Source: Paramicrosporidium saccamoebae KSL3
Lineage: Eukaryota > Fungi > Cryptomycota
NCBI GenBank assembly: GCA_002794465.1
Contig: MTSL01000165.1
Coordinates: 1 to 32,000 of the forward strand
DNA: 32,000 bases
Direction of reading: 5' to 3'
Numbering within the stretch: the first letter of the stretch is position 1; each line of letters opens with the position of its first letter. Positions 1-32,000 of the stretch are shown one piece after another. The notes beneath the pieces were generated by a model. That model did no database searches, was not told where the DNA came from, and saw only the letters and a program-made list of their open reading frames with translations. Position numbers and translations under genes: made by a program.

Positions 1-885
1 CTTCAGAGCCCTAGTAGAACCGACCATTTGAGGGGCAATATGATCAGTGTCTGCATAGAGCTTGGGAATAGACTCGATAATTTGGTCAAGAATTTTTTCT
101 GGTACGTACTTGTTTAGCCAATCACAATTCAGTGCAATTTCTCTCTTCGTGGCGGGATTAAGGAGGGAAAAGATGTTTATCGCATCATACTTGACGATGG
201 TTTCGTGCAATTCGCTACTGGAAACTGCAGAAAACCATGACTCGCTACCGATCGTAGTGTACAGTTTGTGGTTGTCTGCTTTGATACACATTTTCCAGAA
301 CTGCCCCCAATCAGATTGTTGTTGACTCCAAAATTCCTGGGCGACAATGTTTTTCCCGTAGAGCATGGCCCAATACCAGTGTTCCTGCTCCAGATCCTCC
401 CAAATATATGAATACCAAAGGCACCTCAGGACTTCGTAATATCCCATCTTTAGTGCTTCCTGCACTGCACCTTCTGGATTATTGAGGGCGGGGCACCAAG
501 TCATTAAGAACAAAGCTGAACGACAATACTCGGTCAATTTAGTATCATTGTTGGCGAGTACGCGGCGTCGTTCTAGTTCGAGTTGGAGTGCGGTAAGATC
601 CAAACTGCGACCGCTATCAATCAAAGTAGAAATCTCAGTAAGAGCATCAGCGCCTTCCAGTTCAGCATCATCAATTTCATTCTTATTCCCGGACGGCGCG
701 GCGAGGGTCAAACCATCGAAACTCGCAACCAACGTTCCAAGGCTTGAAGTTTTACCTATCTGCGACTGCGAACTGGTATGCTCCAAGTTGAATCCATCTT
801 TTTGAACGTCCTCCGGGTCGCCCTCAGAGCAATTGGCTTTTTGGGTCAAAAGTAGCAAGAACGGGATGACTGTTGACCACAACAT
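1..885 (-). CDS. Secreted ankyrin-like repeat family protein, paralog A (runs off the window start, so missing from the ORF track)
   Basis: Open frame from ATG at 885 to base 1 (295 codons, no stop): MLWSTVIPFLLLLTQKANCSEGDPEDVQKDGF...CPALNNPEGAVQEALKMGYYEVLRCL...HWYWAMLY...KADNHKLY...KYDAINIFSLL. Collinear with 1168..3282 (MLWPTAIPFLLLLTQKANCSEGDPKDIQKDGF...CPHL...CYEILKCL...HWFWSMIY...KSDNAKLY...KCDASNIFAIL). Confidence 0.85.
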   Translation of the reverse strand, partial: MLWSTVIPFLLLLTQKANCSEGDPEDVQKDGFNLEHTSSQSQIGKTSSLGTLVASFDGLTLAAPSGNKNEIDDAELEGADALTEISTLIDSGRSLDLTALQLELERRRVLANNDTKLTEYCRSALFLMTWCPALNNPEGAVQEALKMGYYEVLRCLWYSYIWEDLEQEHWYWAMLYGKNIVAQEFWSQQQSDWGQFWKMCIKADNHKLYTTIGSESWFSAVSSSELHETIVKYDAINIFSLLNPATKREIALNCDWLNKYVPEKILDQIIESIPKLYADTDHIAPQMVGSTRALK

Positions 886-1119
886 GAACTATTTTGTCGT
901 AGTGTCACGGGCGGTACCAAACGCCACGTAGCCGAGTGAGTAGAAAGTGAGAGGTAGGTTAGCTCCTAGTAGCTGCCGAGGGCTGGATCCTCCTTTATGG
1001 CTTTCTTGAAGGATTTTTAATTTGCCATATCAGATCATCCTCCAGCCCCGCTGCTTTCGACTCGCTCAATTCATCGCTGATGCATCATTGGATGGATTTC
1101 GCGCTCAATGACATGGCAT
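791..1119. repeat. Direct duplication (copy A) of the signal-peptide region plus upstream region of the ankyrin-like genes; copy B is at about 3188-3461
   Basis: 791-885 vs 3188-3282: 6 mismatches in 95 bp. Similarity continues upstream of both ATGs (GTGTCACGGGCGGTACC, CGCCACGTAGCCGAGTG, TAGCTGCCGAGGGCTG, GACTCGCTC, ATCATTGGAT, ATTTCGCGCTCAA). Copy A has an extra 53 bp (1005-1057). Confidence 0.9.
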
Positions 1120-1167
1120 TCAATCTGCCTGATAAAACTCGCATTGTTATAATTGTTATCCCGCCCT

Positions 1168-3282
1168 TTATTTGTGTAGAATTTTGCTCTTTTTATCGGC
1201 GATCCATCTTAGGGTTTCTTTGTCTTTTGAACATACCGTTGTCGGAAGAATTTTGTAGGTTCTCCACATCCATTCCAAAATGACATACTTTTCTGCTTCT
1301 GTGCATGCCGCTGCAGAATTAGAAATTTCTACATCACGCAGCAATTCTGGATTGATTTCATGTATCGCCATCAGATAGTCTATTCTACCATTCATTGCAG
1401 CCGTCTTTGCGAGTCCAATACCAATGGGATATCCTTTCCTGTGCAACCAGCGGAGAACTTGTACATGACCATACTCAGATGAGCTTGACACCATCATCGA
1501 AAGCATCTCTTTAGCATGCACCGAACTAATCCAATCGAGCACTTCCAGGTACATGTCTTCAGATAGCCGCTCAAGTGACCAATGCAGCATTTTCGAGTTT
1601 GACAGAACATTATTGGGAAGATTGTAAAAGATCCATTTCACAATCTCCAGTCTGCCTCCTCGGAGAGCAGCGACACTGTACTGATCTGCATAAGTCACAC
1701 TCTTAGTATATAAGATAGGGCGCAGCGTGGGAATTGCGTTGGGACAGATCTTATGGAACCATTGCAAAACAGGCAAGTGACCATTTCGACAAGCACGTAC
1801 CACGAATTCGTCTTTCGGTAAAGACTTGCTTGGCTGTTCATAAATCCATTGGAGAATATGAACTTGTCCAAGTACGGCGGCGACATTTGCCACACTTGTC
1901 AGTACGCGTCTATCCACGGGTGGGCCATATTTCTTGCTTAGTTTTTTCAGATCCCCATCGAATATTAGGAACAAATGCCGGACTCTGCGATTCCATTTGA
2001 TATCGTTTCGGAGTCGAAGCTGCGGAATAATCTTGTACAATCCAGGGCCTGCGTCGGGGTCACTTAACTCTTCGTTCCAATCAATCAGATGGCCGAACAT
2101 GGTAAGCATCCAAGTAACAATGTCTGGTTTCTCAAAATAGATGGCAGCAGATACCAGCCATGCGTATGGCTCCGTAGGGTCGTTTGCTATAAGCAGCCAT
2201 TTCAAGACATCCAAGTTGCCGTTCTTTATGGCAAGTCGTTCGAGACCACACCGTTGAGTAAAATTAAGATGCGCTGGGAATAGTGCTTTCAGCAATGCCA
2301 GGCAGTCATGTTTGACCAGCCAGCGTACATAAATGTTACGAATCTCCCGCTGACCTTTTTTTAGTTTCAGACTGAATTTCGGAACTTGAAAGTGGCCGGC
2401 ATGGAAGAGATATTGTAATACCTCAACCGAGCTAATCGTCTGAGGAGCAATGCGACTAGTGTCGGCGTCTAAATCCTGAATAGAAACAATGATCCAGTCA
2501 ATAATGTTTGCTGGCGCGTATTTGTTTATCAAATCGGCATTCATTGCAATCTCTCTTTGCATGTCGGGGCTGAGAATGGCGAATATATTACTCGCATCAC
2601 ATTTGATTATCACGCTGTGCAGCTCGTTCTTTGGAATGCTCTGCATAAATTGTAAATCGGTCATGTCTATGTAAAGTTTAGCATTATCCGACTTGATTAT
2701 CATGTCCCAATGTTTGAGCCAGTCAAATTCTTGCCGATCCCAAATAGATTGATCAAGAGCGGGGGTATTATAAATCATGCTCCAAAACCAATGCTGTTGT
2801 GTTGGACTTTTCCAGAGCAAGCAACGCGCAAGGCACTTTAAAATCTCGTAACATTCGGTCCTGAGTGCTGTAGGCACTGCAACTGTGAGGTTGGAGAGAT
2901 GAGGGCACCCTGTCATCAAGTTCACTGCATAACGATAGTGCTCGGCAATGGACTCTGGGTGATCTCCTGCGCGTCTACGACTCGTCTCAAGCCGAGAATT
3001 GAGTTTGCGAAGATCCTTGCTGTGATCCGTGGTAACTATTATATCTTGGTAGGAAGCAAAGTTACCATTCTCGACTTGCGTAGTAAGGGTGAGCTTAACA
3101 ACCGATTCGGTCAGAACGGGAAGACTGTCATCAGTTTCAACAGACGTGGTGCCCATCGGAGGCTGCAGTTTGGTATTTTCTATGCCAAATCCATCTTTTT
3201 GAATGTCTTTCGGGTCACCCTCAGAGCAATTGGCTTTTTGGGTCAAAAGTAGCAAGAACGGGATGGCTGTTGGCCACAACAT
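1168..3282 (-). CDS. Secreted ankyrin-like repeat family protein, paralog B (704 aa)
   Basis: Hydrophobic N-terminal signal-like segment. The C-terminal half has repeated A-x-x-x-G-x-L-x-x-L-x-W units (AIKNGNLDVLKWLL, AAVLGQVHILQWIY, ACRNGHLPVLQWFH, ALRGGRLEIVKWIF, SSEYGHVQVLRWLH). Intronless. Confidence 0.85.
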   Translation of the reverse strand: MLWPTAIPFLLLLTQKANCSEGDPKDIQKDGFGIENTKLQPPMGTTSVETDDSLPVLTESVVKLTLTTQVENGNFASYQDIIVTTDHSKDLRKLNSRLETSRRRAGDHPESIAEHYRYAVNLMTGCPHLSNLTVAVPTALRTECYEILKCLARCLLWKSPTQQHWFWSMIYNTPALDQSIWDRQEFDWLKHWDMIIKSDNAKLYIDMTDLQFMQSIPKNELHSVIIKCDASNIFAILSPDMQREIAMNADLINKYAPANIIDWIIVSIQDLDADTSRIAPQTISSVEVLQYLFHAGHFQVPKFSLKLKKGQREIRNIYVRWLVKHDCLALLKALFPAHLNFTQRCGLERLAIKNGNLDVLKWLLIANDPTEPYAWLVSAAIYFEKPDIVTWMLTMFGHLIDWNEELSDPDAGPGLYKIIPQLRLRNDIKWNRRVRHLFLIFDGDLKKLSKKYGPPVDRRVLTSVANVAAVLGQVHILQWIYEQPSKSLPKDEFVVRACRNGHLPVLQWFHKICPNAIPTLRPILYTKSVTYADQYSVAALRGGRLEIVKWIFYNLPNNVLSNSKMLHWSLERLSEDMYLEVLDWISSVHAKEMLSMMVSSSSEYGHVQVLRWLHRKGYPIGIGLAKTAAMNGRIDYLMAIHEINPELLRDVEISNSAAACTEAEKYVILEWMWRTYKILPTTVCSKDKETLRWIADKKSKILHK

Positions 3283-3929
3283 GGACTATTTCGTCGCAGT
3301 GTCACGGGCGGTACCAGACGCCACGTAGCCGAGTGGGTAGAGGGTAGGACTTAGACCGACTACTAGCTGCCGAGGGCTGATTCTCTTTTATGGCTTTTGA
3401 CTCGCTCTATTCATCGATGAAATATCATTGGATTAATTTCGCGCTCAACGAGATATGGCATCATCTAACCTGTCTGGGAGCAAACTAAAGTTTGCCCTTT
3501 GCCGAGACTACTACCGAGTACTACTGGTGAAAGACACTGAGTAAAGAGCACTGCCCTGAATAAATGAAAGAAGAGGCAATTTTAGGATATTCTTGAGCAG
3601 AGACAACATTGCAGGTCATGCTGTGATCCAAATATAGTGACTTGAGAGGAAAGTTCTGTGCTAGGCAATACCATTAAGACATGGCGGACCTATTAGCCGC
3701 ATCTGCTGTACAATTGGCCATGTTCAAGAGGGGGTCCTAATGAGGAGGATTTGGTTTTATAAATAAAGCAAGTATTTAATAGAACCAGCTTTTTAGCGCG
3801 TGGGATTACCGCATGTAGGATATAAAGACACTCCGGGATGAAGGCATTACGGATGTCTTGGTTGGCACTGAGCCAAACATGTTGTTTCCGTGAGTAACAC
3901 TGGGGATCAGCTTTGGCTTTTACTGCCAT

Positions 3930-4060
3930 TGTCACGTAGTGGGGATAAAACCACCGACGGGAAGGGGGGTTGTTCGCTGCTAATCCTAGAATGGTATGGA
4001 TACACATCTCACTGTCCTCAAATACCCAGCAACTAATCAACCCTCTGCCTCTACGTCAGA
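3930..4060 (-). mobile_element. Solo-LTR-like element, copy 1 (131 bp)
   Basis: Minus-strand ends TCTGACGTAG...TTATCCCCACTACGTGACA, flanked by the 4-bp direct repeat CCAT (3926-3929 / 4061-4064). Shares exact blocks with copy 4: GACGGGAAGGGGGGT, CTGCTAATCCTA and AACCCTCTGCCTCTACGTCA. Confidence 0.7.
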
Positions 4061-4249
4061 CCATAATAATGATCGTAGAAAGGGTAGCATGATAAATTAT
4101 GGCCTGATTATCTGTATAATCCTCAATAGTAACTGACTCTAATCATCACACGATGCAAAGTCTTTAAACTACACATTATCAACATTGCTAATTTCTAATC
4201 ATGGATGTCTTGGCATTATTACTCATTCCGGATATACCCTGGCTAACGA

Positions 4250-5725
4250 ATGGCTTCGGAAGTGACGGAAAACTTGGCAACCATGAGTTTGGAGCGTTTC
4301 GGCACCATCCCCACTACCTTTGCCAGCATCCCGCATGGTGCAGAGATTAAGAGCATGTCTGAAATTGACCCGGTGGCAGACATTGGGAAGCGCGTGACAC
4401 TGCGGGCCAGACTGCATAATGTGCGTGGAACGGCAAAGAATGCATTCCTAGTGCTACGAGAACGCCATATGGCCATCCAAGCCGTCTTTTTTGTGGGCGA
4501 AAATGTCACAAAGGAAATGGTTAAATTTGCAGCAAACATTACCAAAGAATCGATTGTGGATGTGGGGGGTGAATTGGTGAGCAGCACAGTAAAGAGCGAG
4601 CTGATTTCTTTCAAGACCTGCGAACTGCGAGCTGACATGATTTGGATTGTTAGTGCGGCAGGAGAACGTCTTCCCTTCCAAATTGATGATGCAGCTCGTG
4701 CTGAGGAGGCATCTGCCCCGGAGGAGACTCCCCTGCCCCGTGTGAATCTTGACACTCGTCTGAACAATCGCTGCGTAGATCTGCGCACTCCAGCCAACCA
4801 GGCCATTTTCCGGATGCAGGCGGGTATTTTGGAGATTGCCCGCGAATTTATGCAACGGCATCGATTCCAGGAGCTCCATACGCCAAAGCTGATTAGCGCA
4901 GCGAGCGAAGGAGGTGCAAATGTGTTCAAAGTGAGTTACTTCAAGAGTGACGCCTTTTTGGCACAATCGCCGCAGTTCTACAAGCAAATGGCCATCTGTG
5001 CCGACTTTGAGCGTGTCTATGAGGTGGGACCCGTGTTCCGTGCGGAAAACTCGTTTACCCATCGGCATATGACTGAATTCACCGGACTCGATTTGGAAAT
5101 GACATTCAAGACGGACTATCACGAGGTGGTGGATATGCTTGCTGCCATGCTGAATTTCCTTTTTGAGCAGCTACCAATCCGATTTGCCAAGGAGATGGAG
5201 GTGATTCGAGCCCAATACCCATCCAGCGAGTTTACCTTTTTGGAAAAGCCGCTGGTGTTGAATTACCGCGATGGAGTGGCAATGCTGCGTGAGGCGGGAG
5301 TAGAGATGGAGGACTATGAAGACTTGAGCACGGAAAAGGAACGCCGCCTGGGACAGCTGGTGAAGGAAAAATATGGAACCGACTTTTACATTTTGGACAA
5401 GTATCCTTTGTCGGTGCGTCCATTCTACACGATGCCGGCGCAAGAAGAGGGCTACAGCAACTCGTATGACGTGTTCATGCGTGGCGAAGAGATTATGTCG
5501 GGAGCCCAACGTATCCACGATGTGACAATGCTGGAGGAACGGGCACGTCATCACGGAGTCGACATGAAGACGGTGGAGGGATACATTGATGCGTTCCGCC
5601 ACGGAGTACCGCCTCATGCGGGTGGAGGCATTGGTCTGGAACGTGTACTAATGTTGTTTATGGATTTGAAGAATATCCGCAAGACTTCCATGTTCCCTCG
5701 TGACCCCAACCGCATTACCCCCTAA
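4250..5725 (+). CDS. DPS1: Cytosolic aspartyl-tRNA synthetase (491 aa)
   Basis: OB-fold anticodon domain (RLHNVRGTAKNAFLVLRE). Class II motifs HTPKLISAASEGGANVF, LAQSPQFYKQ, FRAENSFTHRHMTEFTGLDLEM, SGAQRIHD and PPHAGGGIGLER; ends FPRDPNRITP. Intronless. Confidence 0.97.
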   Translation: MASEVTENLATMSLERFGTIPTTFASIPHGAEIKSMSEIDPVADIGKRVTLRARLHNVRGTAKNAFLVLRERHMAIQAVFFVGENVTKEMVKFAANITKESIVDVGGELVSSTVKSELISFKTCELRADMIWIVSAAGERLPFQIDDAARAEEASAPEETPLPRVNLDTRLNNRCVDLRTPANQAIFRMQAGILEIAREFMQRHRFQELHTPKLISAASEGGANVFKVSYFKSDAFLAQSPQFYKQMAICADFERVYEVGPVFRAENSFTHRHMTEFTGLDLEMTFKTDYHEVVDMLAAMLNFLFEQLPIRFAKEMEVIRAQYPSSEFTFLEKPLVLNYRDGVAMLREAGVEMEDYEDLSTEKERRLGQLVKEKYGTDFYILDKYPLSVRPFYTMPAQEEGYSNSYDVFMRGEEIMSGAQRIHDVTMLEERARHHGVDMKTVEGYIDAFRHGVPPHAGGGIGLERVLMLFMDLKNIRKTSMFPRDPNRITP

Positions 5726-5812
5726 GAGTATGTTGGGGTATGTGGGGGAGTATAGTTGAAGTATGGTTGGAGTATGGCTGGAGTATGGTCGGGGTATGAG
5801 TATTAAAGTATG
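5726..5812 (+). repeat. Degenerate ~11-bp minisatellite (GGAGTATGGTT-like) directly after the AspRS stop codon
   Basis: GTAT cores at 5728, 5738, 5750, 5761, 5772, 5783, 5794, 5800 and 5808; spacings are mostly 10-12 nt. Confidence 0.7.
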
Positions 5813-5995
5813 CGAAAAGAGTAATCCATGCTAGTTGACAGTAAAGAGAGCAGCATAATAATCATTTGCCAAATTCATTACAATGTCAGAGATTTTTCCT
5901 AAAGACTAGAGGGTTTACTGATATGGCGGTACGATAGGGATAAAATGCCGCTGTACTGGATCCGATAATTTATTAATGAACAAACTAAAACCTTG

Positions 5996-7267
5996 CTAGG
6001 CCTTGGTAAGATATTCTTCGTATTTGCGATAATGTTCCTGGTTCCGCTGCAGAATGGGCATGACAGGACCCAGCAATCGGATGAAATCGGCTTTGCTGAG
6101 AGTGACACATTTGACATCAGTGACGGCACGTACGGTGGCAGCACGGGGAGCGTCATAGATCAGAGCAAGTTCGCCGAAATAGTCGCCGGGACCGATTTTG
6201 GCAACCTCAACCTGTCCCTCTCCATTGCCCATAGTGACAACAGCAGCACCGGTCTCGATAATGTAAAATTCGTGACCCGTCTCTCCCTGTTGCACAATGG
6301 CGGCGTCGGTGGAAAACTGGGCAGGTTGTAAGGCGTCGCAGATGCGATAGAGTTCGCTGTCGTGCAGTGTATGCAGCAGCGGCACAGAGCGTAGGAAACC
6401 TTCATAGAGTCGTCGTTTGCGGAACGACAAATCAATTACAATTCCCCGAAAGGTGGCCCGATCGACAGCCCATACCACCGAATCCTCCAACGCCTTTACC
6501 GTGGCCAATCGTGGACTGCCGTACATTAGCGCCAACTCACCAAAGGTATCACCTGCACCGTATTCCACCATTTTTTCGCCATCCTTTAGTACCACAAAAT
6601 GTCCAGAGTTGACAGTGTAGAAATAGTCGCCTTCGTCGCCCTGGCGGATCAATTCCACATCCTTTGGAACGCGTTTCTCAAACATGGCGTCAATAATCTG
6701 TGCTAATTGTTCCTCATCCAAATTGCGGAACAATAAACTGTCTTTCACAGCCTCGCGGATACGGCGTTTGGTGGCTTCGTCCTTTTCAATGACCACGCGG
6801 TGGAATTGGCGCTGTTCCGACGGAGTGTACGGTTCGGCACTAATGCTGTACCGACGCCCCGCATTAAAGCCCTGCGGATATCGCACCGGTCCACCCGACA
6901 CTGCTCGGGCTGCCTCATCACGTGCCGTTTCTGACCATCCCGCCGTACTCGGTGCTTCGTCCAATGCGCGCTTACGTTCTGCCGCGCTGTCCCAATTGAA
7001 GGCGGCAAAGTCTTCTTCGCATGAGTGCGTCGTTTCGGTGTGGAACGGTCGTGAAGGCTTTGACGCCTGACACAGCGCCGTCTTGAACACTTCTTCGTAG
7101 TTGGAAACGGAATGGCCCTGTTCGCGTCGTTGCACCAACGACTCCAGCGCCGTCACTGCACTCAATATCGGTCGTTCCGGTTGCTGTTGTGCCAGCACCT
7201 TTGTCAGTTCCTTAAAGAGGCGTTCCAAGTCATGCTTGGCTATATAGTCGGCACTGCCACCTTCCAT
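5996..7267 (-). CDS. cAMP-dependent protein kinase regulatory subunit (Bcy1/Cgs1-like, about 423 aa)
   Basis: Likely start is the ATG at 7267 (MEGGSADYIAKHDLERLFKELT..., docking/dimerisation-like). Inhibitor site RRYSISAE. Two cNMP-binding domains with the cassettes FGELALMYGSPRLATV and FGELALIYDAPRAATV. Confidence 0.95.
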   Translation of the reverse strand: MEGGSADYIAKHDLERLFKELTKVLAQQQPERPILSAVTALESLVQRREQGHSVSNYEEVFKTALCQASKPSRPFHTETTHSCEEDFAAFNWDSAAERKRALDEAPSTAGWSETARDEAARAVSGGPVRYPQGFNAGRRYSISAEPYTPSEQRQFHRVVIEKDEATKRRIREAVKDSLLFRNLDEEQLAQIIDAMFEKRVPKDVELIRQGDEGDYFYTVNSGHFVVLKDGEKMVEYGAGDTFGELALMYGSPRLATVKALEDSVVWAVDRATFRGIVIDLSFRKRRLYEGFLRSVPLLHTLHDSELYRICDALQPAQFSTDAAIVQQGETGHEFYIIETGAAVVTMGNGEGQVEVAKIGPGDYFGELALIYDAPRAATVRAVTDVKCVTLSKADFIRLLGPVMPILQRNQEHYRKYEEYLTKA

Positions 7268-7304
7268 ATCCGTCCCTGGCCCCAAGGGGGGTGATTTGGA
7301 AGGG

Positions 7305-7419
7305 GAATAATGGGTGGGGAGCAACAAACTGTGAGTAATCGGCAATGAATAATGGGTGAGAGAGTAACAAATAGTGAGTAATCAGCAATGAATAGTGGGT
7401 GGGTGAGTAATCAGAAAAT
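7305..7419. repeat. Degenerate ~42-43 bp tandem repeat (about 2.7 copies) upstream of the PKA-R start
   Basis: Units start at 7305, 7347 and 7390. Each begins GAATA(A/G)TGGGTG and contains GTGAGTAATC(G/A)G. Confidence 0.7.
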
Positions 7420-7652
7420 GTGAATCCAATCATCAATTAATGGATCTACCAATTTCATGCTTCAGGGTTTGGTTCATGTATATCATTTCAATCTATACAC
7501 TATTCGTATCAGCGATAGTATCTATATACCATTACATCATTTATGAAAGTTCTATTGCTCGCATTGTTTATCAATTGCATTCTACTAGTACTTTACTCAT
7601 TCCCCTCCCCAATCATTCGCCCACAGACGTCGCTCTAATTTATTGTACACGT

Positions 7653-8315
7653 TTATTGAAATACGGCCTTGTGCCACGCATCAAACGGTTGTCGATCACC
7701 CACCAGTTTTGCTTGGCGTCCTTCCCTCCACACTAACCACAGAACAGCCAAATTCAATGCCAATCCCACACATTCGGCCACCAATAGCAGCGTTGCGGGC
7801 ACCAACATTACCGTTAGGCTTTCTTCATATTGTCCCTTCATCAGTTCATAACATCCCATCTCCTCTGCGTATTTGGTGCACGGCTCTTGGATGCGGTCTG
7901 TGTAGTTGTGGAAACCACAGCATTGTCCCCATGATTCGATTTGCAGAATAGTTCCATTGTCAGAGTCCATCCAGACGCGGTCCAGGTATCCCTCCACCTC
8001 TGGATCCTTCATGCTCATGCCCACCGAGGAAACTCCCCAGATTGTCACTCCAATGGCCGCCAGCATGAGTAGTGAATAACCCACCAACGCCGGTGAGTTT
8101 CGGTCATTCGTCGCTCCCACCGCCCCCAGCGCCGTCACAAACATCAGAATAATGCCCAGCACCAGACCACCGATGAGGATGGCGCGCGGCGCAATGGCGA
8201 GAATGGGCGACGTCGCCAATAGCGTCAACGACAGGATGGCCATGGCGAGTCCCGCACACGCCAGCATCACTTGGTAGAAGAAGACTACGCGTCGAAAGTT
8301 GAGCACCGTAAACAT
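7653..8315 (-). CDS. Tetraspanin-family membrane protein (220 aa)
   Basis: Four hydrophobic segments; the large loop between TM3 and TM4 carries CCG (WGQCCGF), PC and GC cysteine motifs. Confidence 0.85.
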   Translation of the reverse strand: MFTVLNFRRVVFFYQVMLACAGLAMAILSLTLLATSPILAIAPRAILIGGLVLGIILMFVTALGAVGATNDRNSPALVGYSLLMLAAIGVTIWGVSSVGMSMKDPEVEGYLDRVWMDSDNGTILQIESWGQCCGFHNYTDRIQEPCTKYAEEMGCYELMKGQYEESLTVMLVPATLLLVAECVGLALNLAVLWLVWREGRQAKLVGDRQPFDAWHKAVFQ

Positions 8316-8444
8316 GGATGCAGTGAGTCAATTGGTGAGTCGTATGCCGCAATGCCAAGATTGTCTATTTATGGGAATGCAACACAACAATCGCAGAATG
8401 GGTTTCATTGGTTGAAATATTATATTGGATAATGTTGGGAACTA

Positions 8445-10037
8445 TCAATCTTCCTCCGTGGCAGTGTCGTCTGCTTCAGAGGCTGCCTCACTCTCGGAGC
8501 CTTCTTCCTCATTAGAGTCTTCATCGCTATTAAAGTCTTCGTCATACTCTTCCCCTACACTAGATTCGTCACCGCCGTCATCGTAGTCCTCGTCGGGTGA
8601 ACTCTCGTCATCCCCATTCATGCGCATCCTCTTTACCGCCGCCTCGTCTTCCGAGTCGCTAAATTCCTTGGTCACCTTTTTGCGTCGGCCCTCGTCTTCA
8701 TCCTTGGATCGGAAGTCAATGTTCTTTTGTTTCAAAAAGTCCTCCAAGAATTGGTATTCCTCCTTGGCAATATTGCTAAAGGACACGTCCTGACCCGACT
8801 TGAGGTAAAATTTAAGATCAAAGCTGCGCGGGTTGCCAGAACCAGAGCCCATTCGCGCAAACTCGACATGTGAGATTTCTCCATTTGGGATGAGCGTGAC
8901 GGGCTTGGGCAGGAACAGGATGTTGCGCTCCAGAGGATACAGGAACCCTTCGTTGGCCTTGAACGCGCATTTGATCGAATTTCCATTGCCCTGACTACGG
9001 AATGAGCCCGGCACAATAATCTTTTGTCCTGCAAGCAAACGGAACAGAGTGCTGACCACTTCAAAGGTGGGGGCATCGTATTGCATCTGCAGCTTTCCCT
9101 CGTATTTGCTCTTTATGGTCTCTTCGTCAATGTTTTGAAGGGCCACTTCAATTTCCTCGTCCTTGTTGAACTGGAAAACGAGGAAGGGATAGCGTGTTTG
9201 TCCCTGTCGGATGGGGGGATCGAGTGCCAGCACAAACAAGACGTGCATCTCATCCGCCTTTGGGAGAAGGAACAACTTGACGATGCTGCTATACAGAATT
9301 TTGTGGTCATAACTCTTTCCATGGAGACGCAGATAAGATGGCGTCATGTCCATTTGGAAGCGTCCTCGAGGAACAATACAAGGGAGCTCGGGGAGCGAGA
9401 CAATCACTTCGCCAGTCACTTGGTTCATTTCCGAGAAGCCCTTGATCTTTTCGCACAGCGACTTTGCGGCGTCCAAACCTTCGTCGCCCTCTTCTGCAGA
9501 GTCGCTCTCGTTTCCGGGAACATATAGCCGCATCTCTACCAGCGTGTCCGTCTTTTTGTCCACATTCTCCGGCTGGGAGAATTCAATGGCAATTTCGTCC
9601 TTGATGGTGACGACTGCATTAGTGACTTCCTTTAAGGGCAGGTCAAATGCCATTCTGTCGCCAACCTTGAATTCCAGATGGTTGCCATCAATCTCTGCCT
9701 TTCCCCAATTCCAACCCTTTACCGAGAGCTCTTTGGTTTCAAACGGCACCTGGTAGTGTTCCTTGACAAAATCCTTCAGCTCCTCCAGTGCCTCTGCTGG
9801 GAGACCATCAAATTTGTGCACAGACCCGTCCTTCAAGTAGATGCGCAGCTCATAACCACGCATGGCACGAAACCAGGCGATGCTGCTAAAGTCTGCCGAG
9901 GCGAGGGTGGTGACTTGAGCAGTGCTACTCTCCTTCCAGCCCAGTCCACCTTGCGCCAATTTCAGCTTTCCAGCACTCTTGGCGGTGAGCGACTGGAGGT
10001 AGACTTGGTCATAAGACAGTGTTCCCGCGTCGAGCAT
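8445..10037 (-). CDS. POB3: FACT complex subunit POB3/SSRP1 (about 530 aa)
   Basis: Likely start is the ATG at 10037. Motifs ELSVKGWNWG, LVEMRLYVP, PRGRFQMD, LRLHGKSYDHKI, PPIRQGQTRYPFLV and CAFKANEGFLYPLE; acidic C-terminus; no HMG box (fungal type). Confidence 0.96.
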   Translation of the reverse strand: MLDAGTLSYDQVYLQSLTAKSAGKLKLAQGGLGWKESSTAQVTTLASADFSSIAWFRAMRGYELRIYLKDGSVHKFDGLPAEALEELKDFVKEHYQVPFETKELSVKGWNWGKAEIDGNHLEFKVGDRMAFDLPLKEVTNAVVTIKDEIAIEFSQPENVDKKTDTLVEMRLYVPGNESDSAEEGDEGLDAAKSLCEKIKGFSEMNQVTGEVIVSLPELPCIVPRGRFQMDMTPSYLRLHGKSYDHKILYSSIVKLFLLPKADEMHVLFVLALDPPIRQGQTRYPFLVFQFNKDEEIEVALQNIDEETIKSKYEGKLQMQYDAPTFEVVSTLFRLLAGQKIIVPGSFRSQGNGNSIKCAFKANEGFLYPLERNILFLPKPVTLIPNGEISHVEFARMGSGSGNPRSFDLKFYLKSGQDVSFSNIAKEEYQFLEDFLKQKNIDFRSKDEDEGRRKKVTKEFSDSEDEAAVKRMRMNGDDESSPDEDYDDGGDESSVGEEYDEDFNSDEDSNEEEGSESEAASEADDTATEED

Positions 10038-10147
10038 ATTTACGGCGCCGCCGGGCCTGGTCCACCCCCGATGGATGGGATAAGTTTCAACCAGCTTGAG
10101 CACTGTACTGGCTCGTTTCTCATCTAATATTATAGTGCAGGCAAAAT

Positions 10148-10468
10148 ATGTGGGCACGGGTCATTCCGACACTACTAGAAAGTACCCCGATTAGACATCT
10201 AACAGTTAGGGAGTGGCTTGAGACTCAACACAAGGATACTTTTGCGTCCTTCCTGGGTCATTCTAATCTTGTAAAGTACGTTTCGGTGGCCACTGGCGAG
10301 TGTTCTGCTCGAACGAGGCTCAACTTGCTGACTAGCATGCTGGTGCCACTAGTCAAACAACATGAATGTGAGCCGACGTATCAGCCTGAATTCTTATCTG
10401 GTGCTGCGACGACCGTACCAAAGCCACCCGTAGATGATCAAGGTGAAGAGGACATGGCTCTAGACTAA
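10148..10468 (+). CDS. Possible small hypothetical protein (106 aa), divergent from POB3
   Basis: ATG in an A-rich context (AAAATATG). Fills an otherwise empty gap without overlapping a known gene. No family recognised. Confidence 0.35.
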   Translation: MWARVIPTLLESTPIRHLTVREWLETQHKDTFASFLGHSNLVKYVSVATGECSARTRLNLLTSMLVPLVKQHECEPTYQPEFLSGAATTVPKPPVDDQGEEDMALD

Positions 10469-10752
10469 CGAACCATAACCTAGAAGAGCCGTTTTATGTT
10501 TATATTCAATGAATCGAGTCCCTTGTATTAGGTATATCGAATCGTCTATATTCAGCGTATCGAGTTGGTCGTATTCAGTGCATTGAATCGGTCACTCTGT
10601 ATTAAGCGTTCCACGTCCGTTACGCAATAACCTATGTTCATTACATGGAATTCTCCATGTCCATTATATGGAACCTTTAACTCTTGCACCACTTGGTACT
10701 CATCAATTCCCCCCCTCTCTCTTCACCCCATTGTTTTCGACTATTCCTCTTG

Positions 10753-10845
10753 ATTGGCTAGAATGGGCCAATAACGTGGAACGTAGGGCATTGTGCATTG
10801 TTTGGTAAACGGCCAATTGGCGTTCAGCAAAGGTTTGGGGATTGG
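10753..10845. promoter_or_regulatory. CCAAT-box cluster upstream of Rac
   Basis: CCAAT/ATTGG pentamers at 10753, 10768, 10813, 10816 and 10841, about 100-190 bp before the Rac ATG. A similar cluster (22044, 22064, 22084) precedes SLU7, and GATTGGTCAG occurs in both. Confidence 0.45.
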
Positions 10846-10940
10846 TCAGCGGTGAGGCCGTTCTTGTTTGCCAAAGCCCAAGCCAAGACCGCAGTCGCAA
10901 CCGCAACCTCGACTGCAAGCAGCACTCCAAGGAAATGGCT

Positions 10941-11549
10941 ATGCAGGCAATCAAATGTGTAGTAGTGGGAGACGGAGCCGTCGGTAAGACATGCCTTCTC
11001 ATCAGCTACACCACAAACGCGTTCCCTGGGGAGTATATCCCCACAGTATTTGATAACTATTCTGCAAATGTGCAGGTCGATGGCAAGCCCATCAGTCTGG
11101 GGTTGTGGGACACGGCGGGCCAGGAAGACTATGACCGACTGCGTCCTCTGAGCTATCCGCAAACAGATGTCTTTCTGATTACCTTTTCGCTGGTAAATCC
11201 CGCTTCGTTCCAGAATGTCAAAACAAAGTGGGTCCCTGAACTGCAGCATCACTGTCCTGGCACTCCATTCCTCCTTGTTGGGACTAAGCTGGATCTACGA
11301 GATGACGAAGAGACCATCTCCAAATTGTCGGAGCGCAAGCAGGCGCCCGTCACTTATGCACAAGGTGTCGCTTTGGCCCGCGAAATTGGCGCCGTAAAGT
11401 ATCTGGAATGCTCGGCACTGACACAAAAGGGACTAAAGAATGCCTTTGACGAGTCGATCAGGGCAGTGCTCTACCCACAACCCGTCGGAAAGAAGGGGAA
11501 GAAAGATTTGGCAGGTGGAAAGAAGAAGAGAAAGTGTTCTATTCAGTGA
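10941..11549 (+). CDS. RAC1: Rac-subfamily Rho GTPase (202 aa)
   Basis: [41 protein letters not shown]56 in LGLWDTAG indicates Rac rather than Cdc42. Polybasic tail and CaaX CSIQ. Start at ATG 10941 (or 10935). Confidence 0.95.
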
Positions 11550-11870
11550 ACTACTTTGTTGAATAAAATTCTCCAAACTATCTAGCGGTGTGTCGTGTTG
11601 TCTTGTCTTGTTTTGTATTGTACTTGTTATTATTGTTAGCAGGTCAGGGGTGGTGGTTAACAGCAGATCCAAAGATTAGGAATATGGGACTATAAATGTG
11701 AAAGAGTGTATTTATTGATCAGAAATAACGAGTTTCAGTGATTGCATAAGCGTCTATTTATTAATCAGGAATAACGGGTTGTGGACATGAAAGATATATC
11801 CACTACTCAGAGCATTGGTCGGAGAGTCATGATTACTAACGCACATCTCCTACTTAGACCTGGTATAAAC

Positions 11871-14705
11871 TCACATGGGATTTAAATGCTTGGATCGCCC
11901 GTAAATTGATATTGCAGAGCTAATAAACTTTTTCATAAATCGGTCAGTATCACTCATCTTTACCATCTCAATCCTCAAGGATCGATATAAGAAGAACTTT
12001 GCCTCGCCCTCATCTGGCAGCTGCGTTGGCATCTTGCCCTTCAGTCCTTTGACGAAATCATAGCAGTGCACCATGGCTATATCCTGCAGTGGGGATTCTG
12101 TCATTCCTGCAGCACAAAAATAGGCTGGACAGGAGGCGAGCTGTTTATCCATGCACATGTAATACTTGTTCAGCCAATATTTGGGGTCATGGTGTCGTTG
12201 CGGATGATGGATGGCCTCGACAGCATTGTTATTGTACGCCATTTCAGCTATCCGGTGAATCTTGTCTACTGGCCGTCCTTCGGGTGGTATCCTAATGATT
12301 CTCTTAATCTCTCTGGCCTCTCCTACTTCGAGACTCCAGAGCTGCTGTTGGCGGTTAACATTGTCGGCAGCTATCTGGTCAGCAGCGGCCTTTAAGTCTT
12401 TGGCAACGGATAGCGGGATCAAAGGACCATCGTCCACCCCATCTGCCTCGGGGACTACCCTCTTGGTCTCCATGTAGTAACGAACCAAGGAGGGAGTGGG
12501 CAAGTCGCCCTCGTCATGCTGACGAACAATGATTGCAGCGAGCAGAGTCAGGACTTGCTTCTTGTGACTCTTGTTCATATTCTTCACATAAGCCTGATTC
12601 ATCAGGTAATTTACTGGCACGTTCAAGTAATCCGACGTTGGAAGACTCGGAGTTGCCCGATTTGCCTCCTCTACAAGTTGGCTAATCTTGGACGGTTCCA
12701 TGCTTGGCACACCTTCTCTGAACACTTCGGCTCGCCATTCTCCAACATGTCTGGAATATGTTCTGGCAACGTTTTGACTGAGCCTCTTGTATTCTTCCGC
12801 TTCTTCTGGGTTACTCTCGGCAGGGTTTCTTAGTCGGACACTGTCTAACAAGATTGCTCGAATAGTGTCCTTGACTGCGACTGACTCCATAGCATCTCCG
12901 GGCACAGCTGCGAGTATTGCCAGTGAATACTGCAGAATTTTTCTCGATAGGGCTTTACTTTTCAAAAAGTTTTTCACAAGACCCAGTATAATCAGCGGAC
13001 TATTGGCTGCAGGATCATTTAGTTTAGTCAATTCCATGACCCAGTCATGGATGAAAAAGGGCTTTTCGTTGGAGATTTTGTGGAAATTGCCCTGTTTAAA
13101 TTCGTGCTTCAGATTGTTGACAAAATAGTCCAGCCTTCTTGTGCACTTCAAAATGTCAATCTCAACTCGAACAACAGATATTGCCCTGTTCACCATGTCG
13201 ATGGCAGAGGCTTCCTTCTTCAACAAAGGATACCTTTCTATTAGATGATCCAACTGTACTCGGAGCTCTTCCGGTGGAAGGTATATATGCGCAAGCTCGT
13301 CCCAAGCCGACCAGCCCTCTTGATCGTCTTGCAAAACTTTGGGCAGGGCAGTTTCAAGAACCACTAAGGCAGACTTTGAATGGCGTCTTTTCATAACATT
13401 TATCCGCTCTAATAGTTTTTGGACAATATGCTTCTTCCTTTCCACGTTACTCACCAAAGTTTTCCTAAAAAACTTGGCTTGCGTTTTCTCTTCTTTTAGC
13501 TGTTTTACTTTGGAGCCGATGCGGTTCATTTGAGCCTGAAGTTTTACTAATTTCCTTTCTCCTTCTAGAAATTGACTGTAAAGGGCATGCCGCTCCTCTG
13601 ATGCCTTTTGGAGCTTTTGAAATGGTTCACTTACGTCGGGATTGTTTGCTGATTCTTCGTCAATCGCCATTGTCAATTCTCTCTCCAAGCCTTGCTGCCT
13701 TGATAATGACTGAGATAGCTTGCATTCGTTTACAATAATTTCGTCATTGTGAGCGATCAAATCGTTCAAAGAGTCAATGTAGTCGTTAATTTGCGCAAGT
13801 AACGTGTCAATGTGTCCCTTGTCATTTGGGAGCACAGCATTACTAGATTCGAAATTGCATCGTTTCTTAGTCTTTTGAGTCACTGCATTCAGTTCTGATA
13901 GTGTTTCAATTCGGAAGACAGTTTTTTTCATCATGGCGTCATATTCAGAAAAGCGCACTGATTCTATTGCTTTTCGGTGTTTGAGCACAATGCTGTGCAA
14001 AAATTCCACAGATTGCAAAATGTTCGTGTCTCTCTTACTACGAGTCAGACTGGCCACATGCCGATCAAAGTCGTTAAGATCGACCAAATTAGCAATAGCT
14101 GGCCGCAGCCCGGACATTACTTCGAGGTAACTGTCGACAATTTTTTCCAAGTCGATGGCTAATTCTAGCTGCACTTCTTGCATCACCCTCAGCTCCTCCT
14201 CCAAGACATAACGGAGATTAGAATCCTTGATTGCTGTTGCTTCTGCCTGGGCCCAGTGCTTTTTCGAGACCAACTTTGCCTCATCCACAATTTTGGCGTT
14301 AACAGCCTCCTCCATGCTCTGTTTGATCGTGTTGATATGGTCCTTTTCGTGGGCTGTCTTTGCCTGAAGGTCGGCGATTTTGGGTACCGCATTCAGAGAG
14401 CGATCATATTCGCTCTGAGACTCGCTCTCGTTCTTATTTGCACTTTCCAGCGCTAGAATAGCAGCTCGCCTGGATTCTCCAAGTGCCTCTTCTCTCGTTT
14501 CGAGCTGCTTAAGAGAGGTGGCTTGCGTATCTAGCTCCTCATTGGTTTTTGTAGTGTCCACCATTCGGGTCTGGGCCAGATCGAATGCATCTTGTGCCTG
14601 CCGTAGCTCCTCTTGCGCCACTTGGTATGCTTTCTCGAGATATTCTTGATCAAATGCTAGAGAACCACCAAGGATGACAATGATGACAGCGGCCAACTTC
14701 ATCAT
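11871..14705 (-). CDS. Orphan secreted coiled-coil protein (944 aa)
   Basis: Signal-like N-terminus MMKLAAVIIVILGGSLA, long heptad-rich E/K/Q/A segments and a Cys-containing C-terminal region. Intronless; no family recognised. Confidence 0.8.
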   Translation of the reverse strand: MMKLAAVIIVILGGSLAFDQEYLEKAYQVAQEELRQAQDAFDLAQTRMVDTTKTNEELDTQATSLKQLETREEALGESRRAAILALESANKNESESQSEYDRSLNAVPKIADLQAKTAHEKDHINTIKQSMEEAVNAKIVDEAKLVSKKHWAQAEATAIKDSNLRYVLEEELRVMQEVQLELAIDLEKIVDSYLEVMSGLRPAIANLVDLNDFDRHVASLTRSKRDTNILQSVEFLHSIVLKHRKAIESVRFSEYDAMMKKTVFRIETLSELNAVTQKTKKRCNFESSNAVLPNDKGHIDTLLAQINDYIDSLNDLIAHNDEIIVNECKLSQSLSRQQGLERELTMAIDEESANNPDVSEPFQKLQKASEERHALYSQFLEGERKLVKLQAQMNRIGSKVKQLKEEKTQAKFFRKTLVSNVERKKHIVQKLLERINVMKRRHSKSALVVLETALPKVLQDDQEGWSAWDELAHIYLPPEELRVQLDHLIERYPLLKKEASAIDMVNRAISVVRVEIDILKCTRRLDYFVNNLKHEFKQGNFHKISNEKPFFIHDWVMELTKLNDPAANSPLIILGLVKNFLKSKALSRKILQYSLAILAAVPGDAMESVAVKDTIRAILLDSVRLRNPAESNPEEAEEYKRLSQNVARTYSRHVGEWRAEVFREGVPSMEPSKISQLVEEANRATPSLPTSDYLNVPVNYLMNQAYVKNMNKSHKKQVLTLLAAIIVRQHDEGDLPTPSLVRYYMETKRVVPEADGVDDGPLIPLSVAKDLKAAADQIAADNVNRQQQLWSLEVGEAREIKRIIRIPPEGRPVDKIHRIAEMAYNNNAVEAIHHPQRHHDPKYWLNKYYMCMDKQLASCPAYFCAAGMTESPLQDIAMVHCYDFVKGLKGKMPTQLPDEGEAKFFLYRSLRIEMVKMSDTDRFMKKFISSAISIYGRSKHLNPM

Positions 14706-14791
14706 CGTGCCAAGCTCTGCTCCAATCAGAATACAGTTCCGGATCTTTGAACAAGTACGATTGGGATGGAAGGAAGACCAATCAAGTTTAT

Positions 14792-15592
14792 TTATAATGA
14801 AACTGAAACTCTTGGACTGTTTGCTTTTCTAAAGAGCTGACGTGCTAGGAAAATGCCACCTACCATTGCGCAGGATCCCACTAACCCCAAAGAGAGAAGG
14901 ATTCCGGCACCCCAATCATTAAGACTGCTAAATCGAGGTTTCTTTGTGGGTGTAGATGTCGTTGAAACGACGCCGTGACTTGGCACTCCTGCAGTGCATG
15001 TGTCTTTAATGTCTGATATTCCAGTCCCTGAACTTGGATCAGGCGTTGACACTGGCGTTCCCCCAGACAACAGATCCAACAGCCCAGAAAACGACAGAGT
15101 TGTCTTTGTGCCGTTTAGGCTATTCTGCGGACCTGTAATGACTGTCTGCCCCGTATTTGAGGTAGGTGCTCCAGCATGTTTACTTGCCGAGGTTGAATCA
15201 CTGGTGGGCTTGGCTTCCTGGTCGCCTGCGATGATGCGAATGTGCTCTTCGTCCACTGAGCGAATACTCTTTCCCAATTCTGGACCAAGACCCGTAATCT
15301 CTTGACCCACTGCTCCCTTTATAGACCCCGCTAGTCTTATCGCTTTGAATTGCTCATCCCGATGCTTTACGTTGAGACTTTCGCTAATAAGACGCTCAAA
15401 AGCGAGCCCATTAATGTCCTGTGCTTTGATGGCGTTGGTGACGAGACTCGCTGCGTCGGCAGCCATTGGATAGTAGTTCAGGGTGTCTATTACTGCTTGT
15501 GTAAGCTGTTGCTTGATATCGTCAACCACACCCTCCCCTCCCACAACATGGACTGACAGAATGGCGAACAGAGGGATCCACCATAGCATCAT
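14792..15592 (-). CDS. Orphan type I membrane protein (266 aa)
   Basis: Signal-like MMLWWIPLFAILSVHVVG, a helical N-domain, an S/T/P-rich stalk, a C-terminal TM (WGAGILLSLGLVGSCAMVGGIFLA) and a short basic tail. Confidence 0.8.
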   Translation of the reverse strand: MMLWWIPLFAILSVHVVGGEGVVDDIKQQLTQAVIDTLNYYPMAADAASLVTNAIKAQDINGLAFERLISESLNVKHRDEQFKAIRLAGSIKGAVGQEITGLGPELGKSIRSVDEEHIRIIAGDQEAKPTSDSTSASKHAGAPTSNTGQTVITGPQNSLNGTKTTLSFSGLLDLLSGGTPVSTPDPSSGTGISDIKDTCTAGVPSHGVVSTTSTPTKKPRFSSLNDWGAGILLSLGLVGSCAMVGGIFLARQLFRKANSPRVSVSL

Positions 15593-15689
15593 CTAGTCAG
15601 TGAAGCATCTCGAACCTGATCCAATAATAGTGCGCCCGCAGTCTCCAATCACATTCCTTCTTCCAACACCAATACTATCCTATGAGATT

Positions 15690-15774
15690 TGTCACGTAGT
15701 GGGGACAATGTCACGTAGCGGGGACAATGTTACGTAGCGGGGATAATATCACGTAGCGGGGATAATATCACGTA
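15690..15774 (+). repeat. 19-bp tandem repeat, about 4.5 copies
   Basis: TGTCACGTAGTGGGGACAA / TGTCACGTAGCGGGGACAA / TGTTACGTAGCGGGGATAA / TATCACGTAGCGGGGATAA / TATCACGTA. Confidence 0.95.
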
Positions 15775-15878
15775 TCTTGTCAGACGAGAGGAACACTCGT
15801 TCGCTGCTAATCTTTAAATCGCAGGGACACAAATCTTATTGTTCTTAAGTATCCAGCTAATCAATCTTCTACACCACA
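15690..15878 (-). mobile_element. Solo-LTR-like element, copy 2 (189 bp) with an amplified 3' terminus
   Basis: Minus-strand ends TGTGGTGTAG...TTGTCCCCACTACGTGACA, flanked by the 5-bp direct repeat AGATT (15685-15689 / 15879-15883). GTTCGCTGCTAATC (15799-15812) is identical to 3972-3985 in copy 1. Confidence 0.7.
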
Positions 15879-15882
15879 AGAT

Positions 15883-16374
15883 TTATTGTCGCTTGTATTT
15901 GATGAATAGAACTAGCGCCAAGATGCCAACAATAGCTAGAACTGATGCAACCACGACAATTACCCAAAAACGAAAGCTGGTGTCCCCAAATTTGCAGACA
16001 TTCTTCCACGCTGTTTTTAAATCTCCCTGGGGAAGCGACTCGACCGTATCGCGGAGATGGAAGCCCTTACAAAGATTGTTCTTGACAAAGGTGGCCTGTC
16101 CCGTGAGCTCGGCGGGGGTGACATTTTTGACCAGCATTGTGCAGTTGACAGTGTCAGAGCAGACAACCTTGCATTCGTCCAAGGTGAGCTTTTCAACGGA
16201 AATATTTGCACCGTCTTTGATTAGGCCTTTGAGTTTTGCGGTCAGTAGTTCGGGCTGTGTCGCGCTTTTCGAAGATTTCTTGTTTGTGCGAGATGGTGTC
16301 GAGTTTAGTACTGATCTCTTGCGTGCCTCTACAGCTAAAACCAAAAAGGATATAAAGAGTGTGGCAATTTTCAT
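15883..16374 (-). CDS. Orphan small type I membrane protein (about 163 aa) with a Cys-bonded ectodomain shared with its neighbour
   Basis: Start at ATG 16374 (MKIATLFISFLVLAVEA, signal-like). C-terminal TM FWVIVVVASVLAIVGILALVLFI followed by KYKRQ. Confidence 0.85.
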   Translation of the reverse strand: MKIATLFISFLVLAVEARKRSVLNSTPSRTNKKSSKSATQPELLTAKLKGLIKDGANISVEKLTLDECKVVCSDTVNCTMLVKNVTPAELTGQATFVKNNLCKGFHLRDTVESLPQGDLKTAWKNVCKFGDTSFRFWVIVVVASVLAIVGILALVLFIKYKRQ

Positions 16375-16552
16375 AAACGAAACAACTGTAACTTGCCAAA
16401 TATTTATAATCAAGCGACCAATGAATGATGCCCAAAAAGCAAACAACCCTTGACGAGATGATGAGACAATGGAATGGCGAGACGATTAAATAATGATACA
16501 ATGCTACAACAGTGCCATGAGATGCAATGTCACAACAAGACAACGATATTAT

Positions 16553-16738
16553 TTAGACGTAGAGGATCGATGGGGTATTTGTGTGCTAGAGTGGATCGCT
16601 TTTCCGGGTATTTGAGGACTATTAAGTTATTTGTGAGACTATAAATTGGTCGTTGGATTGACTGAATAAATTCTCATCTCGTCCCATTTCGTCTCTTCTC
16701 GCCTGACAAAGTCTGTGGTTTATCCTCACTACGCAACA
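16553..16738 (+). mobile_element. Solo-LTR-like element, copy 3 (186 bp)
   Basis: Ends TTAGACGTAG...TTATCCTCACTACGCAACA. TATAAA at 16640 and AATAAA at 16665. 16635-16675 matches 31560-31600 at 39/41, and 16573-16602 is the exact reverse complement of 27083-27112. Flanks TTAT/TAAT (3 of 4). Confidence 0.65.
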
Positions 16739-16818
16739 TAATGGCGTCATCTTGAGAGGTGTATGGTGGTAAAAACTTTTATTCACTTTCATTTACATTC
16801 TCATTCGTTCTGTGGAAT

Positions 16819-18558
16819 TTAATTTTGAGGACGGAACCAGAAATAGGCTCCCAGGACCAGACCAGCTGCCAACACCACTACGCCGCAAACAATAAGGAGA
16901 ATCATGCCTATGCCCATGCCCGCTGCACAAGTCTCGTTCCAAGCTTTGCGCAAAGGACCTTCTGGGAGAGCATCAATATCCTTTCTGGCTTTGCCACAGA
17001 GATCCTTGCTGTAATGCTCTTTTTTGGCTGCAAGCTTTGTGGCATCAACGTTTGTTACAAAGAGTGTGACCAATTCAGGATTTTCGCTAATGATCTTGAT
17101 CTCATCGGCAGTGTAGTCGTCGGGATTAAGAGAGCTCTTGGCTCCAATGGCGGCATTGATCTTGTCAGACACTGTCTTTACAACATCCACGTCAGAGGAC
17201 GAGGCACCATGAACAATGTGCGGAGCCGTGGGAAGGTATGCCTTGCTTCCGATAAGAAGAATAGGACTGGAGTGCGGGTTTTCACTGGTGTTAGTGGACT
17301 CGCCAAAATCAACAGCATCGTCGTCATCACTCCCCTCAATGTTCAATGCATCCTGACGTTGCTTCAAGCCAGCCTCTAGTTGGGTTTTCTTCTCTTCATA
17401 CCATTGCTGGATTTTACCAGTCGCTTCTTGTACCTCATGCAAACGTTTATGAGCCTGTTTGCCAAATTGTACCTTGATAGCTTCCTTTACATAGTTTGGT
17501 AGCTGAGAGTTATCAATTTCGTCAAATCCACCCAGACCTGACTTTAGGAATAAACTATCCAACTGCATCTTGCACGCTTCATTAATCTTTGTCGAGTCGC
17601 TTGTCCTGGCTCGCTTTACCTTTTGAGCAGCCGCACAAAGGTATGGTGTACCCGAGAGATCTTGATGCAGTTCGTTGAATAATGACATGTTTAAATAGAG
17701 CTGGACCGGCAACTTTTTGTACATGTTGTAGTCAGCAAACAGAGGGAAGTAGGCACCAAAGAAGCCTTTGATAGAATCTCCCACGGCGGCAATAGTGGCT
17801 GTCACGTTGCCTGTGCGGTTAGAAAGGAACCCGGTGATCGTGCTGATTGTGGCCTCGTTGTACATGGCCACCAGCCTTGCGTAGTCATAAACAGGCTTCC
17901 AGGGCGTCTGAACAGTCGTTGCTGCAATTTCAGTAACATTTTTAAAGAGCTTTTGGAGTTCAAGGCTAGCAGGACTTTCCGGATGATCTTGATTAAACTC
18001 TGTAAGAGTTGCCTCAATAACACTTTGAAGCGCCTGGAGTCCATCCTCCTGGATCGGAGCTTTTTCAACGACTGTTATCAAAGCACTAGTTAATTGTGCC
18101 CGCGTTGCAAGAGCTTCGTCACGCCTAGCAGTAATTGCTTCGATCTCAGCAGCTTTCTGGTCCGGGGTAAGAGAGTTGTCAGCAGGCACATTCTGGAGTG
18201 CTTTATCCAAGTCTGCCAATTGATACGCATTTTCGACTGCCTCTAACGCGAGCACCTTTGCAGCTTCTGCAGGTTGCTCATTATGTGTATGAACGACGGC
18301 TTGGAGGACTGCACTCGTTCCTCGATCAAAAGTATCCGCAATGGCATCGGCAGCCATGGCAAGCAAGAGAGTGTTATAATTTTCTTCAATCTTTGCTAGG
18401 GTTTCTGGAGCAAGCACATGTCTCTCTGCATTGGCTTTAAGCTGATCCACCGACGCTGCCATAGATCTTGTAGCCTGATCGACGTATGATAATCTTGAAG
18501 CGTACACATTGCTGATGAGCAGTGCCGCACCGATTAGTGCTCTGGCCGTGGGATACAT
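16819..18558 (-). CDS. Orphan type I membrane protein (about 579 aa)
   Basis: Likely start is the ATG at 18558 (MYPTARALIGAALLISNVYA, signal-like). Ala-rich helical ectodomain, acidic linker, membrane-proximal C-x22-C module and C-terminal TM. Confidence 0.85.
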   Translation of the reverse strand: MYPTARALIGAALLISNVYASRLSYVDQATRSMAASVDQLKANAERHVLAPETLAKIEENYNTLLLAMAADAIADTFDRGTSAVLQAVVHTHNEQPAEAAKVLALEAVENAYQLADLDKALQNVPADNSLTPDQKAAEIEAITARRDEALATRAQLTSALITVVEKAPIQEDGLQALQSVIEATLTEFNQDHPESPASLELQKLFKNVTEIAATTVQTPWKPVYDYARLVAMYNEATISTITGFLSNRTGNVTATIAAVGDSIKGFFGAYFPLFADYNMYKKLPVQLYLNMSLFNELHQDLSGTPYLCAAAQKVKRARTSDSTKINEACKMQLDSLFLKSGLGGFDEIDNSQLPNYVKEAIKVQFGKQAHKRLHEVQEATGKIQQWYEEKKTQLEAGLKQRQDALNIEGSDDDDAVDFGESTNTSENPHSSPILLIGSKAYLPTAPHIVHGASSSDVDVVKTVSDKINAAIGAKSSLNPDDYTADEIKIISENPELVTLFVTNVDATKLAAKKEHYSKDLCGKARKDIDALPEGPLRKAWNETCAAGMGIGMILLIVCGVVVLAAGLVLGAYFWFRPQN

Positions 18559-18812
18559 ATTACCTGTCACTAAACACCGCCCAATTCCCTTATGAAGTGC
18601 GTCCGTGAACTTGTCGCACCAATCGAGCGAGAGTCTCGGTGCGCACACGCACCAATCATAAAAATATCGTAAAAGATTACTGGTTTCTTGGACCACATCC
18701 AATCGAATTGGTCACTCCAAGAGATATGGACCAATTGAGCCGCGTGCTGCGGGTCATTTTTATTGGCTATCGACATACTGTAGGCACCAATGGACGGCCT
18801 GATTACCCAATA

Positions 18813-20311
18813 TCAGTCTTTGCTGTAAGAGTTTTGTAGCTACAGACAAGAGTTAATAAAATCAGAACGACATACTGCCCGTCTTGTCATTTCCTTGTAT
18901 GACTTTGGACCTGCATGCTCCAATGAGCCACCTAATCCAGCGCCTGGTCGCACTGTCGTCACAGCCTACACGATTTAGCTCAAATGAGTTAGGTACTTTG
19001 ATGGGCTCGGTTATGCCGCTTCCATCGGGCCCTAGGCCCTTACCAGCTTCCCAGCCCAGCTTTTTTAGTATTTTGGATCCAAATGATTCCGATTTTTCGT
19101 GTTGCGTCACCAAGTTGGGCTCTTCGGGATACAATTCTCGTCGCTCTGCAGCCCGATCCCGCGCAACTTTTGTTGGTTCTTCTAGTTGCTTGTAAGCCTC
19201 GACTCGAGACTGATGCTCGGATGACTCTTTGCCGTGAGCTTCGAGCTCCTCCTCACTGTCAAAGACTACTTGGCACAGAAAACAAGCTTTCAGGACGGGA
19301 TTCAGAAAAAATCGTATCCTTAGGCTCTGCTCCTCCTCTAGGCTGTTTGGGGCCGTTTCTGTTTGTGAGGTCACTTTCCATGGTTTGAATTGGATTTTTG
19401 GCTTTTTAGCTTGCGCAGGCTCGTTGGTAGTAAAGATCTTGGGTTGTGCTACTGTTTCAGTTGCCACTGCCGGATATGGAACAAGGCTGACTAGAGGATC
19501 CCAATGCTCCAGATGTGTGCTGTGACGATTCAAAAATAGAGTGTTAAGGGCAGCTAGATCGCGGCCAAAAGTAAGAGCATCACTGCCATGAGAACTGTAA
19601 AGTGCCCATTTGGCCTCTTCGGCTATATCCGCGGAGGGGTATTCGAGAAATGCAAAGCATTTTGAAACGGCCGTCTGCCGGTCAACCACAAGCCATACAC
19701 GTTCCAACTTTGCAGAAATCTGATGGCTCTCTACATAAATCTATTATGATAATCAGAGCTTCTGGTAGTGATACATTTTCGGCTGTGCAGTTTGGGGAAA
19801 TGGCCCTCAATAAAAGAAATTTTGTTGGAGTTGGACACACATCTTGAGAGCCCGTCAACTCGACGGCCTGAACGACAGTGACTGGAGCGGGAGAGGACTT
19901 GTTAACGAGACACTTGTAGCACTGTTGCCTCCAGTGGTAGTTGCTAGCTTTGCAGTATTGACATTCCCACCCACTCCGGACCTCTTCAACACTGTGCTCT
20001 ATCAGCACGGGATGATAATCAATGTAGAGGGCTCCAGAAAGGCTCAGCAGCGCTTCATAAGTTTCTGTATCGTTACAGGAGACTAAAGCAACGCCCTTTG
20101 TCAGACCTACTGGTCAGTCAGGCATTCAGCACGTACCTGACCGGTCTCTCAGTATCCTAATAAATTCGAGAGATTCTGGTGACTTCAAGTATGATGCCAC
20201 TGCAGCATATATCTATGACCATGAGATTTCCAATGGAGGGCATGCCGAAGCCTCACTAGCACTGATTGGGAGGCCTCGAATGACTAATGATCGTCGCATC
20301 GATGCGCTCAT
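18813..20311 (-). CDS. RBM5/RBM10-like splicing regulator (RRM - RanBP2 ZnF - RRM - C2H2 ZnF - G-patch), about 444 aa, 5 introns
   Basis: Reconstructed exons 20311-20246, 20212-20137, 20106-19775, 19740-18997, 18965-18876 and 18839-18813 (introns 33 GC-AG, 30, 34, 31, 36 nt). Motifs LVIRGLP, RILRDRSGLTKGVALV, WECQYCKASNYHWRQQCYKC, FLLLRAI, KCFAFLEY, CFLCQVVFDSEEELEAH..SSEH, RDRAAERR and G-patch FGSKILKKLGWEAGKGLG...EPIKAVTTVRPGAGLG. Confidence 0.85.
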
Positions 20312-20353
20312 TGGCTCCCCGGCATTGCCCCTTTCCGTTTTGGGCAGCGAGTA

Positions 20354-21961
20354 ATGCTCAGACTGTTTCGTCCCCGAACTGGTCATGGGCGGCGGCTCTT
20401 TATGGAGTTTTCAAGAAACAATTGGATTGGCGCAGTGGACCAAGGGACTACATCGACCCGTTTCTTTGTATTTGACGAGCAGGGCCAAGTCGTTGCATCG
20501 GCGCAGCAAGCAATAACACTAAAGTCTCCCTCGCCCGGCTGGATTGAGCATGATCCAGAAGAGCTGGTCGAGTCTGTAAAAAGCTGCATCGAGACTGCGT
20601 GTCGCGACATTTGGAACAAGCACAATGTAAACGCCAAGGACCGTATAAAAGCCATTGGAATTACGAATCAACGCGAAACAACGATTGCCTGGAGCCAGCG
20701 CACTGGCCGTGCCCTCCACCCTGCATTGGTTTGGATGGACACTAGGAACCGGGCCGATATAAAATCGCTCACTGCCCACTCGACCGTCAAGGAGCTATCA
20801 GGTCTTCCATACTCAACATATTTTAGCGCTGGCAAGATGAAGTGGCTGATTGAAAATGTATCAGATGTAAAGCAAGCGTTCCAATCGGATGAATTGCGCT
20901 TTGGAACAGTCGATTCGTGGCTGCTAAGGGTATGTTAGGATGTGGTGTTGATTGATGGCTGTAGAATTTATGCAAAGGGAATCCCCATGTCAGTGACGTC
21001 ACCAATGCTCATCGAACTTCATTGTTAAATCTCCAAAGCCTGCAATGGGATCAGGAACTCCTAGACTGCTACAAGCTGCCACCATCAGTTTCATCCTGCT
21101 TGCCCAGCGTCAAGCCGTCAGTTGCTGACTTTGGGGTGCTCGGTGACACTTGTCTCCAGGGAGTGCCTGTTTCAGCAGCGCTGGGCGATCAACACGCGGC
21201 TTTGTTAGGACGAGGATGTACCGAGGTTGGTCAGGTGAAGAATACTTATGGAACGGGATGTTTCCTTCTATGCAATGTCGGCACCAAGCCGATACTGACG
21301 GATGATGGGCTTGTTAGTACTGTTGCGTATCATCTCGGTGCTTCGCCCGTGTATGCTTTGGAGGCGCCGATTGCCAGCGCTGGGTCGTCCATTGAGTGGC
21401 TCAAGAGCAAGCTGGGAATGCTGGTCGATTCCAAGGAAATAGGTTTGTCCGGGAACAATGGTTTGATGTTTAGATGAATTGGCCGCCAAGAGTAGTGACG
21501 GAGTTGTATTTGTGCCGGCACTGGCCGGTCTACTCTCTCCCGAATGGGATCCTGACGTGTCTGGTGCGCTGCTAGGAATGCGGCTCAGCACGGGAAAGGG
21601 CGAGATTATCAAGTCAGTACTTGAGGCAATATCCTTTTCCAACAAGCAAGTTCTCGATCTAATGGGCGGACATGTTGGAACGACAATTAAGGAATTGATT
21701 GTGGATGGCGGATTGACTAATAGTCGCGCAATGATGCAAACTCAAGCAGACGCCCTTGGTATCCCAGTGGTCCGACCATATTTCAAAGAGGCCACTGTAT
21801 TTGGTGCTGCCAAGGCGGCAGCCATTGGGATCGGGATGGACCAGTGGCCATCTAAACCACCTGACACTAAGGCGGATATTTTTACTCCAAACCCCAGCTC
21901 TCCCGCATTGTATAAAGATTGGCTGGAGGCAATGAGCCTCGTGTCAACAATAAAAAAGTAA
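20354..21961 (+). CDS. GUT1: Glycerol kinase (FGGY family), 2 introns
   Basis: Exons 20354-20929, 20965-21442 and 21474-21961 (introns 35 and 31 nt). Motifs DQGTTSTRF, IGITNQRETT, VWMDTR, YFSAGKMKWL, FGTVDSWL, SDVTNAHRT, LGDQHAAL, KNTYGTGCF, FVPALAGL and LIVDGG. Alternative start at ATG 20402. Confidence 0.93.
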
Positions 21962-22125
21962 TTTGAGCGTCATATAGCGGTATAGTCTATTAAACAGAAT
22001 ACATATGACATTGCGAGGACCATGGCTAAGAATTCCCTTTCGTCCAATACAATATCACTGCTGATTGGTCAGTCTCGACAAAGCCAATACGCACACTGAT
22101 ACAAGTGCTGGTCCCTCTACTACAA

Positions 22126-23153
22126 ATGTCGTATTATGGAAGTACGCCACTATCGGGTTTGTCTAATGTTTTGTATAGACAAGTTTAGCCAGAAAGATCA
22201 CGAAGTGCTTCGGAAGGCGGCAGAGGCTGGCAAGGAGGGAAAGAAGCTGCCAGAGTTTGACGAAAAGGGCCAGTTGGTCAACCCGTATATTCCCATGTAC
22301 ATTTCCAAAGCTCCTTGTATGTCGCTGTGTCTGGCTTTATCTTTTAGGGTACATGAAGACGGGAGAGGAAAAGAGCCTGGAACATCAACGGACGACTGAA
22401 AAGGTTACCGATAGCGACGCACACCATCTCCGCGGCCTAGTTTCCACTGAGCCTGCTCAAAAGTTTAGAAAGAATGCCTGTGAAAACTGCGGTGCAATCA
22501 CACACAAAAGCAAGGATTGTCTAGAGCGACCCAGGAAAAGAGGCGCCCGATGGACGGGCAAGGACATGAAGCCAGACGAGTACATACAAGAAGCCAGTTT
22601 GGGATTTGAGGGCAAACGGGACAGGTGGGCTGGATACGATGCTGATGAGTATGTTGAGGTGCTGCAGGATTGGGAGCAGGCGGAGGCTGAACGAAAGGCG
22701 GCCGTGCAGCAGGCTAGCGAGAATGGCAAATTGTCGTCAGAGGACGAGGAGCTGTATGCAGAGACTGTTGATATGCCGGGACAAAAGGTGGATCTAAAGA
22801 CGAGGATGACTGTGAGAAATCTACGACTCCGTGAGGACACGGCAAAATATTTGACAGACCTCTCTTCTGATGCTGCCCTGTACGATCCAAAGACGCGTTC
22901 AATGCGTCTACCAGAAGCAACCGGCTTTGTTCCCGAGGACCAGCAGGAAGAAGGCCGTTTTGCCTGGGAACGGCCATCTGGCAAGACTACAGACGCCACA
23001 GAGCCTACAGCCAATGTAAAGAGGAAGCGGGTCGATCCCAGGCTCGAAGAAAAATATGGTTCCGTTGCCGAACCGCTGGCCCGTGTAGAAGTGTCAGATC
23101 GATATGTCGAATATGATGGGAAGGGAAACGTGACCCGATCAGTAAAAAGATAA
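22126..23153 (+). CDS. SLU7: Pre-mRNA splicing factor SLU7 (about 319 aa), 2 introns
   Basis: Exons 22126-22141, 22179-22316 and 22348-23153 (introns 37 and 31 nt). Motifs NPYIPMYISKAPWY, zinc knuckle CENCGAITHKSKDC, EGKRDRWAGY and TVRNLRLREDTAKYL...YDPKTRSMR. Confidence 0.9.
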
Positions 23154-23168
23154 TAGATTTATTCATAC

Positions 23169-23846
23169 ATGATAATTGTTGCTGACGGCTCAGAGTTGGT
23201 GTTGAGATTGGAAGAATTTATTGTCAGTGCGGCTAATACGACCATTGCAAAAAAGGGCGCTTTTAACTTGGCGCTATCCGGAGGGTCACTGGTGGCTCTG
23301 CTGGCGCAAAGTAAGTTGGCAAAGTGCTTGGATAGTGATTACTCGCGGTGGAATATTTTTTTGGCAGATGAGCGCTGTGTTCCTGTTTCAGACGCAGAAT
23401 CGACGTTTGGTGAGTACTGTCGGAAGATGAAACAGTTTGTTCAAGAGACAACGTTTCCTGAACCCTTCTCTCAAGGCGATGCGGGAGCTTCGGCGCGAGA
23501 ATACGAGGCTTTACTTCGTCGGGCTGGCGTGATGGATCTTGTGATATTGGGCCTCGGTCCTGATGGTCACACGGCCTCTCTCTTCCCACCCGTCACGCCT
23601 GAAATGTTGACAACTGAAAATTGGGTCGAGCCCGTCTACAACTCTCCCAAGCCACCCTCCACGAGGCTTACCATGACAATCCCATACATAAGTCAAGCAG
23701 GCTTGATTTCGTTTGTCGCCACAGGATCCAATAAGATACCGGCCTTGAAACGCACAAGTTACGATCGGACTTTGCCGCCCGCAGTGCTCCCCAAGGATCG
23801 AGTTTATTGGTTCTTGGACGGCATGTCTGCTTCGGGGATCCAATAA
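23169..23846 (+). CDS. 6-phosphogluconolactonase (Sol3/PGLS-like, 225 aa)
   Basis: Motifs LALSGGS, FLADERCVP, DLVILGLGPDGHTASLFP and NSPKPPSTRLTMT. Confidence 0.93.
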   Translation: MIIVADGSELVLRLEEFIVSAANTTIAKKGAFNLALSGGSLVALLAQSKLAKCLDSDYSRWNIFLADERCVPVSDAESTFGEYCRKMKQFVQETTFPEPFSQGDAGASAREYEALLRRAGVMDLVILGLGPDGHTASLFPPVTPEMLTTENWVEPVYNSPKPPSTRLTMTIPYISQAGLISFVATGSNKIPALKRTSYDRTLPPAVLPKDRVYWFLDGMSASGIQ

Positions 23847-23981
23847 AATCACACATTGTGGCTGCACATGTACCAATAATCTTGCAAGCTCAGGCCTGTT
23901 CTGCAATTCTTATTGGTAGTTATCGTGTGCTGTCGTCTTCTTATAAAACGAATTGCCGTTTGCATCAGATCCGCGTTAACA

Positions 23982-26123
23982 ATGAAGCTTGCCGGTGCCT
24001 TTTTCGTATTTGCCTGCTACTTGGGATCAATCCAGGCGGGAGGCCCGTCCTGCCAAACTTTGATCAGTATCATTGAAAATGCTGATGGGAATGTACGGGT
24101 ACTTGATAGGATTAAAGCTGCCAGCGGATTGATGACTCCAAAGTGCGTTGGGGAGCTGACTGACACAGGTTCCCATGATACTCTGAATGAATTTCTCGCA
24201 ATGAGAACAAGATTGTGGACCGCTGGTACAAAACTGAACGAGATCCCAGAGGGGCGAGTTCCTCATCGTGTCAAACCGCTTTGGTATGCTGTAAAGAGCA
24301 GCCTTTCCCCATTTGCTCGTGTCAAGAGTGCAGATCAACTACGTTATCTTTTCAACCAGGCAAACAAGATTAAATTGCTGTTGGATCAGTTTGGCGAACA
24401 TGAAGAAAAGGTGGATTTTTTTGCAGTAGAACTACTAGGAAACGTTGACAAGTGTATTGATTTTGAAGTCCTCTATCCGCAAGACACTATTCCTATTATA
24501 TTGGATATGGCTGAGGGCCCCAGGGCGAATGTGGAATCGGTCATTGAGACTGCGCGGAAAGGCGTACTTGTAGAATTTACTTCCATTCCCAAAGCCAAGC
24601 AAGGCCATACACTTGCGGGCAGTCTTGGAGGGGTTGGCGCGTTACTTCAGGGGGCCGATAGACATAAAATGCAACAAGTCAGGGAGAGAGATCAGCTGGA
24701 CATGGACAATAGGTCAGTACCAGTTGGCTTGAAAAAGTCGGATGACACTATTGAAGTCCCTGACCCTGCCAACCCTGGAAAGAATGTGTGGATCCCATGC
24801 AGCTCAGTTGTTGCCCTAGACATTAAAAGTGAAGCCGTCAAGGTCAAGACTATGAAGTCTGTGTGCTTCAATGAACTATCAAATAAGACTCTTGATGCTC
24901 TCACACCTGATGATGTTGCTGGAGTACCAGATAAGCACTTTGGTGCAATGAACTACCGCACGATTCGTAGGCTGTTCGTAAAGGGAAAGCTTGCCAACAT
25001 TAGCAAAGCCAGATTTGCGGAAATTGGAAAGAATGATCCCTTGGTTTGTACCGCATTTACAGAAGATTATGCTTCCAGAATCAACGACTTTAAGGATGTG
25101 TCTCTTTCGGCTGATTGTCTTCTTGCAGCTCCTGGATGGGCTTATTTGGTCCGAAAGATGGGAAGGTTAACTCCTACAGAGTTTTTTGAAAAAATTGACC
25201 CCAAGGCAATTGTTGATAACCTCGAGATTGTTGCTGCCGAGAACCAAATTACTTCAACGCAGTGGAAAAAGGTTGGCGAAGACATGTGCGCATATTTAAA
25301 ACCAGGAATGATTGAAGCCTACCCCAATCTGCAGGGAAGCCTCCCCGATAGCTGCTTTGATCTAAACCCTGGATTAATTATTGCAGGAAGCACCTCAGTG
25401 GCAAGGAGACATAAAGAGGCATACCTGACTCGACTCGTTAAGAGCAAGAATCCCGTTGGGGTCACTGCTGAAGTCTTTAATGAAGTTGTCAAGATGAAAG
25501 AGAAGGAGCTGGGTGAACTCACTGACGAGTGGTGCCAACTCATTGAGCAAAGTGCTAGCAAGCTTGACAAAAAGCTGTCAGTCCTCTTCAAATGTTCTGG
25601 ATTCGCGTTCAAAAACATTACTGATGTACAACTAGAGCATCTCGCTCGACAGCCGAGCTTCTGCGAAATGATGAGGCCTGATATTGTCACGGCCATTGGA
25701 TCGGACAGATTCTTTGAAAAGGTGAACAACAAATGTGTTCCCCAACTCGACGCCTCGGTGATGGGTTTAATGACTGAATCTCTAGATATTGAAGAGTTTC
25801 CATGGAAGTCGGTTTCTGAACAGCAACTGGTCTCTCTTAGCGGCGCAGTTATCGTAAAGGCGCTGTCCAAGTTGCCACCTAGCGCCGTGAAGAATCTCTC
25901 TGAAAGCCAAGAGCTGGCCATTGAAATGGATTCCGACGCCAAGAAGATTTATGACGAGCTCAAAGCCAAACAGAAGCCCGCGGATGCAAAGCCCGAGTCG
26001 GCTTCAGCAGACGCAAAGTCAGAGGCAGCTCCAGAAGGTGCAAAGCCTGCCACTGCTCCGGCTGATGCACCAACGGTTACTCCGGTGGCCACACCAGCGG
26101 TTACTCCGGCGGCCACGAGCTAA
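23982..26123 (+). CDS. Orphan secreted Cys-repeat helical protein with an Ala/Pro/Thr-rich tail (about 713 aa)
   Basis: Likely start is the ATG at 23982 (MKLAGAFFVFACYLGSIQA, signal-like). Four C-x(19-23)-C units; tail ending PTVTPVAT-PAVTPAAT-S encoded by a 24-nt duplication (26070-26117); no TM or GPI tail. Confidence 0.8.
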   Translation: MKLAGAFFVFACYLGSIQAGGPSCQTLISIIENADGNVRVLDRIKAASGLMTPKCVGELTDTGSHDTLNEFLAMRTRLWTAGTKLNEIPEGRVPHRVKPLWYAVKSSLSPFARVKSADQLRYLFNQANKIKLLLDQFGEHEEKVDFFAVELLGNVDKCIDFEVLYPQDTIPIILDMAEGPRANVESVIETARKGVLVEFTSIPKAKQGHTLAGSLGGVGALLQGADRHKMQQVRERDQLDMDNRSVPVGLKKSDDTIEVPDPANPGKNVWIPCSSVVALDIKSEAVKVKTMKSVCFNELSNKTLDALTPDDVAGVPDKHFGAMNYRTIRRLFVKGKLANISKARFAEIGKNDPLVCTAFTEDYASRINDFKDVSLSADCLLAAPGWAYLVRKMGRLTPTEFFEKIDPKAIVDNLEIVAAENQITSTQWKKVGEDMCAYLKPGMIEAYPNLQGSLPDSCFDLNPGLIIAGSTSVARRHKEAYLTRLVKSKNPVGVTAEVFNEVVKMKEKELGELTDEWCQLIEQSASKLDKKLSVLFKCSGFAFKNITDVQLEHLARQPSFCEMMRPDIVTAIGSDRFFEKVNNKCVPQLDASVMGLMTESLDIEEFPWKSVSEQQLVSLSGAVIVKALSKLPPSAVKNLSESQELAIEMDSDAKKIYDELKAKQKPADAKPESASADAKSEAAPEGAKPATAPADAPTVTPVATPAVTPAATS

Positions 26124-26274
26124 GCCATAAATACAAAGAAGCATGCAAATATGTGTAGATAGAGCTGAAAATAAAGCCATTCTAAACTAGCAGACTTGAG
26201 TCTTGCTTGGAGAGTAGTTTATGTAAAAAAGAGACGACTAATAGATAATGGATAGGTGAATCTACACTTGCGCA

Positions 26275-26933
26275 TCATTCGCGCATCATGTAGGAATCCA
26301 AGTCGGCATCTAGAGAGTTTGAATCTGCAGGACGCTCAGTCCTGCGCGGTGCATTACGAGCCGGCTTGCGAATGCCGGCACTATGGCGCCGAGGTGGGGG
26401 ATTGTTGGAGCGAGGATGGGACGAGGAAGGCATAATCTCAATTTGCATAGGGTATCCGTCGAGTGGCATATGGTGGAAACGGTCAGAGGCCAACAGAGTG
26501 TCGCGTCGGTTGTAAAATACCACCTCGGCAGAGCCGTTGGAACGGCCGGCGCGGTCATAATTAATCCAAACATTCTTGACCGAGCCCACTTGAGAGAATA
26601 GCTCCTAAAATATGTAAGACTCTAGCTGCTGTGTACCAAGAGGTCCTCCTTTGTTACCTTGTGGAACAGGTTAGAGACGATAATTTTCCCGTCCGAAGAG
26701 GAGCCTCGCGTATTTTCACGACGGTCGTTTCGCACAGTGAACACGTGTCGATCGGCCAGACGAGGTGGAGAGCGACGAGGGGCTGTCGACGGGCGTCGTC
26801 TTCTGGGCTGACTTTGATTTGACCGAATTACCTCGTCCAAAGCCATATCCACGGCCGATGGACGGCTTTCACGAGCGCCACCATTGTGCATGGTTTGTGC
26901 TGACGACTCCCTGGACGGCTTTATGATTATCAT
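26275..26933 (-). CDS. ALY/REF (Yra1/THOC4-like) mRNA export adaptor, 1 intron
   Basis: N-box DMALDEVI. RRM KIIVSNLFHKVTKEDLL|ELFSQVG...YDRAGRSNGSAEVVF, joined across a 32-nt intron at 26605-26636. C-box LDADLDSYM. The start could be ATG 26933, 26891 or 26846. Confidence 0.9.
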
Positions 26934-27001
26934 TTGGGCTATTCATGGGATATATTACCATGTTCTCTGTTCTTTGTGTGTCAAAGTTATCCGAGTTAAG
27001 G

Positions 27002-27246
27002 TGCCGCGTAGTGGGGATAAATAGTATGGACGGGAAGGGGGGTCTGTTTACTGCTAATCCTATAATAGTATGGATACCCAGCAAAGCGATCCACTCTAGC
27101 ACACAAATACCCGACTAACCAACCCTCTGCCTCTACGTCACATAGCCAACTAATCAATCCTCTGGCTCTACGTCACATAGTCAACTAATCAATCCTCTGG
27201 CTCTACGTCACATAGCCAACTAATCAATCCTCTGCCTCACGTCACA
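27002..27246 (-). mobile_element. Solo-LTR-like element, copy 4 (245 bp) with an amplified 5' terminus
   Basis: Minus-strand ends TGTGACGTG...TTATCCCCACTACGCGGCA, flanked by the perfect 4-bp direct repeat AAGG (26998-27001 / 27247-27250). Shares blocks with copies 1 and 3. Confidence 0.75.
27114..27246 (+). repeat. 35-bp tandem repeat, about 3.8 copies
   Basis: Unit ACTAATCAATCCTCTGGCTCTACGTCACATAGCCA, with units starting at 27114, 27149, 27184 and 27219; no spacers. Confidence 0.95.
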
Positions 27247-27502
27247 AAGGCTCTTTGTTCTCTTCTTCAGTTTTGGAAGTAGCAAGTGCGTCTAGAAGGA
27301 CAAGAATGTTCCTTTGTAGTCGCTTCTGTAATCTACTAATCAAAAACGTCAGTCCCCACATACTCGCACGTCTCTGCAACTTTTCCTTGTCGTTGAAACT
27401 CTAGAATGGCAGCAGAGAAGGCTTCATTTTCTTCCAGGATCTAGACTTTTAAGAAAACATGGCCGAGTGTACTTTGGACATGGCATCGGCAGTCAATGTC
27501 AT
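27242..27502 (-). CDS. SS18/GIF-like SSXT-domain protein (65 aa), 2 introns; absent from the ORF track
   Basis: Exons 27502-27473, 27440-27364 and 27332-27242. Introns 27441-27472 (GTACAC..TAG, 32 nt) and 27333-27363 (GTATGT..CTGAC..TAG, 31 nt). Product MTLTADAMSKILEENEAFSAAILEFQRQGKVAETCELQKRLQRNILVLLDALATSKTEEENKEPL matches the SSXT pattern L(D/E)EN..LI..I.E.Q..GK..E....Q.RLQRNL. Confidence 0.8.
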
Positions 27503-27770
27503 TGCGCTGCGTTGTGGGTCGGGAGGCGAGGGACCTCGTTATCAATTAAAACATTTAGTTTTCCTGGCTCCAATTCGACGATACACAGTAACCAACCCCC
27601 TACATAATTGTTTGATAGAGTGAAACCAGTCATAAGACTCTTTATCATTGGAAATCACAGTTTGTGACGATACCATCTCACAAATATTTGGTGTACAGGG
27701 CTTGTTTAGGGATGTAACAGTTTTTATCTTTCAATTTTCCAATCTCACATATTCTATATTTAATCGAGGC

Positions 27771-29033
27771 CTATTGGATTGACCATTGCAGAGAAACCTT
27801 GACAAACGGATCTTGATCACCATTGGCCATATTAAGGGCAGTCCATAGCTCGGCTTCTTCGGCAGATTCCATCGTTGATGACGCCGCACTCTGTAGTGCA
27901 GCCGCAATATCAATGGGGGAAATTCCAGGTAGATGCAGCTGCTCTAGGTTTTGCAGCAGCGCAAGGCGAAGCTTCTTTTCGCCCTTGGTAGAGTCTTTCC
28001 CTGCGCCGGGCTTTAGGGTGAGAGAGAGGAAATAGGGCGGAAGTCCATATTGCAATACACTCTCCACAAACAGACGCAGTACCTTCAAGTGCATCCAGGC
28101 GGAGAATAATTCACCAAAATTTGTCTTTAGCAGACGAACAAGGCTGGCCCATTGAGCCTTCATGTCACTTTGCATAGCCTGATCAGCCTCCTGGATCTCC
28201 TGTTGACGGTTCTCGTCGTAGTCGTACTCGCGAACCGTAAAGCGCTCTGCACTTGCAGCTTTAATAAACTCGTCCTTGACCTTGTTAAAGACGGTTACAT
28301 TGTACAGGGCATATCCATCCTCCTCTGCCAGGAGACGAGACGAGCGGGGGACAACCATTTCAGAAAGATGCTCATATATGGCCTCCCACCGTTTCTTTTC
28401 TGGAGCGGTAACTACCACCAACAGAGTCTGCATGAATTCAGAGGGCTCAATAAAGTCTTTCGCCGTGACTAAGGAGCCGAGGTCCTTGGTGAGAAAGGTT
28501 CCCGTATTTTTGCGCTCTGCTGCGGCAACAGAGGACTTTGCTTGGCTATATGCATTAAGGCGCGCCTTTAGCAAGCTTTCAATCTGCTGCGTCTCTTGCA
28601 CAATAGTGTCGGCTATTTCGGTAACAGTCTTGTCAGTCCGGTACTTCATCACGTTCCACTGGAAGGACTTTACATAGGCCTCGGGTGTGGCCACTTCATT
28701 GACTACCAGGCTGCTACGGAGCTGCTCGGAATCCCCATTCAATAGCCCGCGAAAGTTGGAAACCAGTCTGTTGACAGTTGTCTCGAGTACTGGATCCATT
28801 TTGGAAAGGTCCTCACCGGCTGCTACTAGCGAATCCAAGGTCCCCACCTTGAACTCTGGAAAGGCAAACTGGTGAACCTCGGCAACGTCGCTGCTCACCG
28901 AGAGTTTGTCTTTGAGGAACGAATAAAGAATGTTGCGATCCTCATCAACCAGCGAGTTGTTGTGAGTGACCACTTCTCTGTGCTTTAAAGGAAGTGCCAA
29001 TAACCAAAACATTGACGAAGAGCTACCACTCAT
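27771..29033 (-). CDS. VMA5: V-type H+-ATPase subunit C (about 420 aa)
   Basis: Likely start is ATG 29033 or 29012 (MFWLLALP). Motifs FPEFKVGTLDSL, FQWNVMKY, VVPRSS, LYNVTVF and WMHLKVLRLFVESVLQYGLP. Confidence 0.95.
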   Translation of the reverse strand: MSGSSSSMFWLLALPLKHREVVTHNNSLVDEDRNILYSFLKDKLSVSSDVAEVHQFAFPEFKVGTLDSLVAAGEDLSKMDPVLETTVNRLVSNFRGLLNGDSEQLRSSLVVNEVATPEAYVKSFQWNVMKYRTDKTVTEIADTIVQETQQIESLLKARLNAYSQAKSSVAAAERKNTGTFLTKDLGSLVTAKDFIEPSEFMQTLLVVVTAPEKKRWEAIYEHLSEMVVPRSSRLLAEEDGYALYNVTVFNKVKDEFIKAASAERFTVREYDYDENRQQEIQEADQAMQSDMKAQWASLVRLLKTNFGELFSAWMHLKVLRLFVESVLQYGLPPYFLSLTLKPGAGKDSTKGEKKLRLALLQNLEQLHLPGISPIDIAAALQSAASSTMESAEEAELWTALNMANGDQDPFVKVSLQWSIQ

Positions 29034-29266
29034 CCTTGCTACCTTTGTCGCCGGGGGTGGGTAGGTAGGAGGCCGGCCATGCGGAAATGTAGGCATGGTA
29101 TGCCGACACGCTACAATCCCCAGTGACAGAATCTTTTGAGAATGCGAGGGGCTCTATAAAGTAACTGCGACCGTGTCGGTAGTGGCTGATATTATTGGCT
29201 TGCACTATATTCCATTGCGGCTTTGACTGCCAAACACTCTGATTATCCGACAACAACGATCCAACT

Positions 29267-31345
29267 TTATTTGTCTAATGATTCCGCCTGGTAAAGTTTT
29301 TTCGCCACCCACTCTTCGACTCTATTGTACTCGCGCATGGTTGGCAGCATATGACACGTCTTCCACAGCCAATCCAAAACGTTGTGCTTCCACACTGTCT
29401 GACCCCTGATCGCTGCTAAATTAACAACCTTCATAGTGCACACCAGCGATGGATCAATGGTGTAGATTGCCTTTAGAATTTCCACCTTACTGTAAGTTAC
29501 GGCCAACTCTACAATATTTGGAGTTATGACCAATCCTTGCTCATGCAGCCACTGGAATACTTTTACGTGGCCCCAATAAATAGCATCCCGCAATAATTCC
29601 GAGTCAACCTTGATCGTGCTCATTGATGCGATCCATTTGAGAACGCATAACTGTGCTTCCTCGGGTACATGGTTTGAATTTGAATAGATGTCTCTCAAGT
29701 TTGGTAGCGCGTCCTTGAAAAGGTTTGCCAATATCCATTCCATGAGGTCCTGATTGTTGTGCATGGCGGCGTACAGGAGGCACTTTGACGTGTTAATGCC
29801 AGGGAGTTTGTCTGTAGGTACTATTCGGGTGCTGTCAGTGTTGAAAATCCAGTTCAAAACGAGAAAATGGCCCTTTTCACAGGCCTTTTCCACAGAATAA
29901 TTGTTGGGAAGAATTACAAATCTGCCCCAAATCCATTCAAGAATGTCAATATATCCACCCACTGCTGCACAATTTGCCACCTCCTGCTTCCATTTATCAG
30001 AAATCTCTGGATCTGCAAGTGCATTCTGCACTTTTTGTAGATTGCCTTTTGACACTACTAATAAAACGGCTACTTCGGGTTGTAGAGTGATACCGAGCTC
30101 GTCTCGAAGAGATTTGATAATTTCATGAGAGCTGGTATTCTTGTAGCAAAGAGAAATCACGGAATCCCAGTTAATCTGATATCCAAACTCGGTGAACAGC
30201 CATTTGACAGTCTCCCAATGTCTAGATTGGATGGCGCTGCTCACGGATAACAATGATGGGCCTCTTGTCTTTTTTCCAGTCCGAGTCGTCGTTTGTTCCT
30301 GCTTCTGCATGTGCAACCACTTTAGCACTTCAAGACTGCCTTTTTTGACGGCATAGCTATAAAGGATGCTATAGCTGTACTTGAAATTAGGATTCTCTTG
30401 GAACATTTCTTGTAATAATGATAAACACTTGTGCTCAACAAGCCAGAGTGCACAGTCCGTATGGATTGACAAGGAGTTGTCTTTTGATTGAAGACAGAAC
30501 TTTGGGATTAGGCTGTAGTCGATATGGAAGAGATCTTGGAGGATTTTGGAAGACATGACAGTATGAGGGGGGATTACCTGGTTAATTACACGCCTTGACG
30601 CATGGTTAATCACCAAATTAATATCATTTTCAGTTCCCCAAGCCACGGCAGGGTGGAATTGAGAAAGAATATTAGCCGCGTCAAACATGATGATGCAGTC
30701 GCGCAAATCGTCTTGGGAAATGTCCTCAAAATACGGCTCACGACTGATTTCATCAAAGAGTTTAGCATTGTCGACCTTGACGATCATTCTCCAGAACTCA
30801 CTCCATTCAAACTCTTGTTGAGCCCATAAGGTAGTATTAAAGACTGGAGTTTCATAGATCTTGGCCCAGAACCAGTGTTTTTGCTCCTGGTCCTTCCAAG
30901 TGAAACAACACGCAAGACAGTGCAGGACTCCATAACAGTCAGCTTCAAATGCTTGCTGCACTGTCTCTTCGACATTGTCTAGCGCGGGGCAGGCGGCCAT
31001 TATGGCTCTCGCGTCCCGATAAAATGTTTCGATGCGCTCAAAATCGTCGCCTGCCTTTTCACGACGCTTAGCAAGACTTGATTCAAGGGATTGAACACTC
31101 GGGTTAGTGTTTGCAAAATCAACCATTTTACCCAACGGAGTGAGGGTCAAGTCATTGACGCCTGAAACAACAAGCTCGATAGAATTGGGATCACCATTTT
31201 GCTTGGTGGTATCCGGTAGCTGAAACTCTGTACTGTTCGTCCAACCCTTGCTAAGGCCGCCCGAGCCCGTTCCTCGGCTCAGGAGTGACAACAGCGAAAT
31301 TGTTGTGGGCCACAAGATGCGTTGAACTATGCCAGAGAGTCTCAT
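29267..31345 (-). CDS. Secreted ankyrin-like repeat family protein, paralog C (about 690 aa; ORF open to 31384)
   Basis: Collinear with paralogs A and B (CPAL, CYGVLHCL, HWFWAKIY, KVDNAKLF, FDAANI). C-terminal repeats AVKKGSLEVLKWLH, AAVGGYIDILEWIW, ACEKGHFLVLNWIF and AIYWGHVKVFQWLH. Confidence 0.85.
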   Translation of the reverse strand: MRLSGIVQRILWPTTISLLSLLSRGTGSGGLSKGWTNSTEFQLPDTTKQNGDPNSIELVVSGVNDLTLTPLGKMVDFANTNPSVQSLESSLAKRREKAGDDFERIETFYRDARAIMAACPALDNVEETVQQAFEADCYGVLHCLACCFTWKDQEQKHWFWAKIYETPVFNTTLWAQQEFEWSEFWRMIVKVDNAKLFDEISREPYFEDISQDDLRDCIIMFDAANILSQFHPAVAWGTENDINLVINHASRRVINQVIPPHTVMSSKILQDLFHIDYSLIPKFCLQSKDNSLSIHTDCALWLVEHKCLSLLQEMFQENPNFKYSYSILYSYAVKKGSLEVLKWLHMQKQEQTTTRTGKKTRGPSLLSVSSAIQSRHWETVKWLFTEFGYQINWDSVISLCYKNTSSHEIIKSLRDELGITLQPEVAVLLVVSKGNLQKVQNALADPEISDKWKQEVANCAAVGGYIDILEWIWGRFVILPNNYSVEKACEKGHFLVLNWIFNTDSTRIVPTDKLPGINTSKCLLYAAMHNNQDLMEWILANLFKDALPNLRDIYSNSNHVPEEAQLCVLKWIASMSTIKVDSELLRDAIYWGHVKVFQWLHEQGLVITPNIVELAVTYSKVEILKAIYTIDPSLVCTMKVVNLAAIRGQTVWKHNVLDWLWKTCHMLPTMREYNRVEEWVAKKLYQAESLDK

Positions 31346-31453
31346 TATCCGACCGCGCCACTTCCTTTCCAACCACCCATCCACTCGGCGGATTACATCT
31401 GATGGACCTATACACTGCTATTGGACGGGTTGATCAGGGCATCTTTGTATATG

Positions 31454-31649
31454 TGTGACGTAGAAGACTGATTAGCATGTCTTGTGGAAATAGTTCCCTA
31501 GTTTGGAGAAGGGATAACCAGAGCAATCGATGAAGGATAATGAGACCTTTACCATTTGGGAGACTATAAAAGGGTCGTTGGATTGACTGAATAAATTCTC
31601 TTCTCTTCTCGCCTAAACTGGGCCGTGGTATTATCCCCACTACGCGACA
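31454..31649 (+). mobile_element. Solo-LTR-like element, copy 5 (196 bp)
   Basis: Ends TGTGACGTAG...TTATCCCCACTACGCGACA. TATAAA at 31565 and AATAAA at 31590; 39/41 match to copy 3. Flanks TATG/TAGG (3 of 4). Confidence 0.7.
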
Positions 31650-32000
31650 TAGGTATTGCGTAAGGCCTCTCCCGTCCACATACAGGAACTCATCATTGAA
31701 CACTTTGAGTGAGAGATATATCTATCAAACGTCATTTATATAACAGATTCTTTCATCTGATTCTATTACAATTATGGGTCGGTATCCCTTAAACACGAAT
31801 GGGTTCACAATGTACAGCAAACCAATTTGAACTTTAATCTTGTCTGTGTTATATGTGCTGTTAAGGGGGTGATTTGTGTCTAGCCGTTATGGTGAGCGAC
31901 CCGATAAAGTGAGGCTAAAGCTCTTGTACAAGTGTGCTTTCCAATCTGGAAAACTAGTGGCTGTTTGGAGTGAGAAGTGAGGAGCGTGATTATTATCTGG

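Follow-up and report, generated by a model that had tools for sequence, protein, structure and literature searches.

A putatively secreted ankyrin-repeat gene family of Paramicrosporidium saccamoebae and the promoter-plus-leader block shared by two of its tandem genes

Two neighbouring genes at the start of a contig of Paramicrosporidium saccamoebae are nearly identical in promoter and leader and strongly diverged behind them. This raises the question whether the block was exchanged between the genes or is merely conserved, and which kind of protein it serves. P. saccamoebae is a rozellomycotan related to the microsporidia. It grows inside the nucleus of its host amoeba (PMC5701793). The window analysed here consists of positions 1 to 32,000 of contig MTSL01000165.1 (assembly GCA_002794465.1).

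Genes of the locus and size of the family

A preliminary description of this DNA had reported two tandem paralogs, A and B, and a distant third member. Both paralogs were found on the minus strand as described, and the third is gene C (Table 1). An in-frame stop lies just 5' of the ATG of A. The frame of B is open from the ATG at 885 to base 1 of the window, which is also base 1 of the contig, and the rest of this gene was not found on any contig retrieved. A truncated member of contig 14 (member I) was rejected as the missing remainder, since the identity was 39%. The intergenic spacer of A and B has 282 bp (886-1167) and is mostly filled by the B copy of the shared block. The ATG of C lies 13 codons inside a GTG-started ORF of the program-made ORF list; the protein is 31% identical to A. 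The neighbours of the family genes are ordinary eukaryotic housekeeping genes.

Table 1 Positions of the genes, protein regions and DNA elements (window coordinates unless stated otherwise)
Feature	Position	Strand	Remarks
Gene A	1168..3282	minus	intact intron-less ORF, 704 codons + stop
A leader, signal-peptide-like, codons 1-19	3226..3282	minus	
A linker, residues 20-88	3019..3225	minus	disordered, polar/acidic, pLDDT <50
A N-domain, residues 89-300	2383..3018	minus	family-specific, all-helical, pLDDT 85-96 (full-length model)
A ankyrin part, residues 301-704	1171..2382	minus	beta-hairpin, then ~12 helix-turn-helix ankyrin-type repeats
A copy of the block	3188..3461	minus	maximum chi-square bounds 3189-3447
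Gene B, 5' part only	1..885	minus	295 codons, no stop; contig end cuts gene
B leader, signal-peptide-like, codons 1-19	829..885	minus	A-N-C / S fits -3,-1 rule
B copy of the block	791..1119	minus	54 nt (1005-1058) absent from A copy
Gene C	29267..31345	minus	intact ORF, 692 codons + stop from first ATG
AGTGGCGC element	31355..31362	minus	~10 nt upstream of C ATG
Gene D, upstream tandem partner of C	contig 32180-34381, past window end	minus	

The family is larger than the three members known before. At least 11 close members were counted in the P. saccamoebae genome, several of them as tandem pairs and all without introns, with ORFs of about 650-730 codons. Members D to K were identified on retrieved contigs by tblastn and ORF reading; all are open frames with a methionine followed by a hydrophobic leader. 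An exhaustive profile search gave 22 matches below 1e-30. The word-index protein search, performed with full-length A and with the N-domain region, returned the chimeric gene model of the window itself as sole match and was judged too insensitive for family members. Published gene models of the family are fused or mis-spliced, and two of the family alignments include such database models (P0008, mis-spliced, and P0003, chimeric), the exons of which were not rejoined. Among the matches examined, relatives of the family were seen only in metagenome and read-archive assemblies, and the environmental relatives are fragments with 38-54% identity. The genome paper and its supplements mention neither the family genes nor any of their locus tags. 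Nothing relevant was returned by a literature search on Paramicrosporidium ankyrin proteins and secretome and on microsporidian ankyrin families. Several family genes lie at or near contig ends; in the ends adjoining them neither telomere-type nor tandem repeats were detected, which lends no support to a subtelomeric location. Judged from these searches, the genes, at least eleven in number, appear to form a lineage-specific and previously undescribed family of apparently secreted proteins.

Architecture of the proteins and predicted secretion

The family belongs to the ankyrin-repeat superfamily, in agreement with the first assignment. Pfam Ank_4 was matched with 33.4 bits by A and 42.4 bits by C (cut-off 22.7), Ank_2 with 32.6 bits by C (cut-off 27.3), and Ank_3 was above its cut-off in both. 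Ankyrin chains were the only PDB entries matched by the family profile, down to 7e-11. The AlphaFold (AF2) model of A (pLDDT 78.7, pTM 0.69) contains about 12 helix pairs at residues 316-704, with pLDDT mostly 75-95 in this region. The top Foldseek matches of the model were espin-AR, ankyrin-1/B and DARPins (probability 1.0, E 1e-4 to 1e-2); Legionella AnkX was found at rank 47. Global TM scores were low (0.15-0.26), as is expected because solenoids differ in curvature. The motifs CP.L, HW[FY]W, DN.KL[YF] and DA.NI, noticed earlier in A and B, proved to be conserved columns of the family alignment.

In front of the ankyrin part lies the N-domain of about 210 amino acids. In the AF2 model it is built of helix pairs and runs on into the solenoid. 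Neither a Pfam nor a PDB sequence nor a fold match was obtained for it, and positions ~35-68 of its HMM showed a weak cross-match to repeat regions. A separate model of the domain was of low quality (pLDDT 64) and likewise had no fold match. Between leader and N-domain stands a linker that varies in length and sequence among the paralogs (25-75 residues in the family). No catalytic domain was detected and no translocation motif identified in the family proteins.

A conserved leader of secretion type had been proposed before. By heuristics, a signal-peptide-like N-terminus is indeed conserved in every member and in a distant subfamily. The hydrophobic core comprises 9-12 residues (about 10 in B), with small residues at -3/-1; the cleavage site is of the type A-N-C|S in A and B and G-x-G-S or S-A-V-A in others. 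A charged n-region is missing from the leaders of A and B, and the core of the C leader is weak (KD 1.86). Outside the leader no 19-residue window exceeds a KD of 1.41. A crude hydrophobicity score of at least 1.8 was reached by 15 of 34 neighbouring genes and does not separate the family; this score was used descriptively, not as evidence for secretion. Leader and variable disordered linker are kept in at least 11 paralogs and in environmental relatives with as little as about 20% identity. This conservation across the family supports a function of the leader, and together with the hydrophobic core and the small residues at -3/-1 it suggests that the proteins may be routed through the secretory pathway.

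Probable exchange of promoter and leader between A and B

The block shared by A and B has about 260-330 bp and reaches from about -165 to +94 around the ATG of A. Codons 1-32 are identical in 89 of 96 nucleotides (P = 7e-15 for at least this number at p = 0.57), which is close to the 94% given in the preliminary description; the differences are three synonymous and four non-synonymous ones. With blastn of the A block against the window the alignable upstream sequence was recovered as well: 87.4% identity over 214 nt (A 3188-3397 = B 791-1004, E 9e-72) and, in a second match, 82.5% over 63 nt (A 3399-3461 = B 1059-1119). Upstream of the ATG, about 165-180 bp of non-coding DNA are similarly alike (83-87% identity); the longest stretch without a difference has 48 nt. 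Past codon ~33 the identity drops to 47-57% for DNA and to about 40% for protein, as abruptly as had been described. A maximum chi-square scan, a gene-conversion test as suggested at that stage, gave significant breakpoints with 226 of 259 identical positions (87%) inside and 431 of 818 (53%) outside; the value of 98.8 was reached by none of 200 permutations. The synonymous difference pS is 0.15 in codons 1-32 versus a saturated 0.77 downstream (P ~8e-9 for at most three of 20 synonymous sites). Synonymous and non-coding sites are thus far more alike inside the block than outside, as in an exchange tract, and the contrast in pS indicates that the block was exchanged recently and not merely conserved.

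Purifying selection on promoter elements and signal peptide could produce a similar picture in the absence of recent exchange. Every family member carries a CCAAT box and an AGTGGCRC element in its upstream region, so that some constraint on the promoter has to be assumed. The AGTGGCGC element is common to C, D, E, F and G at the same position; A and B carry a diverged form. AGTGGCRY is not enriched in the whole window (six matches, 3.7 expected). Synonymous divergence of the leader is also reduced in the pair E/F (0.24 vs 0.61) and in C/E and C/F, in all three without upstream conservation. Selection of this kind should, however, leave patchy identity, while that of A and B is uniform over about 260 bp; it does not fit the low pS of a leader in which four of seven differences alter the amino acid, and other pairs with the same needs have upstream DNA that cannot be aligned. 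Selection as the sole cause is therefore considered unlikely. Still less can be said for an artefact of assembly in the form of a chimeric or collapsed contig end, although B stands right at the end of its contig and other family genes are found at or near such ends. The copies differ by seven substitutions in the leader, by more upstream and by the 54-nt indel, and they continue into different open reading frames, which makes this explanation highly improbable.

The preliminary description had further assumed a homogenised cassette for expression and secretion. For A and B this holds, synonymous sites included, but it does not hold for the family as a whole: the leaders of the other tandem pairs are 45-73% identical, their upstream DNA is unalignable, and the A/B block had no match at any other retrieved locus. 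The exchange is thus best explained, as far as the sequences indicate, as an event in a single pair and not as a design feature of the family. Some constraint on leader codons at the nucleotide level, or recurrent exchange, may be at work and is not separable from a single event here, because the leaders of E/F, C/E and C/F are likewise reduced in synonymous divergence. Outside the leader synonymous sites are saturated among the paralogs (pS 0.6-0.8), and the divergence of the cargo, ascribed earlier to fast evolution, may therefore simply be old. Gene conversion and non-homologous replacement of the 5' end are equally possible as mechanism, since conversion with flanks of only about 55% identity is mechanistically awkward. 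The pair is of interest in itself, as a neat case, on a small scale, of old paralogs that have probably exchanged promoter and leader.

Origin, destination and comparison with known systems

A possible horizontal acquisition had also been put forward; conceivable donors of the family or of its ankyrin part are the amoebozoan host, an oomycete or a giant virus. The closest named sequences of the repeat region are indeed those of the dictyostelid Cavenderia fasciculata (DFA_07758, E 2.5e-47), of Heterostelium album and of Pythium oligandrum (Poli38472_007102), and the host is an amoebozoan. However, names were available for 20 matches only, and in repeat proteins many stretches add up to a high score. 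Within these 20 the closest ankyrin-only matches are dictyostelid amoebae and Pythium and not giant viruses. The N-domain was present in none of about 125 ankyrin-only matches and, among the matches examined, in no named organism. No relative of it was found among the IMG/VR viral contigs, which were scanned with a five-sequence alignment of this domain only, so as to keep out ankyrin proteins of animal viruses. Neither composition nor context sets the genes apart: in GC and GC3 they fall inside the range of the neighbouring ORFs, the GC3 of 0.47-0.52 resembles that of other non-housekeeping ORFs of the contig, and housekeeping genes surround them. The deep divergence among the paralogs points to a long residence in the genome. 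An origin by horizontal transfer is accordingly regarded as very unlikely.

With regard to destination, the proteins might not be directed to the host at all; the N-terminus could lead to endomembranes, surface or spore structures of the parasite or contain no functional signal. The shortness and missing charge of the A and B leaders and the many unrelated neighbours with similar N-termini by the crude score are in line with this. It is opposed by the conservation of leader and linker among the paralogs and their distant environmental relatives, and by the lack of a second hydrophobic span and, in the termini examined, of a C-terminal retention-type motif. Moreover, ankyrin solenoids serve for binding and are not components of walls. 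We consider this reading somewhat unlikely, though it deserves more weight than the other alternatives.

The explanation we prefer, with fair but limited confidence, is that A, B and C belong to a lineage-specific family of ankyrin proteins, probably ER-routed, and that the A/B block goes back to one exchange between old tandem duplicates. Each protein consists of a hydrophobic leader, putatively a cleavable ER signal peptide, an acidic disordered linker, the family-specific helical domain and some 12 repeats of ankyrin type. Helical domain and repeats form one continuous solenoid, a protein-binding scaffold. The secretory route may lead to the parasite surface or the host nucleoplasm, a placement suggested because the parasite grows inside the host nucleus (PMC5701793), and there the proteins might bind host proteins; exposure to the host is what we infer from this. 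The exchange, by gene conversion or 5'-end replacement, would have covered about 260-330 bp between duplicates already saturated, and about 0.15 substitutions per site would have accumulated since. A wider reading, in which the family is the main effector repertoire of Paramicrosporidium-like parasites directed to the host nucleus and promoter plus leader an exchangeable cassette, is rather doubtful. If true, the lowered synonymous divergence of the leaders in several pairs would stem from recurrent ectopic conversion, which would keep expression and export uniform while binding surfaces diversify. The basis of the repertoire would then be the fusion of an ankyrin solenoid with a helical N-domain of a kind not seen before.

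Dictyostelid and oomycete ankyrin proteins share with the family the helix G-x-L-x-V/I-L-x-W-L. They lack the N-domain, many are far longer (1093-2569 aa), and no leader-linker architecture was seen in those examined. Ankyrin effectors are known in Legionella (AnkX), Coxiella, Wolbachia and Rickettsia. The likeness to AnkX lies in an intracellular parasite of amoebae with ankyrin solenoids that bind host proteins, exported in Legionella and predicted to be so here. In contrast to the putative ER signal peptide of the family, the bacterial effectors leave the cell by type IV secretion, directed by C-terminal signals. Many are fused to enzymatic domains, and their sequence relationship to the family is confined to the repeats.

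Of the sequenced relatives of the Microsporidia that have kept a canonical fungal-like cell biology, Paramicrosporidium is the closest. This sister lineage, the Microsporidia, possesses expanded, lineage-specific families with signal peptides as well, such as the large gene families of Nematocida, InterB of Encephalitozoon and the LRR families of Trachipleistophora, Vavraia and Spraguea. Common to these and the present family are compact genomes, clustered and diverging multi-copy genes, conserved N-terminal leaders and a proposed exposure to the host. The repeat type differs, being LRR or unknown there and ankyrin here, and none of the microsporidian families was returned by the sequence searches with the family. 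In the RxLR proteins of oomycetes and the CSEPs of powdery mildews a conserved secretion leader is likewise combined with a divergent mature protein. There the leader is conserved family-wide, whereas the near-identity described here includes the promoter and is limited to one pair. To our knowledge, almost nothing is known on how Paramicrosporidium manipulates the amoeba nucleus. The ankyrin proteins with putative signal peptide, encoded by at least 11 of the roughly 3,750 genes of the genome, are concrete candidates for this task, and the family can be regarded as a candidate host-directed repeat-protein family. Since secreted repeat-protein families of intracellular parasites are already well known, it extends this knowledge and does not overturn it.

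Members, gene models and protein architecture

The window begins at base 1 of MTSL01000165.1 (35,270 bp; GCA_002794465.1). Word-index protein searches yielded nothing beyond the window's own gene model. With an exhaustive profile search 22 proteins were found below 1e-30 and 5,597 below 1e-3, the latter being mostly generic ankyrin proteins. Members were identified by reading open reading frames (ORFs) on the fetched contigs of the P. saccamoebae profile matches. The third member reported at a distance from the tandem genes A and B was recovered as C. At least eleven close members (A-K) and two or more copies belonging to a more distant subfamily were counted, compared with three members in the preliminary description. 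The NCBI models of the family genes are unreliable, with neighbours fused or conserved coding sequence spliced out; the genes behind the four models in the table each read as single uninterrupted ORFs.

Positions of family genes, neighbours, deposited models and upstream elements (L, fetched stretches outside the window; P, database protein models)
Feature	Location	Strand	Remarks
Gene A	window 1168-3282	minus	uninterrupted ORF, 704 codons, in-frame stop immediately before ATG
Gene B	window, start 885	minus	still open at base 1, thus truncated by the contig end
Gene C	window 29267-31345	minus	31% identical to A
Gene D	contig 165, 32180-34381		733 codons; directly upstream of C, just beyond the window
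Genes E and F	near end of contig 73		tandem pair
Gene G	contig 113
Gene H	contig 76 (MTSL01000076.1), L010 5643-6770		open frame of 376 codons only
Gene I	contig 14		cut by contig start
Gene J	contig 14
Gene K	contig 166
Aspartyl-tRNA synthetase	window 4250-5725	plus	between family genes
V-ATPase subunit C	window 27771-29096	minus	between family genes
713-aa protein	window 23982-26123	plus	signal-peptide-like N-terminus, zero Pfam matches
P0001	window 1-3282		mis-spliced A without ~112 residues, joined to B
P0005	L002 890-4968		part of D joined to N-terminus of C
PSACC_00972	L003 500-3623		E joined to N-terminus of F
PSACC_01592	L004 10001-11736		G with gap
AGTGGCRC element	window 31355-31362	minus	upstream of ATG of C
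AGTGGCRC element	L002 ~870-880
AGTGGCRC element	L003 ~510-520, ~2780-2790
AGTGGCRC element	L004 ~9985-9995
Full-length member	L006 138-2147		Logan SRR16214429
Distant-subfamily gene (P0142-type)	L006 2354-2845		in tandem with the preceding gene

All members with the 5' end present start with Met and share one type of leader. Its common form consists of M-R-L, a few variable residues, then I-L-W-P and a core rich in Leu, whereas the start of A, B, G and H lies at or near the L-W-P position. H aligns solely with the N-terminal half of its paralogs and may be truncated or decayed. The paralog proteins are 29-44% identical, and dS is saturated in every pair, so the divergence of the mature part may reflect age rather than rapid evolution.

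The space between the family genes of the window is occupied by ordinary eukaryotic housekeeping genes. Besides those in the table, a cNMP-binding protein, a tetraspanin, SSRP1/POB3, SF3b10, a Ras-type GTPase, FGGY kinase/Slu7, a glucosamine-6-phosphate isomerase-type gene and an RRM protein were found; the gene of the 713-aa protein lies between the latter two. Family genes occur five times at or within ~1 kb of contig ends (window 1; L002 1-890; L003 1-500; L011 1-3; near the end of L012), and two of them are truncated there. These contig ends showed neither telomere-type nor tandem repeats. The placement reflects either assembly breaks within the family or a subtelomeric location. On MTSL01000189.1 (L005, 1886-21366) a run of 6-7 hypothetical genes without Pfam matches was observed, mostly with signal-peptide-like N-termini and including the ankyrin-only PSACC_03043. 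This run is possibly another cluster of genes for secreted proteins.

The description of the products as ankyrin-type proteins was supported. Ankyrin models alone exceeded the Pfam gathering scores, all in the C-terminal half, and the first ~300 residues gave no Pfam match. Foldseek against the PDB matched ankyrin solenoids, among them espin, ankyrin-1/B, DARPins, FEM1 and Legionella AnkX, and the family profile retrieved ankyrin chains only from the same database. The AlphaFold model of A, built from a 26-sequence family alignment (mean pLDDT 78.7, pTM 0.69), begins with a short helix at residues 6-17 and is disordered over residues 15-87 (pLDDT below 50). A confidently modelled, all-helical part follows at 90-300 (pLDDT 85-96), then a beta-hairpin at 305-314 and ~12 helix pairs up to the C-terminus. 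For the family-specific helical N-domain (residues 89-300 of A) a profile search of the PDB detected no relative; modelled alone, it gave a poor model and no fold match. Since parts of its HMM weakly cross-match the repeat region, the N-domain may represent a continuation of the ankyrin solenoid that has diverged strongly.

In the leader, small residues follow a hydrophobic core 9-12 residues long, and in A and B an A-N-C/S site after residue 19 agrees with the -3,-1 rule. When the remaining protein was scanned for hydrophobicity, no further segment came near transmembrane level. We infer, with good reason, that the family proteins are secreted.

The promoter and leader block of A and B

For A and B, near-identity of leader and upstream region with an abrupt drop thereafter had been noticed before, and this pattern was reproduced far beyond chance. 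Codons 1-32 are identical at 89 of 96 nt. With blastn, the region -200 to +100 of A aligned to B in two blocks, one of 214 nt (87.4% identity) and one of 63 nt (82.5%), which are split in B by 54 additional nt (window 1005-1058), absent from A's copy and with no recognisable feature. As the suggested check for gene conversion, a maximum chi-square scan was run; it delimited a segment from -165 to +94 relative to the ATG of A (identity 87% within vs 53% outside), the chi-square being reached in 0 of 200 permutations. The longest identical run comprises 48 nt. Divergence along the gene is non-uniform: downstream of the block the DNA is 47-57% identical, the level of weakly homologous sequence, and the proteins ~40%.

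Of the ~20 synonymous sites of the leader, 3 differ (pS, the proportion of differing synonymous sites, 0.15), compared with a saturated pS of 0.77-0.80 in the remaining gene. Four of the seven nucleotide differences are amino-acid changes, and the upstream non-coding identity of 83-87% matches the level of leader synonymous identity. These results point to recent common ancestry of the block rather than constraint at the protein level. A and B are an old outgroup pair within the family; the block would be a gene-conversion tract, or the 5' end of one gene would have been replaced by that of the other, long after the tandem duplication.

At the other fetched loci no match to the block longer than 27 nt (in H) was found. 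Leader identity is 45% for C/D, 73% for E/F and 68-69% for C/E and C/F. Since leader pS is lowered also in E/F (0.24 vs 0.61), C/E and C/F, with just 20-25 synonymous sites per pair, wider and older exchanges or nucleotide-level constraint on the leader codons may be involved. The upstream DNA of these other pairs is alignable only at a CCAAT box, ~75 nt 5' of the ATG in family genes, and at an AGTGGCRC element, which precedes the ATG by 10-20 nt in C, D, E, F and G and is diverged to CCGTGACAC in A and B. Across the window as a whole, this element shows no enrichment. Together, the two motifs may form a promoter or initiator architecture specific to the family.

Relatives, origin and putative function

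Relatives outside P. saccamoebae were found only in JGI metagenomes and Logan read-archive assemblies, sharing 38-54% identity with the best-matching member from P. saccamoebae. The distant-subfamily gene on L006 bears its own signal-peptide-like start, and the tandem on this stretch argues that both subfamilies and the tandem arrangement are older than P. saccamoebae. With an HMM the N-domain was detected in 21 of 157 proteins examined; all carriers whose source was looked up belong to P. saccamoebae or environmental assemblies, and among the 157 the domain is missing from every named protein of other organisms.

The interpretation in the preliminary description was supported in part, for the leader-bearing ankyrin family with a homogenised A/B cassette. 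Horizontal acquisition received no positive evidence: family GC3 (0.47-0.52) is near that of other non-housekeeping ORFs (0.46-0.50 vs 0.56-0.61 in housekeeping genes), and the N-domain is absent from IMG/VR. The proposed occurrence of the repeat flavour in oomycetes agrees with two Pythium oligandrum proteins, which together with two dictyostelids are the named ones among 20 non-family matches with listed source. Amoebozoa are thus added, and transfer is not thereby shown.

P. saccamoebae is a rozellomycotan and an intranuclear parasite of amoebae (PMC5701793). In this obligate intranuclear parasite the family has been multiplied into clustered copies that have diverged deeply. With a putative signal peptide, a flexible linker and a long ankyrin solenoid, the proteins would most likely serve as exported scaffolds for protein binding. 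As the parasite resides in the nucleus of its host (PMC5701793), classical secretion could by itself bring the proteins into contact with host nuclear proteins. As the main rival, they may act on the surface of the parasite or in its spore structures. No mention of the family was found in the genome paper (PMC5701793) or the wider literature searched; the gene family is new and undescribed, though its kind is known.

Follow-up and report, generated by a model that had tools for sequence, protein, structure and literature searches.

Transposable elements that replace the stop codon, 3′ UTR or poly(A) site of a gene are a general phenomenon in animals, plants and bacteria. The Correia/NEMIS repeats and the Rickettsia palindromic elements of bacteria are short non-coding repeats that crowd the short spacers of compact genomes, can carry transcription signals and are often found next to, or extending over, the ends of reading frames. 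TGTNR termini accompanied by 4-bp or 5-bp duplications are known from Gypsy LTRs and from the Ginger1 and Ginger2 DNA transposons (PMC2836005). The Ginger elements have TIRs of ~40-270 bp (Ginger1) or 50-180 bp (Ginger2), target CCGG/CCGT (Ginger1) or RTATAY (Ginger2), and produce duplications of 4 bp, or of 5 bp in TDD-4/5 (PMC2836005). The IS481EU elements combine TGT...ACA termini with TIRs that are mostly <50 bp, 4-bp duplications and abundant non-autonomous families; they have been reported from parabasalids only and also make duplications of ~15 and ~25 bp (PMC10045372).

Paramicrosporidium saccamoebae is an intranuclear parasite of amoebae within the Rozellomycota, and its highly compacted genome represents the base of the microsporidian lineage. 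In the published genome, gene space exceeds 76% and the repeated content is 0.53%, mostly simple repeats. Transposable elements are unmentioned in the genome paper, and we found no description of them for this species in the literature. The window analyzed here is a stretch of 32,000 nucleotides of contig MTSL01000165.1 (assembly GCA_002794465.1), in which window coordinates equal record coordinates; together with a second contig, MTSL01000073.1 (L009), 46.7 kb of P. saccamoebae sequence was covered. A non-coding repeat, here termed copy 4, lies at the end of an SS18-like gene in the window. This repeat is very probably a non-autonomous element, belonging to a family specific to P. saccamoebae, that integrated across the TAA of the SS18-like gene and now supplies its stop codon. 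Like the known insertions that replace a stop codon or 3′ UTR, copy 4 gives an in-frame stop after one added residue and starts the 3′ flank. It differs from them in that the break interrupts the stop codon itself, in that the surrounding genome has spacers of ~100 nt, and in that two further members of the family are found at or in stop codons. On this reading the locus documents, cleanly and to the exact base, how a transposable element split a stop codon and took its place; the replacement as such, though neat, is what insertion ordinarily produces.

The SS18-like gene and its stop codon

The gene order at the locus is V-ATPase subunit C, SS18-like and Aly/REF. The positions of the three genes are as follows.

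27771-29096, minus strand: V-ATPase subunit C gene
27473-27502, minus strand: SS18-like exon 1, with the ATG at 27500-27502
27441-27472, minus strand: SS18-like intron 1, 32 nt (GTACAC...TCTAG)
27364-27440, minus strand: SS18-like exon 2, core of the SNH/SSXT domain
27333-27363, minus strand: SS18-like intron 2, 31 nt (GTATGT...TAGTAG)
27242-27332, minus strand: SS18-like exon 3, including the element-supplied stop
26275-26891, minus strand: Aly/REF export factor gene, the 3′ neighbour of the SS18-like gene, 101 nt from the former stop when the element is discounted

As the locus now stands, the three SS18-like exons join to 198 nt encoding 65 amino acids. The gene is not annotated in the contig record. 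Its product matches the Pfam SSXT family (PF05030) with an E value of 2.7e-11 and a score of 43.3 bits against a cutoff of 26.2, and the match spans positions 5-58 of 62, nearly the whole profile. The synteny of V-ATPase C, SS18-like and Aly/REF is also present in three related taxa (contigs L002, L006 and L008), where the loci come from metagenome and Logan contigs and V-ATPase C is 66-70% identical to that of P. saccamoebae. Exon 2 of the P. saccamoebae gene is 69-81% identical to its counterparts in these three relatives, and the intron positions are conserved across all three; in L002 both introns have the same position and phase, and exon 1 is conserved as well. The last exon encodes 30, 30 and 46 amino acids in the relatives, compared with 29 in the present P. 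saccamoebae gene and 28 in the empty site. The SSXT match, together with the conserved synteny and introns, indicates that the reading frame at 27242-27256 is well founded. The hidden gene model proposed in the earlier note therefore holds, with the same intron positions and the same slot between neighbours in three related taxa, and on sequence grounds the small unannotated SS18-like gene is real. A small SS18-like gene absent from the recorded gene calls is thereby validated.

The repeat and the features around the stop codon are positioned as follows.

27247-27250, minus strand: CCTT target-site duplication, gene side
27245-27247, minus strand: added leucine codon TTG, its T being the last base of the duplication and its TG element bases 1-2
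27242-27244, minus strand: present SS18-like stop TGA, element bases 3-5
27002-27246, minus strand: element copy 4, 245 bp, non-coding, with ends common to seven other copies
27107-27246, minus strand: 35-nt array of 4.0 units (the first of 34 nt), beginning at element base 1
26998-27001, minus strand: CCTT target-site duplication, distal
26996-26998, minus strand: former stop TAA, its T being the last base of the distal CCTT, now 249 nt downstream

Copy 4 begins with TGTGACGT... and ends with ...CTACGCGGCA. The array makes up the first 140 bases of the element, and every unit opens with TGTGACGT and carries both the terminal motif and TGACGT. Read along the minus strand, the sequence at the gene side is ...AAA GAG CCT T/TG TGA CGT GAG G..., with the slash marking the element boundary, and 249 bases on the far side reads ...CTACGCGGCA/CCTT/AACTCGG (also read ...CGCGGCA/CCTT/AACTCGG). 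The maximal direct repeat flanking the element is exactly 4 nt, CCTT. Joining the flanks with a single CCTT gives ...AAA GAG CCT TAA, indicating that the target CCTT overlapped the first base of the old stop. As the TTG and TGA codons are partly and wholly element-derived, respectively, a protein that ended ...KEP-stop became one that ends ...KEPL-stop. This agrees with the earlier note in both of its claims about the codon, namely that the present SS18-like stop falls within the element and that the empty site reads CCT TAA.

The sequence shows integration through a staggered cut of 4 nt across CCTT, the final T of this target having also been the first base of the TAA of a 64-aa SS18-like gene. 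Repair of the stagger duplicated CCTT, and the gene-side frame now continues through CCT, a leucine codon made up of T and the TG of the element, and the TGA of the element. The old TAA and the original 3′ flank are displaced 249 nt downstream, where they adjoin the Aly/REF gene. The SS18-like stop and the Aly/REF start are 350 nt apart in P. saccamoebae, compared with 100, 110 and 185 nt in the three relatives; after subtraction of the element and its duplication, which account for the excess, the spacer measures 101 nt. This comparison of spacers independently supports the proposed insertion. The C-terminal tails of the SS18-like proteins of the relatives are unalignable with the P. saccamoebae tail. 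The relative with an 89%-identical V-ATPase C is represented by a contig of 1,072 nt, of which 131 nt lie beyond the V-ATPase C gene, and the contig of the relative with the closest Aly/REF (57%) begins 237 nt upstream of Aly/REF and holds no SS18 end. As the orthologues that were read are too distant and their tails unalignable, the predicted empty allele CCTTAA is not observable in the relatives. An introner-like (intron-generating) reading of copy 4 was also considered and rejected: the stop precedes any donor-like site, and the local introns are 31-32 nt.

The repeat family and its flanking duplications

Similarity searches with individual copies identified eight copies of the repeat in 46.7 kb, five in the window and three on MTSL01000073.1. 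The seven copies other than copy 4 are positioned as follows.

3930-4060, minus strand: copy 1, 131 bp, flanked by ATGG at 4061-4064 and 3926-3929
15690-15878, minus strand: copy 2, 189 bp, flanked by AGATT at 15685-15689 and 15879-15883
16553-16738, plus strand: copy 3, 186 bp, flanks TTAT/TAAT (3/4 match)
31454-31649, plus strand: copy 5, 196 bp, flanks TATG/TAGG (3/4 match)
MTSL01000073.1, 6961-7186, minus strand: copy 6
MTSL01000073.1, 6739-6900, plus strand: copy 7
MTSL01000073.1, 8513-8657, minus strand: copy 8

The copies are 131-245 bp in length, or about 130-225 bp without arrays, and occupy intergenic spacers at a density of ~1 copy per 6 kb, making up ~3% of the 46.7 kb. Similarity among them is 65-80%, and by sequence they divide into two groups, one of copies 1, 2 and 4 and the other of copies 3, 5, 6, 7 and 8; both orientations occur. 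No ORF is conserved between copies. Tandem repetition is also seen in copy 2, where the 3′ terminal 19-nt unit is repeated 4.5 times.

The copies share a 5′ start of the TGTGACGTAG type and a 3′ end of the form ...CTACG(T/C)G(A/G)CA. In the well-preserved copies the start is T(G/C)TGACGTAGAG-like and the end is ...CCACTACG(T/C)G(A/G)CA; similarity stops at these points and the flanks are unrelated. Copy 4 starts with TGTGA and ends with GGCA, copies 1, 2, 3, 5, 6 and 8 end with ACA, and copies 2 and 5 start with TGTG. Between them, the two ends make up a 13-bp inverted repeat that is imperfect, with 10/13 matches within copy 1 and 9/13 within copy 5; the 5′ end of the fourth unit of copy 4 matches the 3′ end of copy 1 at 11/13 positions, with no similarity beyond 13 bp.

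Perfect flanking repeats are present at three of the eight copies: CCTT at copy 4, ATGG at copy 1 and AGATT (or GATT plus a chance base) at copy 2. The three copies on MTSL01000073.1 show no recognisable duplication. Identity of 4-nt flanks arises by chance at ~0.0045 (0.45% of positions) in the window, and at least three perfect duplications among eight copies have a probability of 5e-6, or of 3e-3 when 1 nt of slack is allowed at each end. The shared sharp ends and the flanking duplications indicate that the copies are mobile-element insertions. The suggestion that the repeat at the SS18-like gene is a mobile element with a 4-bp target-site duplication is accordingly confirmed, by seven further copies with the same ends and by CCTT on both sides.

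An alternative is that no insertion took place: the copies would be a regulatory module conserved in intergenic DNA, or the gene model would be wrong, and the CCTT repeat and the TAA would be coincidental. Such a module would be consistent with the intergenic position of the copies and with their promoter-like and poly(A)-like motifs, and a T that opens a codon is extended to a stop by the two bases after it in ~3/16 of cases by chance. We nevertheless consider this very improbable, given the three perfect flanking duplications and their low probability, the occurrence of the copies in both orientations, the absence of the family from the shorter orthologous spacers of the relatives, and a gene model supported independently by the SSXT match and the conservation of exon 2.

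In 35.8 kb of sequence belonging to at least four related taxa, searches with the terminal motifs and the copies as queries gave no convincing copy, the single match being a marginal intergenic one (L006 672-788, E 0.014), and no dispersed short repeats were seen in the relatives' loci. The absence of a copy from these 35.8 kb indicates that the insertion is lineage-specific. When metagenomes were scanned with a 21-mer taken from the core conserved among copies 3, 5 and 6, the two matches returned were both due to chance, with similarity limited to 21-22 bases. The repeat family seems new to description, whereas the kind of element is known. A composite element formed by copies 2 and 3 around a 163-aa gene was considered and rejected, as the outer flanks are unmatched and copy 2 has its own duplication.

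Termini and class of the element

The ends of the family fit TGTNR...YNACA and, with the imperfect 13-bp TIR and the 4-bp duplication, form a signature that points to a retroviral-type (DDE) integrase or a transposase related to one. Gypsy elements, Ginger1/2 and IS481EU all employ enzymes of this group. No autonomous partner or transposase gene was seen in the 46.7 kb of the two contigs, and the same 46.7 kb, which is a weak scope for this purpose, contains no paired copies bracketing an internal region and no gag/pol-like ORF. With neither an autonomous partner nor paired copies in this sequence, we infer the integrase-type mechanism from the end signatures alone. P. saccamoebae, published at 0.53% repeats, carries a diverged family of short, putatively integrase-type elements.

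Two further classes were rejected. A SINE or tRNA-derived retroposon is not indicated, as the element has no match to a tRNA (ARAGORN) or to Rfam and possesses a TIR and a fixed 4-bp duplication but no tail. The DNA fold of the element has a minimum free energy of -16.2 kcal/mol compared with a shuffle mean of -21 (z = +1.47), and is thus weaker than that of the shuffles; with fold-back absent, the element is not a classic hairpin MITE. Other generic features of a MITE are found: the element is short and non-coding, has a TIR and a duplication, and occurs in many copies (eight in 46.7 kb).

As to class, we lean slightly toward solo LTRs over a non-autonomous DNA element of the Ginger/IS481EU kind. 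The first reading, to which we give somewhat less than even credence, is that each copy is a solo LTR, left behind when the two LTRs of a Ty3/Gypsy-type retrotransposon recombined, in a streamlined genome that has lost the internal parts of these elements. The TGTNR...YNACA termini and the 4-5-bp duplications are those of Ty3/Gypsy solo LTRs. The TIR is merely 13 bp and imperfect, the remaining body of the element is asymmetric, and the lack of fold-back is also in keeping with an LTR. Copies 3 and 5 each carry a TATAAA motif that starts 25 nt upstream of the start of a same-strand AATAAA; weaker versions are found in copy 7 (TATAAA, then AGTAAA) and copy 4 (AGTAAA only), and this order of motifs is compatible with a U3-R-U5 arrangement. 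The tandem units bearing TGACGT lie on the 5′, U3-like side, in line with the 5′-side tandem repeats of Ty3/Gypsy solo LTRs, which also share with the family a tendency to occupy spacers beside genes. Against this reading, no pair of copies encloses an internal region in 46.7 kb and neither a full-length copy nor a gag/pol remnant or ORF is present there; published repeats amount to 0.53% and are mostly simple. The base length of 130-225 bp is short for LTRs and the density of ~1 copy per 6 kb is very high, and the tandem amplification of the terminal motif itself, at the extreme ends of the element (copies 2, 3 and 4), is unusual for LTRs.

The second reading, tentative and rated a little lower, is that the copies are MITE-like non-autonomous DNA transposons moved by an integrase-related transposase of the Ginger or IS481EU type. 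The same combination of termini and duplications is known for Ginger1/2, with their integrase-related chemistry (PMC2836005), and for IS481EU, including Banshee (PMC10045372), in which short TIRs, duplications of ~4 bp and non-autonomous families recur. Short non-coding copies that are locally dense near genes would be expected of such an element, and the subterminal tandem units, each with the terminal motif, resemble repeated transposase-binding sites. The low published repeat content and the lack of paired copies and gag/pol remnants in the 46.7 kb also favour this reading. The fit to Ginger is imperfect, however: the 13-bp TIR, with 10-11 matches, falls well outside the Ginger range, and the targets at the only three informative sites (CCTT, ATGG and ATCT) are neither CCGG/CCGT nor RTATAY. 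IS481EU, for its part, is known from parabasalids only, and its duplications of ~15 and ~25 bp are unseen in P. saccamoebae. The lack of hairpin potential and of a transposase gene in the 46.7 kb also speaks against a DNA element of either type.

Position of the copies relative to stop codons

Seven of the eight copies lie downstream of the 3′ end of a gene. Five of these seven are in sense orientation, and three copies in sense (4, 2 and 6) abut a stop codon or extend over it. Copy 2 has its 5′ end 0-1 nt after the TAA (15883-15885, minus strand) of the 163-aa gene. The earlier note had placed the duplication of copy 2 over this stop; the position at the 3′ edge of the TAA and the sense orientation stand, whereas the overlap, of one base, exists only if the duplication is 5 nt, and a duplication of 4 nt like those of the other copies starts directly after the TAA. 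Copy 6 includes the stop and the last five codons of an annotated gene (7168-8508 on MTSL01000073.1). Copy 8 starts 36 nt past a stop and ends 4 nt ahead of the next annotated ATG, and copy 7 starts 160 nt past a stop. Copy 3 is antisense to its flanking genes and lies 80 nt from the stop of a 627-aa gene, copy 5 is antisense in the spacer separating two ankyrin paralogues, and copy 1 is located in the divergent spacer of an ankyrin gene and an AspRS gene.

The probability that at least two of seven intergenic copies would lie within 5 nt of a stop is ~0.009 under uniform insertion into ~6.6 kb of element-free intergenic DNA, and ranges over 0.004-0.03 for cutoffs of 3-10 nt, in a post hoc test on eight copies with rough gene models. 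With a post hoc P of about 0.004-0.03, the link between the family and stop codons is suggestive and falls short of proving targeting. In copies 1, 4 and 5, each of the three reading frames meets a stop no more than 8 codons into the 5′ end of the element, for which the random expectation is 3%, so that sense insertions at the end of a coding region cost few residues. At the SS18-like gene, the insertion would have been tolerated because the frames close early in this way and because a break at the very start of a spacer of ~100 nt spares the upstream region of Aly/REF.

We favour, at about an even chance, the explanation that the clustering at stops reflects the survival of harmless insertions in a very compact genome. 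That the family actively targets the stop-codon or 3′ gene boundary in sense, rather than merely surviving there, is unlikely. Targeting would account for the split stop at copy 4, the start of copy 2 directly beside a stop, the inclusion of a stop and final codons in copy 6, the prevalence of sense orientation and the P of ~0.009. Those figures come from the post hoc test described above, however, and copies 1, 3, 5 and 7 lie away from stops, the 5:2 split in orientation is not significant, the target sequences have no common motif, and selection in 100-nt spacers predicts the same pattern. Chance alone is likewise an unlikely source of the clustering. If the association with stops holds genome-wide, the family would be a useful model of the persistence of mobile DNA in the spacers of a highly compacted genome and of the way it remodels them.

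A further and improbable extension is that the family acts as a mobile gene-end cassette, preferring the stop-codon boundary in sense, bringing stops, a poly(A) signal and promoter elements, and having rebuilt many spacers. Such a cassette would provide a three-frame stop and a poly(A) signal for the upstream gene, and its TATA motif and TGACGT arrays could serve as a promoter for the downstream gene; a sizeable share of the spacers would then have been rebuilt in an ultra-compact parasite genome reported as nearly repeat-free. The Correia/NEMIS and Rickettsia palindromic elements differ from the present family in their domain of life, termini and chemistry, and form hairpins, which copy 4 does not. 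The likeness to them is one of analogy only, in that both are short non-coding spacer repeats near the ends of reading frames.

Tandem arrays within the element

In two copies of the element the register of an internal tandem array matches the element termini exactly (window 27107-27246 in copy 4 and 15690-15774 in copy 2). The arrays are as follows.

27107-27246: copy 4, four 35-nt units, the first beginning at base 1
15690-15774: copy 2, 4.5 units of 19 nt, finishing on the last base
copy 3: two units at the 5' end, older

Given a random phase of slippage, the chance of finding both the copy 4 and the copy 2 registers is about 1 in 665.

Element copies at and between gene ends

Two members of the family on a second P. 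saccamoebae contig, MTSL01000073.1 (L009), lie at or near gene ends.

L009 6961-7186: copy 6, in sense orientation to the gene at 7168-8508
L009 8513-8657: copy 8, occupying most of a 185-nt spacer

The TGA stop and the last five codons of the annotated 368-aa gene (L009 7168-8508) fall inside copy 6. This copy (L009 6961-7186) has no recognisable flanking duplication, and the end of the 368-aa gene before insertion therefore cannot be deduced. Copy 8 starts 36 nt past the stop codon that closes a leucyl-tRNA synthetase-like ORF, and its other end lies 4 nt short of the ATG annotated for the following gene. Should this start codon be genuine, the upstream signals of the gene would have to be within the element.

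Copies 2 and 3 in the window are inverted to each other and bracket a gene that is faced by the 5' ends of both.

15883-16374, minus strand: 163-aa secreted/TM gene, within the region 15690-16738

The C-terminal part of this gene shares 24% identity with the C-terminal part of the adjoining 627-aa gene. A composite element made up of the two copies and the gene between them was considered and rejected, as the outer flanks of copies 2 and 3 differ and show no match.

Spacers in the window and in related taxa

The spacer between the V-ATPase C and SS18-like genes is about 1.2 kb in a contig of a related taxon (L002 3490-4720, JGI 3300036987), compared with 269 nt in the window, and the only ORFs called in the longer spacer are small and on the opposite strand. 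An intergenic spacer of a second such contig (L006 672-788, Logan SRR28640814) has marginal similarity to copy 2 (E 0.014), which takes in the GGATTGATCAGCTG and GTGTCACGTGACG motifs; the matching stretch may represent a relative of the element family that has decayed.

Between the stop of the SLU7-like ORF and the ATG that opens the 6-phosphogluconolactonase-like gene there are only 15 nt (window 23153-23169), a gap that shows how little spacer the P. saccamoebae genome tolerates. An 11-nt tandem repeat lies immediately 3' of the aspartyl-tRNA synthetase stop (window 5726-5798), and a 43-nt tandem repeat is found shortly before the PKA regulatory subunit start (window 7305-7410); both are intergenic and bear no relation to the element family.

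Ankyrin-repeat paralogues and gene models

Both ends of the window carry tandem pairs of signal-peptide ankyrin-repeat paralogues.

1-1130: first paralogue
1168-3282: second paralogue
29267-31384: third paralogue
past 32180 (L001 48-917): fourth paralogue

The record's 459-aa model P0077 looks chimeric: it runs across the C-terminus of one ankyrin paralogue, the spacer that contains copy 5 and the 5' portion of the ORF that follows. For Aly/REF, the record's 187-aa model implies a 53-nt intron (window 26605-26657). An alternative intron of 32 nt (26605-26636, GTACAC...TTTTAG) is like the local introns, and its choice would retain seven extra RRM residues (VTKEDLL).
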